Of a DNA stretch of 62,424 nt, positions 1 to 62,424 are shown piece by piece. Source of the DNA: Candidatus Nomurabacteria bacterium (lineage in GTDB: Bacteria > Patescibacteriota > Saccharimonadia > Saccharimonadales > Saccharimonadaceae); assembly GCA_031280785.1 (NCBI GenBank), contig JAITGI010000042.1, positions 1 through 62,424 of the forward strand, in the 5' to 3' direction. The first letter of the stretch is position 1. The number at the start of each line of letters is the position of its first letter. The position numbers and the translations under genes were made by a program. The notes under the pieces were generated by a model, which was not told the origin of the DNA, ran no database searches, and worked only from the letters and a program-made list of their open reading frames with translations.

Positions 1-19
1 CCAACTGAGCTATATCCCC
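1..19 (-). tRNA. tRNA gene, 5' end only (continues beyond window start)
   Basis: Reverse complement of 1-19 is GGGGATATAGCTCAGTTGG, a canonical acceptor stem plus D-arm start. The anticodon lies outside the window. Confidence 0.6.
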
Positions 20-78
20 TGGTATTTCAAGGTGCGAGAGATATTGTAGCGGAAAAACCGCTTTTTCGCAAGACCGAG

Positions 79-576
79 CTACAATAATCTGTCGCCTGGC
101 AGTTTGAAATCGGCGACCGTATAGATTATCGACCGCTTTTCGTCGACGTTCCAGTTTTCGTCGTAGTAAATTACGCCCTTGCACGCCTGGTCACCCAACA
201 CATAATCGATCCACTTATAATCGCATGGCATCAGCTTATCGTAGGGTATCTTGTCGATTTGGAACCATTCTAATTTTTTCATCTCGTCGGTAGCAGTCGG
301 TTTACCATCCCACTCCGTCGCGACAAAAGTATGCATGCGTATACGTTCGTCGTCAGGGTTGCAGAACAGGATTTCCGCCAGCTTTTTATAAACTGTCGGC
401 GTGACACAGATTTCCTCCCGTGTTTCACGCAACATCGCCAACTCGGGCATTTCGCCAGCTTCAAGCTTGCCGCCGTAACCGTTGTATTTGCCCGCCCCGA
501 CTTTTCGTTGTTTCTCCGCCAACATCACTTTGTCGCCGTGGCGCAAATAACACAGGGTCGTTAATGTCTCGCTCAT
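79..576 (-). CDS. NUDIX hydrolase
   Basis: Nudix box GGKLEAGEMPELAMLRETREEICV. The ORF track starts at TTG 615, but that TTG is the -35 of a TTGACT-18-TATACT promoter, so ATG 576 (MSETLTT...) is preferred. Confidence 0.85.
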   Translation of the reverse strand: MSETLTTLCYLRHGDKVMLAEKQRKVGAGKYNGYGGKLEAGEMPELAMLRETREEICVTPTVYKKLAEILFCNPDDERIRMHTFVATEWDGKPTATDEMKKLEWFQIDKIPYDKLMPCDYKWIDYVLGDQACKGVIYYDENWNVDEKRSIIYTVADFKLPGDRLL

Positions 577-585
577 ATTACCGAT

Positions 586-615
586 AGTATACGCCCCGTG
601 GGCATGAAAAGTCAA
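586..615 (-). promoter_or_regulatory. sigma70-type promoter with leaderless-type spacing
   Basis: Minus strand TTGACT (615-610), 18 nt, TATACT (591-586). The ATG at 576 is only 9 nt downstream of the -10. Confidence 0.55.
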
Positions 616-668
616 AATCGTCCACGTAATGCGAACGATTTTCTTCTATGACCTGTGTAATACAAACC

Positions 669-1763
669 CTAAAAAGTCGTCCTCTTGTACCTCCCCGGCG
701 CCGGCTTTTCTTGTCTAAATGTCTCCGTCTCATCGTGAATATCGTTATTTATCGCTTGCATCACTTGAAACACGCTTGAGTGCGACACGATCAGCTGATT
801 GTCTCCTGTATTTGACCGACGCAGAATCTCGACCATCGCACGCCCAATGCGCTCGCGTTGCTTGCTATAACTTTCGGCACCGTGTTTTTCTACTAGTTCA
901 TTAGTCGGCACAGCATACCAGTCAGCATATGGCCTGCCTTCTAGATCACCACCGCCACAACCCGAAAGATCGTCAAGGATAATAACGTCACCGATAGATA
1001 TTTCGCATTTTTCAGCAATAATTTTTGCGGTATCCAGCGCCCGCGATAGTGGCGAGGTGAAAATCTTTTCAAATCTTATACCTAGCCGCGACATCTCATC
1101 AGCCACCATCGCAACTTGAATGACCCCATCTTCCGTCAAAGGAAAATCCATACCACCAGCCAGAATCCCGTCGCGATTAGACACCGACTCGCCATGTCTA
1201 ACGAAATAAATACTAACGCCTTTTTTCACTATGTTTTTCTGTGAACTAGTATCAAAGGGTCTTGTCGTTTCTTTGTATCTAAAATAGTTAGTTGCACTAT
1301 TGCTGCTAGGTTCTTTTTTTGAATAGCATATTATTTGGCAATTTTCGATACGATCGGAACCTTCCCCGTTCTCGATAATCTGCTCGGTCAGTCGAATTAA
1401 TCCGCCGTGCGTCACAACCAGGACGTTTTCGCCTTTGCGGGTTTCCGTAATATTATTCAAGAAACTAGTTAGCCGTTCCTTTGCTGCCGCGTCAGTTTCG
1501 TCGCCGTCTTGACCGGCTCCCCAGCCACGTTCCAGTAGCCGATCGTCGGGCAAAATATCTTTTTCAGGAGCAATAATTTTTGCAGTGTCAATTGCTCTTT
1601 TGCTGGTCGAAGTAAAAACCCTATTTGGATTTTGCGGCAATATTCCCGACGCCCACTCGGCCTGTCTTTTGCCGTGTTCAGATAGCGGCAGGTCATTATT
1701 CGACAGATTATCGTCCTCGGTATTTTCGGCGTGTCTGATAAACGTTATACTATTTGGCGCCAT
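669..1763 (-). CDS. tandem histidine phosphatase (phosphoglycerate mutase superfamily), two domains
   Basis: Two RHG-type motifs, ITFIRHAENT at the N-terminus and IYFVRHGESVSNRDG mid-protein. Overlaps the upstream GrpB gene by 14 nt. Confidence 0.8.
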   Translation of the reverse strand: MAPNSITFIRHAENTEDDNLSNNDLPLSEHGKRQAEWASGILPQNPNRVFTSTSKRAIDTAKIIAPEKDILPDDRLLERGWGAGQDGDETDAAAKERLTSFLNNITETRKGENVLVVTHGGLIRLTEQIIENGEGSDRIENCQIICYSKKEPSSNSATNYFRYKETTRPFDTSSQKNIVKKGVSIYFVRHGESVSNRDGILAGGMDFPLTEDGVIQVAMVADEMSRLGIRFEKIFTSPLSRALDTAKIIAEKCEISIGDVIILDDLSGCGGGDLEGRPYADWYAVPTNELVEKHGAESYSKQRERIGRAMVEILRRSNTGDNQLIVSHSSVFQVMQAINNDIHDETETFRQEKPAPGRYKRTTF

Positions 1764-2271
1764 CTCTAAGCTCCTTTCGCGCCCTCGTTAACGACTCGTC
1801 GACATATTTACTTTTTAACTTTTTGTAATCTCCGCGCGAAAAGTTAGCCACCTTGGCAAAGACTTCTTTCGTATTCGAGTATTCTTTTGCGACTGTTGGG
1901 TTTCTCAAGAGATATTGTCGTAAAACTATAAAATCATCGTATATGGGAGTGTTTTTTATTGCCAAATGAACGTGGGTATCGCCACTAGCCGTTTCCTCTT
2001 GTTTCGACGCAAGAAATATGTAGTTGCTGCGGCTATTTTTTCCGGCGAAAAATCCAGCACTCTGCAATTTTTCAGAAAAGTTTTTCAGTTCCGCCACCGA
2101 CCCAGCCGCAACCAAAATATCAATGATATTTTTACCACTCATTTCCGGAATTGCGGTCGATCCGACGTGTTCAATAATTGTGTTTTTACCTAAAAGCGCG
2201 GCTAACTGATGTTTTTTCGCGTTAAACAGCCGCTTATTATTTTGAAAATCTTGTCTTATAATTTCGATCAT
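1750..2271 (-). CDS. GrpB/UPF0157 family nucleotidyltransferase-fold protein
   Basis: IEHVGSTAIPEMSGKNIIDILV and HVHL motifs are typical of GrpB. The start overlaps the stop of the upstream gene. Confidence 0.7.
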   Translation of the reverse strand: MIEIIRQDFQNNKRLFNAKKHQLAALLGKNTIIEHVGSTAIPEMSGKNIIDILVAAGSVAELKNFSEKLQSAGFFAGKNSRSNYIFLASKQEETASGDTHVHLAIKNTPIYDDFIVLRQYLLRNPTVAKEYSNTKEVFAKVANFSRGDYKKLKSKYVDESLTRARKELRDGAK

Positions 2272-3452
2272 TATTCACGCTCTCCATAGGAATTACTTGG
2301 CAATTTTTCATCGCTATAATAATCGTACCACAACGGACGATAATTTTCCCATCTACGCGGACGCATATTTTTATCTGCAAAAATATTTTCCAAGAGTACT
2401 CGACTTTGAATATAATATTCCAGACCCCTGGCGTTTTCGGCGATAATTTTTGCCTGACCAGGTGTTTGAATTTGATAAATATTGACAACAGGAAAACGAG
2501 TAAGGCTATCTTTCAACTCCATGAAACCGTTACCTATTTCAAACACCTGATCAATGCCGGCAATATACGAAACCGTAGTCTGAATACCCTTTGATTTAGC
2601 TACATCAAGAGTTCTTTTTATGTCTTCAACGCTTATTAGTGATTTCGTTTTTACCAGCAAACTTTCACGTTTCGTAAAATTATCCAGCGCATAAACTAAC
2701 GCGAAATTATCAATTTGTGCCAGTTCGTCAAGCGCTTTTTCAGAGTTCACTTCACAACCAAAATACATCAACTCTCCGGTAAAACCACGCTTTTTTGCAG
2801 CGCAGTTCACAATTTTCATATGCTCAACAACATTTTCTTCGCCGCTAAATAAACCCGTAACTACCGCTATCTGTTTCAGCCCAGACACATCCAGTTTTCG
2901 ACTGTCAAAAAAATCTTGAACGTCACCCAGAGTCTTTAACGATAAATCGTCTTTAATAACAGTTTCGTCATACAGGTTTTTATAATTGTGGACACAGGCT
3001 TGACAGCCACCGCAATTACTGCGACTTCTACTATTCAGGTTTAACAAATTCGGACCGCGCTGATACGACGCCTCGCAAGTATCAAGCATTAGTTCGTCAG
3101 TCGTGCCAATCACGTCATTGCCAAAATACAGCTCGCCAAACACGGCGCTAAAATTCGTGTCTTCCGCTCCCCGAACTGGTAATGCATACCATGACTGGTT
3201 GCCGTCAAAAAACTTTCCTCTAAACCGAACCCGAAAATCCTGTCTGACTTCGTTATTCGGAAGACACAGTCCGCTCCGATTAAAGTCTATCATTGCGACT
3301 TCCGATGATCGGACACCATATCTCTCACTAATCTCACGCCAATAATCAACGTTTTGAGTCACCTCTATACCAAACTTATTATAATGCGGTCCTTTTTCAA
3401 GATTTACATTTTCCACATTGCTCCTTTCATGTTCATAATAAAAAGCGACCAC
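2271..3452 (-). CDS. radical-SAM-like Fe-S protein with non-canonical CX2CX2C motif
   Basis: 393-aa ORF. CGGCQAC sits at aa 147-153 (2994-3014), where radical SAM enzymes carry CX3CX2C. Downstream SGEE (GGE-like), IQTTVSYIAGI and YQIQTPG segments resemble the radical SAM TIM-barrel core. The start codon is uncertain (GTG at 3452 or an internal GTG after AAGGAG). Confidence 0.55.
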   Translation of the reverse strand: MVAFYYEHERSNVENVNLEKGPHYNKFGIEVTQNVDYWREISERYGVRSSEVAMIDFNRSGLCLPNNEVRQDFRVRFRGKFFDGNQSWYALPVRGAEDTNFSAVFGELYFGNDVIGTTDELMLDTCEASYQRGPNLLNLNSRSRSNCGGCQACVHNYKNLYDETVIKDDLSLKTLGDVQDFFDSRKLDVSGLKQIAVVTGLFSGEENVVEHMKIVNCAAKKRGFTGELMYFGCEVNSEKALDELAQIDNFALVYALDNFTKRESLLVKTKSLISVEDIKRTLDVAKSKGIQTTVSYIAGIDQVFEIGNGFMELKDSLTRFPVVNIYQIQTPGQAKIIAENARGLEYYIQSRVLLENIFADKNMRPRRWENYRPLWYDYYSDEKLPSNSYGERE

Positions 3453-3791
3453 CCATTTAGTCGCAAAACTCTACATCGTTTTCGATCCCGCAATGCTATT
3501 GTGTATATAGCCATAATCTCGCCTTGAGGTTTTTTAGAAATTACTTCCAGAATCCTTCGGATTCAGAATTTTGCAATCATATTATATCAACTTTGATAAA
3601 ATTATACAACCTTTTTCTGGTTCGTCAAACAAAGTCAGCAATCGTCATTTTTTAGGACGATTTCCCTTTACAATCAATAGTGCAAGCCCATTTTGTCAAC
3701 ATCTTGTGGTTGAAACTCTCGTCGCGTTGAATGATATTTCGCAAAGCTTCAAGACGAAATATCGCGACCGACCTGGCTGGAATAATTTTTG

Positions 3792-3819
3792 AATTGCTTC
3801 GCCTATGGCTCGCAATGAC
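3792..3819. repeat. half copy of the REP-like palindromic element (see 51471-51542)
   Basis: AATTGCTT..TCGCAATGAC matches the right arm GGATTGCTT..TCGCAATGAC of the full element. It lies ~30 nt downstream of the 16S 3' end. Confidence 0.5.
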
Positions 3820-3848
3820 AATATTATTCCGCCTAGTTTTACTCCCTA

Positions 3849-5345
<1,497 letters not shown>

Positions 5346-5509
5346 TAGACGCCGAAGCGTCAAGATTGTTAGAAACTAACATAAAAGATGTTTCTGCTCC
5401 GGAATAAAAATCCCGAAACACTGACGAAATTGACTTGCACTACTAATTGTAAAAACTCATCTATTCACAGGGGCGTATTAAAACTACCTCGCAATAGACT
5501 GCGACTATC

Positions 5510-6415
5510 TTATCTCATAAAATCGTTGGTGTCAACACTTTTTTCACTCAATTTCGAATAATTTAGCGACAGAATGAATATCAGGAATATACCTATAAAC
5601 GCTGCTTCAATAAAATACGCATTTTCGAGATAAAACTGCCGCCAGACAAATAAAGTGGTCAAAACCGCCGTAGCATAAGCGACTATCCCGATGTAGACCG
5701 TTTTCGCAACCTTATTGATTTGCGCCCAGTGCGAAATCAAAACAAAAACCACCAGGAACAGCATAATAAACAACATCGTCCAAGCAGCAATCTGATGAAT
5801 ATCCGCAGTGATACCGATTGCTCCGACCGGACGCGGAAAAACACCGACAAGTAACAAGCAGAGAGAAACAACAACCACCGAAACCGTGTAGATCTTACCA
5901 AAACGCCACTTGTTGCGGACGATTGTCATCAGACAGAACGCGATACAAACGCTCGAGACCACACTAGCAACGCCAAACAATATCGCCGACCAGGCGGTGC
6001 TGGCGACGTGTTGGCTGATAGTCATACTGGGTGTTTGCCAGGTAATAATCGAGAGCAGCGCTATCGCCATCGTAAGTGTCAAAACTCCAACCAGACCAAT
6101 GTTCTTTTGCATACAGTCTATTATACTCTCATTTTGTCTTTTCAGAACCCCAGAAATATACTTCCCCACCGCCTCAAAGGGGTTGATAACTATCGTGCCG
6201 CCACCGGCGACAGCGGTGATTTTGTCCTGGATGGCGACATAGTGCGTGCAAGCCAAGATTATCGTGTCGACGCCGTCCAGCTGCCCAGACAGGGCGCGCT
6301 TGATGTCGGAGCGGTCAATTTTTCCGTTGTCAATCCGCGCCGCCCAGTCGTCGCAATTTGGCTCTTTTATATCATTCATCGTGCCGTATAGGACGGCCTG
6401 CGACACCACTATCAT
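5510..6415 (-). CDS. membrane protein whose N-terminal ~95 aa resemble the C-terminal half of glutamate racemase (MurI)
   Basis: GVDTIILACTHYVAIQDKI...VINPFEAVGKYISGVL matches the second catalytic-Cys region of Asp/Glu racemases. The rest is ~6 hydrophobic helices. The real start may be the internal MQKNIG. Confidence 0.6.
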   Translation of the reverse strand: MIVVSQAVLYGTMNDIKEPNCDDWAARIDNGKIDRSDIKRALSGQLDGVDTIILACTHYVAIQDKITAVAGGGTIVINPFEAVGKYISGVLKRQNESIIDCMQKNIGLVGVLTLTMAIALLSIITWQTPSMTISQHVASTAWSAILFGVASVVSSVCIAFCLMTIVRNKWRFGKIYTVSVVVVSLCLLLVGVFPRPVGAIGITADIHQIAAWTMLFIMLFLVVFVLISHWAQINKVAKTVYIGIVAYATAVLTTLFVWRQFYLENAYFIEAAFIGIFLIFILSLNYSKLSEKSVDTNDFMR

Positions 6416-6828
6416 CAGAGGTAGAAAGTTACTACACCGACCGCGATACCAATCAGCGCGCTGACCAGGACTTCAAGCGGTTTATGCCCGCGTGCCAGAT
6501 AGGGTTTCTGGTCGGTTTTTGACAGCAATTTTTGCAACGCCACGCCCTGTTCGCCGACGGCCCGTCGGGCGTGCACGGCGTCGACCATTATCACCACAGC
6601 TAGCACCAGTGCCAGCGCAAAGATCGCCGAGTCGACACCTTCACGTAAACCGACCGCTGTCGTCAACGCTACCGCCGGCGCTGTGTGAGCGCTGGGCATT
6701 CCGCCAGTCGCGAACGCTGGTTTTTGACTAAGCTTTTTATTCCGGACGGCGCTGATCACCACTTTTGTCAAATTCGCCACCAGCCACGCTGCCACGACCG
6801 CTACCAGATACGGCGGTAGCCACTCCAT
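6415..6828 (-). CDS. DUF212 / acid phosphatase-vanadium haloperoxidase-related membrane protein
   Basis: GGMPSAHTA motif and a 4-TM profile. Confidence 0.75.
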   Translation of the reverse strand: MEWLPPYLVAVVAAWLVANLTKVVISAVRNKKLSQKPAFATGGMPSAHTAPAVALTTAVGLREGVDSAIFALALVLAVVIMVDAVHARRAVGEQGVALQKLLSKTDQKPYLARGHKPLEVLVSALIGIAVGVVTFYL

Positions 6829-9408
6829 TTATTTGTCCTTCTTCTTTGGCTCGGCTTTCGTCGGCTGATCAGTCTTTGCCGGTTCAGGCTCGTCGCCCTC
6901 TGGCTCGTCCACGATTGCCACCGAAGACACGGTGTCATTGTCGTTTAATTTCATAATCCGCACGCCCTGGGTGGTGCGTCCCAGCGCTGGAATGTCCGCC
7001 AGTGCCACGCGAATTGTCTGCCCTTTGTTGCTGATGGCGATCATCTCGTTGCTGCTCTCGCCCAGCGATTTCACGGTGGTCAAATTGCCAGTTTTTGCCG
7101 TCACGACCGCGGCTTTGATGCCGACGCCGCCACGTTTGTGTGATGGGAAATTCGCCACCTTGGTCTGTTTGCCGTAGCCTTTTTCGCTGATAACTAGCAG
7201 ATTTCGGCTCTCGTCGACGATGTCCGCGCCAACCACACGGTCGTTCGGGCGCAGGCGGATACCACGCACACCGCGCGCCGCACGACCCATTGGGCGAGCG
7301 TCTTTTTCGCCGAAACGAATAGCTTGGCCGGCAGATGTTGAAATTATTACATCATTTTCGCCTGTTGTTTTATTTACCCAACGCAGTTCGTCGCCGTCGT
7401 CGAGCTTGATAGCAATCAGCCCGCTCTGGCGGATATTGGCGTAGTCCTTGATGGCGGTCTTTTTGATCGTGCCGTTGGTCGTTGTCATAAATAAATATCC
7501 GTCGTCACTGTCGTCCTTGCTGATACCGATGATTGTTGTAATTTTCTCTTCGGGTTGTAGTTGCAACAGATTGACCGCCGCCACACCTTTGGCTTGCAGA
7601 CTCGCTGCTGGCACTTCATAAGCTTTCAAACGAAACGCCCGACCCCTGTTAGTAAAGAAAACTAGCCAATCGTGCGTGTTGCACGCCACCAGTTGATCGA
7701 CCACGTCCAGCTCCTTGGTCGTCAGACCTTTTTTACCCTTACCGCCACGATTTTGACGGCGATAATCTGTCATCAAGGTGCGCTTGATATAATTTTCCGT
7801 TGTTAGTAACACAACGACGTCTTCCTCTGGCACAAGATCTTCGTCGCTCATTTTGCCGAGTTCGTGGTTGATAATTTTACTACGACGCTTGTCGCCGTAT
7901 TTTTCTTTGACTTCCAACAATTCCGTCTTGATGATTGCCAAAATCTCTGCTTCGTCCGCCAAAATTCCAACCAGTTTCGCGATCAATTGTTGTAGTTCTA
8001 ACAACTCGTCTTCAATTGATTTGCGATCCAGACCGGTCAATTTGCGCAGTTGCATCGCCAAAATCGCCATCGCCTGGATCTCGCTGAGTTTGAACTTCGC
8101 CATCAATCCAGTCTTTGCCTCTTCATAATCCTTGCTGGCACGGATCAATTTGATGACCTCGTCGATATGATCCAGCGCGATTTTCAATCCTTCGAGAATA
8201 TGCGCACGCTCGCGAGCTTTTTTCAGCTCAAACTCTGTTCGACGACGCACCACGCTCTGGCGGTGCTTCAGATATTCGGTTAAAATATCCATCAGCCCCA
8301 ACACGCGCGGCTGCAAGCCATTTACCAGCGCCAGCATATTATAATGAAACGAGGTCTGCAACGCCGTCAGCTTGAACAGCTGGTTCAAAATCTTCTTGGG
8401 GAAAGCGTCTTTTTTCAGCTCAATCACCAAACGCACATCGCCGCGCGCCGATTCGTCGCGGATTTCCGACAGACCGACCAGTTTTTTCTCCTTGACTAGA
8501 TCCGCCATTCGCTCTTGGAGTGTTGCTTTATTTACACCATACGGCATTTCGGTGACAACGATCTGGTGGCGACCTTTTTTGGTCTCCTCGATCTCCGCTA
8601 CGGCACGAATTGTTACGCTGCCGCGCCCCGTCAGATAGGCTTGCTTCATCGGCGCACCGCCATAGACGATACCGCCGGTCGGAAAATCCGGGCCTTTGAC
8701 ATATTTCAGCAGATCTTCCGGTGTTGTGTTTTCTACACCATTGTCAATTAAGTGAATAATCGCGTCAACCAACTCTCCAAGGTTGTGCGTCGGAATATTC
8801 GTCGCCATACCAACAGCGATGCCCATCTGTCCGTTCAGTAGCAAGTTTGGCAATTTCGCCGGCAGAACCGTCGGCTCGGACAGCGTGCCGTCATAGTTGT
8901 CGCGAAAATCAACGGTTTCCTTGTCGAGATCAGCCAGCAATTCCGCACCGACTTTGTGCATACGCGCCTCGGTATAGCGGTGCGCCGCCGGCGGATCGCC
9001 GTCCATCGAGCCAAAGTTTCCCTGACCCTCGACCAGCATATAACGCATCGTCCAATCTTGCGCCAAACGCACCATCGCGTCATAAATCGCGCTGTCGCCG
9101 TGCGGGTGATATTTACCCATCACGTCACCGATAATACGCGCGCTTTTGACGAATTTCGTGCCGGGTCGCCAACCGTTGCGCTCCATCGTATAGAGTATGC
9201 GGCGATGTACTGGTTTCAGTCCGTCACGCACGTCAGGTAGTGCCCTGTCCACGATAACCGACATCGAATAGCGCAGGAACGAATCCTCCATCACATCCTC
9301 GACGGTGCGAAACTCCAATTTATGCGAGTTCGCGCTCCGTGGATCTAATACTTCACCATCCAATACTTCATCTGTTGTATTATTCACATCAATATTGTTG
9401 TCATTCAT
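6829..9408 (-). CDS. gyrA: DNA gyrase subunit A
   Basis: [23 protein letters not shown] and AAMRYTE-like (AHRYTEARM) motifs, with C-terminal beta-pinwheel repeats. Confidence 0.97.
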
Positions 9409-9422
9409 ACATTATTTCCTTC

Positions 9423-11480
<2,058 letters not shown>

Positions 11481-11495
11481 TTATAGTTACGGAAC

Positions 11496-14186
11496 TTATC
11501 GTAAGTCGACCGAAATTTCATCTGGTTGTTGGCGAGGTTGAACGGGAGGCGTCGTCGGATTTGTCGGCGGTTGTGGAAGCGGCGTTGACGGCGTGGCGGC
11601 GGGTGAAGGACCACCCTTAGCGGCATTTATGCCCTGGCGTTTGGTCAGCCATTCGTCAAGGAATGAGCCTTTTTGCCCGGATGGTGCCTGCGCTGCGCCG
11701 GGCGTCGCGGGATTTACTGGCGCTGTATTCGTATAACGCGATGTGATTTCTCGTTCCACATCAGCGCGCGGACGACCATATTTCGACGCCGACAATTGCC
11801 TGATATGATCGGCGTTCTCTTTGACGGCGTTGCCCATCGGCGGCGGCAGCAACATGCTGAACGGCGCAGTCGGAACGCCCTTGATTAGGGTTTGAACCGC
11901 CGCTTGGTAGTTAGGCATGTTTTGCAAATCGCTGACGTCATAGGTCGGTTGGAAACGTTTAACCATCAATTCGGCATCCGTCACGCCAATACGCCCGCAA
12001 ACCACGGTGCCGACGTTACCGATGATGGCTTCGCGGATATCGTCCGTCAGCTGGGTTACGAATTGATTGGCAACGACCAAATTGAGTCTGAATTTTCGCG
12101 CCTCGGACAGGATTGACTCGAAACTATCGGTGGCAAAATTCTGAAACTCGTCAACGAACAGGCAGAAATCTTCGCGCTGTTCCTGGGGGATATTGACGCG
12201 CGACATAGCGGCAGTTTGAAACTTCATCACGAAAAACATACCTAGCAAGCGCGAATTATATTCGCCCATTTTGCCCTTGGACAGATTAACCAGCAAGATT
12301 TTCTTGCCATCCATAACTTCACGCAGATTCAGACCGCTTTTCACCTGACCCATGACATTACGCATGATTGTGTTTGATTCGAACGGACCCCATTTACTGA
12401 TAAACCAAGTGATAATCTCGCCGGACTCGTTGGAACGCTGCGACGACGGGAATTCCTTGGTCCAATACTCGATGACACGCGGGTCGGTCACATATTTCAG
12501 TTTCGCCTTTACATATTCCGGATCACGAAAGACTTTCGGGATGTCGATCCAGGTGCCACCGTCCGGGTCAGCCATCAATAATAATGCGGCGTTACGAAAC
12601 ATATGCTCGCCGCGCGGTCCGAAAATGCCAGTGTGACCCGGATCATATAGACTGTAAAGCATATTGATGCATTCCTGAATGATAAAGTCCTTTTCGTCCT
12701 CGCTGGCAACCTCGAAAATATTTATGCCAATCGGGTTTGATAGGTCGCCCGGGTCAAAATATATCACATCCTCGCGACGATGTTCCGGCACCAGTGAAAT
12801 AATTTTTTCCGCCGAATCACCGTGCGGATCCAGGAAAGCGAATCCACGCCCCTCTTGCATGTCCTGATACGCGAGATTTTCCAGGAAAACAGACTTGCCC
12901 ATACCGGTCGCACCCACGACATAGGTGTGGCGACGCCGATCGTCATCGGTCAGCCGAATCATCTTACGCACACCGCGGAATTCGTTATAGCCGAGTAGCA
13001 GCCCATCCTCAGGCAGCTGACTCGGTCCGTCGACCTGTTTGGTGGCTTGACGTTCGACCTGCGACGTCGGGATATTCGACTGATCGGGAAAATGAAATAG
13101 TGTCGACAGCTCAACCGTGTTCAGGATCATGCTATTTTTCTCCTGGGGGAAAATGCGAAAAATGTATTCTGTTACGAAACTATCCATGCTCTTGGTCGGA
13201 GTGTATTTAAAGCCATTGCCATTTGGCGAGTCGAACAGCGAAAAGACAGAGACGACATTTTGCAAAACCGCCTGCGAGCGAGCCGCGGTATTCGACGAAG
13301 CCACCACACGAATCATGGTTTCGAATCCCGAGTGCTTGGCTTTTTCCTCCATCATCTCGACCTTGGTTTGTTCAGCGCCCGAAAGCTGTTTGGTTTCCGA
13401 CCCTTCGCTTTTGTGCGAATCCGGCGGTTTCCACAGAGCCTCGAACAAATCGCCGATTGTCGCCGCCCAATTCGTGAACGAACCGCCGCCAAGTATGGTC
13501 TTTTTGCCATCGCGAATATTCTTGACCGACGATTCGATTTTTTTCGACCAGCCATCGCGCGCCGGTCGCAGGAGCATTTGTATGCCAACGCCATCCTCTT
13601 TGTTCGCCGACGACAAAGCATTGATAATCGCCCGCATCGCGTCGCGTTTTGACTCCTGGTAGGTAGCGATCGGGATTTCGTAACCTTTTTTTGTGACCAG
13701 CTCCCCGCCGATGGTGCCGCTGAGTTTGCCGACCTTGCTGAATATATTATGTTCCTCAACTTCTTCGAGTCGCGCCGTCGGATATGCCGCTGCTACCGCC
13801 TGTTTGATTGTCTCCACTAGAACCGTCGGCACCACTGTAAAATAATGAATCAGACCCTCCTTTGCCACGATCTCAAAGGCGATGTGGCGCTGCCCGAAAA
13901 TTTTACTCTTGAAACCTGACGTCGCCGTGCTGGCGATTACGTTATACATCACCTGAGCCTGAGAGATGGTCTCCTCGGCGATATCGCGAGCGTCGCGACC
14001 GTTCTGTTCAACGTCATCGCTGAGCGGCGGCAAATGTATCAGTATCGGCACCATTTTTAGCCCGCGTTCATAGTTCTTTGACTCGCGAGATTTTTTGCGC
14101 CACAACATAAAGGCAACCAAACCAACGACTGCAATCACCGCCATAATCGGCACCACCACGACCAGTATTCCAATTATATCTGTCAT
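11496..14186 (-). CDS. VirD4/TraD-like (FtsK-HerA superfamily) P-loop ATPase, membrane anchored
   Basis: N-terminal TM helix. Walker A VVGATGMGKS and Walker B-like LFVDEFQNF. Pro-rich low-complexity C-terminal tail. Confidence 0.7.
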   Translation of the reverse strand: MTDIIGILVVVVPIMAVIAVVGLVAFMLWRKKSRESKNYERGLKMVPILIHLPPLSDDVEQNGRDARDIAEETISQAQVMYNVIASTATSGFKSKIFGQRHIAFEIVAKEGLIHYFTVVPTVLVETIKQAVAAAYPTARLEEVEEHNIFSKVGKLSGTIGGELVTKKGYEIPIATYQESKRDAMRAIINALSSANKEDGVGIQMLLRPARDGWSKKIESSVKNIRDGKKTILGGGSFTNWAATIGDLFEALWKPPDSHKSEGSETKQLSGAEQTKVEMMEEKAKHSGFETMIRVVASSNTAARSQAVLQNVVSVFSLFDSPNGNGFKYTPTKSMDSFVTEYIFRIFPQEKNSMILNTVELSTLFHFPDQSNIPTSQVERQATKQVDGPSQLPEDGLLLGYNEFRGVRKMIRLTDDDRRRHTYVVGATGMGKSVFLENLAYQDMQEGRGFAFLDPHGDSAEKIISLVPEHRREDVIYFDPGDLSNPIGINIFEVASEDEKDFIIQECINMLYSLYDPGHTGIFGPRGEHMFRNAALLLMADPDGGTWIDIPKVFRDPEYVKAKLKYVTDPRVIEYWTKEFPSSQRSNESGEIITWFISKWGPFESNTIMRNVMGQVKSGLNLREVMDGKKILLVNLSKGKMGEYNSRLLGMFFVMKFQTAAMSRVNIPQEQREDFCLFVDEFQNFATDSFESILSEARKFRLNLVVANQFVTQLTDDIREAIIGNVGTVVCGRIGVTDAELMVKRFQPTYDVSDLQNMPNYQAAVQTLIKGVPTAPFSMLLPPPMGNAVKENADHIRQLSASKYGRPRADVEREITSRYTNTAPVNPATPGAAQAPSGQKGSFLDEWLTKRQGINAAKGGPSPAATPSTPLPQPPTNPTTPPVQPRQQPDEISVDLR

Positions 14187-14192
14187 TCTACC

Positions 14193-14624
14193 TTATTCCT
14201 TTGGCTCACCGACCTTCCTACCGTATCGTTTCAGAACATAATCGGCCATCAGGCGGCTCGCCTCTCTCTGTTGGGCATGTGGATCGTCTCTTGTTGTGGA
14301 AATTACTTTTTTAACCTTGTCGATCCATTCTTTCTCGATAATATCACCGTCGGCAGCAGCAGCCGGAGTTGAATTATCGTCCGCCGCGACTGGCTGGGGC
14401 GGTGGCGGGGTTGACGATGAAGGTTCGGGTTGCACTGTAGCGGGCATAGTAGCTTGACCCAAATGATCAACTGCCAACTGCTCGGCACTGGCTGATTGCT
14501 CTGGCGCTTGAATCGGCGCCTCTGGCGTCGGCAGTGTTTGCGCCACCTGTTCATGGGTCGGCAAAACTGGCGCCTCTGGTGAAAAATTCGGCGCAGCGTT
14601 GTTTGGTTGAGTTCCTGGTTCCAT
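14193..14624 (-). CDS. hypothetical protein, Pro/Ala-rich N-terminus with a structured C-terminal ~50 aa
   Basis: 143-aa ORF lying 6 nt upstream of the ATPase gene on the same strand. Confidence 0.55.
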   Translation of the reverse strand: MEPGTQPNNAAPNFSPEAPVLPTHEQVAQTLPTPEAPIQAPEQSASAEQLAVDHLGQATMPATVQPEPSSSTPPPPQPVAADDNSTPAAAADGDIIEKEWIDKVKKVISTTRDDPHAQQREASRLMADYVLKRYGRKVGEPKE

Positions 14625-14653
14625 ATCGACAATTATACCATAAGCCAGTTCGT

Positions 14654-15040
14654 TTACGAACGCCTAGTTATGAAGAATATTGCGACACCCTCGAATAGTA
14701 TAATCAGGACGACATATGATATCTGCATCTGCCCCAGGGAGTTCAGCGAAATTAACAACAGCGGCGCAAAAGCAATTACGGCTGCAAGGCGAACTATTTT
14801 TTTCTGCTGGTTGGCGGTATTGGTTTTTTCAATATCATCCAGTTTTGATCGTTTCTTGGCGCTCGCGGCGACTCTGCCGAGCAGAATGATAAAAATAAAG
14901 AATAACAGATAGACTAGAATCAATACCATCAGCAAACTGAACATTCCGCCGCTAGATGGGTCGATCATGTTCATGAGCAGCAATAGGGCGACCACAACAG
15001 CGAAGAAACTGATTATCAACGGCGCGGAGGATTTTTTCAT
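14654..15040 (-). CDS. small integral membrane protein (about 4 TM)
   Basis: 128-aa hydrophobic ORF. It is the first gene of the apparent operon with 14193-14624 and 11496-14186. Confidence 0.6.
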   Translation of the reverse strand: MKKSSAPLIISFFAVVVALLLLMNMIDPSSGGMFSLLMVLILVYLLFFIFIILLGRVAASAKKRSKLDDIEKTNTANQQKKIVRLAAVIAFAPLLLISLNSLGQMQISYVVLIILFEGVAIFFITRRS

Positions 15041-15085
15041 TACCGTGTTATTATATCATTTCTATTTGTTTTTAAACAAAAAAAA

Positions 15086-15190
15086 TTAGGTCCAAGGACA
15101 CACAATTGCGATATCTTTCGATAAACTCATCCGCCGCATTTATTTAATTACTAATATGGCGCGAGTCGCGTCAGTGGTCCAAGGACCTAA
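15086..15190. repeat. pair of 14-nt interrupted palindromes (TTAGGTCC-AA-GGAC / GTCC-AA-GGACCTAA)
   Basis: 15086-15099 and 15177-15190 share GGTCCAAGGAC and are mutually inverted (12/14). On the minus strand the second arm is followed by T8. A partial third copy (TCCTTGG) lies at 15345-15351. Confidence 0.5.
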
Positions 15191-16022
15191 ACTGACCGCC
15201 CTTACGGGCATATCGCGGAGCTGTAAGTCCGATAATCCGGATTCGCTCAACACGTATCTGGACCAGTCTGACGATACTATCGTCGTTTGATCGGAGCGAA
15301 GCTCAACGATCAATGCCTATCATGTATCGTCATTTCTGATCCAAATCCTTGGTCAGTCGCAAAGAAGGTGCTGGCTTTTGAATAAAAATGTTTATTTTTT
15401 AGCCTGATTTGAGGTTATCACATGACTACGTTTATGTCAATTTATTTTACATATTATATGTTGTGAATATTACAATTTTAGTATTATTTACAGAGTAAAA
15501 GAAAAAATCATGTATGTTGTAGGAAATACATCATATATTCAATAATATATTTCTATTTGCTAAATTTTCAACAATTTCATTGTAAAAATTATTACATTAG
15601 TTGTGTATTCAATTTTTGTTCAATAGGAATATGTTGCGTAAGTTTTTTATGCAGAATATTTTTAGAATTATTATTATATACATCGTCGCAAAATGGATCG
15701 CCGAGGCTGACTGGCTTTTTGGCTTTCGTGATGCTTTCCATATAAGGTCCAAAATAATTTTGCTTATTATTTTTTTGTTTGTTTTTACTAATGCGATCAT
15801 GCTCCGAAGCCCCACAATTTGTATTTTTCATTTTTTAATACGTTGCTGCCGTGCGGCAATGCGACATGTCATTTCACATTTTCGTAATTTATGATTTTCA
15901 ATACAAAAATATGAAGTCCTCTGCTGCCACCCCCGCTCAAATCAACATTTCGTTATGCTTGATTGACGCAATTAGCACGATTTTACACTTTTCCACAGGT
16001 GAAATTTTATCAAAAAATAGTA

Positions 16023-16051
16023 TTGACATAAGCATTTTTTTGCCATATTAT
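16023..16051 (+). promoter_or_regulatory. near-consensus sigma70 promoter
   Basis: TTGACA (16023-16028), 17 nt, TATTAT (16046-16051). Confidence 0.5.
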
Positions 16052-16057
16052 AGGGGT

Positions 16058-16156
16058 GGTTCTTGAACACATAAAGTGTTCAGGGATTACACAAAGACAA
16101 ACATCGGAAACAAATAAGAAATGGCTGTGGTAACTCTCGCGCCCAGCCATTTTTTA
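16058..16156 (+). ncRNA. candidate ~100-nt small RNA, convergent with ssrA
   Basis: Lies between the promoter at 16023-16051 and a hairpin ATGGCTGTGG..CCCAGCCAT followed by TTTTT (16121-16155). Internal hairpin TGAACAC-ataaa-GTGTTCA. No plausible ORF. Confidence 0.35.
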
Positions 16157-16188
16157 TTATAAAAAAATAATAACCGCATTTTGCGGTT
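16151..16188 (-). terminator. rho-independent terminator of ssrA
   Basis: Minus strand AACCGCA-aaa-TGCGGTT (16172-16188) followed by a T-rich run. Confidence 0.7.
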
Positions 16189-16198
16189 GATAAATCTT

Positions 16199-16583
16199 TG
16201 GTGGAGCTGCCGGGCATTGAGCCCGGGTCCGAATGGTAACGAACTAATTTTCTACGAAGCCTAGTTGGTTTCAAATTCCCTCGCCAAAAATCCATGGACA
16301 CCAACAAAGCCGACCATGGCGAGTCCGAAATGATTTTCATCGTGCCACATTACGGCTCTGTGGCAAAACTATCGACAAAACTATGACACCGACGCTGCCT
16401 ATGCCGAATCGGAAACGTCGACGGTCGCCAAAATTAAGCGGCGACTGGCGCAAAAGTCGGAACCTGGAACAGGCTCTTGACCTTCGCTAAAAAGTTAGAT
16501 TTTGCATCTATAACGACTGTAAAGTTGTCAACTGCTCGCAAATTAGCCTGTTAAAGTCCACTCGTCGAAGCAAATTCAGCCCC
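16199..16583 (-). ncRNA. ssrA: tmRNA (transfer-messenger RNA)
   Basis: 5' GGGGCTGAATTTGCTTCGACG and 3' GGACCCGGGCTCAATGCCCGGCAGCTCCACCA form an alanine-type acceptor stem with G3:U. The internal tag ORF is GCG..GCCGCTTAA. Confidence 0.93.
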
Positions 16584-16687
16584 ACGATACTTTTGATTAT
16601 ACCACACTTTACTGATTTCTGTCCATATATGCGACGGCACAGACGTCGAAGGTTGCATAACCTGAACATAACCGATATAATCTGTTT

Positions 16688-18190
16688 ATGATTGCGAGAG
16701 TTTTTTCAGCCGTCAACGTCGGCTACGACGGTAATTTAGTAGAGGTGGAGTGCGACGTCAACAAGGGGCTGCCGCGCCTCAATATCGTCGGGCTGGCCGA
16801 CAAAGCCGTCAACGAATCCAAGGAGCGCGTGCGTGGAGCGCTGGTAAATTCCCACATGAAATTCCCCGACGGTCATGTCACGGTTAATCTGGCGCCGGCA
16901 AATATGCCAAAGGACGGCACACATTTCGACCTGCCGATCGCCGTTGGTCTGATGGTTGTCAGCGGTCAGCTGTTGCTGAAAGCAGTTAAAAACACCCTGT
17001 TCGCCGGTGAATTGTCGCTCGACGGCGAGTTGCGACCAGTGACAGGAATTTTGGCTATCGCAGAAACCGCTCGGAAAAACAACATCGACACGGTCATCGT
17101 CCCGAGTGAAAACGCCGAACAAGCAGCGCTGGTCAAGGACGTTACAGTCATCGGCGCAAAAACTCTGATCGACGTGTTGCTGCATCTGATCGGCGAAAAG
17201 ATCATCGAGCCCACCCTGTCGCCCGACCTGGCAAAGAGCGTGCCGAAACGCGGCAACCACCCGTCAATCAGTGAAATCCGCGGGCAGGAATCCGCCAAGC
17301 GCGCTTTGGTCATCGCCGCCGCGGGGCATCACAATATCCTCTTTACCGGTCCGCCCGGCGCTGGCAAAACTATGTTGGCGCGAGCGCTCACGGGGCTGCT
17401 CCCTGCCCCGACCTATGACGAGCTGTTCGAGATTACCAAAATCCACAGTATTTCCGGCAACACCGCGGAGGTTATCCGCCAGCGACCGTTTCGCAGCCCG
17501 CACCACACCGCCAGTTTTGTGGCGATTATTGGCGGCGGCACCAAGGCTCAGCCCGGCGAAGTCTCCCTGGCGCATCACGGCGTGCTGTTCCTGGACGAAA
17601 TCCCGGAATATCCGCGCCAGTCACTCGAAGCTTTGCGTCAACCGCTCGAAGACCGCGAGGTGCATATCAGCCGCGCCGGCGCACGCGTGACTTATCCAGC
17701 GAATTTTATGCTGGTCGCAACCAAAAATCCCTGTCCGTGCGGTTTTTACGGCGACGACAGCCGCGAATGTGAATGTTCCCAGCAACAGATACTCGCCTAT
17801 CAAAAACGTATCAGCGGCCCGCTGATGGATCGCATTGATATGGTAGTCGAAGTGTCGCGCGTACCCCAGGACGAGCTGCTAAAAACCGCCGAAAGCGACG
17901 CCGGCGAAGAGGAAAAGCTACGCACCGAGATCGCAAAAGCTCGCGACACCCAGATGTTGCGCAATAAAAACAGGGCGAATTCGTCGCTCAGTAATAAACA
18001 AATTATCGCGAAAGCCAAGCTCACCCCCAATGCCGAGTGGCTGCTAACCACCGCCGCCGAACGCCTGAAATTATCTGCCCGCAGCTATTTCAAAATCATC
18101 AAAGTCGCCCGCACCATCGCCGACCTGAACGGCAACGACGCCATAACAGAGGCGGAAATTAGCGAGGCGTTGCAATATCGACAACAATAA
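16688..18190 (+). CDS. comM: YifB/ComM family Mg-chelatase-like AAA+ ATPase
   Basis: Lon-like N-domain, Walker A FTGPPGAGKTMLA, GVLFLDEIPE, and a C-terminal ChlI-like domain. Confidence 0.9.
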   Translation: MIARVFSAVNVGYDGNLVEVECDVNKGLPRLNIVGLADKAVNESKERVRGALVNSHMKFPDGHVTVNLAPANMPKDGTHFDLPIAVGLMVVSGQLLLKAVKNTLFAGELSLDGELRPVTGILAIAETARKNNIDTVIVPSENAEQAALVKDVTVIGAKTLIDVLLHLIGEKIIEPTLSPDLAKSVPKRGNHPSISEIRGQESAKRALVIAAAGHHNILFTGPPGAGKTMLARALTGLLPAPTYDELFEITKIHSISGNTAEVIRQRPFRSPHHTASFVAIIGGGTKAQPGEVSLAHHGVLFLDEIPEYPRQSLEALRQPLEDREVHISRAGARVTYPANFMLVATKNPCPCGFYGDDSRECECSQQQILAYQKRISGPLMDRIDMVVEVSRVPQDELLKTAESDAGEEEKLRTEIAKARDTQMLRNKNRANSSLSNKQIIAKAKLTPNAEWLLTTAAERLKLSARSYFKIIKVARTIADLNGNDAITEAEISEALQYRQQ

Positions 18191-18208
18191 TGTTGTAATT
18201 ATAATAGA

Positions 18209-19276
18209 CTAACCGCCCTTGTATTTCGCAACATCGATGCCTGCCCGCTTTGCCGCATCAGACGATAATAGCTTGACCAAGTTACCTATCGGCGTGTCAT
18301 TGTCCTTTATCGCATCCAATATTTTCGCGGGATTATCGATCAATTCTTTATATCGCTCTGTATACTTCCCGGTTTCAGGGTCAATCCTTATAATCTTATA
18401 CTCGCCAAAGAAATCAACATTTTCCAAATATTCTATCAACGCAGCTTCCCCGAGTTCGCTGAATAGTCTGAAAAACACTTGGTTATCATACGCTCGATTA
18501 TTGACACTGTCCGGATTATTAGTCACAAGTGACGAGCTCCGCTCGTTGCGCCCACCCTGTTCAAACTCAATCAGCCCGTCATACTGGTCCTTTGTAAGCT
18601 TTCCGTCAGCAAACATCTTCTCAATAAAAATCTTCTCGACCGACTTTGCTAACGCCTCGCCGCTGTCACTAGCAATTCCATAATTCTCTAATTCGCCAGA
18701 AGAAAACAATTTGTCCCTATCAGAGGCAACCTGGCAACTCTTTACGCCTGGAATGATTTCATCAGCCTCCATATCAGTTATCATAGCTGCTGCTTTCTCG
18801 AAAAATATTTTAGATTTATTGTTCCTCTTCATATAATCGTCAAAGTATTTATGGGCGAGTTCGTGGACCAAGATAATTTTATCGACAATTGCGCGAGTGA
18901 AAACATTACCGTCTTCAAAACCGTTACCGAGAGTTTCATAAAAAGTAGCTGGTTGACCCGCTATGTCTCCGTCATCACTAATCTTGATCGGTGCCTCAAA
19001 CCGGATGCCAACACCGTTTGCGTCGGCATAAATCTTTGTATCGTCTGATCGCTTAAAATTGACTTTCAACGGCAAATCTTCATTGAAAATCGTTGGGAAT
19101 GTCTCGGAGAAAAATGGTCTCAAATCGTTCTCGATCAGCCTGTCCATATATTCGCTAATCCGTATGTCCTGCCTCGATGTTTCGATGTTTTCTATTTCTT
19201 GATTTGAAAAATTCCACTGATTTTCGGGTTGCTCGATAATTGGCTTGTTAATTTCGTCACTTTTCCTGTTTGTCAT
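18209..19276 (-). CDS. hypothetical protein with HExxH metallopeptidase-like motif
   Basis: 355 aa with ILVHELAHKY. No signal peptide was recognised. Confidence 0.5.
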   Translation of the reverse strand: MTNRKSDEINKPIIEQPENQWNFSNQEIENIETSRQDIRISEYMDRLIENDLRPFFSETFPTIFNEDLPLKVNFKRSDDTKIYADANGVGIRFEAPIKISDDGDIAGQPATFYETLGNGFEDGNVFTRAIVDKIILVHELAHKYFDDYMKRNNKSKIFFEKAAAMITDMEADEIIPGVKSCQVASDRDKLFSSGELENYGIASDSGEALAKSVEKIFIEKMFADGKLTKDQYDGLIEFEQGGRNERSSSLVTNNPDSVNNRAYDNQVFFRLFSELGEAALIEYLENVDFFGEYKIIRIDPETGKYTERYKELIDNPAKILDAIKDNDTPIGNLVKLLSSDAAKRAGIDVAKYKGG

Positions 19277-19309
19277 TTCTAATTTTCTTGTCTTTTCATT
19301 ATATCACAC

Positions 19310-19996
19310 TTATGCAAAAAATTCAACCCACTCATCGGCTGCCGAATTTGATTCGGTGTTATCGCCCCGGGTAGACGCACCTGTATTCATTTCGTCTGCG
19401 ACCCCACCTTTCAGTGGCGACCCGACACGAGAAGGGCTCATCTCGTCGAGAACCCGCTGATTCTCGGACACAACGTTGGTAAACTTTGCGTCAAGTTCTT
19501 TTTTGACGTCAGGGTCATCAATATCGGCATAATTCGGATTTTCGATCAAATTACCGGTGGACCTATCATATGCACCGATGATGAATTTCGTATCATAGGT
19601 GCCACGTTCACTAAAATCATCACTCTTGCCCTCGTTATAAAAAACGCCAAATCTTCGAGTATCAAACGGCGATGGCGTATTTGTAGCCAGATATTCGTAT
19701 GGAAACCGAAACAGCACCACGAACTCGGCATCCTTGTGTCCCCAGTTATTCATCTCCTGCTTCATCTCATTAACGCTCTGCCACGCCCCGCCAAGTTGGC
19801 ACATATATAAGTCGATACCGTTATCCTTCGCCTTGACTCCTTCCTCAAAGATACTCTTCACAACATCTAACCCATTCGTGCCGTGACCAAAAGTTGCAAA
19901 CCTTTCGTCTTTGAAAAGATCTTCTAGGCTATCAATCGGAATTTCTTTCAATGTTTCTGCCGTTTCGTTTTTTCCATCTATCAGTTTTTCTGACAT
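19310..19996 (-). CDS. hypothetical protein
   Basis: 228-aa ORF with normal composition. It lies upstream of, and is co-oriented with, the HExxH protein gene. Confidence 0.5.
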   Translation of the reverse strand: MSEKLIDGKNETAETLKEIPIDSLEDLFKDERFATFGHGTNGLDVVKSIFEEGVKAKDNGIDLYMCQLGGAWQSVNEMKQEMNNWGHKDAEFVVLFRFPYEYLATNTPSPFDTRRFGVFYNEGKSDDFSERGTYDTKFIIGAYDRSTGNLIENPNYADIDDPDVKKELDAKFTNVVSENQRVLDEMSPSRVGSPLKGGVADEMNTGASTRGDNTESNSAADEWVEFFA

Positions 19997-20056
19997 TTTT
20001 TATTTTTCCTTATTTACAACGCTATTATATCACACCTTTACAGAAAAATCAACCCC

Positions 20057-20085
20057 TTGCCCCGTTTTGCCATTTCTGATATAAT
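20057..20085 (+). promoter_or_regulatory. sigma70-type promoter of the infC-rpmI-rplT operon
   Basis: TTGCCC (20057-20062), 17 nt, TATAAT (20080-20085). Confidence 0.6.
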
Positions 20086-20128
20086 GCCCCTCGTAATAAA
20101 CGCTTAACTATCGGAAAAGGAGTCAGGA

Positions 20129-20659
20129 ATAGTTAACAAATCGGTCCGTATTAACGGAGAGATTCGGGCGACCGAACTGCGGGTTATCAGCGAGAGCGGT
20201 GAACAGCTTGGCGTTATGAGCCGAGTCGAAGCGCTTGCCAAAGCCGAGGACGCAGGGCTGGACTTGATTGAAATCTCGCCAAATGCGACGCCACCTGTTG
20301 CCAAGATTATTGACTGGGGAAAATACCAGTATCAAAAAGTCAAGGAGCAACAGCGTAACAAGCGAAGCGCGCGCGCCAGCGAAGTCAAACAAATGCGCCT
20401 GGGATTAAAAATCGGACGGAACGATCTGGAGATTAAACTGCGCAAAATCCGCGAGTTTCTGGGCGAAGGTAATAAGGTCAAAATCCAAGTGATTTACAGA
20501 GGTCGCGAAATGGCTCACCAAGAAGTCGGTCGCGAACTGATGAACCAAATTATCGAGCTGCTCGCAGAGGACGCGATAGTTGAGCAACAACCTCAGATGG
20601 CAGGTCGCAATCTGAGTATAGTAATAAGGAGTAATAATGCCAAAGTTAAAAACGCATAA
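20129..20659 (+). CDS. infC: translation initiation factor IF-3, non-AUG (ATA) start
   Basis: The in-frame extension upstream of ATG 20216 reads IVNKSVRINGEIRATELRVISESGEQLGV, the conserved IF-3 N-domain. AAGGAG (20116-20121) lies 7 nt before ATA 20129. Confidence 0.85.
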   Translation: MVNKSVRINGEIRATELRVISESGEQLGVMSRVEALAKAEDAGLDLIEISPNATPPVAKIIDWGKYQYQKVKEQQRNKRSARASEVKQMRLGLKIGRNDLEIKLRKIREFLGEGNKVKIQVIYRGREMAHQEVGRELMNQIIELLAEDAIVEQQPQMAGRNLSIVIRSNNAKVKNA

Positions 20660-20831
20660 AGGCACCGCCAAACGCGTCAAGCGGACCAGCACCGGTAAAA
20701 TCCTGCGAGGGAGCGCCGGCACGCATCATTTCCAGATGCAACAGACCAAGCGCGGCAAGCGTGCGAAGAAAACCGATTCCGCCATCAGCGGCGGCATTGC
20801 AAAGAATATTAAACGAGCCATCGGGGCGTAA
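20637..20831 (+). CDS. rpmI: 50S ribosomal protein L35
   Basis: MPKLKTHKGTAKRVKRT... is the classic L35 N-terminus. Confidence 0.95.
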   Translation: MPKLKTHKGTAKRVKRTSTGKILRGSAGTHHFQMQQTKRGKRAKKTDSAISGGIAKNIKRAIGA

Positions 20832-20855
20832 GCGTCGCCGAGACAAGGAGAAATC

Positions 20856-21197
20856 ATGAGAGTTAAAAAAGGAGTCACAGCAAACCGTCGACACAAGAAA
20901 ATCCTAAAAGCCGCCAAGGGCATGCAGCATAATCGCACCCGCAGCTTTCGTCTGGCAAAACAGGCGGTGACACGAGCGTTGCAATACGCCTATCGCGACC
21001 GACGTAATAAAAAACGCGACTTGCGTTCCCTGTGGATCACCCGCATCAATGCTGCCGCCCGCGAGAATGGCACGACTTACTCGCGACTGATGACCGGATT
21101 AAAGGCGAAAAATATTACGCTTGATCGCAAAATTCTGGCGGAACTTGCTGTTGCGGAACCGCAAGCTTTTGCACAAGTTGTAAAAGCTACAAAATAA
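20856..21197 (+). CDS. rplT: 50S ribosomal protein L20
   Basis: [22 protein letters not shown]...[10 protein letters not shown]. Confidence 0.95.
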
Positions 21198-21209
21198 ATG
21201 GGTTGATGT

Positions 21210-21242
21210 AAAAATCACCTCATTGGTTGAGGTGATTTTTGT
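21210..21242. terminator. bidirectional rho-independent terminator
   Basis: AAAAATCACCTCA-ttggt-TGAGGTGATTTTT lies between the convergent rplT and TM2 genes. Confidence 0.8.
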
Positions 21243-21497
21243 TTAGTCTTGCAACTCGGCGCCAGTAGCGTCTCTGTGCCACAGCGTGCCAGGTTTGCTG
21301 CATAAAATTAAAATGCCCTCGATCAAACCCCATAAAGCCGACACCCAGGACAAGAATCCAAATGACAAGACACTAATCAGCAGTTGCGCCACAGCCTTGC
21401 CAGTGTTGCCAAGATAAAAATTATGCACCCCGAAAACACCCAACAGGATCCCAAATAATCCCGCCGCGAGCTTTGATTTTTCTGATTTTTTCGCCAT
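21243..21497 (-). CDS. TM2 domain-containing membrane protein
   Basis: GLFGILLGVFGVHNFYLGNTGKAVAQLL. Start moved to ATG 21497 (GGAGGTAAAAATG). The longer ORF would overlap rnpB. Confidence 0.75.
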   Translation of the reverse strand: MAKKSEKSKLAAGLFGILLGVFGVHNFYLGNTGKAVAQLLISVLSFGFLSWVSALWGLIEGILILCSKPGTLWHRDATGAELQD

Positions 21498-21523
21498 TTT
21501 TACCTCCTGAATTTTATATATCT

Positions 21524-21896
21524 GGGCGTCAGACCAGCCGTAAGCCGGGTTCTGTGTCGACGCGCCAAAGCGCGCCGCGGCAATCATCTATCTAGCCACG
21601 CTGTTGCCAACATGATCTAGCGGGTTTTAATCGACCTGCTGACGAGCCGCCAGTGATCAAGTCTCCCTTGTAGCCGACAGGGTTTACCTCCTCCGCACGT
21701 CACCGTGCGTCGCTGTGGGCTCTTACCCCACTCCTTTCACCTTTTCCCTCGTCCGAAGACTTGGGTAGTTTCGTTTCTGTGGCACTTTCCCTAGGGTTTC
21801 CCCCGGTCGCCGTTAGCGACTGTCGTTGCTCTGTGCTACCCGGACTTTCCTCTGATGTATTTTCTACACCAGCGATTACCCTGTGGTCTGACGCGA
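21524..21896 (-). ncRNA. rnpB: RNase P RNA, bacterial type A
   Basis: Minus strand contains GAGGAAAGTCCGGG, GGTAAGAGCCCAC and ACAGAACCCGGCTTAC. P1 pairs GCGTCAGACCA (5') with TGGTCTGACGC (3'). Confidence 0.93.
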
Positions 21897-21904
21897 CCAT
21901 TATA

Positions 21905-22750
21905 CTATTTTCTCTCGTGCTCGTCCAGGATTTTATTAACTACGCCATCAGCCATCCGGTTAAAATCACGATTTACGTGCAGGAAAACCACCTTGTCGAA
22001 TTCCCGACGCAAGTTCGAGATTTGGACGAACAACGGTAGTAACATTTTATTATTGATCACGTAAATTCCGTTCAGCTGATTCACCGCTGACAAACTGTCC
22101 GAGCGCAATTCGATACTGCGTATGCCCATGTCCTTCGCCCTGGTCAGCGCGATGAAAATTCCAGCATATTCCGCCATATCGCTCGTCGCCCGCCCCAGAA
22201 ACCGTCCATCCTCGACCAGAACATTTTCATCACTGTCCATTATCACGAAACCGGCAGCCGATGGACCAGGGTTCCCGCGCGAACCGCCATCGGTATAAAT
22301 AACATACTTCTTCTTTGCTCCGATATTCTTTTTGCGGTAGTCTCGATCATTTTCGATATCCAACAACACTTCCGTTGACTTGGTTACAACGTTTCGTTGT
22401 ATTTCTGACTTCTTTTTCCAGGTATACTTGTCATAACCGTTATCAAGGACAACCATATCAGTGTTCGCCGATGAGCTCACCAGGTAAAGGACGAATATGT
22501 ATTGCAGCTCCCTGTCATCGGGGTCGATAAAACTTACAACATCCAACAACTGAACTGTTTTTGCCACCATACCCGTGTGATACAGGACTGTGCGACGCAC
22601 AGCGTCGACGGGCTGCTCGTTTGCCAGCAGTTTACCGCCAGGTAATTCGTATTTTCCACTAATCGATGGACGACCACCGATACGACGCAAAAACAGCGTT
22701 CTGCCGCGTCGATTTTTGATTACTGCCCTGACTACGATTTTTTGTTTCAT
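21905..22750 (-). CDS. NUDIX hydrolase - RNase HI fusion protein
   Basis: N-terminal Nudix box GGKLLANEQPVDAVRRTVLYHTG. C-terminal RNase H YTDGGSRGNPGPSAAG..MAEYAG..LRSDS..NRMADG (DEDD residues). Confidence 0.8.
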   Translation of the reverse strand: MKQKIVVRAVIKNRRGRTLFLRRIGGRPSISGKYELPGGKLLANEQPVDAVRRTVLYHTGMVAKTVQLLDVVSFIDPDDRELQYIFVLYLVSSSANTDMVVLDNGYDKYTWKKKSEIQRNVVTKSTEVLLDIENDRDYRKKNIGAKKKYVIYTDGGSRGNPGPSAAGFVIMDSDENVLVEDGRFLGRATSDMAEYAGIFIALTRAKDMGIRSIELRSDSLSAVNQLNGIYVINNKMLLPLFVQISNLRREFDKVVFLHVNRDFNRMADGVVNKILDEHERK

Positions 22751-22927
22751 TTCATTAACCTTTCATGTTCACCTATGTGCCCGATTGACCAAGGTAGATA
22801 GATACCCCGCGATAGCAGGTGGGTTTCCGCAACCAATCACCACGGCGATTGATCATATTGGAGTCCCTTATCTATGATCTGTTAGGAATCATTTACCCTG
22901 AGTCAATCAGGACTCTACTATTGTAAA

Positions 22928-23557
22928 CTAAATAATGCGAAAAAGCGAGACGTAAACATCAAACATCCCGCTGATTCCGGCGCTCATTATTTGTCCAAAC
23001 AAGCCACCCAGGAAAAATATCAGCACAAACACAACGATCAACCCGAAACGTTCCATCGAAGCCATGATTTGACGCACGCCGTCAGGCGCAACGGCGTAAA
23101 GCACGCGCGAGCCATCGAGCGGTGGAATTGGAATTAGGTTAAAAATACAAAAACCCATGTTGACCTGGAAGCCCAGCAATAAAAAGTCTTCTGTCAACCC
23201 GATCGGTCGCAGCGTAGCCCAGAGCGCGAAACAGATAAAAGCCAGCACGAAATTCGTTGCTGGACCAGCGATAGCCGTCAACGCCATACCCCACTCGCCC
23301 CACCTGAGTTTATGGGGATCGATTGGCACCGGCTTGGCGCCACCAAAAATCGGTCCGCCGCTGACGGCGAGAATCAATGGCAGAATAAACGACAAAAACG
23401 GGTCGAGGTGCCGAAGCGGATTAAACGTCAGCCGACCATTAACCTTGGCGGTATCGTCGCCCAGCCAATACGCCGTCACCCCATGCATAAACTCATGCAA
23501 AATCATCGAAACTAAAATCACGGCGAGCACCAATAGTAGTTTTGTTACAATATCCAT
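22928..23557 (-). CDS. site-2 protease family (M50) membrane metalloprotease
   Basis: HEFMHGVTAYWLGD and a multi-TM profile. Start at the internal ATG 23557 (MDIVTKLL). Confidence 0.8.
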   Translation of the reverse strand: MDIVTKLLLVLAVILVSMILHEFMHGVTAYWLGDDTAKVNGRLTFNPLRHLDPFLSFILPLILAVSGGPIFGGAKPVPIDPHKLRWGEWGMALTAIAGPATNFVLAFICFALWATLRPIGLTEDFLLLGFQVNMGFCIFNLIPIPPLDGSRVLYAVAPDGVRQIMASMERFGLIVVFVLIFFLGGLFGQIMSAGISGMFDVYVSLFRII

Positions 23558-23664
23558 GAGTCCATTATAGCACCGTTGGAGTATAAAACCGCGATTCCGC
23601 AAAGGATACTTCGCTATTTCAGCTCCCGTTACACCATGGATATGTCTCTGCTTAGGTCTCGGTG

Positions 23665-23693
23665 TTGACTTTACTCGCGATAAACGCTAGAAT
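23665..23693 (+). promoter_or_regulatory. sigma70-type promoter of rpmB
   Basis: TTGACT (23665-23670), 17 nt, TAGAAT (23688-23693). Confidence 0.6.
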
Positions 23694-23732
23694 GGAGAAA
23701 ATATTTCAATAATTCAAAGAGGATTTTTTATT

Positions 23733-23927
23733 ATGGCATCAAAATGCGACTTGACTGGCAAAGGCAAAATGTTCGGGCACAACAAAATTCCGAATTCTCA
23801 GCACAAAACTAATCGAGCTTTCAAACCAAATTTGCAAAAGAAAACTTTCGTCATGAACGGTAAAAAAGTTACTATGACGCTCAGCACCAGCGCTATTCGA
23901 ACGCTGAAAAAGAAAAGTATTTTGTAA
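23733..23927 (+). CDS. rpmB: 50S ribosomal protein L28
   Basis: MASKCDLTGKGKMFGHNKIPNSQHKTNRAFKPNLQ. Confidence 0.93.
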   Translation: MASKCDLTGKGKMFGHNKIPNSQHKTNRAFKPNLQKKTFVMNGKKVTMTLSTSAIRTLKKKSIL

Positions 23928-23940
23928 TTCTCACAACGAA

Positions 23941-23978
23941 AAAAGCCCGCTCGACGAACGATGTGGGCTTTTTCGTTT
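23941..23978 (+). terminator. rho-independent terminator after rpmB
   Basis: AGCCCGC-12 nt-GTGGGCT followed by TTTTCGTTT. Confidence 0.75.
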
Positions 23979-24579
23979 AACTCTTGCCTAATTCAAAAAT
24001 CGTCAAAACTTCCGGCAATGCACCGTTTTTGATTTTCGTTCCGGCTGCCTTTTCGTGAGCGGCACCCATTTCCTTTGTGAATAATTCGACGCTCTCTTGC
24101 GGCACCTCGTATTTCGTCGTTGCATCCGCATAGTGTGTCGGGATAACCGCGCGCGGCGATAATTGTCGCACCACAGCAGCAGCATCACGAGCGTCCAGCG
24201 TATAACCTCCGCCGCCGACCGGGACGATCGCAATATCAATTACACCGAGCGCTTCGAGGTCATCATCGCTGAGCGGCGCTTCGATATGCCCCAGCACCGC
24301 CAGGCGCGTTCCGTCCAGCTCTATGCGATACATCGTGGCGTTCTTGCCATCGGGATCAATGTGTTTTTTGACTGCAATACCCTGGATCGAGACGTCGTTG
24401 ACCTCGTATTCACCGGGCGAGCCGATCACAAACGGAGCGTTCGCCGGCGCAAATTCCGCTTGGGTGGCGATAACGATGGCGCCGTCACCGATTTTGACGT
24501 TTTCGGTCGGATCAATGACCAACATGACTTTCTTCGACTTGACGATAACACAATTTGCCCCTTTGTATTCGATATCCAC
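23977..24579 (-). CDS. MBL-fold (UPF0173-like) protein with degenerate metal motif
   Basis: Overall beta-lactamase-fold pattern (KVMLVIDP..., VIPTHY), but ATQAEF replaces the HxHxDH motif. Confidence 0.55.
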   Translation of the reverse strand: MDIEYKGANCVIVKSKKVMLVIDPTENVKIGDGAIVIATQAEFAPANAPFVIGSPGEYEVNDVSIQGIAVKKHIDPDGKNATMYRIELDGTRLAVLGHIEAPLSDDDLEALGVIDIAIVPVGGGGYTLDARDAAAVVRQLSPRAVIPTHYADATTKYEVPQESVELFTKEMGAAHEKAAGTKIKNGALPEVLTIFELGKS

Positions 24580-24587
24580 TTTTCCTC

Positions 24588-25181
24588 CTATGTTTCTCTG
24601 CTTAATATTTTTTCAGTATCGATCAAGACCGTGTGTTGTGTCCCCAGAATATCATCCAGGAATTTATCACGCACGCTCAGGCGATAATAAAAATCTTCGT
24701 ATGCCAGCGTCGAATAGGAAATCGAGATATCGTTTTCCTTTTCCATCGCCTTGACCAGATTTTTCAGCTTTACCTTGCTGACGTCACCGACGACCAGGAT
24801 GTCGACATCGCTGATCGAACCGGGCACCAATTTCCCAGCCAGCAAAACCGCGCGCACGTCGCCCAGAGTCTTGAATCGTTTGGCGCGCTCGTCGACGTCG
24901 GGCTCCGTTTCATCCGACAGCAACGCCGTGCTAGTAAAGATATGTCTGAGAGGCTCGTAGAACGGATGCTCCTCGTTAGCCCGGTAATATAGCCGATTAT
25001 TTTTATTTTCACTCTTTGCGATACCAATTTCAAGCATATTCGACAGCTCACGTCGCACAGAATTGATTTGTTCGTCGATTTTGCGAGTAATTTCACGCAC
25101 ATAGAACGACCTCTCCGGATTATTGAACAGCAAATACAACAGCTTCACCCTCGTCTTTGAACCAAATAACGCGTCAATCAT
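24588..25181 (-). CDS. winged-helix (ArsR-like) DNA-binding protein with a C-terminal nucleotidyltransferase-like domain
   Basis: N-terminus FGSKTRVKLLYLLFNNPERSFYVREITRKIDEQINSVRRELSNM. Confidence 0.55.
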   Translation of the reverse strand: MIDALFGSKTRVKLLYLLFNNPERSFYVREITRKIDEQINSVRRELSNMLEIGIAKSENKNNRLYYRANEEHPFYEPLRHIFTSTALLSDETEPDVDERAKRFKTLGDVRAVLLAGKLVPGSISDVDILVVGDVSKVKLKNLVKAMEKENDISISYSTLAYEDFYYRLSVRDKFLDDILGTQHTVLIDTEKILSRET

Positions 25182-25193
25182 ACGATTATTGTA

Positions 25194-26069
25194 TCACATT
25201 TTGTGTTCAGTAAATAGCCCGTCGAGGTATTTTTCGATCTCGCACCGCAGCAGCCATTTTATCGCCGGGTTGCGCCGAAACCAAGTCATTTGTTTTTTCG
25301 CCAAGTGCCAGTCGTCGGTGACGGAGAGGTTTTTCGCCTCGTCCCGTGTGATTTCGCCGCCGAGCATTCTGTGGACGATTGGGTAAATATTTGACTTCAT
25401 AGACTCCAAGTCAAAGGAATATTTTGCCGCCAGCCGCTTCGTTTCATCGTATAATTCGCCGCGAAACATTTGTTCGGCGCGGTTTTCTATTCTTTTCAAC
25501 AACTCGTCTTTGTCCGTTGTAATTCCGACAATAACCGCGTCGTCGCGCATTTTCTGGCGATTATTTTTTACAACGTTTTGTTGTTCAATTGCACGTATTA
25601 AATATCGCTTGTTCTTGTGATTTTCCGGTAGTGATATGTTGTGTTTTTCACAATAGTTTTGCAATTCTGCGACGGTCATTTTGTTCAATTTTTGGCGTTT
25701 CTCCTCGTCAACGTCCGCGCCGAAATCGTAATTGAACAGCACGCTATCAACATACAGCCCCGACCCGCCGACCAGCAGCGGCATTTTGCCGCGCGCCCTG
25801 ATTTCCGCGATTTTTTGCTCGGCATACTTTTTGAAATCTGCCACCGTGAAACGCTCGTTCGGCGCGACCAAGTCCAGCCCGTGATGCGGAATACCGCCCT
25901 GCTCTGCCAGCGTCGGTTTGGCTGTGCCGATATTCATCTCGCGATAAATCGCGCGGCTGTCTGCCGAAATAATTTCGCCGCCAAACTTTTTCGCGACCTT
26001 GACCGCCAGCCCGGTTTTGCCGCTGGCGGTCGGGCCGACAATGACTATCAGAGGTCGTTTGGCAGCCAC
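25194..26069 (-). CDS. miaA: tRNA dimethylallyltransferase
   Basis: IVIVGPTASGKTGLAV, ISADSRAIYREMNIGTAKP, PLLVGGSGLY. Confidence 0.93.
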   Translation of the reverse strand: MAAKRPLIVIVGPTASGKTGLAVKVAKKFGGEIISADSRAIYREMNIGTAKPTLAEQGGIPHHGLDLVAPNERFTVADFKKYAEQKIAEIRARGKMPLLVGGSGLYVDSVLFNYDFGADVDEEKRQKLNKMTVAELQNYCEKHNISLPENHKNKRYLIRAIEQQNVVKNNRQKMRDDAVIVGITTDKDELLKRIENRAEQMFRGELYDETKRLAAKYSFDLESMKSNIYPIVHRMLGGEITRDEAKNLSVTDDWHLAKKQMTWFRRNPAIKWLLRCEIEKYLDGLFTEHKM

Positions 26070-26392
26070 CGGCGCTCCTTGAAATCAACAATGCGGAAAT
26101 TTTCGATTGGCACGCCCTCGTTTTCGAGGTCGCGTTGCTGACCAATTTTACCGCCGTAATAACCGCTCGCCATATCGCCGAAACGATTGACGACGCGCTG
26201 CCACGGCAAATCGGTCGGGCCGAAATGCGCGATTCCGCCGACAATTCGCGCCGCGTGCGCCTGCCCCGCCAGCGCCGCAATGTCGCCATAGGTCATCACT
26301 CGCCCACGCGGAATCTGCGCCACAATCGCGTAAACTTTTTCACGAAAACTGGGGTCGTTCATATCGTGCGCCGAGATATCTGGCTGGCTCAC
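26048..26392 (-). CDS. alkyltransferase-like (ATL) MGMT-family DNA-binding protein
   Basis: IPRGRVMTYGDIA..LPWQRVVN: Trp replaces the PCHR active-site Cys, as in ATL proteins. Confidence 0.75.
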   Translation of the reverse strand: MSQPDISAHDMNDPSFREKVYAIVAQIPRGRVMTYGDIAALAGQAHAARIVGGIAHFGPTDLPWQRVVNRFGDMASGYYGGKIGQQRDLENEGVPIENFRIVDFKERRWLPNDL

Positions 26393-28173
26393 AACGAACT
26401 TTTACTCACTCGCCCGCGGGCTTCGTTGGCGATTGATTTGATTAGTTGCTCTGGCGCATAGACGTGTTCGGCGGTTTCGTCCGCCACCAAGTCGGCGCGA
26501 ATTCGCAAGGGCAACTGACCGCTGGCGGCTTCTTTTTCGCCGACGACGATTGAATACGGCACTTTGGCGACTTCGGCGCTGCGAATTTTTTTGCCGACCG
26601 AGTTGTTGCTGTCGTCCAGCGTCGCGCGCACGCCGTGCTCTTTTGCCAGCGCCATCACGCGCTCTGCGAACTCGTCGACCTCTGGTAAATCTTTGACTTT
26701 GATGACGCGCAATTGTTCGGGCGACAGCCAAACTGGAAATCTGCCGGCAAAATGCTCGATCAACAACATGGTAAACCGCTCAAACGAACCCAAAATCGCC
26801 CGATGGATCATCACCGGCACCTGCTCAGCGCCTTCCTGGTCGGTGTATTTCAGCCCGAAACGTTTCGGCATCGCAAAATCCAGCTGGATCGTGGCAAGCT
26901 GCGTCTCGCGCCCCAGCGAATCCTTGAACATAAAATCAATTTTCGGCCCATAGAGCGCCGCTTCGCCCTCCATCTTCCGCGCGTCCAGACCGTGCTTTTC
27001 GGCGACACTCGCCAGCATCGACTCGGCAGCGTCCCAGTCGTCCGGCTCGCCGATGTATTTTTCTGGCGCCGAATAATCGCGCACCGACAGCGACACCCAA
27101 TGCTCGCCCCACAGCCCCAAACTTTTGTAAAAGCCCTCGATAATATCGACCAACACCGAAGCCTCTTGCTCGATCTGGTCAACCCGACAAAAAGTATGCC
27201 CGTCGTCCACCGTAAAGCCGCGTGTGCGTTGCAAGCCGCCGATTTGCCCCGGCTTTTCGTCGCGATATTGCATCGTCTGCTCGATATAGCGCAGCGGCAG
27301 CTCCCTGTAACTGCGCGGGCGCGAGGCGTAGATCTGGGTGTGGTGCGGACAATTGACCGGCTTCAGTACAAACTCCTGATCATAGTGACTCTTGACTCGA
27401 AACAGTTCATCGGCAAATTTCTGGGCGTGACCAGAGGTCTCGTATAGTTCAATCTTCGCCAGATGCGGAATTGAGACCGGCTGCATATCGTATTTCGCGC
27501 TGATTTCTTTCAGGGCGTTTTTCAGCTCCTCGATCAACACCGTGCCGCGCGGCGTGTATAACGGCAGCCCCGCCCCAACCAGATCGGAAAAAGTAAACAA
27601 ATCCAGCTCCTGCCCAAGCTTGCGGTGGTCGCGCTTTTTAGCTTCCTCGATTTGCGCCAAATGAGCTTGTAATTCCGCGTCGGTCGCGAACGCCACACCG
27701 TAGAGCCGCTGCATTTGCGGGCGTTTTTCGTCGCCACGCCAATACGCGCCCGCCACGCGCATCAACTTGAACGCGCCGACTTCGCTGGTATTCGCGAGGT
27801 GCGGTCCGCGACACAAATCAACAAAATCGCCGCAGGAATAAAAACTAATCGGCTCGCCGGCGTCCCGTAACTCCTCGATCAGTTCCAGCTTATACGGCTG
27901 GTCGTTGTCGCGCGCCCACGCCAGCGCCTCGTCGACGGTTTTTTCGGTGCGCACAAACTCCAACTTGCCAGCGATAATTCGACGCATTTCCTTTTCGATA
28001 CGTTTGAAATCGTCCTCGGAAATCGTCGCCTCGCCCAGATCAAAATCGTAGTAAAAACCGTCGTCCACGCTCGGGCCGATACCAAGTTTCGCACCCGACC
28101 ACAATTTGCTGACCGCCGCCGCCATAATGTGCGCCAAACTGTGACGCATCGTTTCGAGATTGTCGTTTTTCAT
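26389..28173 (-). CDS. thrS: threonine--tRNA ligase (short form lacking the TGS domain)
   Basis: RHSLAHIMAAAV, CRGPH, NCPHH and RGFTVDDGH motifs. Start at ATG 28173 rather than the ORF-track 28287. Confidence 0.93.
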   Translation of the reverse strand: MKNDNLETMRHSLAHIMAAAVSKLWSGAKLGIGPSVDDGFYYDFDLGEATISEDDFKRIEKEMRRIIAGKLEFVRTEKTVDEALAWARDNDQPYKLELIEELRDAGEPISFYSCGDFVDLCRGPHLANTSEVGAFKLMRVAGAYWRGDEKRPQMQRLYGVAFATDAELQAHLAQIEEAKKRDHRKLGQELDLFTFSDLVGAGLPLYTPRGTVLIEELKNALKEISAKYDMQPVSIPHLAKIELYETSGHAQKFADELFRVKSHYDQEFVLKPVNCPHHTQIYASRPRSYRELPLRYIEQTMQYRDEKPGQIGGLQRTRGFTVDDGHTFCRVDQIEQEASVLVDIIEGFYKSLGLWGEHWVSLSVRDYSAPEKYIGEPDDWDAAESMLASVAEKHGLDARKMEGEAALYGPKIDFMFKDSLGRETQLATIQLDFAMPKRFGLKYTDQEGAEQVPVMIHRAILGSFERFTMLLIEHFAGRFPVWLSPEQLRVIKVKDLPEVDEFAERVMALAKEHGVRATLDDSNNSVGKKIRSAEVAKVPYSIVVGEKEAASGQLPLRIRADLVADETAEHVYAPEQLIKSIANEARGRVSKSSL

Positions 28174-28194
28174 ATTCCCATTATAGCAGTCAGC

Positions 28195-28235
28195 GGTCAA
28201 AAAACAAAACAAGACCCTCATCAGGTCTCGTCTTG
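28195..28235 (-). terminator. rho-independent terminator of the adhesin/small-nuclease operon
   Basis: Minus strand CAAGAC..(AGACC-tgatgag-GGTCT)..GTCTTG followed by TTTTGTTTTTT. Confidence 0.65.
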
Positions 28236-28304
28236 GCGGGAGCACTCCTTCCGCTGCTGAAACAGCCGCGTGGTCGCTCTCTATCAATGACTATACACGA
28301 GCGG

Positions 28305-28697
28305 TCAATTTATGTCAACCACCTTGCCAAGTTTCGTTATTTGAATAATTTTCCACCTATTCTTGTGATCGCGTGCGAATGTTTCGCAGATTTCTCTGAT
28401 ACGGTTGTCGTGAATTTTGCTCTTTGCACCGTTAATAACGATTGTCTTTGCCTGTTTGGATGCGCGACCCAGTTGAGTAGTTAGCTGATCGACTTTTGGC
28501 GAAACAATATTTTTTAACTCATAAAACTCCTCGTCAATCTGAAAATCTGGCGTTTTGACTTTGTATCTGTTGATTGGGCGCAGAATATTCACGACGGTTT
28601 TGTAATGCCGCGCCAAAATCCAGGCGGCGTCGATGTCTTTTTTGGGCGGTTTGTAGCCGTGCGGAATCAGCACGTCGATAGTTTTTCTTTTATTCAT
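28305..28697 (-). CDS. small PD-(D/E)xK (restriction-endonuclease-fold) motif protein
   Basis: 130 aa with KTPDFQIDEEFYELKNI (PD...ExK), followed by KQAKTIVING. The ATGA start/stop overlaps the 1539-aa gene. Confidence 0.5.
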   Translation of the reverse strand: MNKRKTIDVLIPHGYKPPKKDIDAAWILARHYKTVVNILRPINRYKVKTPDFQIDEEFYELKNIVSPKVDQLTTQLGRASKQAKTIVINGAKSKIHDNRIREICETFARDHKNRWKIIQITKLGKVVDIN

Positions 28698-31600
28698 ACC
28701 GAGGTAATTTTAGCACGTTTTTGTCGTAGCCTCCACACACTGAAGCACGCCAAAGCGGCGCATATAGTCGCCAATCCCGCGGCCAAAATCCCCACCGTCG
28801 CCGAAAATCCAGTGTTCGGCGCACCGGGCACGCCCGGCACGTCTGGTATCTTCTCCCAGCGCGCCACTAGGTGCAAGTCATTCGCCAAGACTGTATTAAA
28901 GTCCCACTCCACTCCCGTGTCCACACAGTCCAAGCCGTCCGCTCCCACGCTCACTCGGTCAAATGCGCCGCCGCTCGCTGGGCGCGCCAAAAACTTTTTG
29001 CTGACTGTGTCATAAAACCCGACCACCCCGTCACTTTCCCGCTCCATCGGCAGATAATTTGCCACCAGGTCGCCGCCTTGGTATATGCGGAAATTGTAAA
29101 CGTCAAAAGAAAACACATTCGCACCACTCATTACCACAGCACCGTTATTATTAAGCGCGCCCAGATAAAGGTCTAATGGCATATTCATCTGCCCATTTGT
29201 AAAATCAGCGGTCGCCGTCAACTGTTGACTACCATACCAGAAATCTCCCGCCTCTTGGCGAACCGTGACACGATCATTATTGGTAAAAAAGCCGCTCGGA
29301 TCAGCGCAACTGATGTTTTGATGAATACCGTAACTATGTGTACCAAAAGCAATTCGCAAATCACCGCACGTATATTGCAACAGGTCAAAATGATTCAGAT
29401 CAATACTTGAACGCGCACCGTAAATCACTGCGTTTTTGCTCGGGTCAGCATCATTAGTATTAAACCGATAATCCAGCACCACCTCCAAATCATCGCTGGT
29501 CTTGATTCCCGTATTCACCCAGTCCGCCCCCGTGAACTCCACGCTCTCGATCGTCTTGTAACCCTTCGGCGCGCAGTCGCCAACACACCAGCCCTTAAAA
29601 ACATAGCCGTCTCGGGTCGGGTCGCTGGGGCGGGTGGCACTGTCGCCGTGATAAACTGTTTGGCTCGCTACATTACTCCCGCCTGCGCTGTCAAAGATCG
29701 CGCTAAACTTCACTGCCGAGTAAGCAATGTCATAATTATTATACCCCCGCCGGAAAACCCCGTCTGGCGATGTTGACCACATATTATCCGGCACGCTGAT
29801 ATGGGCATTGTAGGTCGGCAAATCAGTGGGGGCGACATTGCTTTCATAATCGGCGGCGGTGTTGGCAGCGAAAGTCACCCCCGCGCCCACGTCCAATTGC
29901 GTCAACTGCAAATACGGCACGAAAACACCACCACCGTTCACACCGGCAATATTGTCGCGAATGACAGCAGAGCCAGAAATCTCCATCCTCCCGTTGCGGT
30001 CGTAAGGTTCGGTCAACTTGCCAATATCTGCGATTCCGCCACCATCAGTAACCGCTCTGTTTCGCGCAATCAGCCCGCCCGAAATCAATAGTTCATTTCC
30101 AAAATAGGCTGTGTCGTAGAACAAATAGGTCGAAATACCACCACCCTGTCCAGCGCTGTTATCGGTAATTTCGCCACCAGAAATCACAATCTTACCCTCA
30201 ACCGTGCCTTGTCTGATGCCGCCACCGGCGCCGGCTGCTGTGTTGTTGGTGATACGCCCGCCGGACATTTCCAGCCACGAACCATTGTCAACCACAATAC
30301 CGCCACCGTTCGTCCCCGCTGTGTTCCCATCAATCGTCACGTTATCGGAGATATATGTAAAGCCCTGATTGCCACCAACACTATTGCCGGTGATTATTCC
30401 ACCGCCCTGTCCGCCCGCGGTGTTATTGCTGATCGAAACATTATCCGAAATATTTAATACGTAAATAGCACCCATAGACGCAAGCCCGCCACCATTCCCG
30501 CCAGCGCTGTTACCACTGATAGAAAAATTATCGGAAATCGTGGTTGTCATTGTTACTAGCGGGTCAGTGCTACCACTCAAATAAAGTCCGCCGTAATTTC
30601 CACGTGCCATATTGCCGTTTATCTCCCCGTCGCCAGACAGTGTCACCGTCGTAAAACGACCGACGCTGACTCCGCCCACTGTTCCGGCGACTTTATTATT
30701 ATTGATCTTCACATTATCAGTAATCGTCAGGGTATTGCCCAGCGCCGCCATACCATTTGCCATGGAGAATCCGCCGTTGCCACCAGTAGTTACCGGTGTG
30801 GCACTGGGGTCAAGCAAATTATCGCCCGCTGCCATTTTGCCGGTTTCGTTATTGGACACCGATACAGAATCTTGCAAGCGCACGACCGACGGCGCGCCGA
30901 TAGACATACCGCCACCACCACCGTTTATCACTTGCCCGGACTTATTGCCATCCACTCTCGCATTGCCCGACATTAGCAGATCAATATTATTGCCAAAAAA
31001 AGCGCCGCCGTAATTACGCCCCGCCTGATTATTCATAATCTGCGCGTCGCCGCTAATTCTGACTTCATTCATATCAGTCGCCGACCGACCAGCGCCGACA
31101 TACAGCCCGCCACCGTCTTGCCGCGCTTTATTGCCGTTTATCTGGGCATTGTCACGAATAGTGACTGCAAGCAAATTACCGCCCACATACAGGCCGCCGC
31201 CATTCGCGGTCGCCGTATTATTGTTGACTTTGGCATTGTCGCGGATTGTTAATTGCGAGGGATCGGCAGCCGAGCCATTACCCATAGTGATACCGCCACC
31301 GTTGCCACCCACCGCTAGTGTTGCATTCGCGTCCAGCACATCCGCCCCGCCGGCCATCTCGCCGGCGCTATTGCCAGAGATTTCGGTGTTACCAGATAGC
31401 GTCAAACGTGAATTAGCATTCATTGCCACACCACCACCGTGCGTGTTCGCCTGATTATTCTTGATCGTAGTATCGTGAATCGTCAGGTCATAATAATCAA
31501 CCACCCACACCCCACCGCCGCGCCCCATTACAGTGTTATCGGAAATATTCGAATTTTCGATACGCACCTTTCTGAGCGCACCGGTCGCACCATTGGTCGT

Positions 31601-33313
31601 CAGTGACAGACCGCCCCCGTAATTGCTGGTGGTGACAGTGTTACCGGTCAGCGTTACATTGCTGATAGTTAGGTCTTTGGCAAGATTCGAGATATTTACT
31701 CCACTATGACCGGTAGCCGATTGGTTGCCTGTCGCAGTAATATTGTTGACTGCGGTCAAACTGCCCATATTGGTCAGACCAAACCCGCCAACCTGTGCGT
31801 TAGAGGTGTTATCGGTTACGACAATATCACTCACTGTCGCGATATTCGCGCCGTCAATACGTGCGCCACCATAGTTGCCTGTCGCAAAGTTATCACTAAT
31901 CGTCAAATTACTAACGCTGGTCAGCCCCGCACTGGTAACATATGCGCCGCCATAAGCACCAGTTGAACTGTTATTACTGATGATATTGTCCTCAAACTTG
32001 GTCAGATACGCCGAGTTAATATACACTCCGCCGCCACTGCTACCGGTTGCGCCCGAATCAAAAACCTGATTGCCGTCAAAGGTCACGCCCGATATTTTGG
32101 CGTCCGAGCCTGCCACACCACTACTTAGATATAGTCCACCCCCTATTCCAGTTTTGCCACTACCTCCGGGCTGAACCTTATTGCCGGAAATCGTGCCGCC
32201 GGTGATATTCACACTGCGATAGCCCTCAATTCGGATTCCGCCGCCGCCACTATTGGTATTCACGCCACCGGCGATATTATTAGAAATCGTGCCGCCACTC
32301 ATCGTAAAGTCTATGGCATTTCCATTAGCATAAATAGCGCCGCCATTGAGGCTGGCACTATTACTGCTGATATTACCACCGGAAATATTTATATCAGCAT
32401 AGTTACCTATATAGATAGCGCCGCCGTTGCCATTAATCGTGCTACTGCCAGCCGTGTTACCGATAATCTCGCCGCCGGTGATATTCAGTGCCGCCCGATA
32501 GGTGGCGTTGCTAGCAATATAAATCGCGCCGCCGTTGGTTACGGCGATATTACCCTGACCTGGTGCGCTGCTACCGATCGTGCCGCCAGAGAAATTAAAC
32601 TGCACATTATTTTCCAAGCGCATTGCCCCACCGACACCACCGGAAACATTGCCGTAAATCTCGCCACCGGTCATATTTATCACTACTGGCGTGGCGGTGC
32701 TGCCATTAGCGGTTATCGCTCCTGGGCTACCAGTTCCCGCATCATTATTCCTAATGATACTGCCCGGTTTGACATTTATCATCGCCCCACTAGTGCCACT
32801 TATCACACCCGAACCGGCACCGGTATTGGTCTGACCTTGAATAATCGTCCCGCTGTCAAGGTTGAGCGTGCCGCCTTGCGCCGACAGTATTGGGCTATTG
32901 CCATTGGCGGCAGTGCCGTTGATGATGATGTCGTGCAGGGTCAGCGACGCAGCAGCCGCCACCGTGATGATATTATTGGTCGGTGCCGTGCGATTGAGCG
33001 TCGCATTCGCAGGGTCGGCTGAGGTAATGATAATGTTTTTGTTGGCGGCAATCGTGATGATACCATTAAAATCAATACTATTCTGAATTGTAATCGTCGT
33101 CGTGTCACTATTTCCCGCCGTCGCATTGGCGCTGGCAATGCAGTTGACGATGTCGGTCTGTGTCGTGGCGCTGCACGGCGTGTCGGCGGCGCGAATTGTT
33201 GTAGGTTTAACAACAAGAAACACTCCGGCAATAGATGCTATACACATCAACAGCGCCGGCAACGCCAGAAACCCCCAGCGATTTATCTTGGTTTTACTCT
33301 GAAAACTGTGCAA
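28694..33313 (-). CDS. giant (1539 aa) parallel beta-helix surface protein / putative adhesin with an APNTG sorting signal
   Basis: TTG start preceded by AAGGA. Signal/TM WGFLALPALLMCIASIAGVFLVV. Many tandem degenerate repeats with GGAIY/GGGLY/NGGG motifs (Pmp/PbH1-like). C-terminal GYVFKGW Listeria-Bacteroides-type repeat, then GAPNTG, a TM segment and RLRQKRAK. Confidence 0.85.
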   Translation of the reverse strand: MHSFQSKTKINRWGFLALPALLMCIASIAGVFLVVKPTTIRAADTPCSATTQTDIVNCIASANATAGNSDTTTITIQNSIDFNGIITIAANKNIIITSADPANATLNRTAPTNNIITVAAAASLTLHDIIINGTAANGNSPILSAQGGTLNLDSGTIIQGQTNTGAGSGVISGTSGAMINVKPGSIIRNNDAGTGSPGAITANGSTATPVVINMTGGEIYGNVSGGVGGAMRLENNVQFNFSGGTIGSSAPGQGNIAVTNGGAIYIASNATYRAALNITGGEIIGNTAGSSTINGNGGAIYIGNYADINISGGNISSNSASLNGGAIYANGNAIDFTMSGGTISNNIAGGVNTNSGGGGIRIEGYRSVNITGGTISGNKVQPGGSGKTGIGGGLYLSSGVAGSDAKISGVTFDGNQVFDSGATGSSGGGVYINSAYLTKFEDNIISNNSSTGAYGGAYVTSAGLTSVSNLTISDNFATGNYGGARIDGANIATVSDIVVTDNTSNAQVGGFGLTNMGSLTAVNNITATGNQSATGHSGVNISNLAKDLTISNVTLTGNTVTTSNYGGGLSLTTNGATGALRKVRIENSNISDNTVMGRGGGVWVVDYYDLTIHDTTIKNNQANTHGGGVAMNANSRLTLSGNTEISGNSAGEMAGGADVLDANATLAVGGNGGGITMGNGSAADPSQLTIRDNAKVNNNTATANGGGLYVGGNLLAVTIRDNAQINGNKARQDGGGLYVGAGRSATDMNEVRISGDAQIMNNQAGRNYGGAFFGNNIDLLMSGNARVDGNKSGQVINGGGGGMSIGAPSVVRLQDSVSVSNNETGKMAAGDNLLDPSATPVTTGGNGGFSMANGMAALGNTLTITDNVKINNNKVAGTVGGVSVGRFTTVTLSGDGEINGNMARGNYGGLYLSGSTDPLVTMTTTISDNFSISGNSAGGNGGGLASMGAIYVLNISDNVSISNNTAGGQGGGIITGNSVGGNQGFTYISDNVTIDGNTAGTNGGGIVVDNGSWLEMSGGRITNNTAAGAGGGIRQGTVEGKIVISGGEITDNSAGQGGGISTYLFYDTAYFGNELLISGGLIARNRAVTDGGGIADIGKLTEPYDRNGRMEISGSAVIRDNIAGVNGGGVFVPYLQLTQLDVGAGVTFAANTAADYESNVAPTDLPTYNAHISVPDNMWSTSPDGVFRRGYNNYDIAYSAVKFSAIFDSAGGSNVASQTVYHGDSATRPSDPTRDGYVFKGWCVGDCAPKGYKTIESVEFTGADWVNTGIKTSDDLEVVLDYRFNTNDADPSKNAVIYGARSSIDLNHFDLLQYTCGDLRIAFGTHSYGIHQNISCADPSGFFTNNDRVTVRQEAGDFWYGSQQLTATADFTNGQMNMPLDLYLGALNNNGAVVMSGANVFSFDVYNFRIYQGGDLVANYLPMERESDGVVGFYDTVSKKFLARPASGGAFDRVSVGADGLDCVDTGVEWDFNTVLANDLHLVARWEKIPDVPGVPGAPNTGFSATVGILAAGLATICAALACFSVWRLRQKRAKITSV

Positions 33314-33342
33314 TTTGTTGTCCTTGTTACTATTACATAACC

Positions 33343-33370
33343 ATTATACGCCCCCCCCCGCAGTTTGCAA
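33343..33370 (-). promoter_or_regulatory. promoter of the giant adhesin gene with a G9 tract in the spacer
   Basis: Minus strand TTGCAA (33365-33370), 16 nt containing G9 (33351-33359), TATAAT (33343-33348). Confidence 0.6.
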
Positions 33371-33374
33371 GCCC

Positions 33375-33403
33375 TTGCGGCGCGCTGAGTTTTTTGCTAA
33401 AAT
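33375..33403 (+). promoter_or_regulatory. promoter of tRNA-Val(GAC)
   Basis: TTGCGG (33375-33380), 17 nt, TGcTAAAAT extended -10 (33398-33403). Confidence 0.55.
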
Positions 33404-33417
33404 ATGCAAGCAGTCGC

Positions 33418-33494
33418 GGGTTGTTAGCTCAGTTGGCTAGAGCGCTTCCTTGACGTGGAAGAGGTCGGGGATTCGAATTCCTCACAACCCACCA
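33418..33494 (+). tRNA. tRNA-Val (anticodon GAC), CCA encoded
   Basis: GGGTTGT/ACAACCC acceptor stem, anticodon arm CTTCC-TTGACGT-GGAAG, T-loop TTCGAAT. Confidence 0.92.
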
Positions 33495-33506
33495 GATTTT
33501 ATCAGA

Positions 33507-33537
33507 AAGCCCGAGACGCGACCTCGGGTGTTTTTAT
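33507..33537 (+). terminator. rho-independent terminator after tRNA-Val
   Basis: CCCGAG-acgcgac-CTCGGG followed by TGTTTTTATTT. Confidence 0.7.
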
Positions 33538-33560
33538 TTGGCAGTCATCGACAATGACCG

Positions 33561-34121
33561 CTATTTTGCGCCAAATAATTTTTCGCGGATTTGCCGGTAA
33601 AAATCCTCTGGGTCGCCCGAGTTATCGAGATGAATATCAGCCAAATCACGAATCGCCGCGACATTATAATCCGCCTCGCCAGCACCGGCTTGACGTTCAT
33701 TCTCGTCCAACTGCATGAATTCCTCGAAAGTCTTCTGGCTTTCGGCATCACGGGCACGACCTTTCATGCGCCGGTAACGCACGGTCGGATCAGCGTCAAC
33801 GAAAACTATCACGCCGCCGGCTTTTTTGACCGCCCGAGCCTCGCCAAGTGCGCGAATACCGTCGACCACAATCGGACGCTGCCCGCCGTCCAATGCCAAA
33901 TCGACGAATACGCCGGCGCCCTTTGCCTGGCGATATGCCGGCGCGACTTTCTGCAAAGTCTCGCGCTCGATGTTGCCGAACTGTTTCATCGCCTCGGCGC
34001 GCACCATGTCGCCGGTCGAAACATGCACATAACCGAAATTTTTTACCAGATATCCGCCGAGGGTATTCTTGCCGCTGGCATTTGTGCCAGCCACGCCGAT
34101 TACCTCTGGCGTCCGGGTCAT
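33561..34121 (-). CDS. P-loop nucleoside/nucleotide kinase-like protein
   Basis: [13 protein letters not shown] Walker A with an NMP-kinase-like layout. Confidence 0.6.
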
Positions 34122-35086
34122 TTGATATACTCGTGCAAGCGTTGAATATCTTTGTGACGACGCAGTTTATTGATGGCTTTGGCTTCAATTTGGCGAATGC
34201 GTTCGCGCGTCACGTCGAACTCTTGACCGACTTCCTCCAGAGTATGCGAGCGCCCACCGTCCAATCCAAAACGCATACGCAGAATTTTCTGTTCCCTGTC
34301 CGACAAATTGTGCAAAATTTCCGAAATTTGCTCTTTGAGCAGTTGCTGAGCGGCGGCGTCCTCGGGCTTGACGGCGTTGTCGTCCTCGACGAAATTGCCC
34401 AACGCCGAGTCCTCGTCGTCGCTGTCGCGCCCGATCGTTGCGTCGAGGCTGGAAATGTCCTGTTTGATTTTGATGACATATTTGATCTTGTCCGGCTCCA
34501 TATCCATTTCGCGCGCCAATTCATCAATGGACGGCTCGCGGTTCAGCTCCTGAGTCATGCGGCGCTGAGTGCGCAGCAATTTGTTAATCGTCTCGACCAT
34601 GTGCACCGGAATGCGAATAGTGCGGGCTTGGTCGGCGATGGCGCGAGTGATAGCCTGGCGAATCCACCAAGTCGCATAAGTGCTGAATTTGAAACCCTTT
34701 TCGGGGTCAAACTTCTCGACGGCACGCAGCAGTCCGGTGTTGCCCTCCTGGATTAAATCCAGAAAATCCAGCCCGCGCCCGCTGTAACGTTTGGCAATCG
34801 ACACCACCAGGCGCATATTCGCCTCGGCCATTTTGTCTTTGGCTTTTTTGTTGCCTTTGACCACCTGTTTGGCGAGTTTCATCTCCTCTTCCTGGGTCAA
34901 CAGCGGAATTTTGCCAATTTCGCGCAAATACATCCGCACCGAATCGTCCGTCACATCGTCGAGATAACTCTCGTCGATAGTTTCCTCTTCGGTCGTTTCC
35001 TCCTCGTCCTCTAAATCGGAATCCTTGGGATCGAAATCATCATCAGCCGTCAAAGTTTTCGCATTGTTATCATCCATGCCAAGCAT
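34118..35086 (-). CDS. rpoD: RNA polymerase sigma factor (sigma70/RpoD family)
   Basis: [38 protein letters not shown], and region 4 [23 protein letters not shown]. Confidence 0.93.
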
Positions 35087-36870
35087 TATACCACACCATT
35101 TTCCTTGCGCGCATCCCAGACCTGGAATAGCCCGGCAAATTCGTCGTTCGGACCGGTCGTGCGCAGGGTTTTCACGGTCTGGTTCAGTCCCTTGATAGCG
35201 CCATTGATAATTTCACGCTTTTTTTCGTCATCATCGGTCGAGGAAAATTCACCCAACATTTTGGCGCGGCGTTTTTCGATCTCGATCAATTCCAGCTCCT
35301 TCATATGCGCCAACATCAGCGTCCGCTTGTCGCCGTCAATACGCGTCGAAATCAGTTCCAGCTCGGCAAGTTTGTCCGCCAAACCAGTGTCGATTTCCAC
35401 CGACTTTTCGCTCAACAGATAATATTTTACCTTTGCCAGCGGCTCGGTCAGATATTCGTTCGGCAAATTATTCAGCACCGAACGCAGGTTTTTCTGCATC
35501 AGCGCGACCGCCAAAATTCGTTCCGCCAAGGCGTTTTCGGTGCGACGATGCACGGCGCTGAGTTTTTCAACCTTGGTCGGTTTGAGCGCCGGCTTGGCGT
35601 GTTCGGCGCTGGCATCCTGCCCGGCGAGCTTACACTGTAACGTCGCGACCTCGGCGTCGATCAATTTCGCCAAAACTTTGAGATAATGCTCGACCTCGAC
35701 CGGATCATCCAGATGCCCGATGAGCTTCAAGGCTTCGTTAGTCAACTTTTTCTTGCCATCCGCTCCGGTCAGATCGACTTGACCGGCATAGTGGTCAATC
35801 ACCCATTGCACGGCTGGCTTGCCGCCCGCCACAGCCTTTTGCCACAGCTTCGGATTTTGCTGGATCAGCTCGTCGGGATCCTTGGCGTCATCCGGCAGGT
35901 CAATCACCGTCAGGCTAATGTCGAGTTCCTGCGCCAAAATGATGGCTCGTTCGGTCGCCGCCACACCGGCCTTGTCGCCATCAAAACACAAACCGACATT
36001 ATGCGTCAGACGACTGAGCGACTTAAGGTGCCAAACCGTCAACGCCGTGCCAGCGCAAGCCACCACGTTTTTGACGCCCGCCTGGTGGCTGCTGATAACG
36101 TCCAGGTTCCCCTCGACCAGGACTGCTTTATCCTGTTTGCGAATCGCTTCCTTTGCCAGGTGAAAGCCGAAAACTTGGCGACCTTTGTCGTATAAAATCG
36201 TCGCCGGCGTGTTGATGTATTTGGGCTCGCCGGCGTCAATGATTCGACCCGTAAAACCGACGATTTGCCCCTGGTTATCGCACAGCGGCACCATCATACG
36301 ACCGCGAAACATATCGCCGCCGCGCCCTCCCATCAGACCAGCACCACGGATTTCGTCGTCGCGAAAATCATGTCGACGCAAAAAATCCGCCAGTCCGCCG
36401 CTCGCCGGTGCAAAACCGATCCCCCACTCCGTCACCGTGTCTTTGCTGAGCGCTCGTTTTTTGAAAATATATTCCTGGGCGGGTTTGGATTTGACCATCG
36501 CGGCTTGGAAATATTTTTTCGCCAAGGAATTCGCGTCCAGGAAACGGCGCTTTCTGCTGGCAAATTCGCGGCTGCCGGACGAGCTGTATTGCGACAGATC
36601 AACACTGGCTTTGCGCGCCAAAAACTCCAAAGCGCTGCGAAAGTCCAAGCCTTCGACCTCCATAATAAAGGCAAAAATATCGCCGCCGCGATTAGCCGAA
36701 AAATCATGCCAGATATTCCGTTCCGGCGTCACGAAAAAACTCGGCGTTTTCTCGTTAGTGAACGGACTCAACCCGCGCCACAATCGCCCGGCGCGTTTTA
36801 ACTGGACATATTCACCGACGACGTCCTCTATCGCCAGGCGACTTCGCACCTCCTCTTTTGCGTCTTGCAT
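35086..36870 (-). CDS. dnaG: DNA primase
   Basis: NEKTPSFFV and a TOPRIM region ([18 protein letters not shown]). The zinc-ribbon ligands appear substituted (see findings). Confidence 0.9.
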
Positions 36871-36886
36871 ACGTAAATTATAACAT

Positions 36887-38020
36887 TTATGACTCTATCT
36901 TGCCATTTTCCCCTGGCTTGACGTCCTCGAACAAGCGCCTGATCAGAGTTTCATCAACTACTGGTTTACCTTTGGCGAACGCATGCGTTACATCAGGAAT
37001 CGTATGGTGATTGATATTTTGACCCTGATTTTTCAGATCGTTGGCGATCTCCGCCATCTTACTATTATCGCTTATCTCGCTACGCCCCAGGGAATACATA
37101 TCGACTCGATCGCCACGTCGGTTCAAGCCTCTCAAATTTTCCAAGTTTTTCCGTAAACTACCCCTGGTCAGACCTCTGACATAGGAGAACATATTACTTC
37201 TCTCTTTTGGCTTATCATTAGACTTTTTCCGAAAAACTTTATCTCGCATAAAATTCGTCAACTTGGCACTTTCCTTGCGTTTGTCGGCACTGACTCGGTC
37301 GATATTATCAGCATGTTGGCGATATCCCGCGGTGTGGATGCCTTCCTTTAAAGCGTAATCAAAAGCTAATCCCAGCAATGAAAACTTCCTCGAACCAGTC
37401 GGATCGACCAGACCGACTCTAATTTCATCGGCAATATCTGTCAATTTTTCCGCATAGCTTGACGCTCGCAGCGCACCCATTGAACCACCATAAATCGCAA
37501 GGACCGCCAAATGACCCAACTCGTTTTTGAGGTGGTCCCTTAGCCGTTCGCCGATATATTCTCCCAGCGGCGCATAATCACCAGTTTTTGCAATTTGTTT
37601 AGCAATGTTTGTCGGCAACTCGCTCGAACCACCAAAACCCGGCTGGTTGATGAACAAAAGCTGCTTGTCCGGAAAAGCCGCAGCAAGATATTCCGCCTCG
37701 TGTTGTTCGGACGACGGACCTTTACCCTTTTCTTCTCCGTAATTTCCGTTCCACATGTAGTTATAGATTATTAAATCGTCGGAAACACCGCGATTAAACA
37801 GATGCCCGACAAGTTGTTTTTCATCGTCCAAGTTTATGGTAATTTTTTCCGGCTCATTATTTTGTCCAATTTTAGCGTTCACCTCGGCCGACCTTCCAGC
37901 CAGCTCATCGGCGGTTATCTTGTTGCCCGTTTCGCCTGCCGCGACAATGCTCAACCCGCCGTCTAGTGCGTAATCGACGGGGTCTTTCCGAAAATTATTT
38001 ATTTTATCTGGGATGCTCAC
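36887..38020 (-). CDS. alpha/beta-hydrolase-like hypothetical protein
   Basis: 377 aa with the GxSxG-type nucleophile elbow YGGSMGA. Confidence 0.5.
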   Translation of the reverse strand: MSIPDKINNFRKDPVDYALDGGLSIVAAGETGNKITADELAGRSAEVNAKIGQNNEPEKITINLDDEKQLVGHLFNRGVSDDLIIYNYMWNGNYGEEKGKGPSSEQHEAEYLAAAFPDKQLLFINQPGFGGSSELPTNIAKQIAKTGDYAPLGEYIGERLRDHLKNELGHLAVLAIYGGSMGALRASSYAEKLTDIADEIRVGLVDPTGSRKFSLLGLAFDYALKEGIHTAGYRQHADNIDRVSADKRKESAKLTNFMRDKVFRKKSNDKPKERSNMFSYVRGLTRGSLRKNLENLRGLNRRGDRVDMYSLGRSEISDNSKMAEIANDLKNQGQNINHHTIPDVTHAFAKGKPVVDETLIRRLFEDVKPGENGKIES

Positions 38021-38110
38021 ATATTTAATTATACCTGGTTATGTTATTTCTTCAATAATATGGCTGAATTAAAGCTGGCAAAATAATGCCGTTTGTGATT
38101 AAATTATCAC

Positions 38111-38719
38111 ATGTATCCAGAACAAGAGCCAAATGACAATCAGCTGCCGGCTGTGCACTCAGACCTGGATTACCTGAACCAGATCGCGACAAAACCGACG
38201 CCCAGCCGATTTGGCTTTTTGGATAAAAAGATTTTGATTTTAATCGGTGTAGTCGGTGTGTTGATTATCGCCACGATCGTGCTGGCTGCTGTCAACAGCG
38301 GTAGCAAGACGACGCCGAGCGGCGAGATTTTGCGGGCGCGGCTAGGCGGGTTGGTGACTTTGATTGATTTCGGTAATCAAAATATCACTAACACCTCACT
38401 CGGCAAAGTCACTGCCGAGGCGTCGTTGGTGATATCATCGAACCAGTATTTGCTGTCCTCGACAATCGGCACCGCAGCCGTAAAGCCAGAAACCGCAGCC
38501 GTCGAATCAGTCGACAGTATCGTGGCGAACCTTGAAACCGCCAAATCGATGGGTGACCTTGATAATCAATATCTCAAAGCGATCCTGTCGCAATTCGGCA
38601 GCGTAAAAACCGCCCTGTTGAATTTTGCGAGCGAAAGCGCCAGCTCAGCCAGTCAGTCCACTATTAATGAAACCATCGCCAATATCGACGAGCTGGTCGA
38701 TCGTTTATCGGACGACTAA
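38111..38719 (+). CDS. hypothetical membrane-anchored protein
   Basis: 202-aa ORF with a single TM (ILILIGVVGVLIIATIVLAAV). Confidence 0.55.
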   Translation: MYPEQEPNDNQLPAVHSDLDYLNQIATKPTPSRFGFLDKKILILIGVVGVLIIATIVLAAVNSGSKTTPSGEILRARLGGLVTLIDFGNQNITNTSLGKVTAEASLVISSNQYLLSSTIGTAAVKPETAAVESVDSIVANLETAKSMGDLDNQYLKAILSQFGSVKTALLNFASESASSASQSTINETIANIDELVDRLSDD

Positions 38720-39039
38720 CCGGCGACCAATTCGTAACTGTGCCGCGCCAAATCTATGACTTCATCGTCGGCGAGCTGTCCTGTCAGCAAAATCGTGTTC
38801 CAGTGTTTTTTATTCAAGTGATAACCTGGCGAAACCGATTCATATTTGTCGCGCAAAAGCCGGCTCAAGTTCGGGTCGGCTTTGAGGCTGACCTGCAAAG
38901 GGTCGCTGCCTTCCTGGACCAGCGCGAACATTTTGCCAGCGGCGGTTTTATATACCGCAACGCCTTCGCCAAACGGATAATCCAGCCAAGTTTGCGGCAG
39001 CGACAACAGGAATTTTTCGAGCGCGGCGTGGCTCAACAT
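38716..39039 (-). CDS. MmcQ/YjbR family protein
   Basis: 107 aa with YPFGEGVAVYK..MFAL..HLNKKHWNT, a pattern typical of YjbR-like proteins. Confidence 0.65.
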   Translation of the reverse strand: MLSHAALEKFLLSLPQTWLDYPFGEGVAVYKTAAGKMFALVQEGSDPLQVSLKADPNLSRLLRDKYESVSPGYHLNKKHWNTILLTGQLADDEVIDLARHSYELVAG

Positions 39040-39572
39040 TTCACATGTCCCAGATATTTTTTCAGTTCAGCAATCGAGCCAGCAATGTCGTGCGCGGCGC
39101 GGTGAGCTTCGGGTTTTTTGAATTTTACACCCAGTTTGTTTTCGAATACCAACTTCCAGGCGCTGACATCGAGCATACGATAATGCAGCCGCGCGTCCAA
39201 ACGCGACCATTCGCGTTCGATAAATTTGCGATCCTGGTGAATGGAATTTCCGGCAAGGTAAATCGGATTTTTAGTGTCAAAATGCTTAGTGATGAATCGT
39301 AAAAGTTCATCCTCGACGCCGCGGCGACTGCGACCTTCACGCTGGTTTTGTTCCAGCAGAGCCGTCCGCACCGCAACATTTCTCTCCCAAAATTCGCCCG
39401 TCATGCGACGCTCCGCCAGGCGCGTGCTAACCCTCACCACCGCGCGAATATGCGCGATTTCGGTCAAATTCCAATCCGTTGCCACCGCCGCCACTTCCAT
39501 AATTCGATCGTGGACCGGATCCAGTCCCGTCATTTCGAGATCAATCCACAGCAAGCTAGCTTTCCCGCTCAT
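39033..39572 (-). CDS. orn: oligoribonuclease
   Basis: LLWIDLEMTGLDPVHDRIMEVAA, GNSIHQDRKFI, HRAAHDI (DEDDh exonuclease). Start ATG 39572 follows GGAGGAAT. Confidence 0.88.
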   Translation of the reverse strand: MSGKASLLWIDLEMTGLDPVHDRIMEVAAVATDWNLTEIAHIRAVVRVSTRLAERRMTGEFWERNVAVRTALLEQNQREGRSRRGVEDELLRFITKHFDTKNPIYLAGNSIHQDRKFIEREWSRLDARLHYRMLDVSAWKLVFENKLGVKFKKPEAHRAAHDIAGSIAELKKYLGHVKC

Positions 39573-39753
39573 ATTCCTCCATCTCCTTGTCGATGACCTC
39601 CCGATTCTGGGCGCGGTCGTAATCTTTGTCACTGGTAAAAGTCTTTGAAACCGGATTTACTCCGCCCCAATCGGCGCGGGATTTTCGGTCAGCCTCCGCC
39701 TGAGCCTTTTTTGAACGTTTGTCATACGGCACGAATTTCGGCGACTTTTCCAT
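39556..39753 (-). CDS. small charged hypothetical protein (about 65 aa)
   Basis: ORF fills the argS-orn gap. Its ATG overlaps the argS stop (ATGTGATG) and its stop overlaps the orn start. Confidence 0.45.
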   Translation of the reverse strand: MEKSPKFVPYDKRSKKAQAEADRKSRADWGGVNPVSKTFTSDKDYDRAQNREVIDKEMEEYERES

Positions 39754-41438
39754 CACATTCTCTCCGGAATTTCGATGCCCAAGATATTCAGACTGTGCGC
39801 AAAAACTTGCGCAGTTTTTGCCAGTAATCCCAAACGCGCCGCCTTAGTATCGGCATCGACACCAGCCGTCGCCACCGGTGTATTTTCGTAATAACGATTA
39901 ACGACGCGCGCCAAATCATAGGCAAATTGCGCCACGCGGTGCGGTTCCAAACTGTCGGCGGCTTGCTTGATCGTATTCGGATATTCGATGAGTTTTTTCA
40001 GCACCTCGCGCTCGGCTTCGAAATTGTATTTGGCGGAGATGGCAGCGGGCGGCGTGGCTATGTTGTCGCGCAAAATTTTATTGACACGCACCGCGGCGTA
40101 TTGCACATATGGACCCGAAAATCCGGTCAGGCTGAACATCGAACCCCAATTGAACAAAATATTTGTTCGGCGATCCTTGCTGAAATCAGTGAATTTTATG
40201 GCGCCCAGGGCGATTTTGCGAATGTCGTTGTCGCTCATGTCGGGCGATTTGGCGTTTTGGCGCGCCGTGGTTTCGGCCTGGTCGAGCAATTCCTCCATCA
40301 AAATCACGCCTTTGCGCGAAGACATTTTTTCGCGCGTGCCGTCCTTGTTCATCTGGTCGATCAACCCGAACCACATGTGAATTAGTTCCGTTTTGATGCC
40401 GATTTTCTTCGCCAAGGCGAATAGCTGTTCAAAATAAAATTTTTGTTCAGCCGCGACTGCATAAATCACACGGTCGGGATGCCACTGTTCCTCGCGGTAT
40501 TTCAGCGTCGCCAAATCCGTCGTGGCATACAGCGCTGCGCCGTTTGATTTTTGTAACAAAACCGGCGTTTTAATACCGTATTCGTCCAAATGCACGATTA
40601 TTGAACCATCGGGATTTTTGACGGCAATGCCAGCGTCAAGCAAGTTTTGCACCTCCGCCTTGCCGCGCGGCGCGAAAAACGCCTCGCCCAGTTCGTGCTC
40701 GGTTGAAATCCCCAGGCGTCCCATCACTTCGTGAATATGATCGAGACTGATTTCGTTAAACTTTTGGCTGTATTCGACAGCTTCGGCGTCGCCGCTCTCC
40801 AATTTTAATAGCCACTCTTGCACCCGGTCGGACAGCGTGTGTTCGCCGCGCTTTTCTTCCTCTTTGAGCTCCGCTTTCATGGCGACATAAACCCGCCCGA
40901 GCTCATAAACTCCGCCCTCCGCCAATTTTTCCGGCGAAGAAAACTTGCGAAAACCGACTACCCAAATGCCAAATGGCGCGCCGTAATCGCCCAGATGGTT
41001 GTCGGTAATGACCCGCCAGCCCGTCGCCAACATCAAATTGCGCGCTGCCCAGCCCTGGTTGCCGGGGCGCAAATGCCCAACACTGTATGGTTTTGCCACG
41101 TTTTGGCTGGGATATTCGACGACAACGGTTTTACCCGCGCCGTCGCGATTTTCGCCGAATTTTTCGCTCCACTCGTCGTTCAGGCTATCGTTCAGCCAAC
41201 GTCCCGACACCGTGATATTAATAAAGCCAGGTCCAGCAATCTCGGCATCAAGATCAAGTTTGGCGACAATTTTTTCCGCCACATCACGCGGACTAGCACC
41301 GACCCGACCGGCGATTTGCATCGCCACATTGGTCGAAAAATCGCCGTGTTCACCATCGGATATTGAGACCGACGACGTCAAATCAACACCGAACTCCGAG
41401 CGCACGATCGCGGCTATCAATTTTGAAATCTTTTCCAT
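39753..41438 (-). CDS. argS: arginine--tRNA ligase
   Basis: Class I HIGH-like SVGHLRPG, KMSSRKG (KMSK motif), and a C-terminal DALR domain. Confidence 0.93.
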   Translation of the reverse strand: MEKISKLIAAIVRSEFGVDLTSSVSISDGEHGDFSTNVAMQIAGRVGASPRDVAEKIVAKLDLDAEIAGPGFINITVSGRWLNDSLNDEWSEKFGENRDGAGKTVVVEYPSQNVAKPYSVGHLRPGNQGWAARNLMLATGWRVITDNHLGDYGAPFGIWVVGFRKFSSPEKLAEGGVYELGRVYVAMKAELKEEEKRGEHTLSDRVQEWLLKLESGDAEAVEYSQKFNEISLDHIHEVMGRLGISTEHELGEAFFAPRGKAEVQNLLDAGIAVKNPDGSIIVHLDEYGIKTPVLLQKSNGAALYATTDLATLKYREEQWHPDRVIYAVAAEQKFYFEQLFALAKKIGIKTELIHMWFGLIDQMNKDGTREKMSSRKGVILMEELLDQAETTARQNAKSPDMSDNDIRKIALGAIKFTDFSKDRRTNILFNWGSMFSLTGFSGPYVQYAAVRVNKILRDNIATPPAAISAKYNFEAEREVLKKLIEYPNTIKQAADSLEPHRVAQFAYDLARVVNRYYENTPVATAGVDADTKAARLGLLAKTAQVFAHSLNILGIEIPERM

Positions 41439-41455
41439 GTTTTGATTATACCAAA

Positions 41456-41731
41456 CTAATCCGATTCTTGCCCGGACTTCGCCTCGTTCGGATCGGCGGC
41501 GAAATTTTTGGCGTCATTGCCACACTGCGTAGCAAAAGTGGCAGCAGCAAGAATCATCAACGATAGCGCCACGGTGGCGATAGCTTTTTTGTGCCGATTA
41601 AACCAGTTGCCATGTTCAATCGACGGCTGATAATCCTCTGGGTCAGCACAGGAAAAGGCTACACTCGGAAAACCATCTTGATTCCGATAATCATATGTCC
41701 GAAATTCCGTATTATACCCATTTTTACTCAT
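41456..41731 (-). CDS. hypothetical single-TM protein
   Basis: 91-aa ORF with TM IATVALSLMILAAATFA. Confidence 0.45.
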   Translation of the reverse strand: MSKNGYNTEFRTYDYRNQDGFPSVAFSCADPEDYQPSIEHGNWFNRHKKAIATVALSLMILAAATFATQCGNDAKNFAADPNEAKSGQESD

Positions 41732-41774
41732 GATATCGACAAATCATACATCATCTCAATCGTTTTGTAAATAT

Positions 41775-43370
41775 TTATTTCCTGAACGAAGCGATAAATT
41801 CCATAAACAACGGGTGTGGGCGGGTTGGGCGGCTGCGGAATTCGGGGTGAGCTTGGGTGGCGACGAAGAACTTGTGTCCTGGGGATTCGACAAATTCGAC
41901 TAACTTGCCGTCGGGGCTAGTGCCGCTAACGACCAGACCGCCGCGTTCGATTTCGGGCAAAAACCGCTGGTTGACCTCATAGCGGTGACGATGGCGCTCG
42001 ATCACGTTCTGCACACCGTAAATCTTGGCTGCCTTGCTGCCCTTTACCAATTTGGCGGGATAGTCACCCAGACGCATAGTGCCGCCAGTCGATTCCAGAC
42101 CTCGCTGCCCCTCCATAATATAAACCACATTTTCCGGCGCCTCTGGGTCAATCTCCTCGGAACTGGCTCGTTTCAGCCCGCCCAGGCGCGCCGCCGCGAC
42201 CACCGCCATTTGCAACCCCAAACATAATCCCAGATACGGTTTGTCATGAGTCAGGGCATAACGCGCCGCCGCAATCTTGCCATTCAGCCCACGTGTGCCA
42301 AAACCGCCCGGCACCAACAGCCCGTCGACTCGTTCGAAATTGCGCGCTGTGGCAGATTTTTCGGCGTCGATCCATTTGATTTCCAGCGCCACATTGTGCG
42401 CCCAGGCAGCACTTTTCAGCGCTTCGGTCACCGAAATATAAGTGTCCGTATTGTCAACATATTTCGCCACCAGCCCGACCGTCACCGTCCGGCGCGGCGT
42501 CTTATTGATGCGATCGACCAATTCTTGCCATGGTTTCATGTCGGGCTTTTTGGTGCCGACAAACTTTTCCAGGACCTTGACAGCGCCGCCGCGCACGGCG
42601 TTGAGCGGCACTTCGTAAACCGAATTAACGTTCGGCATCAACACCACCGCGTCCTCGCCGACACCGGAGAAAGTAGCGATTTTACCCGCAATATTCTCGC
42701 TGCCACCGTTTACAAATTCAGTCCGAGCTGCCACCATGTCGGGGATAATCCCAAATTGACGCAGGTCGCGCAGAGCATTTTGCGCCGGCTTGGTTTTATA
42801 TTCGTGGCTGGTCACCAGATACGGCACGAACACCACGTGCACGTAAAAGCAATTCTCGCGCCCCACGCGGGCGGGAAATTCGCGAATCGCCTCGACGAAA
42901 TGCATACCCTCAATGTCGCCGACCGTGCCGCCCAACTCGACGATATGAACGTCGCTCTGGTATTTGGCGGCGTTTTCCTGGAAAGTGTCCTGGATCAAAC
43001 TGGTAAAATGCGGCACTAATTGCACCGTTTTGCCATGGAATTTACCGGCGCGTTCGTCGGTCAACAGCCTGAGCAGTAATTTGCCCGACGGCGTAATCGA
43101 ATCGTCAGTGGTTTCGATGTCGAGGAAACGCTCATAATGCCCCAGATCCAGATCGGTCTCGGCGCCATCGCGCGTCACGAAACACTCGCCGTGCTCCGCC
43201 GGATTCAACAGCCCAGCGTCGACGTTAAAATACGGGTCACATTTCTGCACCGACACCTTCAGCCCTTTGGCTTTCAAGATCGCGCCAATCGACGCCGCCA
43301 TGATGCCCTTGCCGACACCCGAAATTACACCACCACTTACGAACACATATTTAGTTTTTGTATTTCCCAT
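41775..43370 (-). CDS. pyrG: CTP synthase
   Basis: KYVFVSGGVISGVGKG, GGTVGDIEG, and the glutaminase motif GLCLGLQ. Start ATG 43370 follows GGGGAGAAAA. Confidence 0.95.
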   Translation of the reverse strand: MGNTKTKYVFVSGGVISGVGKGIMAASIGAILKAKGLKVSVQKCDPYFNVDAGLLNPAEHGECFVTRDGAETDLDLGHYERFLDIETTDDSITPSGKLLLRLLTDERAGKFHGKTVQLVPHFTSLIQDTFQENAAKYQSDVHIVELGGTVGDIEGMHFVEAIREFPARVGRENCFYVHVVFVPYLVTSHEYKTKPAQNALRDLRQFGIIPDMVAARTEFVNGGSENIAGKIATFSGVGEDAVVLMPNVNSVYEVPLNAVRGGAVKVLEKFVGTKKPDMKPWQELVDRINKTPRRTVTVGLVAKYVDNTDTYISVTEALKSAAWAHNVALEIKWIDAEKSATARNFERVDGLLVPGGFGTRGLNGKIAAARYALTHDKPYLGLCLGLQMAVVAAARLGGLKRASSEEIDPEAPENVVYIMEGQRGLESTGGTMRLGDYPAKLVKGSKAAKIYGVQNVIERHRHRYEVNQRFLPEIERGGLVVSGTSPDGKLVEFVESPGHKFFVATQAHPEFRSRPTRPHPLFMEFIASFRK

Positions 43371-43439
43371 TTTTCTCCCCTTGTTCATAGTCATCATACC
43401 ACACATATAGTGCTAATGCTAGTGTAAAAAACACTACAT

Positions 43440-44486
43440 TTACGTGAGGTCGCGCGGGAAACTATACTCCGGCGGCAAACCGGTTTCGTCAGTCATCACC
43501 CGGCGCAGGTGATGGTCGACATTTTCAATTCTGCCGGCTTGTTCCACGACATTTGCCGCGGTTTCAACCTTGCCGATATATCGATCGTATTTTTTGCCGT
43601 TATAAACAAAATTCTTAACTCCCGGCGGCACAGCATAGGCATGTGGAATAATGTCAATATTATCGAGATTAGCACCGTTCTTTTTCAACTTCCCCAGCAG
43701 AGTGCCGACGGGTCGAATGATTTTTTCGCCCTCTCCGTTATACTGAGCCTCGTCATTGAAAATATACTGGTGCCCAGCCGACGGTCCGGTCAGGGAGACG
43801 ACTACCGATTGACCGGCGGACAACTCGTTGACGGCTTGCGACATATAGTGATATTCCATCTTCTTCTGCAATATCGACATTTCGGACGTCCCGCCTAATT
43901 TGTCAAGCATTGGCACCGATATCACAGGTAAAAGGTTAATCCAACCCTTTTCCAATTTGTCATGCCATTTGGCAAGCGGTTCAAAAATATTGATATCCGC
44001 TGGCAAAGTAATTTTCTTGTCAGGATACCGTTTGGCTGCCCAAATGCCGCTCAACGCCGGTTCGACCATTGACGGATGGTTAAAAACCACTAATTTCCCG
44101 TGATCGCTGTTTTCGTGGCCACCATCGTATGGGCTGTCCGACATATCATTTGATAGTAAAGGTTTGAGGAATGGCAGCTTGAAAGCAAAGTCTCGATAGG
44201 CACTTCCCCAACCGTCATGCGTATCGGCATAGCGTGTAAACAGCGGATTCAGAGCGAGGGCGAACGCCGCATTCATAGCAGTTGTCCCGAGGAAAGACTG
44301 TTCCCTGATTTTATTACCTTTTTCGCTGCTGGCGAGGGCGGATTCACCACGGCCAACACGGGAAATATATTCATTAATATCGAGTTCGTCGAACGGTGGT
44401 CCGATTATGCCGCTTAGCGACTGTTTGGCAAGCGCCTTGGTCACAAAAAAGTTGTTGTATCCTTTCGAAAATTTGGTTTCGCTCAC
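43440..44486 (-). CDS. hypothetical protein, possibly PlsC-like acyltransferase
   Basis: 348 aa. FNHPSMVEP weakly resembles the HX4D acyltransferase motif. Confidence 0.35.
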   Translation of the reverse strand: MSETKFSKGYNNFFVTKALAKQSLSGIIGPPFDELDINEYISRVGRGESALASSEKGNKIREQSFLGTTAMNAAFALALNPLFTRYADTHDGWGSAYRDFAFKLPFLKPLLSNDMSDSPYDGGHENSDHGKLVVFNHPSMVEPALSGIWAAKRYPDKKITLPADINIFEPLAKWHDKLEKGWINLLPVISVPMLDKLGGTSEMSILQKKMEYHYMSQAVNELSAGQSVVVSLTGPSAGHQYIFNDEAQYNGEGEKIIRPVGTLLGKLKKNGANLDNIDIIPHAYAVPPGVKNFVYNGKKYDRYIGKVETAANVVEQAGRIENVDHHLRRVMTDETGLPPEYSFPRDLT

Positions 44487-44534
44487 CGAAAAAAATATCC
44501 TCGTCCACCCGTTAATATTGTGAAAATTACATCA

Positions 44535-44611
44535 TGGTGGATCATGTTGGGCTCGAACCAACGACCTCAGCAATGTGAATGCTGCGCTCTAGCCAACTGA
44601 GCTAATGATCC
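44535..44611 (-). tRNA. tRNA-Val (anticodon CAC), CCA encoded
   Basis: Reverse complement GGATCATTAGCTCAGTTGG..CAGCA-TTCACAT-TGCTG..GGTTCGAGCCCAAC..ATGATCCACCA. Confidence 0.9.
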
Positions 44612-44662
44612 ATATCGTCAAGCCGAGGACGCCTCGACCATCACGGACGATTATACCATATC

Positions 44663-46441
44663 CTAGGGCGTTTTGTTAACTGTCGTCGAACTGACCGTCC
44701 AATTCACGACGTCGCGATAGCGATCGGCTTCGGTGGCAAGCGTAAAACCGCCAAACGCGCGCACGGCGCGGTCTTGCAACGAATAGAAATTCGCCTGATA
44801 CAACGCCACTGCCGGCGCGTCGTCCAACCACGCATTCACAAACGATTTATACTGCGTTTCACGAGCAGCTTCGTCGGCTTGCGCCCGACCGCGCGTCAAC
44901 GCCAAATCCGCCACCGGCGAAGTGTAATTGCTCAGATTCAAACCCTGCGCCCGAGCGTTCGACGAATGCCAATAGACATACTCATCGGCGTCAGCGCCCA
45001 GTTGCAACTGGTAGACCAACACGTCGTAACTGCGCGGAATCAAATAGTTTTGCTGGAAAGTCTCAGCATCCGCCATGGTCAATTTCGCATCAATGCCAAT
45101 GGCGCGCCACTGCTCGACCAGGCTGTTCGCCGCCGCAACGTAATCTGAATCCTTGACCGTCACCACGTTCAAGGACAGCGGCTGACCGGATTTAGTGCGA
45201 TATTTGTCGCGACCAATCGCCCAGCCCGCCGAGTTCAGCGCTTTGGCAGCTTCGCCAAAGTTATAAATCGGTTGCACGGCGTTATCAACTGTGGTGTATA
45301 TTCCGGGCGCGATCGGCGTTTCCAGCACGCCCGGCAAACGTTCGCCGACGCGCGCCGACGCGCGCACCGCGTCACGATCGACTGCCAAACGCAGAGCTTG
45401 GCGCACGGCCTTGTCGCTGGTCACGCCAGTCGTGGTATTAAATAACGCGAATACACCACTGTCGAGCGGCGTGGTCAAAATAGCGCTGTCGTTACTTTTC
45501 GCAATTTCCTGCGCAGTTGGCAGCGCCAAACCGGTCGCCATATTCACCTCACCGTCGTTAAAGCCGCCGACCAAGCTGTTATTATCGGCATAACTCTCGA
45601 TATGAATCGAAGCGATTTTGGGCGCGCCGCGGTGATAACCATCGTTCGCCACAAAACCGTAAACTGTATTTTTCGACTGAGCAATTACTGTATTGCGATA
45701 GGAATAAGGTCCGGATCCGCGCACCACGTGCTCGGTCAGGTGTTCGCGCATGCCGGCGATCTCGACTTTCACCAGATCCTGTTTTGGCAGGACGCCAAAT
45801 GTCAAAACCTGAGGAAACGATGCCAACGCCGTGCGCAATTTGAAACGCAGCGTCAAATTATCAATTTTCTCGACCTCAATCGCCCGCCAGGTGTCATAGA
45901 GCGGCGAATTGATCTGGGGATTTTGAATCAAGTTAATTGTAAACAGCACGTCGTCAACCGTCACGACCTCGTCGGAACCCTGCCAGCGCACGTGGTTCTT
46001 AATACGAACATCATAGCTCAGCCCGTCCGGACCGGGTAGCCAAGTCTCGGCGATATCACCGCCCAGATTGTTCGTCCCGTCAATTCTCAGCAGGCTGCCA
46101 TAGACCAGCTTGCTGATGGCTTTTTCGTCCTCGGTGGTCGCCAAAATCGGGTTGAATGATTTTACCTCGCCGATTATACCCTCGGCGTAAACCCCGCCGC
46201 GCCCACCAGTCTGGGTCTGGAAATTGACGCCGTAAACCAGCGCCTGGCTCAGCACGATGACAATCAGCAAGCCGAACAGCCCCAGCCAAATTGCCAAACT
46301 GCCACGAATTTCCCGCAAATTGTCGGCGCGGCTACGAAAGAAAACCGTCGAATGACGCGAGGTAACTTGCTCGACATTATCGGCGCGCTTTTGCAGCCAG
46401 CGCCATATCGCCGTAAAGCTGAGTGCCTTTCTCTTGCCCAT
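44663..46441 (-). CDS. ABC-transporter family-5 (peptide/nickel type) substrate-binding protein, membrane anchored
   Basis: 592 aa with an N-terminal TM and SBP_bac_5-like layout. No permease genes are adjacent. Confidence 0.6.
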   Translation of the reverse strand: MGKRKALSFTAIWRWLQKRADNVEQVTSRHSTVFFRSRADNLREIRGSLAIWLGLFGLLIVIVLSQALVYGVNFQTQTGGRGGVYAEGIIGEVKSFNPILATTEDEKAISKLVYGSLLRIDGTNNLGGDIAETWLPGPDGLSYDVRIKNHVRWQGSDEVVTVDDVLFTINLIQNPQINSPLYDTWRAIEVEKIDNLTLRFKLRTALASFPQVLTFGVLPKQDLVKVEIAGMREHLTEHVVRGSGPYSYRNTVIAQSKNTVYGFVANDGYHRGAPKIASIHIESYADNNSLVGGFNDGEVNMATGLALPTAQEIAKSNDSAILTTPLDSGVFALFNTTTGVTSDKAVRQALRLAVDRDAVRASARVGERLPGVLETPIAPGIYTTVDNAVQPIYNFGEAAKALNSAGWAIGRDKYRTKSGQPLSLNVVTVKDSDYVAAANSLVEQWRAIGIDAKLTMADAETFQQNYLIPRSYDVLVYQLQLGADADEYVYWHSSNARAQGLNLSNYTSPVADLALTRGRAQADEAARETQYKSFVNAWLDDAPAVALYQANFYSLQDRAVRAFGGFTLATEADRYRDVVNWTVSSTTVNKTP

Positions 46442-46445
46442 CGCC

Positions 46446-46682
46446 TCACCCGATAATCAATTCAGTAACAATCGACAACACGAAAATCACCGCTGTTGCA
46501 ATCGTAGCGTCATAGAGGTTTTTCTCTATGCCGCGACGGCTGGTAAATAATTCGCCCGACGAGCCGAATCCCGCGCCAAGTGTAGCGCCGCGCGATTGTA
46601 GTAAAATTAACAACACAGACAAGACCGCCGAGACCAACATCACCCACGGCAAAACGATTTTTAATAAGCTTACTAGTTCCAT
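46446..46682 (-). CDS. secG: preprotein translocase subunit SecG
   Basis: LLILLQSRGATLGAGFGSSGELFTSRRG. Confidence 0.85.
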   Translation of the reverse strand: MELVSLLKIVLPWVMLVSAVLSVLLILLQSRGATLGAGFGSSGELFTSRRGIEKNLYDATIATAVIFVLSIVTELIIG

Positions 46683-48118
46683 TACTCTCCTTCTTTGTCA
46701 TATTTTAGCAAATCCGCCCGTTTTTTTCCAATGATTTTGGCAATTTCCGCGTGATCAGCGGCGCGCACCGCTGTCAGGCTGCCAAACACCCGCAATAATT
46801 TGCGTCGCGTAGCTGGTCCAATACCGGGGATTTCTTCGAGTTCGTTTTTGGTCTGGGCGGTGCGTTTCAGCGCCGTGTGATAGCTGACGGCAAAACGATG
46901 CGCCTCGTCGTCCAGCCGCGCCACCAGTTTGGCGATATGGCTGTCGCTGTCGAGACTCAGCGTCTCGAACTCGTCGGCGCGCGGAACGACCAGCGTCACG
47001 GCGGCGTTGCGACCATGATCGCCGCTCTTGTTGCGCCCGACGACCGGGATTTCCTCTGGCGCCAGCAAATCCGCCACCGCGCCGATTTGCCCCGCTCCCC
47101 CGTCCAGAATTACCAAATCCGGTCGCCCCCAATCACGCAGATGTTTCAGCCGCCGCGCGATAACTTCGCGCATCGCCGCCAAATCGTCGCCGCTCTTAAC
47201 AGAAATCCTAAACTTGCGATATTCCGCCTTATCCGCCACGCCGTTGGTCGCCACCACCATACTGGCCGCGCTGTTTTTACCGCCGTGATGCGAAATGTCA
47301 TAGCCCTCGATCCGACGCGGCGGCTCTGGCAGATTCAGCAGATCGCGTAAGCCCACCAACGCTTGATCGCGGCTGATATCCAAAAACTCGTCCCGACCAA
47401 ACACGATTTGCCGGCGCAGCTCGCCGAGGTTACGCAGCTGATTGCGAAAATGCGCCGCCGCCTCGTAATCGCGCCGCTGAGCCGCCGCCTTCATCGCTTT
47501 TTCGATGTCGCGCGTCACCGCCACGCGGTTGCCTTTGATATAACTTATCAGCTGGCGCAGCGATTTTTTGTAGTCCGCCGCGCTGGTCGCGCCAGTTTCC
47601 ACGCCAGGGGTCAAGCCGATTTGCTGTTCCAATTTGCTATTCCCCGAAACGGGAGTTTTGACATAATACGGAAAAATCCGCCGCAGCAAACGCAGTGCGT
47701 TTTTGACCGCCGCACCACTGTAAAAAGGCCCAAAATACTCCGCCCCGTCATCGAGCGGCCGCCGCGTAAAACTGACAAACGGAATCTCGTCGCGCATATT
47801 GATACGCACAAAAGTCTGGGATTTGTCGTCGCGCAGCAAAATATTATAGCGCGGCATATAACGCTTGATCATCTCGCTTTCCAGGAAAAGCGCGTCAATC
47901 TCGCTCTCCGTCGTCGTCCAATCGGTGTCGGCAATCTCCGCCACCAGCGCCCGCGTCTTGGCGTCCATATCTTTTTGGCTCCGAAAATACTGCCGCACGC
48001 GGTTTTTCAGCACCGCCGCCTTGCCCACATAAATCACCTCGCCGTCAGCGGATTTATGGAAATAAACACCGGGCTCGGCGGGTAATTTTTTGAGTTTAGC
48101 GAGCAATTTCTTATTCAT
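46682..48118 (-). CDS. uvrC: excinuclease ABC subunit C (short form)
   Basis: GIY-YIG PGVYFHKSADGEVIYVGKA, UVR motif YEAAAHFRNQL, C-terminal HhH IPGIGPATRRKLL. Confidence 0.9.
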   Translation of the reverse strand: MNKKLLAKLKKLPAEPGVYFHKSADGEVIYVGKAAVLKNRVRQYFRSQKDMDAKTRALVAEIADTDWTTTESEIDALFLESEMIKRYMPRYNILLRDDKSQTFVRINMRDEIPFVSFTRRPLDDGAEYFGPFYSGAAVKNALRLLRRIFPYYVKTPVSGNSKLEQQIGLTPGVETGATSAADYKKSLRQLISYIKGNRVAVTRDIEKAMKAAAQRRDYEAAAHFRNQLRNLGELRRQIVFGRDEFLDISRDQALVGLRDLLNLPEPPRRIEGYDISHHGGKNSAASMVVATNGVADKAEYRKFRISVKSGDDLAAMREVIARRLKHLRDWGRPDLVILDGGAGQIGAVADLLAPEEIPVVGRNKSGDHGRNAAVTLVVPRADEFETLSLDSDSHIAKLVARLDDEAHRFAVSYHTALKRTAQTKNELEEIPGIGPATRRKLLRVFGSLTAVRAADHAEIAKIIGKKRADLLKYDKEGE

Positions 48119-48458
48119 TTTCGTTCAGGTTTAAGGCTGCGTCATCCAGCGGTTCCCCGCCGAAATCGTTCATTTTGTCCAGCTCGACCTGTAATTTGTT
48201 GGCGCGCTGGATAAAATCTTCGACCGCCGCGGCGTCGATTGCGCCGGTCACCGGAAACGGCGCCTCGTCCTCCTCGGACTCGATGATGTTTTCGCGCACG
48301 CTCTCGTAACCCGAACGACTCAAATCAATATTCGCCGCCCCGGACGAAATATAGATCGTGATGCTAATCGTGGTCAGGATCGCCGCCACCAGCACCGCCG
48401 CCAGGATCATGAACGGAAAAGTATGCCTGGCGACCAGATTGATAAATTTTTCCCTCAT
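48111..48458 (-). CDS. hypothetical single-TM protein
   Basis: 115-aa ORF overlapping both neighbours by a few nt. Confidence 0.5.
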   Translation of the reverse strand: MREKFINLVARHTFPFMILAAVLVAAILTTISITIYISSGAANIDLSRSGYESVRENIIESEEDEAPFPVTGAIDAAAVEDFIQRANKLQVELDKMNDFGGEPLDDAALNLNENE

Positions 48459-48964
48459 TTTACCAAACCTCCGACCACTGTTTTGTAATCGTCGATGAGC
48501 CGCCCCAGTTTCACGACTAATTTATGCATTTTGTCGCGACCGGCGCGCATCTTGCCGAGGCTGTCGTAAAAGTCAATCGGTCTCTGGGCGCAGCTTTCGC
48601 CGTAGTCCAGAACCGCTTTAACACCGCTGTTATAGCCGTTATATTCCGAACGAAATTCGCTCAGAGTGTCCTCGAAATCCTTGGTGATTTCCGCCAGCCG
48701 CGGCACGGTTTGACTATTGCTGGCCAAACGCATATTCATGGCGTAAAACAGTCTCAACGTTTGATCATAATCGCGACCGCGGTTGATACGCGCCGTCACG
48801 TCATTACGACTGATACGCTGGATATCGGACTGTGCCGCCGCGCAATTTGCCCGAATTACCTCCTGGTGCTTTTCAGTCGGCTCGGCTTGCGCGTTCATCG
48901 CCCACGCGCCAGCAAAAATCAGCGCCAGCGCTGTGCAGATAACGGTAAATCGCATCTTTTTCAT
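48455..48964 (-). CDS. hypothetical secreted protein
   Basis: Start moved to MKKMRFTVICTALALIFAGAWAMNAQA, a signal peptide. Confidence 0.55.
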   Translation of the reverse strand: MKKMRFTVICTALALIFAGAWAMNAQAEPTEKHQEVIRANCAAAQSDIQRISRNDVTARINRGRDYDQTLRLFYAMNMRLASNSQTVPRLAEITKDFEDTLSEFRSEYNGYNSGVKAVLDYGESCAQRPIDFYDSLGKMRAGRDKMHKLVVKLGRLIDDYKTVVGGLVK

Positions 48965-49139
48965 CAAATTTATTATAGCACATTTTGACGCGTTTTGGGT
49001 GAAATAACAGATAGCGTGCTGCCAATTCGGCATTATTTATTAGTTTTTCCACTTTTTTCCTGGACTTTTCCACAGATTTTTTTAGCAAATCACCCCATAT
49101 TTATACCATCCATGATATATCGTAAGCATAAGCCGAGTA

Positions 49140-49168
49140 TTGACTTTATCAGGCAAGTGTGATACACT
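49140..49168 (+). promoter_or_regulatory. sigma70-type promoter with extended -10
   Basis: TTGACT (49140-49145), 17 nt ending in TGTGA, TACACT (49163-49168). Confidence 0.55.
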
Positions 49169-49177
49169 GGTATAGCA

Positions 49178-49264
49178 ATGAGTAAAAAAATCATTGTTTC
49201 GGGGGTTAAGCCCTCAAAACTTTCACAGTTCAAGCTCTACTATGAGGCGATTGATCGCCGCTAG
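49178..49264 (+). CDS. 28-codon ORF (MSKKIIVSGVKPSKLSQFKLYYEAIDRR) in an orphan transcription unit; may instead be part of an sRNA
   Basis: The ATG lies 9 nt after the -10 (leaderless-type spacing, as at the Nudix gene). There is no SD. Confidence 0.3.
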   Translation: MSKKIIVSGVKPSKLSQFKLYYEAIDRR

Positions 49265-49308
49265 GACGGCTTGAACGCAAGCAAAAACTGCACAAAACGC
49301 AAGTTTAC

Positions 49309-49353
49309 CCCGCTCCACCGGTCGGCGACGACCAAAGAAGCGGGTTTTCTTTT
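49309..49353 (+). terminator. rho-independent terminator
   Basis: CCCGCT..GGTCG-gcga-CGACC..AGCGGG followed by TTTTCTTTT. Confidence 0.65.
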
Positions 49354-49357
49354 GACT

Positions 49358-50989
49358 TTATTTACGTATTATATTTTTTTCCGTCGTCTCGAACACCGTA
49401 AAATAGCGCGCCAACAGCAGCCGAGTCTGCGAGTAATAGGCGCTGGCGCTGGCATAGGCGAGCGACGTCACCGGCATCAACACCCACTGCAAAACCATGA
49501 GGACATGTTTGCCCTTGCGGTAGCGCTGAGGGCGTGGCGGCAGCATCGCCAGACTCGTAAACAGTGTGATGAGCAGGCCGACCATGGCGACCTGTTGGAT
49601 GCTGCCGACCACCATAGGCAACTCGTGGGCGTAATAATTCAGCTGAGCGTCAGGATTAATCAACAGCGGCAGCCAACCACCGAATGCCACAATCGGCGCA
49701 ATTATCGCCTGGGTAACATGGCTGTCGAGCAGCCGCCAAAAACGCGCCAGCGTCGGCAAAAACTTCGTCGTCCGATCGCGCCGCCAGAGGTTTTTCGCCA
49801 CATATGCCACGTCGCTGGCGCCATACGCCCAACGCCGGACCTGAATAAATTGCGCCTTTAAACTTTTTAAATAAGTATCGGACAACACCGCGTCTTGACC
49901 GATGCTAATGCGCAACGGAACCACGCTGTAATCGCCGTCGAAATAGAAATACGACCGCCAATACTGATGTCCGTCCTCAACGATGGTGCGTTTTGACCAA
50001 AAATCCATACCGATCAAAGCCGACAACCCCTGGGCGTGGCTAGCAAAATTACGCAACAGATGCGGGCGCATCGAGCTAATCACATTCCAGAAACTATTCC
50101 CTGTCGCTACCACACGCATCGGCGCTGGCACATCCCAAATATTATTCGTGAACAAACAAATCGGCTGGAAACTAACACGCTGGCGATTGGGCGTCACGAT
50201 CCACTCATACGTCAGATACGGCAGGTATTTCGGATCAACTCGATTATCGGCGTCCAGCGTCGTGACAATCACCTGATTCGGATCAATTTTACGCTTTTTG
50301 ACATAGCTCGCAAATTTCCGCCCGGCATAGGTCGCATTCGGTCCCTTGCCCGCCACCTCGTCCGGCAGGTTGTCCGGATGCTGATACGCCACGATATCGC
50401 GAAACTTGCCGCGATATTGCCGCATCAGCTGGTCTACCGTGTCTTGCGCCGCCGCGCCGCCGCGTTGTTCGTATGCCAGGATCAGGTAAATCCGCTTTGG
50501 ATCATAGTCGCTCCCCAACAGCGCCTCGATAGTCGGCGCCACCACGTCGTAATTTTCCTTGTAAATAAACACGAAAACAGCGTGATAAATTTGACTCGGT
50601 TTAGGAAATTCGCCACTGATTTCGCTGATATGGGCCAGGTTAAGGCGATGCTGCTCGACACCGTATTCGCGACGCACGGATTTGCTGGGATTTTGGTATC
50701 TCGAAACAAACTTCGCCGGATTCTCCAACTCCGCCAAGCGCCGCGCCCAGTTGACCTTCTGGGTCTTCCTGTAAACTATGTATCCCTGGATCGTCCGATA
50801 CGCCATAGCGACCGCTTTTACAAACATGATGATAACCAACAGCAAAACAAAAATCGCCGCCGCCAGTGGGTTAAGCAAGCTCATCACGACCAACAAGATA
50901 ATGGCGCCATAGCTCAGCGCCGCCGGCAATATTTCAAAAAAACGAAACTGCGGCGTGCGTTTGCCTAGCGGGATTTCAATGTCGGTCAT
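49358..50989 (-). CDS. processive family-2 glycosyltransferase (cellulose/PNAG/chitin-synthase-like), polytopic
   Basis: GKGPNATYAG, TLDADN, VEDGHQY and QVRRW (QxxRW) motifs, flanked by TM helices. Confidence 0.8.
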   Translation of the reverse strand: MTDIEIPLGKRTPQFRFFEILPAALSYGAIILLVVMSLLNPLAAAIFVLLLVIIMFVKAVAMAYRTIQGYIVYRKTQKVNWARRLAELENPAKFVSRYQNPSKSVRREYGVEQHRLNLAHISEISGEFPKPSQIYHAVFVFIYKENYDVVAPTIEALLGSDYDPKRIYLILAYEQRGGAAAQDTVDQLMRQYRGKFRDIVAYQHPDNLPDEVAGKGPNATYAGRKFASYVKKRKIDPNQVIVTTLDADNRVDPKYLPYLTYEWIVTPNRQRVSFQPICLFTNNIWDVPAPMRVVATGNSFWNVISSMRPHLLRNFASHAQGLSALIGMDFWSKRTIVEDGHQYWRSYFYFDGDYSVVPLRISIGQDAVLSDTYLKSLKAQFIQVRRWAYGASDVAYVAKNLWRRDRTTKFLPTLARFWRLLDSHVTQAIIAPIVAFGGWLPLLINPDAQLNYYAHELPMVVGSIQQVAMVGLLITLFTSLAMLPPRPQRYRKGKHVLMVLQWVLMPVTSLAYASASAYYSQTRLLLARYFTVFETTEKNIIRK

Positions 50990-50992
50990 TTT

Positions 50993-51403
50993 CTATAAAA
51001 TATTTCCTCTGTTAAGCAGCGCCAGCGTAAAAACCGTCGCCACGGCGAAAACCGCCATTGTCAGCCACAGCACCACCAGAGCGATATTGCGTCCGCGCAC
51101 GGTGTAGAGTTTCAGACTGACCAGGATATTGACGACCGGAATTATCGCCGCCAGGAACACGAAATTCAGCAAATACGAGCCGTTCTCGCTGTTCACACAA
51201 GTGGCGCATTCAAAACCGTTGTGACGCACCGGCACACCGGGCTCGCCGATACGACCAATCGTCAGCACCAGGATTAATAACAACAAGGCTTGCAGGATTA
51301 TCACCACCCACAAGGTCACGAAAACTCGGCTCTTGGCGGTTTCCCGGAGCGCGCTCTTTATCTGGTCAACTCGCTGGGGAGTCGGTTTGTCATTTTGCTT
51401 CAT
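50993..51403 (-). CDS. small membrane protein downstream of the GT2 synthase
   Basis: 136-aa ORF with about 4 TM helices, 3 nt after the GT2 stop. Confidence 0.6.
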   Translation of the reverse strand: MKQNDKPTPQRVDQIKSALRETAKSRVFVTLWVVIILQALLLLILVLTIGRIGEPGVPVRHNGFECATCVNSENGSYLLNFVFLAAIIPVVNILVSLKLYTVRGRNIALVVLWLTMAVFAVATVFTLALLNRGNIL

Positions 51404-51470
51404 GACCTTATTTTACCACAAAAAGATAGAATCGACATCTCTGGCGCGTCGCGGCGGATATGGTGACCTT

Positions 51471-51542
51471 GTCATTGCGAGCGTCAGCGAAGCAATCCAT
51501 GCGATTCAGTCGGCTGGATTGCTTTACTACATTCGCAATGAC
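51471..51542. repeat. REP-like palindromic element (two nested perfect 10-bp stems)
   Basis: GTCATTGCGA..AAGCAATCCA-15 nt-TGGATTGCTT..TCGCAATGAC. Confidence 0.75.
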
Positions 51543-51569
51543 GAACAGCGAACTCGCAATAACTGGATA

Positions 51570-53521
51570 TTATTTTCGTCCTGTATTTGGCGCGGCTGGG
51601 ATAATCGAGCTAGTCGGAACACCTGCACCAGCGGATAACACACTAAACTGTGAACTGACGAATACTCCGCCGTTGAACGCAACTGTTAATGTATGGTTGC
51701 CCGCAGTCAAACTATTTAGAAACGAGTTAGATAGTTCAATCACAGTTGAGCCTTCACCAGCGGTATAGTTTGGACCAGTCAACGCCACGCCATCGACCTT
51801 AACCACGCCAGTGAACTCGCCGAAGTATTTGTCGACCACGTGGGTTAGGGTTTCGGTTGAGCCGAGAGTAAAGGACGAACCAGTCGACCAGTCATGATTT
51901 GGGTTAATCTGGTATTCGATATCGGCTATTATAGCGTCAGTCCACATATCTGCCAGCATAGGCAAACCAACCGATGCGTTGGGGTGTATTCCATCCTCGA
52001 ACGCGGTCGCCGAATTGTCTCTTGACCAATCAAAATATGACGTATCGCCAACCATCACACGCTCGTCGCCGTCAGCCAACTCCGCGTTGACTGTTTGGTA
52101 TTCTTCGAGCAAGGCTACGGCTGGCGGACTATCAGTCCGATACGGCGGATCAGAAATGACCACCAGACGCGCGCCAGTTTGCGTGAATATATCGTTTAGG
52201 ATTGCCTGCATATTTGCCTTGTATGTCGTCGCATCAACGCCCTGCCCGGCGTCATTCGTGCCAATCATAATGTGAACAATTTCATAGTCCCCGGTGTTAA
52301 TCGCGGCAACCGCTGATCCGCTTGATAATAAATCAGCAGTTTTCCAACCGCCACCGCAATTTGTGCCGACGCTAAAATCATTATTCAGGGCACCGCCCAA
52401 ATAAGCATGGTTCACGCCTTCCGACTGCTTGAACTTGCAAGCGATCGAATCGCCAACGAACAAAACTTTTGTCCTGTATGGAATCGCCGTGACATTCTCC
52501 GTGCGAGTCACATTTGAACCCGTTGCCGTCAATTCAAAATCTCCCGCTGACGGCGCAGTATAATATACCACCGCACCAAAATCATCCGCGGCAAGTAACT
52601 CGACCTGGTTATTATTCAGGGGAATAGTGCCAGCCGCGTCGCTCGTCCATACGCCGCCCGCACCGCTGTCCGACAGGGTGATAGTGTCGGCGGAACTGGC
52701 ATGAAGACTTATCTGCACCGAGTTGCCATAGGAGACAAAATTATCGCGAATCGCCATGCCTAAATTACTATCAGCGTCAAGCCGATAAAGGGCAGCCTCG
52801 TCCTTAACTTGACCTGATTTCGTGCCCAAGAATCCCCATGCCCCGGCAACGTCAATGGTGTCCGTTTGGTCAAGTTTCGAGAGTGTCGCAAAAGGTGTCG
52901 CGCCGTCGTTTACGAAACTATTTACGGTCAACTGCACGCCGCCATTCACATCCTGGGCAATGAATTCCACACGCATTTTCGAGTTTGCCGGCACATTGGT
53001 GCTTCGAAACGCGATCTCGGTGGTTACCCCGTTTACGCGTTTGTGTATTTTCATATTAGAGCTTGCCCACACCTCTGCCCTATAATAATTATCGCTGTCG
53101 ACATAACGTCCATAGGTGTAACTGATATTATTGAAATTCGTATCAGACCCGCTGCCTATATTGTCTACCACGTATTCAATTTTCCCATTCAGCATATTGC
53201 TGCCGTCGCCACTGTAATATGTGCCCGGCGTTGCAAAGTTACCCGTATATCTCAGTTTTCCACCAGAAATTGAATACGGTGCCGCGGTTGTCCATTTTGT
53301 TCCTAAAACGCTCGGGTCATCAAACATATCACGATATATTTCAGTATAAACCGCGGCGGCATTTGCGTCCTGCGCAGAATTCGTAATCAAAAAACCACCG
53401 CCAACCAGCAGTGCTAATATCGCAATCCCAGCGCCAAAAAATTTCAGCCCGCGGTGACGTGAGAGAGAGTGAGAGTAGACCGCCCCACTCGGCTTCCCCT
53501 GTTAAATATTGTTTTCACCAT
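51570..53521 (-). pseudogene. lectin-like + SGNH/GDSL hydrolase surface protein gene, interrupted by a frameshift at a G4 run (or phase-variable)
   Basis: The ORF body (51570-53390) has FVGDSIA, IGTNDAG and DGIHPN. AAGGAGGTG plus ATG 53521 opens a different frame that stops after 25 codons. The signal anchor LKFFGAGIAILALLVGGGF is in the body frame but has no start codon. Adding one G at 53496-53499 restores MVKTIFNRGKPSG.... Confidence 0.65.
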
Positions 53522-53619
53522 TTTACACCTCCTTGGCACAACCCTTAAAACTATTTCGTTACTGACCATGATATAGCATAAGTTTTATAAATGCAAGCGC
53601 GGGGTCAAGAAATTCCAGT

Positions 53620-53694
53620 TTGGTGCGGGCACAGAGAGTCGAACTCTGGTCTCAACCTTGGGAAGGTCACATAATAGCCGTTATACGATGCCCG
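53620..53694 (-). tRNA. tRNA-Gly (anticodon CCC), CCA encoded
   Basis: Reverse complement GCGGGCA..TGACC-TTCCCAA-GGTTG..CAGAG-TTCGACT-CTCTG-TGCCCGC-ACCA. Confidence 0.88.
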
Positions 53695-53837
53695 CGTGCC
53701 GTCATTTTACCACAGAACGCGCGGGATTGCGAGGCGCCGGGTTTCAGGTATTGTTCACACTTGATCATAATACTAACGTCCGTCATACGCACGTTTTCCA
53801 AACATTGCGAAAACGTGAAGTTTGTAAAGAGTAGCGC

Positions 53838-54299
53838 TTATTGTTTAGTGTGTCCGCAAACCGAGTTGACGGGCAGCTGGCAGCGCTGGCACCCGGCACA
53901 AACCCCGACCAGCTCGACGAGGTGTCCGGTCGGTTTCATTCCGGCGGCGCGCGTGATTTGATGCGCCAGGCGCTCCAGCGCGAGGTTTTTGAATTTGACG
54001 CTGCGACCGCAACGCTCGCAAATCACATAGTGTTGATGGTGGCTAAAAGCATCGCCCAGTTCGTAAAGCGTCTTGAACCCGCGCGAAACTCGACGGGCGA
54101 TTTTATGTCTGGCGAACAGCGACAGAGCGCGGTAAACACTGCTGGGGTCGGCTTGCGCCGCACGCGCCACAACCTGTTTGGGCAGCAGCGGCTGATCGGC
54201 GTCCGCCAAAATCCGAAAAACTTCGGTGCGCGCCCGCGTAATTTTCAGGTGGCACGCGCGCATCGACGTCGTGAATTGCTCCAGGGTATTCTTTTGCAT
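53838..54299 (-). CDS. Fur-family metalloregulator (likely Zur)
   Basis: RITRARTEVFRIL.., HHHYVICERCGR..CAGCQ metal sites. Divergent from the ZIP transporter gene. Start at ATG 54299. Confidence 0.8.
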   Translation of the reverse strand: MQKNTLEQFTTSMRACHLKITRARTEVFRILADADQPLLPKQVVARAAQADPSSVYRALSLFARHKIARRVSRGFKTLYELGDAFSHHQHYVICERCGRSVKFKNLALERLAHQITRAAGMKPTGHLVELVGVCAGCQRCQLPVNSVCGHTKQ

Positions 54300-54311
54300 A
54301 TATTTTCCTAA

Positions 54312-54326
54312 TTGCGAATTATTTGC
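54312..54326. promoter_or_regulatory. candidate Fur/Zur operator overlapping the ZIP promoter -35
   Basis: 7-1-7 imperfect palindrome TGCGAAT-T-ATTTGCA. The ZIP promoter is TTGCAT (54322-54327), 18 nt, TATAAT (54346-54351). Confidence 0.45.
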
Positions 54327-54377
54327 ATTTATCATAGCAGTTAAATTATAATTCAGCAATAAAAGAAAGGTTAAAAA

Positions 54378-55175
54378 ATGCTACTACAAGTCATAATTTG
54401 CTCGCTCGCCGGAGGTTTGTTCTCGCTGATCGGCGGGATAATATTAACACTGACCGGCAGAGCGCGCAGTTTCGCCAGCTATACCACGGCTTTCGCGGCG
54501 GGCGCGCTGATCGCGGCGGCCTTTGTCGATATGCTGCCCGAGGCATTGGAGGGGAGCGGCGACCCGCAGCAGACCTTGTTGTTCGCGATGGGCGGCTTGG
54601 TGTTTTTCTTCCTGCTCGAAGGCGCCGTCAACTGGTTTCACAAGCACAGCCACCACGAGAGCAAACTGCACCCCGTCGTGCCGATGATTGTGCTGGGCGA
54701 CACGATTCATAATTTCATCGACGGTATCGCTATCGCAGCTGGGTTTTTGATCGACCCCGCCAGTGGCGTGATCGTAACTTTGGCGGTGGCAGCGCACGAG
54801 CTGCCGCAGGAAATCGGCGACTTCGCGATAATGCTGGACAAGGGTGTCAAGCGCCGCAAAGTCATACTAATCAACATCCTGAGTTCGCTGGTAACGACCG
54901 CCGCGGCGGTGATTTTCTTCCTGCTCGGCGAGCACAGCGACATCTCGCTGGCGCCGCTGGTAGCGATCGTGGCGGGCTTTTTCATCTATATCGCCGCCAC
55001 CGACATCATCCCGACCATCCACGGCGAAAAAAGCAAAAAAAACATCTGGAAAAAGAGCCTCCTCCTGCTCGTCGGTGTGCTGGTGGTTAGTTTCGTGATT
55101 ATCCAGCTACACGGTGTGATCGACAAATACAGCGGTCACGATGAGCACGAGCATACGCACAGTTTGGTTGAGTAA
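54378..55175 (+). CDS. ZIP family metal (zinc) transporter
   Basis: 8-TM profile with HNFIDGIAIAAGF and AHELPQEIGDFAIM motifs. Confidence 0.88.
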   Translation: MLLQVIICSLAGGLFSLIGGIILTLTGRARSFASYTTAFAAGALIAAAFVDMLPEALEGSGDPQQTLLFAMGGLVFFFLLEGAVNWFHKHSHHESKLHPVVPMIVLGDTIHNFIDGIAIAAGFLIDPASGVIVTLAVAAHELPQEIGDFAIMLDKGVKRRKVILINILSSLVTTAAAVIFFLLGEHSDISLAPLVAIVAGFFIYIAATDIIPTIHGEKSKKNIWKKSLLLLVGVLVVSFVIIQLHGVIDKYSGHDEHEHTHSLVE

Positions 55176-55193
55176 AATCCCGCCCGAGACGAC

Positions 55194-55223
55194 AAAACTC
55201 CGCCGTCGCAGGCGGAGTTTTTA
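55194..55223. terminator. bidirectional rho-independent terminator
   Basis: AAAACTCCGCC-gtcgca-GGCGGAGTTTTT lies between convergent genes. Confidence 0.8.
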
Positions 55224-55239
55224 GGTTGTCGTTCAACGC

Positions 55240-56769
55240 TTATCTTGTTCCCGTGGCAAATAACTTGTTGCCGATAACGACGACGCCAGCCAGGGTTATG
55301 ACAGTTAAACCGCCAGCTATCGCAAGTGAAATCGTGTCAAGCTCAGTCGACAAACCCGTGTTCGGCGCGCCGGGAGCAGGATTAGCCGGATTGCCGCCGG
55401 TCGGGCCACCGCTCGGCGGGTTAATACCCGTCGTCGCCCGACACGACTGCGCGCCGACCAGACCGTTATACCAGTCGGAAATCGTCATCACGTCCAGGTC
55501 GCCTTGCCCCGCTAGCGTCGCCGCGTAATCAACAATCTCACGAAAATCGCTGACTGAAACTTCCATCGAGTTGTCGGCGACCGTCGCCACGATTCGGTGA
55601 TAATTCAGAATAATCGTCGTGCCGGACGCTACGGCGTTGTCGATTTTAGTCTTGATGGCGGCGGGCGTGCTGTCGCCGCGCACTTGCTGGCGCGTCAATA
55701 GCAGCGGCTCGTCGAGATCGCCGGCTTGATTGCGGTCGATGATAGTGCGCGCCGTCTGGAAGCCCAGATCCTGCAACGCCGTCAGCGAATCGGTGTTGTG
55801 CGCCCCGTTCGGATAAGCGTAATGGTTCGCCGCGCAGGTGTAACCTCTGTCCGTCAGCCATTTTTGGTTCAGTTGAATCTCGTTCTTCTGATCCGCCACG
55901 CTGCCGAGCGTGGTCAGCGCCGTCGCGCCGTGCACGCCCAAGTCCCAACCGGCGTTATACATCTCTGCCGCCTGCGGGCTGGTCATATAACCGCTGGTGT
56001 CGACCTTGTCGCCGATCATATACGCCGTGCCGGTCAAGCCCTTACTTTTCATATATTGAAAACCTTCCGAATACTGCGAATCCCAACCGTCGTCAAAGGT
56101 GAACAGCACTTTCGGACGATCGATTCCGCCGATTTGCATATTGTCGATGAAAAAGGTCGGCGAAGTGCTGCCAATAACAACATTCAACCGAACGCGCAGC
56201 CGCGTAATCGGGTTGTTCCAGCTCGCGCCAGTCGTGGTGGCGATACTGCTTTTTGGAATGATGATGTTGTTCCAACCAATATGCAGAGCTGTGCCGTAAC
56301 TCTGATGCATAAAGAACGTGCTGCCCGAGTCAAAGAAATACAGTGCGATATTGTATATCTGGCTGAGGTCGGTCTGAGTCGGAATGTAAAGCCAGTAACT
56401 GAGCGTGTTGGTCGCCGACATATCCAGCGAAACCGTTTTGTCAACCACGACATTTCCGCTGTCAGCCGTGATTTTTAGCGCACCCGTGCCGGTTTTGAAC
56501 TGATCGGCGTTGTTTTGTATGATGGTTGGCGTGTTCGCCGATTGAGCACCGTTGAGCGTCCAGCCGTTCTCGAACTCGTCGAGCGTGCTGTATGGCGTGA
56601 TGTTATAGTTGGCGGCGCTTACAATGTTTTGCGCGATAAACCCGCCAGCGACCAGCAACGCGCCCACCGCCAGCGTTACACCGAAGATTTTGGCTCCGTG
56701 ACGTTTGTGGGTTAAGCGAAACCGCCCTGCCCCCAGTTTTTTTGTTGATGAAAATATATCGAGCACCAT
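55240..56769 (-). CDS. surface-anchored polysaccharide deacetylase (CE4/NodB) with an N-terminal carbohydrate-binding-like domain
   Basis: Signal anchor, VLFTFDDGWDSQY (NodB motif 1), and C-terminal GAPNTG, a TM segment and a basic tail. Confidence 0.8.
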   Translation of the reverse strand: MVLDIFSSTKKLGAGRFRLTHKRHGAKIFGVTLAVGALLVAGGFIAQNIVSAANYNITPYSTLDEFENGWTLNGAQSANTPTIIQNNADQFKTGTGALKITADSGNVVVDKTVSLDMSATNTLSYWLYIPTQTDLSQIYNIALYFFDSGSTFFMHQSYGTALHIGWNNIIIPKSSIATTTGASWNNPITRLRVRLNVVIGSTSPTFFIDNMQIGGIDRPKVLFTFDDGWDSQYSEGFQYMKSKGLTGTAYMIGDKVDTSGYMTSPQAAEMYNAGWDLGVHGATALTTLGSVADQKNEIQLNQKWLTDRGYTCAANHYAYPNGAHNTDSLTALQDLGFQTARTIIDRNQAGDLDEPLLLTRQQVRGDSTPAAIKTKIDNAVASGTTIILNYHRIVATVADNSMEVSVSDFREIVDYAATLAGQGDLDVMTISDWYNGLVGAQSCRATTGINPPSGGPTGGNPANPAPGAPNTGLSTELDTISLAIAGGLTVITLAGVVVIGNKLFATGTR

Positions 56770-56842
56770 TCCCTCCTTTTCTTTAATTTTTTTATAACTC
56801 GTCGCCTGGTTGGACTTGTTATGGCAATTATACTAAATGTAT

Positions 56843-56870
56843 TATAAAACCACAACCTTTTTGGCTGTGG
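56843..56870 (-). terminator. terminator downstream of tRNA-Thr
   Basis: Minus strand CCACAGCC-aaaa-GGTTGTGG followed by TTTTAT. Confidence 0.55.
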
Positions 56871-56891
56871 AAATCCAGAAAACGTCGATTG

Positions 56892-56967
56892 TGGAGCCGA
56901 TGAGCGGGCTTGAACCGCTGACCTACGCTTTACGAAAGCGCCGCTCTACCAACTGAGCTACATCGGC
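56892..56967 (-). tRNA. tRNA-Thr (anticodon CGT), CCA encoded
   Basis: Reverse complement GCCGATGTAGCTCAGTTGG..GCGCT-TTCGTAA-AGCGT..GGTTCAAGCCC..CATCGGCTCCA. Confidence 0.9.
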
Positions 56968-56983
56968 ACGCTGACCAGATTAT

Positions 56984-57008
56984 ATCAAAAATGGCTCCCG
57001 CGAGCCAT
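56984..57008 (-). terminator. hairpin terminator between tRNA-Asp and tRNA-Thr
   Basis: ATGGCTC-ccgc-GAGCCAT flanked by A5/T6 runs, so potentially bidirectional. Confidence 0.55.
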
Positions 57009-57021
57009 CTTTTTTCGATTT

Positions 57022-57098
57022 TGGCGCGCCTGACCGGATTTGAACCGGCGATCTTCGCCGTGACAGGGCGACGGATTAAACCACTTTCCCACAGGCGC
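57022..57098 (-). tRNA. tRNA-Asp (anticodon GTC), CCA encoded
   Basis: Reverse complement GCGCCTG..TCGCC-CTGTCAC-GGCGA..GGTTCAAATCC..CAGGCGCGCCA. Confidence 0.9.
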
Positions 57099-57117
57099 CT
57101 ATACCACTATTATAGCA

Positions 57118-58164
57118 CTATTCTTCCTTGATCTCAATATATTCCGTAATTTTGCCGCTCGCGCGCAAATTCTCGAACAATTTGTCGAATTCAGTCAAGT
57201 TCACGCGAATCATAGCGTATCGAACGGTGGCGTCGGTTTTCTCTGTTAATTTTATCAGGTAATAGGCGTCGATGCCGTGGATCAGGTCTGAAACCTGCCC
57301 AACGTCCATCTGGCGGGCGATTTTTATCAGACCATTTGGATCGTTATTGCTGATGTTGATTGTGCCGACGTCGCCGCCATTGGTTTTGGTGGCTTCGTCG
57401 TCGGAATTGGCGCGCGCCAGCTCGGCAAAATCAGCGCTGCCCACCTGGGTTTTCAAGTTGTTTGCCCTGGCGAGAGCGGACGTATCAACGGCAAATTGAG
57501 CCTTGCGCAGCAGTAAACGGTCACGCACAATATGGCGATAATCGTCCATCGACCAGCCGTAATAGCGCCGCAGCGCATTTTCGTAAGCCTTGTCGCTGAT
57601 GACGCCGCCGGTCTCGGATTCCAGCGTAGCGCGAATATTTTCATCGACCTCGTCACTGGTCACCGTCAGGTTTTCATCACGGGCAATTTTGCTCGCGAAA
57701 GCCACTTTTTCGCTGGCGTCGAGGTTAAATCGCCGCGTATGATTGAGCTCGCGCAGACCGTCCTCGGTCGAAAAATCACGATTGTCCTGTTTTTCCAAGT
57801 AGTAAATCGACGCCCGCACGCGCCGCATATAATCGCCGTAACGCACGGCTTCGCCATCAACGTCGGCAACCGGAATCGGCACCACGCGCGTGGCGGTATA
57901 GTAAAAATCGCCGGTGTCCTGGGCGCGATACAGCAGCCACCAACTGGCGACCAAAAACGCCACCAGCGCCAAAACCGAAACAATCGCCGCGTTGACCAAA
58001 ATCCGGTGCTTCGTGACTTGCAAAGGATATTTGAATTTCCGCCCCGATTCCAAGGCTTTTTCGCGGTGTTCCTCGATATTCGACTGCGTAATCGGACCGT
58101 GCGGCTTGTCCTCGCCTGGGTCTTTCTTGATCTTGCTGATAACTTTATTCAACTGTGGTTTCAT
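57118..58164 (-). CDS. SurA/PrsA-like peptidyl-prolyl isomerase (parvulin domain), membrane anchored
   Basis: N-terminal TM, SurA_N-like region, and parvulin-like C-terminus (FAELARANSDD..GGDVG). Confidence 0.7.
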   Translation of the reverse strand: MKPQLNKVISKIKKDPGEDKPHGPITQSNIEEHREKALESGRKFKYPLQVTKHRILVNAAIVSVLALVAFLVASWWLLYRAQDTGDFYYTATRVVPIPVADVDGEAVRYGDYMRRVRASIYYLEKQDNRDFSTEDGLRELNHTRRFNLDASEKVAFASKIARDENLTVTSDEVDENIRATLESETGGVISDKAYENALRRYYGWSMDDYRHIVRDRLLLRKAQFAVDTSALARANNLKTQVGSADFAELARANSDDEATKTNGGDVGTINISNNDPNGLIKIARQMDVGQVSDLIHGIDAYYLIKLTEKTDATVRYAMIRVNLTEFDKLFENLRASGKITEYIEIKEE

Positions 58165-58717
58165 TTTTTTCTCCGGCTCCTATTTGCGCCGCATCAATTA
58201 CCAATTGTAGTTTACCATAAATTTGCTCGGCGCGCGAGACCATCGTTACCACCAAATCGCCAGCTTGGGTATACAGCGCGATCGAGCCATAACCAAACAG
58301 GCTACCAAACAGCCCCCTGACATTGACTACGGAATTTTGAATTTTGTCGAGACCGATGTCGACGGTGGCGCGGTCGAATAGACCTTTTTGGCGATTTTGG
58401 CGGATACGCTGGTCGGTCACGATGTAAACCGTAAAATACCAGCCAATCCAGTGGTAGAACAGCACCAACAAACCCAGCAAAACCGCACCCAAACCGATGA
58501 GAATCAGGTCCCTGTTCCCCGGCACAATCATATATGGCACGAAACCGATGATCGTCAGGATGATCAACGCCAAAAACCCGCGCCGCAACGCAAAAATATG
58601 GCGTCGAAAAACAAATTGCACAGTTTCGCCGGGACGCTGATCGGGAAAAGTCGAATTCATAAACGAATTATAACATTTATGACAATAATTCGCCATCGTG
58701 TAAACAAAAAACCGCAC
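58145..58717 (-). CDS. bacterial PH-domain (YdbS/YdbT-like) membrane protein
   Basis: Two TM helices followed by a bPH_2-like domain (YIVTDQRI..). Confidence 0.6.
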   Translation of the reverse strand: MRFFVYTMANYCHKCYNSFMNSTFPDQRPGETVQFVFRRHIFALRRGFLALIILTIIGFVPYMIVPGNRDLILIGLGAVLLGLLVLFYHWIGWYFTVYIVTDQRIRQNRQKGLFDRATVDIGLDKIQNSVVNVRGLFGSLFGYGSIALYTQAGDLVVTMVSRAEQIYGKLQLVIDAAQIGAGEKNETTVE

Positions 58718-58754
58718 GTGACGCCGCGCGATTTTTCGATGTATTTTGAGAACC

Positions 58755-58831
58755 TGGAGGACCCAGAGGGACTTGAACCCTCGACACCAGGCTTAAGAGG
58801 CCCGTGCTCTAACCAGCTGAGCTATGGGTCC
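58755..58831 (-). tRNA. tRNA-Lys (anticodon CTT), CCA encoded
   Basis: Reverse complement GGACCCATAGCTCAGCTGG..CGGGC-CTCTTAA-GCCTG..GGTTCAAGTCC..TGGGTCCTCCA. Confidence 0.9.
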
Positions 58832-58941
58832 AGAATCACTTTCCGAGTATAACATACATTTTCCATTTTACTCGACTCTTATCATTTTTAAATCCCCCGA
58901 CCCTTGCTACACTGGATATGTAGTGGATCGGGGGATTAATA

Positions 58942-59349
58942 TCAATCTTCGGCGCTGATGAGCGGTAACTTTATTACGTTTTCCGCTCCGGTTATTCGCT
59001 TTTTGACAGCCTGGCATTCCGCAGACTGCTCTAAAGCGATCTTAAGATCCGCTTTATACGCATCCGATTTGCGTTCATACCACCTCCCGTCGTTAGACGG
59101 GAAACAATACTTCCTGGTTCTGCTAGGTGCGCCGAACGCGGCGCTCCCGAACACGGACATCATCCTGGAATATTCCGCTATCGCGGCCATGTTGTCCGTT
59201 ACGGCGGCCTGCGCCGCCGCTTCCGACTCGTATATTGCCAATGGCTGAGCATACTTATTGAGCATGCTCTGCTCCGCCGCTACAGAAAATACGTACTTCG
59301 CCTTCGCCTTCGCCTTCGCCTTCGCCTTCGCCTTCGTATTCTTTTTCAT
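58942..59349 (-). CDS. hypothetical protein with an N-terminal (Lys-Ala)6 repeat
   Basis: Start ATG 59349 follows AAGGAGAAAAA. The protein begins MKKNTKAKAKAKAKAKAKYVF. Confidence 0.6.
   Translation of the reverse strand: MKKNTKAKAKAKAKAKAKYVFSVAAEQSMLNKYAQPLAIYESEAAAQAAVTDNMAAIAEYSRMMSVFGSAAFGAPSRTRKYCFPSNDGRWYERKSDAYKADLKIALEQSAECQAVKKRITGAENVIKLPLISAED
59296..59336. repeat. hexanucleotide tandem repeat (CCTTCG)n, ~6.5 units, in frame
   Basis: Read directly from the sequence. It encodes the KA repeat of the 58942-59349 gene. Confidence 0.9.
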
Positions 59350-59853
59350 TTTTTCTCCTTTTAGCGCCCCATGGTAGGGCAAATTTATAAACTATGAGGG
59401 TCGATGCGCAAAATACACATCACTAACCCCTGATGACACACGGAATCAATATGCATCGAATAATACATGCAACAAGATTCACATTTAATTCATCAGGTCC
59501 GCGCTGGTTCCAGGATTGGAACCGCCCCCTTTGCTGTTTAACCAAACTTCTTGGGCAAAAAATCTGATTAAACAACAAAGGTTGCTTTGCTCGCGCGGCG
59601 AGAAAAAGAATGAAACTTTCATCGATTGACATTTTAAGGTGCGAACAATCCTACTAAACTCGTTAAGCTTTTTTGTGAAACAAAAAAGCTGTATGTACAT
59701 ACAGCTCGAATTTGCTATATGCACTGTGTTTTAGCAGATTATTATGGTTCATCAAGTTGGTTTCTTAACTTGATATCCCTATTATATCAAATCATAATCG
59801 TTTTGTCAATAATTTAATGCCTATTTTTGATAATTTGCAATTTTTTTCAACTG

Positions 59854-59936
59854 TGGTAAGACTCCATAAAGAAATCCAGTCCTGTTTTGCGCGGAACAAA
59901 CAAAAATGAGGAATATAAATACAACATAGAGAAAAT
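59854..59936. repeat. left arm of a ~80-bp imperfect inverted repeat flanking the AT-rich cassette
   Basis: Reverse complement of 59862-59936 aligns without gaps to 61835-61909 (63 of 75 identical by manual count). Weaker similarity extends ~8 nt further. Confidence 0.8.
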
Positions 59937-59962
59937 AGTATGATTTTTAGTAATAGCCGAGG

Positions 59963-61600
59963 TTAATTGTTTCTGCGAGATTTTGGTTTTTTCTTAAATT
60001 GGCTAAGGATATATGCGCATTTTTTGTCGGTAAATTGCGAAATATGCCATAATCCGATTGCGGCAAATGGCAACAGTAAAACAAACACGTAGAAATTAAA
60101 CCGCCCACCGCTTTCAGTAAATAGACTGAGCAAAAATTGACCCATAAATGTAAGTGGAATAATCAAAATTAACAATTTCTTTTTATGCTTTCTATCTCTG
60201 AAAATGAAAACTACACCGAAAGCGCACATTAAATAGACGAGCGTCTCGTAGCCGTCAGAAAATTTATACAAGATATTATATGCGGTATGTTTCGGTTGCA
60301 GGGTTGTAAATAATTTCGGTTTATTCGGATCATTTTGGTAAATTGCTTTATTTTTTCCTTTAAAATAATCGCTCGCGCCCCAGACCTGTAATGCGCCAAA
60401 ATCCGGTGAATTCCAATCACTCAATTGCTTTCGCAAAAAGAATCTGGCTGCCATTTTGGGATTTTCCATAAATTCATTTAATCGGTATTTTATCCGCTCG
60501 GCACTACGAGATTTTGCCAATTCATCATTTCTCAGATCAGTCATCGTATGCCCATCGATAACATAGCTCCAATGACCAGTCATTTCAGATATCGGACCCT
60601 GTAATGCTCCCATTTCCTGATAAGCAATTTTATCATTCTCGTCATAAGCAGCTATACCCTGTGCGACATTTATAAAGGTCGGAAAAGCCGTAATTTCATA
60701 TTGATTTTGCATTGAATTAGCGACGAAGCGGAAAAATGGCAGCGTGAAAACTAGAATAAAAATAAACCCGCCACATAAAATAATAGTTTTTAAGCGGTTT
60801 TTCACTTGGAATAATCGCAAAATCAAAACAATTAAAACTGCTATGATAACAATTTGCGCTTGTAACTTGAACGCCAAAGCGAGAAATGATAACGGAATAA
60901 TTGCTGCGATATATTGCCATTTTTCTTTTTCAAAAAATTTCATCAAAAGATATATGACAAAAATCATGAGACAAACACTCGGGATGTTACCATATGCCCA
61001 ACTAACATAGAAAATAAACTGAATACAAAGCGGAGCGATTAGCCAGTAAATTTTAGCAATTTTGTCATTTTTGAATAATTTTTTTGTGATTTTCCCGAGT
61101 AACCAAAACGCCAAAACCATTAACGCCAAATTCATTATGCGAAACGCCAAAAAAGCACCGCTCATACCGAATAATTTAACCAGGACTCCGCCAAACATCC
61201 CCATTGGTATCATATAGTCAAATTGGTCCCAGTATGCATACGCAAATGGCCAAACAAACAATCCACCTTGGTCATTCACACTTGGAACCTGGGAATAAAT
61301 CAGTAGAACTATCGTCAAAATGGCGGTCGTTAAAATTAAAGCCCAGTTCTGAATTTTTTTCAGTGAGATTTTATATCTATCGAATAATTTTTGCCCGATA
61401 AAAACATACAGAAAAATGCCGACAGCGATTAAAATTACTGATAAAACATTAAGTGGATTGATGGCACGAAAAAATATATTGCCATCAGAGAAAGAGGAAA
61501 ATAATGCTGAGCTGATAGACAGCAGAATTATCAAGCCTATAAACAACACCAGAGTAATTCCGTGTATCAATTTGGAAAATTTGACGAGAAATCTTTTCAT
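59963..61600 (-). CDS. polytopic membrane protein, GT-C / Gtr-type (serotype-converting-like) glycosyltransferase candidate
   Basis: 545-aa ORF with more than 10 hydrophobic helices, a ~110-aa soluble loop and a Lys-rich tail. It is markedly AT-rich relative to the rest of the window. Confidence 0.55.
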   Translation of the reverse strand: MKRFLVKFSKLIHGITLVLFIGLIILLSISSALFSSFSDGNIFFRAINPLNVLSVILIAVGIFLYVFIGQKLFDRYKISLKKIQNWALILTTAILTIVLLIYSQVPSVNDQGGLFVWPFAYAYWDQFDYMIPMGMFGGVLVKLFGMSGAFLAFRIMNLALMVLAFWLLGKITKKLFKNDKIAKIYWLIAPLCIQFIFYVSWAYGNIPSVCLMIFVIYLLMKFFEKEKWQYIAAIIPLSFLALAFKLQAQIVIIAVLIVLILRLFQVKNRLKTIILCGGFIFILVFTLPFFRFVANSMQNQYEITAFPTFINVAQGIAAYDENDKIAYQEMGALQGPISEMTGHWSYVIDGHTMTDLRNDELAKSRSAERIKYRLNEFMENPKMAARFFLRKQLSDWNSPDFGALQVWGASDYFKGKNKAIYQNDPNKPKLFTTLQPKHTAYNILYKFSDGYETLVYLMCAFGVVFIFRDRKHKKKLLILIIPLTFMGQFLLSLFTESGGRFNFYVFVLLLPFAAIGLWHISQFTDKKCAYILSQFKKKPKSRRNN

Positions 61601-61626
61601 ATTTTCTGCTTTCTCGCTAATGCCCT

Positions 61627-61656
61627 AAAACAAAATAGGACACCGCGACGGTGTTC
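61627..61656 (-). terminator. leader terminator/attenuator hairpin upstream of the cassette gene
   Basis: Minus strand GAACACCG-tcg-CGGTGTCC followed by TATTTTGTTTT, ending ~27 nt before ATG 61600. Confidence 0.45.
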
Positions 61657-61834
61657 TAAATCGTTTTCCAACAAGACAGCAGATGCCTTATCTCGCGCGG
61701 TGCCCTATATTGCGACATCCGCGCGATGTCTTGTTGGATTATTTAATTTAGAACGTCATGATTATATCATATCTCGGCAGTATCCACTGATTATTTTACG
61801 GCTGTTAACTTCAGCTATCCCAAAAAACTATGGC

Positions 61835-61917
61835 ATTTTCTCTATATTGTTTTTGTGTTTCTCATTTTTGTATATTCCGTGCAAAACAGGGCTGGATTTT
61901 TTTGTGGAAGCTTATTA
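61835..61917. repeat. right arm of the ~80-bp imperfect inverted repeat
   Basis: See 59854-59936. Confidence 0.8.
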
Positions 61918-61925
61918 GGGAAACG

Positions 61926-61948
61926 AAAAAGTCGCCGATTTAGGCGAC
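61926..61948 (-). terminator. rho-independent terminator after tRNA-Arg
   Basis: Minus strand GTCGCC-taaatc-GGCGAC followed by TTTTT. Confidence 0.7.
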
Positions 61949-61970
61949 AATTCCGAAAAATTAGCGTTTC

Positions 61971-62047
61971 TGGTATCCCGTGCAGGAGTCGAACCTGCAA
62001 CCTTATCCTTAGGACGGATCTGCTCTATCCAGTTGAGCTAACGGGAC
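61971..62047 (-). tRNA. tRNA-Arg (anticodon CCT), CCA encoded
   Basis: Reverse complement GTCCCGTTAGCTCAACTGGATAGAGC..loop GTCCTAA..GCAGG-TTCGACT-CCTGC-ACGGGAT-ACCA. One mismatch in the anticodon stem and G1:U72. Confidence 0.75.
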
Positions 62048-62094
62048 ATAACACGATTTTACCCTAGTTTGACGAAAAATGGTATGATATAAGG

Positions 62095-62424
62095 ATGAAA
62101 AAGCCGACTGTTACTGTTTTGATACCGTGTTATAACGAAGCGGCGGTTTTGCCGAAACTTTATCGTCGACTGGCGAGCCTCGCCCAGCGGCAAAAAACCG
62201 AGCGAATAACTTTTTTGTTCATTAACGACGGATCACGCGATCATACCCTGGAAACCATCAAGAAATATGCGGCGACCGATCGGCGCGTCGGCTATATCGA
62301 CCTGTCGCGCAACTATGGCAAAGAGATCGCGCTGACAGCCGGAATCGACCACGCGAACGGCGACGCCGTGGTGCTGGTCGACGCTGATTTGCAAGACCCG
62401 CCCGAGCTGATACCGAAGATGATA
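62095..62424 (+). CDS. GT2 polyisoprenyl-phosphate glycosyltransferase (GtrB/CsbB-like), partial at window end
   Basis: VTVLIPCYNEAAVLPKL..FINDGSRDHT..LSRNYGKEIALTAG..VLVDADLQDPPE. TGgTATGAT extended -10 lies 6 nt before the ATG. Confidence 0.85.
   Translation, partial: MKKPTVTVLIPCYNEAAVLPKLYRRLASLAQRQKTERITFLFINDGSRDHTLETIKKYAATDRRVGYIDLSRNYGKEIALTAGIDHANGDAVVLVDADLQDPPELIPKMI

Follow-up and report, generated by a model that had tools for sequence, protein, structure and literature searches.

Introduction

Can an ultrasmall bacterium that lives on other bacteria vary the expression of a large surface protein through a slippage-prone homopolymer in its promoter? The question is raised by a run of nine guanines (G9) lying between the two predicted promoter hexamers of a gene for a 1539-aa surface protein, here called the adhesin, in a Saccharibacteria contig of 62,424 nucleotides. 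The whole contig was analysed and is referred to as the window. An earlier note on this DNA had proposed that the run is a candidate phase- or level-variation switch. Saccharibacteria live attached to host bacteria. The proteins that mediate attachment, and the control of host range and of the transition from a parasitic to a stable state, are open questions in this field.

In Neisseria, the tracts of porA, fetA and opc are located between the -10 and -35 elements (PMC2791445). Deep sequencing of meningococci has shown most homopolymers of 8 nt or more to be variable, with G/C tracts making up the bulk of the strong candidates (PMC5084427). Intragenic poly-G tracts reportedly act as frameshift switches in Campylobacter, in Neisseria hmbR/hpuA and in other cases (PMC8355987, PMC3786947). 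Full-text literature searches found no report of SSR-mediated phase variation in Saccharibacteria, Patescibacteria or the candidate phyla radiation, which agrees with the earlier note, to whose author no such description was known; among the papers listed, the subjects included homopolymer errors of nanopore sequencing and a hypervariable repeat gene of a Gracilibacterium. SSR switches as a kind are well known, and it is apparently the phylum and the epibiotic setting that would be new.

Results

Nine guanines occupy the predicted promoter spacer of the adhesin gene

The adhesin gene and a tRNA-Val gene are divergently oriented, with 104 nt from the tRNA-Val gene to the TTG start codon of the adhesin. 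The features of this region are as follows.

28694..33313, minus strand: ORF of the 1539-aa surface protein (adhesin), TTG start, with PF13229 and PF09479
33321..33325, minus strand: Shine-Dalgarno sequence AAGGA, 7 nt before the TTG (strand reading)
33343..33348, minus strand: -10 hexamer TATAAT of the predicted adhesin promoter, sole -10-like hexamer on the minus strand of the gap
33349..33364, minus strand: 16-nt spacer ACTGCGGGGGGGGGCG, without a TGn extended -10 (strand reading)
33351..33359, minus strand: G9 homopolymer (C9 on the plus strand), candidate hypermutable tract, identical in the Logan assembly (L083)
33365..33370, minus strand: -35 hexamer TTGCAA of the predicted adhesin promoter (promoter scan)
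33375..33403, plus strand: tRNA-Val promoter TTGCGG-17-TGcTAAAAT
33418..33494, plus strand: tRNA-Val(GAC) (RNA gene prediction)
33509..33529, both directions: terminator-like hairpin with a T-run, between the tRNA-Val and kinase genes (terminator scan)

The TTGCAA/TATAAT pair, with its 16-nt spacer, scores 10/12 against the consensus in the promoter scan, and nine of the 16 spacer nucleotides belong to G9, a length above the ~8 nt that we took as the minimum for a homopolymer between hexamers. The earlier note had given this anatomy (TTGCAA at 33365-33370, 16 nt, TATAAT at 33343-33348, with nine of the 16 spacer nucleotides forming C9 of the plus strand at 33351-33359), and reading both strands reproduces every coordinate. 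Its description of the gene itself, a minus-strand ORF of 1539 aa with a TTG start at 33313 and an AAGGA Shine-Dalgarno sequence, is borne out by the ORF at 28694-33313 and by the NCBI and JGI gene calls. Both calls start at this TTG, and their products (P0001 and P0121) differ solely in how residue 1 is written.

On the minus strand of the 104-nt gap, the perfect TATAAT (33348-33343) stands 30 nt from the start codon. From its position, transcription is inferred to begin near 33336. The AAGGA lies ~17 nt downstream of TATAAT and is followed by the TTG codon at 33313-33311, and the predicted 5' leader is ~23 nt and unstructured. Apart from the tRNA, no Rfam family was detected in the promoter region, nor was any leader structure.

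The divergent promoter reported in the earlier note at 33375-33403 is indeed found upstream of tRNA-Val, with TTGCGG at 33375-33380, a 17-nt spacer and TGcTAAAAT at 33395-33403. The -35 boxes of the two promoters are 4 bp apart. The G9 tract is upstream of the tRNA-Val -35 box, and the 17-nt geometry of the tRNA-Val promoter is independent of tract length. On the far side of the tRNA gene, the hairpin at 33509-33529 is predicted to insulate the adhesin from the upstream rpoD-kinase operon.

The predicted adhesin promoter lacks an extended -10 and has a used spacer length

Seven of the eight stable-RNA promoters of the contig carry an extended -10 (TGnTAnAAT or TGnTATACT), often with a poor -35. 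They lie upstream of the following genes.

16601: tmRNA
33398 and 44655: tRNA-Val
53709: tRNA-Gly
56984: tRNA-Thr
57114: tRNA-Asp
58851: tRNA-Lys

In combining an extended -10 with a weak -35 at its stable-RNA genes, this Saccharibacterium follows a Gram-positive-like promoter grammar. At the adhesin promoter the sequence is gcgTATAAT, without TGn. In sigma-70 promoter logic, a promoter without an extended -10 relies on its -35 box and on spacer length. Because the TGn is absent, transcription of the adhesin should depend on the -35/-10 spacing.

When TTGnnn/TAnnnT pairs were counted across the contig, 2 sites had a spacer of 15 nt, 11 of 16 nt, 15 of 17 nt, 6 of 18 nt, 5 of 19 nt and 8 of 20 nt, against ~3 expected per class; spacers of 16 and 17 nt are the used classes. 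Since 16-nt spacers are enriched almost like 17-nt ones, the assembled G9 allele is probably an expressed state already and not a sub-optimal one, and a change from 16 to 17 nt might alter expression little, both spacers looking usable. The earlier note had held that one extra G would give the optimal 17-nt spacer. The 17-nt class is indeed the most frequent, but the 16-nt class nearly equals it, so that this claim stands only in part.

The tract is the longest G/C run of the contig and a genuine consensus

G9 is the longest G/C run in the 62,424 bases, and no other run reaches 8. The one other G/C run of 7 or more is a C7 at 4193, within the 16S rRNA gene. The number of G/C runs of 9 or more expected in the contig is 0.22 under a Markov-1 model and 0.47 under an iid model, compared with 1 observed, which for 62 kb is no more than 2-5-fold above chance. 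Given this rarity and an intergenic share of ~9.7% of the contig, a run of this length falling inside a good promoter spacer by chance is unlikely, with the qualification that the site was picked post hoc.

The organism was found in a single public run, SRR14710902, and a literature search for this accession returned no paper. The Logan assembly of this run contains a contig (L083, 2,960 bp) that covers the 3' end of rpoD, the kinase gene, tRNA-Val, the promoter and adhesin codons 1-605. It passes through the tract unbroken and matches the window exactly over 33250-33620, G9 included. The agreement of the two assemblies on G9 indicates that the tract is a genuine consensus sequence and no assembly artefact; as both derive from the same run, their agreement concerns the consensus and leaves minor alleles unaddressed.

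Long G/C runs are depleted in Saccharibacteria DNA

To place the tract against its background, G/C runs were counted in a Saccharibacteria census made up of the window and 47 further loci (L001-L047), 883 kb in all, with expectations from a Markov-1 model. There were 17 runs of 7 or more (86 expected), 4 of 8 or more (25 expected) and 3 of 9 or more (7.7 expected). Long G/C runs are therefore 5-6-fold depleted in this DNA. The length distribution appears bimodal, with one run of exactly 8 and three of 9-12.

All three runs of 9 or more touch predicted surface-protein genes, namely the adhesin promoter, a G10 in L034 and a G12 in L020. Such a distribution is consistent with the removal of long G/C runs wherever switching brings no benefit, the association with surface genes consisting of three cases found post hoc.

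L034 (JAFWIF010000036.1, site 20309-20360) comes from the sheep-ileum Saccharibacteria MAG RGIG5763. Its G10 lies 30 nt after an ATG that is preceded by GGGAG, and in the assembly a stop closes the frame after 15 codons. With G9 or G12, the same start would open a long ORF with an RRKK plus hydrophobic, signal-like N-terminus and a conserved surface-protein domain; an alternative start codon is first met within the hydrophobic core. The tract resembles an intragenic poly-G phase switch assembled in its OFF state; it could also be a homopolymer sequencing error. Homologs of the L034 N-terminus were considered as a tract-length series and set aside, being Firmicutes-like (L086 has a spore-former context) and without the tract.

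L020 (JAFRJG010000017.1) is from the goat-jejunum Saccharibacteria MAG RGIG2520. The G12, at 2-13, is in the distal part of a type-IV-pilin-like ORF with the N-terminus GDTLVEVLFAVAIFGMV. It is C12 on the coding strand, where it reads ...NTPPP, and it stands at the edge of the fetched locus and not at a contig end. The L020 locus also has six G7 runs, the most of any locus.

A comparable arrangement is seen in a relative of the adhesin itself. L085 (JGI Ga0466707_174778) encodes P0003, the third-best-scoring adhesin homolog, and within the region 2717-3001 a G8 at 2857-2864 splits a 52-aa signal-peptide ORF from a 1466-aa beta-helix/Flg_new body, whose start is called at a TTG at 3001. At G9 or G6, a single ORF of ~1560 codons (1561 at G9) would result. 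L085 was not retained as a Saccharibacteria case, as P0003 and P0028 have similar C-terminal tails, of a type that we take to be associated with Firmicutes surface proteins. Judged by this tail, the organism is probably a Firmicute, and the locus is kept as a family-level parallel.

In other Patescibacteria, a G10 lies ~250 nt upstream of the gene for a 1535-aa signal-peptide protein (L064:14017), and a G9 lies directly upstream of the start codon of a putative reverse-transcriptase-like ORF, as read from its N-terminal sequence (L079:7958).

The gene product is a predicted beta-helix surface protein

The N-terminus of the adhesin is basic and then hydrophobic, resembling a signal peptide. The body is a long right-handed beta-helix with GGAIY-type repeats and three PF13229 stretches (38.2 bits, cut-off 25.9); the beta-helix repeat is thus supported by a profile match, and the adhesive role is predicted. 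The protein also carries the Flg_new/InlB B-repeat (PF09479). The C-terminus consists of APNTG, a hydrophobic segment and the basic tail RLRQKRAK, and looks like a sortase sorting signal. No LPXTG-anchor model of NCBIfam matched it at E up to 0.1, and membership of the LPXTG sortase-anchored proteins was rejected, as the motif is APNTG and not LPXTG and no curated model matches. The annotations of homologs name outer-membrane repeat or InlB B-repeat proteins, and PF02415 (Chlam_PMP) is among their domains. Taken together, the predicted signal segment, the beta-helix, Flg_new and the C-terminal hydrophobic anchor are those of a surface-exposed product.

Searches for an exact-product record found none, and 5.8 billion clustered proteins contained no close ortholog of the adhesin, the best match being P0002 with 46% identity over 41% of the query. 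PDB sequence searches with the adhesin and with the downstream ORF described below gave no match. A search with the C-terminal 399 aa returned no homolog at E up to 1e-8; it also missed the parent P0001 and P0002 and is hence uninformative.

Immediately downstream lies a second gene that may share the promoter.

28305..28697, minus strand: 130-aa ORF, CdiA_C-like (PF18451, 33.5 bits, cut-off 26.6)

The ATG of this ORF overlaps the adhesin stop codon (ATGA). From this overlap, the ORF is probably co-transcribed with the adhesin and would hence be under the adhesin promoter. It does not qualify as a CdiA-CT toxin, being free-standing, with no immunity ORF following and with thrS 18 nt further on. 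Neither PDB nor NCBIfam searches lent support to the CdiA_C-like assignment. The thrS gene has its own promoter, TTGACA-17-TATAGT.

The locus belongs to the core chromosome, and no close relative was found

The window is core chromosome, with 16S rRNA, gyrB/gyrA, tmRNA, RNase P RNA, miaA and thrS as well as rpoD, dnaG, argS, pyrG and uvrC. A horizontally acquired island was considered and rejected, the G+C and skew of the adhesin region being the same as those of the flanks. The assignment of the organism to Saccharibacteria (TM7), taken for granted in the earlier note, is upheld by its RpoD, which is 70-80% identical to that of Saccharibacteria MAGs and less so to that of other Patescibacteria. 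No species-level relative was found in the genome collection. Among the window ORFs scanned against Pfam, none matched the MutS/MutL families.

An RpoD-based genome scan gave 47 Saccharibacteria loci (at most 80% identity), none of which has tRNA-Val or an adhesin downstream of rpoD, and the kinase is 38% identical or less. Because none of these loci shares the arrangement, a synteny-based comparison of the promoter is impossible. Nor did the adjacent kinase lead to a close relative when metagenomes were scanned with it. For P0002, the best homolog, the contig starts 11 nt ahead of the gene and shows no promoter.

Discussion

A candidate transcriptional contingency locus

By analogy with known systems, the G9 of the adhesin promoter is a candidate contingency locus of the porA/opc type, a reading that we think could equally well prove right or wrong. 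In this scheme, slipped-strand mispairing at G9 during replication would give rise to G8 and G10 variants, a behaviour established for tracts of this sort (PMC5084427). The spacer would be 15 nt with G8, 16 nt with G9, 17 nt with G10 and 18 nt with G11, and with no extended -10 to compensate, each change of length would raise or lower transcription heritably and reversibly. G10 may be similar to G9 or stronger, while alleles of G8 or shorter and of G11 or longer would be progressively weaker. Such changes would affect two genes, the one for the 1539-aa beta-helix surface protein and the CdiA_C-like ORF that overlaps it. The cells of a population would then differ in how much of a strain-specific attachment protein they make, and both this variation and any adaptive value are presumed.

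A broader proposal is that Saccharibacteria, and perhaps Patescibacteria, keep a few hypermutable poly-G contingency loci amid genome-wide homopolymer avoidance and thereby vary their host-attachment proteins stochastically. These loci would have a transcriptional member (the adhesin promoter) and translational ones (L034 G10 and L020 G12), and would serve as bet-hedging in an obligately epibiotic life that depends on finding bacterial hosts, holding on to them and changing between them; the adhesin switch would also govern the co-transcribed CdiA_C-like toxin domain. We offer this proposal tentatively and are inclined to doubt it as a whole.

Alternative explanations

The main alternative to a switch is that the tract is static, a product of chance or drift in non-coding DNA that mutates too rarely to matter and has no selected regulatory role, with the adhesin transcribed constitutively from the G9 promoter or from another. 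It holds this place because the chance expectation is non-negligible and no polymorphism was seen in the two assemblies, and it is a sizeable possibility, albeit one short of even. With 0.22-0.47 runs of 9 or more expected in the window, a single one is not extraordinary; G9 is present in both assemblies of SRR14710902; the searches yielded no ortholog or conspecific genome for comparison; and tracts that are avoided in general survive most easily in intergenic DNA. Yet long G/C runs are 5-6-fold depleted over 883 kb, and this one falls within a spacer of ~16 nt whose function is critical. The remaining runs of 9 or more likewise occur at predicted surface-protein genes, one of them in a frame-switching position, and G9 tracts are by nature prone to slippage in all bacteria examined (PMC5084427), which speaks against a tract at rest. 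A different possibility is that the length of the tract matters and is fixed: a rigid G·C block might tune promoter strength, insulate the adhesin from the tRNA-Val promoter or bind a protein, and a change of length would be deleterious and not exploited. The crowded geometry lends this some force, as the -35 boxes are 4 bp apart in the near-palindrome GCAAG-CC-CTTGC, where polymerase competition is likely, and the tract covers -52 to -60 of the tRNA promoter. We nevertheless judge it improbable, since no binding motif or regulator could be identified, UP elements are A/T-rich and not C-rich, and a perfect homopolymer is unnecessary for a fixed length (an interrupted tract with the length and G+C content of G9 would be, e.g., GGGCGGAGG) and is mutationally costly.

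It is very improbable that the promoter itself is mis-assigned, with transcription starting at another site or depending on a different sigma factor and no critical spacing set by the tract. Just 104 nt are free, and they contain a perfect TATAAT and a TTGnnn at an enriched spacing, while the terminator would stop read-through from upstream; on the other hand, the assignment, start site included, is a sequence prediction, and most strong promoters in the contig use the extended -10 that is absent here. An error of sequencing or assembly, such as poly-G noise, has next to no credibility even though homopolymers are error-prone on several sequencing platforms (PMC9600527), given that the tract is internal, its flanks are unique and two independent assemblies are identical base for base across 370 nt.

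Comparison with known switches

As the earlier note recognised for porA and opc, the layout is shared with Neisseria: porA (poly-G) and opc/fetA (poly-C), like the adhesin promoter, have a G/C run between -35 and -10 of a surface-protein gene, and the tract lengths are in the same range (9-14). In these Neisseria genes, slippage by a unit changes the spacer and yields graded expression (high, medium or none) (PMC2791445). The differences lie in the organism and in the product. The present bacterium, unlike Neisseria, belongs to the Patescibacteria and has extended -10 promoters of a Gram-positive-like type, and the product, instead of an outer-membrane porin, is a beta-helix protein whose C-terminus resembles a sortase signal. 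Moreover, SSRs are avoided in Saccharibacteria DNA whereas they are in excess in Neisseria (PMC5084427).

In Haemophilus influenzae hifA/hifB, a (TA)n repeat reportedly lies, as does G9 at the adhesin locus, in the promoter spacer of a compact divergent region that serves an adhesive structure (PMC2791445, reference 30). The hif repeat is a dinucleotide common to both overlapping promoters, so that both genes switch together; G9, in contrast, is confined to the spacer of the adhesin promoter and leaves the 17 nt of the tRNA-Val promoter unchanged. The intragenic poly-G design is followed by L034 G10 and L085 G8, which lie just after or within a signal peptide. Unlike these, the adhesin G9 precedes the predicted start site; its action would be on transcription, and a change in its length would leave the frame intact.

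Two further systems vary surface proteins through the promoter region. The vlp genes of Mycoplasma hyorhinis have poly-A promoter tracts whose length sets the transcription of surface-protein genes. In Bordetella pertussis, a poly-C tract of fim lies between the site of the activator BvgA and the -10 box, and Bordetella homopolymeric tracts are reportedly the subject of one published study. Like the adhesin tract, those of vlp and fim are promoter-region homopolymers of surface-protein genes in host-dependent bacteria. They differ from it in that the vlp tract is poly-A and the fim tract is not between -35 and -10; in addition, vlp and fim are each part of a multi-gene family, unlike the single locus observed in the present case.

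If the switch reading is true, a slippage dial on a large strain-specific adhesin would be a testable source of cell-to-cell heterogeneity in attachment, and contingency loci would extend from classical mucosal pathogens to ultrasmall Patescibacteria. In addition, as L034 and L085 illustrate, poly-G tracts are worth checking before surface genes in MAGs are labelled pseudogenes.

Other observations in the window

A complete 16S rRNA gene is present at 3850-5346 on the minus strand, with no 23S or 5S rRNA gene in the 3.8 kb downstream or elsewhere in the 62-kb contig; the rRNA genes appear to be unlinked. At 59296-59336, also on the minus strand, there is a perfect repeat made up of 6.8 copies of the hexanucleotide GCGAAG (coding-strand sequence). 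It encodes (KA)7, residues 6-19 of a small ORF (MKKNTKAKAKAKAKAKAKYVF...), and the copy number of this in-frame SSR could vary.

Follow-up and report, generated by a model that had tools for sequence, protein, structure and literature searches.

How did an AT-rich glycosyltransferase gene come to lie between the arms of a long inverted repeat in a Saccharibacteria (TM7) genome, and does that repeat still serve to move or invert the gene? The locus lies near one end of a 62,424-nt contig, the whole of which was analysed and is referred to below as the window, and the initial annotation had read it as a swappable or invertible cassette for surface-glycan modification. We put at about one in two the probability that it represents a horizontally acquired GT-C glycosyltransferase gene with fossil inverted ends, situated beside a native GT2 glycosyltransferase gene, and we found no support for present mobility or inversion of the segment.

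The inverted repeat was confirmed and proved longer than the roughly 80 bp first described. Its arms, to which no strand is assigned, lie at 59857-59966 (left) and 61805-61914 (right) and align without gaps over 110 nt each, with 87/110 positions identical (79%). The left arm abuts the GT-C gene at its inner end and overlaps the stop codon (59963-59965), and the right arm occupies the interval between the terminator of a tRNA-Arg gene and the GT-C gene promoter, at -51 to -160 relative to the predicted start site. Self-BLAST of the whole 62-kb window recovered the pair at E = 9e-20 as the sole repeat in the contig besides two tRNA-Val genes, and it scores 96 bits, whereas in 200 resamples of positions 59300-62000 under a first-order Markov model the highest-scoring long-range inverted match reached 24.3 ± 2.1 bits (maximum 32.8). 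The arms have diverged by 21% (17 transitions and 6 transversions), their longest perfect run is 11 nt, and their outer halves are 84% conserved versus 75% for the inner halves, with 4 mismatches within the outermost 15 nt. Their limits are sharp (TAAG... outside and ...GTTAA inside) and the inner end is common to both; ends so sharp and identical, in arms that are free of indels throughout their 110 nt, are also what a functional unit could show. No acceptable sigma-70 match falls within either arm, and the arms have no intrinsic RNA structure of their own. The 7-codon ORF that had been pointed out in each of them is present, but carries no weight.

A TA dinucleotide stands at both outer ends (TA/AGACTCC...GGAAGCT/TA), and no direct repeat longer than TA was found there. 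Because this TA is palindromic, inseparable from the repeat itself and common in AT-rich DNA, it is by itself no evidence of a target duplication. Integron attC sites and IS66-type ends were considered and rejected, their core motifs and 8-bp duplication being absent at the arms. As a flank of a GT-C gene the inverted repeat is mildly unusual.

It had been suggested that BLAST might turn up further copies of the arms, and none appeared at any level of search. A degenerate 25-mer derived from the arm, with 3 mismatches allowed, had no further match in the whole window; BLAST-short and an nhmmer arm profile retrieved no further arm from the window and 17 related loci; and exact degenerate arm patterns occurred neither in IMG/VR nor in the JGI metagenome contigs. 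Eight loci that carry homologues of the GT-C gene have no flanking inverted repeats and no arm sequence, and in a blastn search of 59300-62100 against plasmids the tRNA was matched and nothing else. The segment between the arms holds a single gene and, as originally observed, neither a transposase nor a recombinase. No such enzyme was recognised among 28 window ORFs scanned against Pfam (the largest ORFs were left out, and 8 of the 28 have no Pfam match), and tblastn of the window with the Xer-like integrase that adjoins tRNA-Arg in TM7-H1 was negative. A classical tRNA island was likewise rejected, there being no integrase homologue and no repeated tRNA fragment in the window.

The arms look fossil because they occur in two copies only in the sequences searched, have diverged by 21%, are accompanied by no recognised recombinase and enclose the promoter of the gene; since that promoter sits inside the segment, inversion would not switch the GT-C gene. 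For these reasons, and given that the arms are unique in our searches and lack a clear target duplication, the proposal of a currently swappable or invertible cassette is not upheld. On everything testable here, the mobility and inversion part of that proposal ran into the very outcomes that the initial annotation had named as speaking against it.

The enclosed gene was called correctly at 59963-61600 on the minus strand, and encodes a protein of 545 aa (528 aa in an alternative gene call). It is intact, stands alone between the arms, and has its own promoter and structured leader. By family and by structural model, its product is a GT-C-fold glycosyltransferase of the PMT_2 (ArnT/PMT-like) type, which answers the call for an HMM or structure classification. 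The protein matches PF13231 PMT_2 at 29.1 bits against a cut-off of 26.1 (E = 1.3e-6) and does not match the GtrII family PF14264 (Glucos_trans_II), and in 80 aligned relatives PMT_2 was matched by 37, GtrII by 2 and Alg9-like families by 2. The AlphaFold model is all-helical (pLDDT 89.4, pTM 0.92), and the top 12 Foldseek matches were all GT-C enzymes, including AglB, STT3, ArnT (5f15), PglB, Pmt, EmbB, ALG3/9 and DPY19, at probabilities of 0.99-1.00 although with TM-scores of only 0.3-0.4 and a best E-value of 9e-4. Residue D110 in a DQ motif is conserved in at least 90% of the 80 relatives and, according to the helix list of the model, is predicted to lie between helices 3 and 4 in the first external loop. 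The family and the adjacent GT2 gene together suggest that the donor would be a polyprenyl-phosphate-linked sugar. The GT-C gene itself is of an ordinary kind.

The gene is compositionally foreign, and the neighbouring GT2 gene is native. The AT-richness that had been estimated by eye was borne out, with a G+C content of 35.7% for the GT-C gene versus 49.9% for the window, and a GC3 of 0.374 versus 0.592 ± 0.084 in 29 other ORFs. Contrary to what had been supposed, the arms do not delimit the AT-rich tract, which runs from ~59383 to ~61960 and reaches ~470 nt past the left arm; the spacer there carries its own strong promoter and terminator, which counts against an arm-bounded import. Homologues are rare, with 6 found at E < 1e-30 among 1.84e9 representative proteins, and they reside on low-GC contigs, where their composition is native, in unrelated contexts (rsmD/hisS, tRNA-His and an rml cluster). 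The cluster that contains the 545-aa protein holds only sequences from the window and an unrelated 46-aa fragment, and a search of metagenome and viral contigs with the GT-C family alignment found nothing. A phage origin was rejected on the grounds that there was no PHROG match and no IMG/VR relative; tblastn over 50,697 phage records gave one weak match, at 24% identity, in an unannotated 5-kb record, and prophage hallmarks (integrase, att sites) are absent from the window.

The region upstream of the GT-C gene (61601-61769, minus strand) holds its predicted promoter and 5' leader, wholly inside the repeat-bounded segment. An extended -10 element, TGATATAAT, lies at 61769-61761, and transcription is predicted to start at ~61754. 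The leader region, with fold z-scores of -7.6 and -7.3, would form a nested GC-rich hairpin of ~105 nt, and it also contains a hairpin resembling a terminator, ACACCG-UCG-CGGUGU, with a U-run after it (61654-61640). Given this structured leader with its terminator-like hairpin, the gene is probably regulated by attenuation. Rfam holds no family matching either the leader or the spacer, and a candidate sRNA pairing with the leader was discarded as no better than shuffled sequences. Outside the left arm, the AT-rich non-coding spacer (59383-59856, minus strand) carries a perfect TTGACA-17-TATAAT promoter (59809-59781, minus strand), a 5' hairpin, and the two structures already reported there, namely a perfect 20-nt palindrome (59687-59706), which with its U-run constitutes an intrinsic terminator on the minus strand, and an overlapping hairpin with an 11-bp stem (59666-59690).

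The two flanking tRNA genes were also identified correctly, both on the minus strand. Upstream of the segment lies tRNA-Arg(CCT) at 61971-62047, whose moderately strong intrinsic terminator (61948-61931; 6-bp stem) ends 13 nt before the right arm, and the left landmark of the interval is tRNA-Lys(CTT) at 58755-58831. Between tRNA-Lys and the AT-rich tract is an ORF on the minus strand (58942-59349) of 135 aa from an ATG with a good Shine-Dalgarno sequence, or 146 aa from an upstream TTG, that has 53% G+C, encodes a (Lys-Ala)6 run and matches no family. The bPH_2 and PPIase genes come immediately after tRNA-Arg(CCT) in TM7-H1 and in four further Saccharibacteria but lie 3.1 kb further away here, the comparison with TM7-H1 spanning a large evolutionary distance. 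Gene order across these genomes indicates that the interval downstream of tRNA-Arg(CCT) is variable. A PPIase query in GTDB genomes gave only Saccharibacteria at 39% identity and a query with the GT2 N-terminus gave at most 65%, and with best flanking-gene identities as low as these no true empty site is shown.

On the other side of tRNA-Arg the plus-strand GT2 gene (62095-62424; G+C 53%) is cut by the contig end at 62424 and is represented by its first 110 codons. Its earlier description as a GtrB-like gene is probably right, in that the 110 N-terminal residues match Glycos_transf_2 at E = 1e-27 and point to a probable GtrB/PgfS/ArnC-like polyprenyl-phosphate glycosyltransferase. The best NCBIfam models, PgfS and ArnC, scored far under their full-length cut-offs because the fragment is truncated. 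In relatives at 57-59% identity the GT2 gene is followed by a GtrA gene, which stands alone in one locus (L014) and is accompanied by GtrII in a second (L011) and by YfhO in a third (L012). Since related GT2-GtrA modules pair with different GT-C families, the GT-C enzyme would be the exchanged part. The view of this enzyme as swappable thus survives for exchange on an evolutionary time scale and fails for current swapping by means of the repeat. Three-component GT-A/flippase/GT-C systems have been described (PMC5836110, PMC8035078, PMC11127046, PMC11092751), and adjacency, together with the arrangement in other genomes, suggests that the GT-C protein may be the exchangeable partner in a glycosylation system of this kind.

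In the reading that we prefer, a PMT_2/ArnT-like gene would have been inserted into the variable interval downstream of tRNA-Arg(CCT), bringing its own extended -10 promoter and structured leader. Judging from its family, the GT2 enzyme would charge polyprenyl phosphate with a sugar on the cytoplasmic side of the membrane; this lipid-linked sugar would then be flipped by the product of a gene presumed to lie beyond the contig end; and the GT-C enzyme, again by analogy with its family, would transfer the sugar to a cell-wall glycopolymer or surface protein outside the membrane. The arms themselves are most likely fossils left by the gene's arrival, and would no longer be a working recombination substrate. 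They may have begun as the terminal inverted repeats of a non-autonomous element, or have arisen through an inverted duplication when the gene was inserted.

Two other readings would have the repeat still at work. One regards the segment as a non-autonomous cassette that is still mobile, whose arms are long terminal inverted repeats and whose GT-C passenger is moved by a transposase encoded elsewhere. This would agree with a single passenger gene between inverted ends with no transposase inside, with insertion just past a terminator, with the better conservation of the outer arm halves, and with sharp ends bearing TA on both sides, as in an IS630/Tc1-type target duplication, and such elements are documented elsewhere (PMC3913671, PMC5444012). 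We nevertheless consider it unlikely, as the 62 kb contain a single pair of arms, searches of 17 other loci, IMG/VR and the JGI metagenomes yielded no further copy, no homologue locus has such ends, and no transposase was recognised in the window; moreover, the TA is uninformative for the reasons given above and the 8-bp duplication of IS66-type elements is absent, 4 of the outermost 15 nt are mismatched, and arms of 110 nt far exceed the usual ends of bacterial IS. We would give a similarly low probability to the idea that the arms are the working ends of an undescribed class of transposase-less cassette with long terminal inverted repeats, moved or flipped by a recombinase encoded elsewhere, which if true would mean that in Saccharibacteria the specificity-determining GT-C of a surface-glycosylation system is exchanged or switched as a plug-in module beside a fixed GtrB-like gene. 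The other reading, in which a site-specific recombinase flips the 2 kb between the arms and so switches glycan modification, draws on the presence of inverted repeats around a surface-glycan gene, the class most often phase-varied, and on the fact that the contig breaks off 510 nt away, perhaps a sign of a heterogeneous population. The repeats of active invertible elements, however, stay almost identical, and here identity is 79% with no perfect run above 11 nt. Flipping would leave the gene coupled to its promoter and leader, both of which are inside; the repeats are absent at homologue loci; and neither a recombinase among the ORFs scanned nor a homologue of the TM7-H1 Xer-like integrase was detected. 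Phase variation of this sort is accordingly highly unlikely.

The remaining explanations assign the arms a different past or a role in RNA. They could be coding relics, each being what is left, ~36 codons from the 3' end, of a membrane-protein gene otherwise replaced by the import, whether there had been two back-to-back paralogues or one 3' end copied in inverted orientation. An outward frame (minus in the left arm, plus in the right) is indeed open through both arms, giving the hydrophobic peptides LTSAITKNHTIFSMLYLYSSFLFVPRKTGLDFFMES and LTSAIPKNYGIFSILFLCFSFLYIPCKTGLDFFVEA, which share 24/36 residues with a pN/pS of 0.36 and no indels over 110 nt, and both frames stop 1 to 4 codons past the outer arm end. 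Yet none of 5.8e9 proteins in a profile search shares the arm peptide, the excess of differences in one codon phase (11/23) is not significant, and an open frame of 36 codons is fairly often expected on a T-rich strand. Independent truncations, furthermore, would not share one end nucleotide, whereas both inner ends read ...GTTAA, and we judge this origin improbable. The exactly common inner end would be accommodated if the gene and its leader had been inserted at the apex of an imperfect palindrome of ~220 nt (MITE-/ERIC-like) downstream of tRNA-Arg, for the arms when joined would make a 110-bp hairpin, and long palindromes adjoin two of the homologues (L004, 1498-1700, z = -8.3; L001, 699-766). 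Those elements have no sequence in common with the arms, though, and no intact copy was found in the window or the 17 loci, making a split palindrome improbable. Last, the arms might pair in a transcript reading through from tRNA-Arg, forming a duplex for RNase III processing or mRNA stabilisation. The left arm is probably transcribed, since no terminator lies between the stop codon and 59706, and the tRNA-Arg terminator, with its 6-bp stem, is only moderately strong. Against this, the predicted start (~61754) is downstream of the right arm, which would place the 5' arm outside the mRNA, the substitutions show no G.U-compatible preference on either strand (7 versus 10, plus 6 transversions), and the arms lack structure of their own; the chance of a function at the RNA level is accordingly very remote.

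Life attached to host bacteria is the rule in Saccharibacteria, and the glycans on their surface are likely to shape this attachment as well as their exposure to phage. Under the preferred reading of a horizontally acquired gene with fossil ends, a GtrB-like gene native to a TM7 genome would have been joined there by a GT-C partner that was imported and belongs to a rare family, and the varied GT-C partners seen in related modules suggest that envelope-glycan specificity in this phylum may diversify by the swap of a single gene. Of the way in which the swap came about, the inverted repeat would be the sole trace. Discovery of more arm copies would point to a new means of making such exchanges; at present the repeat is a curiosity attached to the GT-C gene.

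How does this locus compare with systems already known? With tRNA-linked genomic islands it shares foreign, AT-rich DNA immediately following a tRNA gene, at a place where relatives differ, but neither an integrase nor a direct repeat of the tRNA 3' end was detected, and the insert is only 2-3 kb. As in invertible switches (the Hin/Gin type and the capsule promoter invertons of Bacteroides), inverted repeats flank surface-glycan DNA; here, in contrast, they enclose a whole gene with its promoter, are 21% diverged and have no recognised recombinase nearby. IS-type inverted ends typically measure ~20-50 nt. Mobile insertion cassettes (MICs) bounded by such repeats, for example the qnrD and qnrS2 cassettes (PMC3913671, PMC5444012), resemble the segment in having one passenger gene, imperfect inverted ends, no transposase inside and an intergenic site. 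They differ from it in that the arms here are 110 nt long with termini not better conserved than the interior, no clear target duplication, and no second copy or cognate IS found in the 62-kb window, 17 loci, IMG/VR or JGI metagenome contigs. We further compared the locus with the three-component systems GtrA-GtrB-Gtr(type) of Shigella and Salmonella phages, CsbB-GtcA-YfhO of Bacillus and Listeria, PgfS-PgfM1 and GtrB-PgtC2 of streptococci, and ArnC-ArnT. Unlike these, it has no prophage, integrase or att repeat, its GT2 and GT-C genes are divergent with a tRNA gene between them, its GT-C protein is PMT_2/ArnT-like and does not belong to the GtrII or YfhO Pfam families, and GtrA is not within the contig, which ends inside the GT2 gene; the 110-nt inverted repeat flanking the GT-C gene sets it apart both from these systems and from the eight homologue loci. 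In common with them, the locus adjoins tRNA genes and places a GT2 gene, probably for a polyprenyl-phosphate glycosyltransferase, next to a gene for a GT-C-fold transferase, the latter being an AT-rich and rare partner that varies among related GT2 modules.

The inverted repeat around the GT-C gene (PMT_2/ArnT-like, 59963-61600, minus strand) is genuine and statistically strong. The initial annotation had described imperfect arms of about 80 bp, and an ungapped alignment extends them to 110 nt each (59857-59966 and 61805-61914; 87/110 identities, 79% complementary), with sharp outer (TAAG...) and inner (...GTTAA) ends past which the similarity stops abruptly. Self-BLAST of the full 62,424-nt window gave E = 9e-20 for the arm pair and returned two tRNA-Val genes as the sole other repeat, and the observed inverted match scored 96 bits, whereas resampling 59300-62000 with a first-order Markov model (200 resamples) gave best long-range inverted matches of 24.3 ± 2.1 bits (maximum 32.8). 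The neighbouring features read from the sequence were likewise present: the 545-aa ORF, the minus-strand genes for tRNA-Arg(CCT) (61971-62047), with its terminator, and tRNA-Lys(CTT) (58755-58831), the GT2 gene starting at 62095, a hairpin at 59666-59690 and a palindrome at 59687-59706. The last of these lies within a further small feature on the minus strand (59678-59809), where a perfect TTGACA-17-TATAAT promoter with TG (59809-59781) is followed by ~95 nt that hold a 5' hairpin and, made up of the 20-nt palindrome plus U6, an intrinsic terminator (z = -7.1). The feature may be a small RNA or the leader of the 135-aa ORF downstream, and no pairing of note between it and the GT-C leader emerged.

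The GT-C protein is an intact GT-C-fold glycosyltransferase of a small, rare subfamily, an identity that draws on family, alignment and model together. Its Pfam match to PMT_2 is barely over threshold (29.1 versus 26.1 bits), and among the 1.84 billion representative proteins scanned, 1,105 relatives turned up at E ≤ 1e-3 and only six at E ≤ 1e-30. Among 80 aligned relatives, 37 matched PMT_2, 2 GtrII and 2 Alg9-like, all three being GT-C families, and the alignment places a nearly invariant Asp early in the protein (D110, motif DQ). Built from the alignment of relatives, an AlphaFold model was confident (pLDDT 89.4, pTM 0.92), and its best solved-structure matches were all GT-C enzymes at probability ~1 (AglB, STT3, ArnT, PglB, Pmt4, EmbB, ALG3/9 and DPY19), with modest TM-scores of 0.3-0.4.

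Of the proposed AT-rich cassette, the composition of the gene held up (35.7% G+C versus 49.9% for the window; GC3 0.374 versus 0.592 ± 0.084 for 29 other ORFs) and its boundaries did not, as the AT-rich tract runs from ~59383 to ~61960 and overshoots the arms, with ~470 nt outside the left one. The closest GT-C homologues (34-67% identity) reside in low-GC contigs, where they share the composition of their neighbour genes, and their contexts are mutually unrelated (between rsmD and hisS; beside tRNA-His and a 42-nt tandem array; after an rmlACBD cluster). Together, the low G+C and GC3 here and the native composition and unrelated contexts there point to import from a lower-GC donor into a 50%-GC genome. 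Thus the GT-C gene appears, on compositional and contextual grounds, to have been horizontally acquired by a Saccharibacteria genome, beside a native GtrB-like gene.

At the homologue locus L002, tRNA-His followed by 5.4 copies of the 42-nt unit (46-340) stands directly upstream of a homologue of 44-46% identity, and the unit includes TTTTGTTTCACAAAA, the same as the core of the window hairpin at 59666-59690; this contig is labelled Bifidobacteriaceae, yet at 26-37% G+C it is probably misbinned. At L004, a ~200-nt multi-hairpin palindromic element (1498-1700, DNA fold z = -8.3), unlike the window arms in sequence, lies directly past the stop codon of a homologue of 41-43% identity. Within the window, a 393-aa ORF (2271-3452, minus) is a second compositionally foreign gene, its GC3 (0.365) being low like that of the GT-C gene; it has no Pfam match at 1e-5 and no flanking repeats. 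A stretch of ~1.1 kb at 35% G+C (within 15000-16198), with no convincing ORF, directly adjoins the tmRNA gene at its 3' end, a well-known hot spot for integration, and may be a decayed insert.

The window is a core-genome stretch (16S rRNA, RNase P RNA, tmRNA, sigma-70, IF3, MiaA), and the best relatives of the flanking PPIase gene, 39% identical, are in Candidatus Saccharibacteria including TM7-H1. In five Saccharibacteria genomes, TM7-H1 among them, tRNA-Arg(CCT) is followed at once by bPH_2 and PPIase genes, whereas here these lie 3.1 kb past the tRNA, beyond the GT-C segment, an AT-rich spacer, the 135-aa ORF and tRNA-Lys. The interval beyond tRNA-Arg(CCT) therefore appears variable in this comparison, which spans a long evolutionary distance. 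Neither a tRNA-fragment repeat, the signature of an island, nor a homologue of the Xer-like integrase that adjoins tRNA-Arg in TM7-H1 was found in the window. The 135-aa ORF (58942-59349, minus) has a good Shine-Dalgarno and 53% G+C; six CTTCGC repeats (59296-59341) give its product a (Lys-Ala)6 run, and it is without Pfam, NCBIfam or PHROG match.

Do the arms still act? None of the tests gave support for a present-day function. No copies beyond the two were found in the window or in all other sequence searched, and no recombinase or transposase domain among the 28 window ORFs scanned. Between the arms 23 positions are mismatched (17 transitions, 6 transversions), and the longest perfect run, 11 nt, falls short of what efficient homologous recombination needs; active invertible elements, unlike these arms, have near-identical repeats. 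The GT-C promoter lies inside the segment, so a flip would not switch the gene. The reading of the segment as a cassette that can still be swapped or inverted today is not supported. A role as an RNA duplex was rejected: G.U-compatible changes are balanced between strands (7 versus 10), which argues against selection for pairing, and the arms have no intrinsic structure.

The most fitting view of the arms is as a fossil left behind when the gene was acquired, and three origins are candidates. They could be the ends of a non-autonomous element that is now defunct. As a target duplication, the sole shared flanking sequence is a TA at both outer ends, uninformative because it is palindromic and in AT-rich DNA. 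No flanking inverted repeats occur at the eight GT-C homologue loci, and arm sequence is absent from the 3' flanks at L003 and L015, which carry the two closest homologues. The arms could also be relics of a coding 3' end: a frame read outwards stays open across both of them (pN/pS 0.36) and gives similar hydrophobic peptides, but the statistics are weak and a profile of the arm peptide matched nothing in 5.8 billion proteins. A split palindrome is the third candidate. The repeat is a mild oddity, and would gain interest only through the discovery of further copies or other orientations.

Expression of the GT-C gene would start from an extended -10 promoter (TGATATAAT, 61769-61761, minus) and pass through a ~150-nt 5' leader (within 61601-61769, minus), in which a nested GC-rich hairpin of ~105 nt (61650-61754) precedes a terminator-like hairpin with U-run (61654-61640), the latter's 5' strand overlapping the outer stem of the former on its 3' side. 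This structure, with fold z-scores of -7.3 and -7.6, suggests attenuation control, and the leader, which matched no Rfam family, is a candidate attenuator or riboswitch.

The adjoining GT2 fragment has a native G+C of 53% and, as initially proposed, resembles GtrB-type polyprenyl-phosphate glycosyltransferases, as well as PgfS and ArnC. Downstream of its relatives at four loci (57-59% identity) come GtrA with a convergent GtrII-family gene (L011), GtrA with a YfhO-family gene (L012) or GtrA with nothing else of the system (L014), and at L013 neither GtrA nor a GT-C gene. On these arrangements, the GT2-flippase core is recurrent and the GT-C partner is the changing part. All four relatives were called as two consecutive ORFs (L011 10001-10983, L012 3847-4907, L013 6001-6911, L014 6001-6950), a ~160-aa GT-A domain and then ~150-180 aa without Pfam match, and all 120 listed matches to the N-terminus of the window GT2 were below 200 aa; the enzyme may be naturally split in this lineage. 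The window takes in the whole contig, which ends inside the GT2 gene (62424, 510 nt past the right arm), and an assembly break in a glycan-modification locus may be a sign of strain-level variation there.

The function first suggested, a surface-glycan modification system with the GT-C enzyme as its variable transferase, is well supported. By analogy with three-component glycosylation systems (PMC5836110, PMC8035078, PMC11127046, PMC11092751), the GT2 enzyme would make a polyprenyl-phosphate sugar at the cytoplasmic face, the sugar-lipid would be flipped across the membrane, and the GT-C enzyme would transfer the sugar onto a wall glycopolymer or surface protein outside. The GT-C gene belongs to an already known kind of gene.
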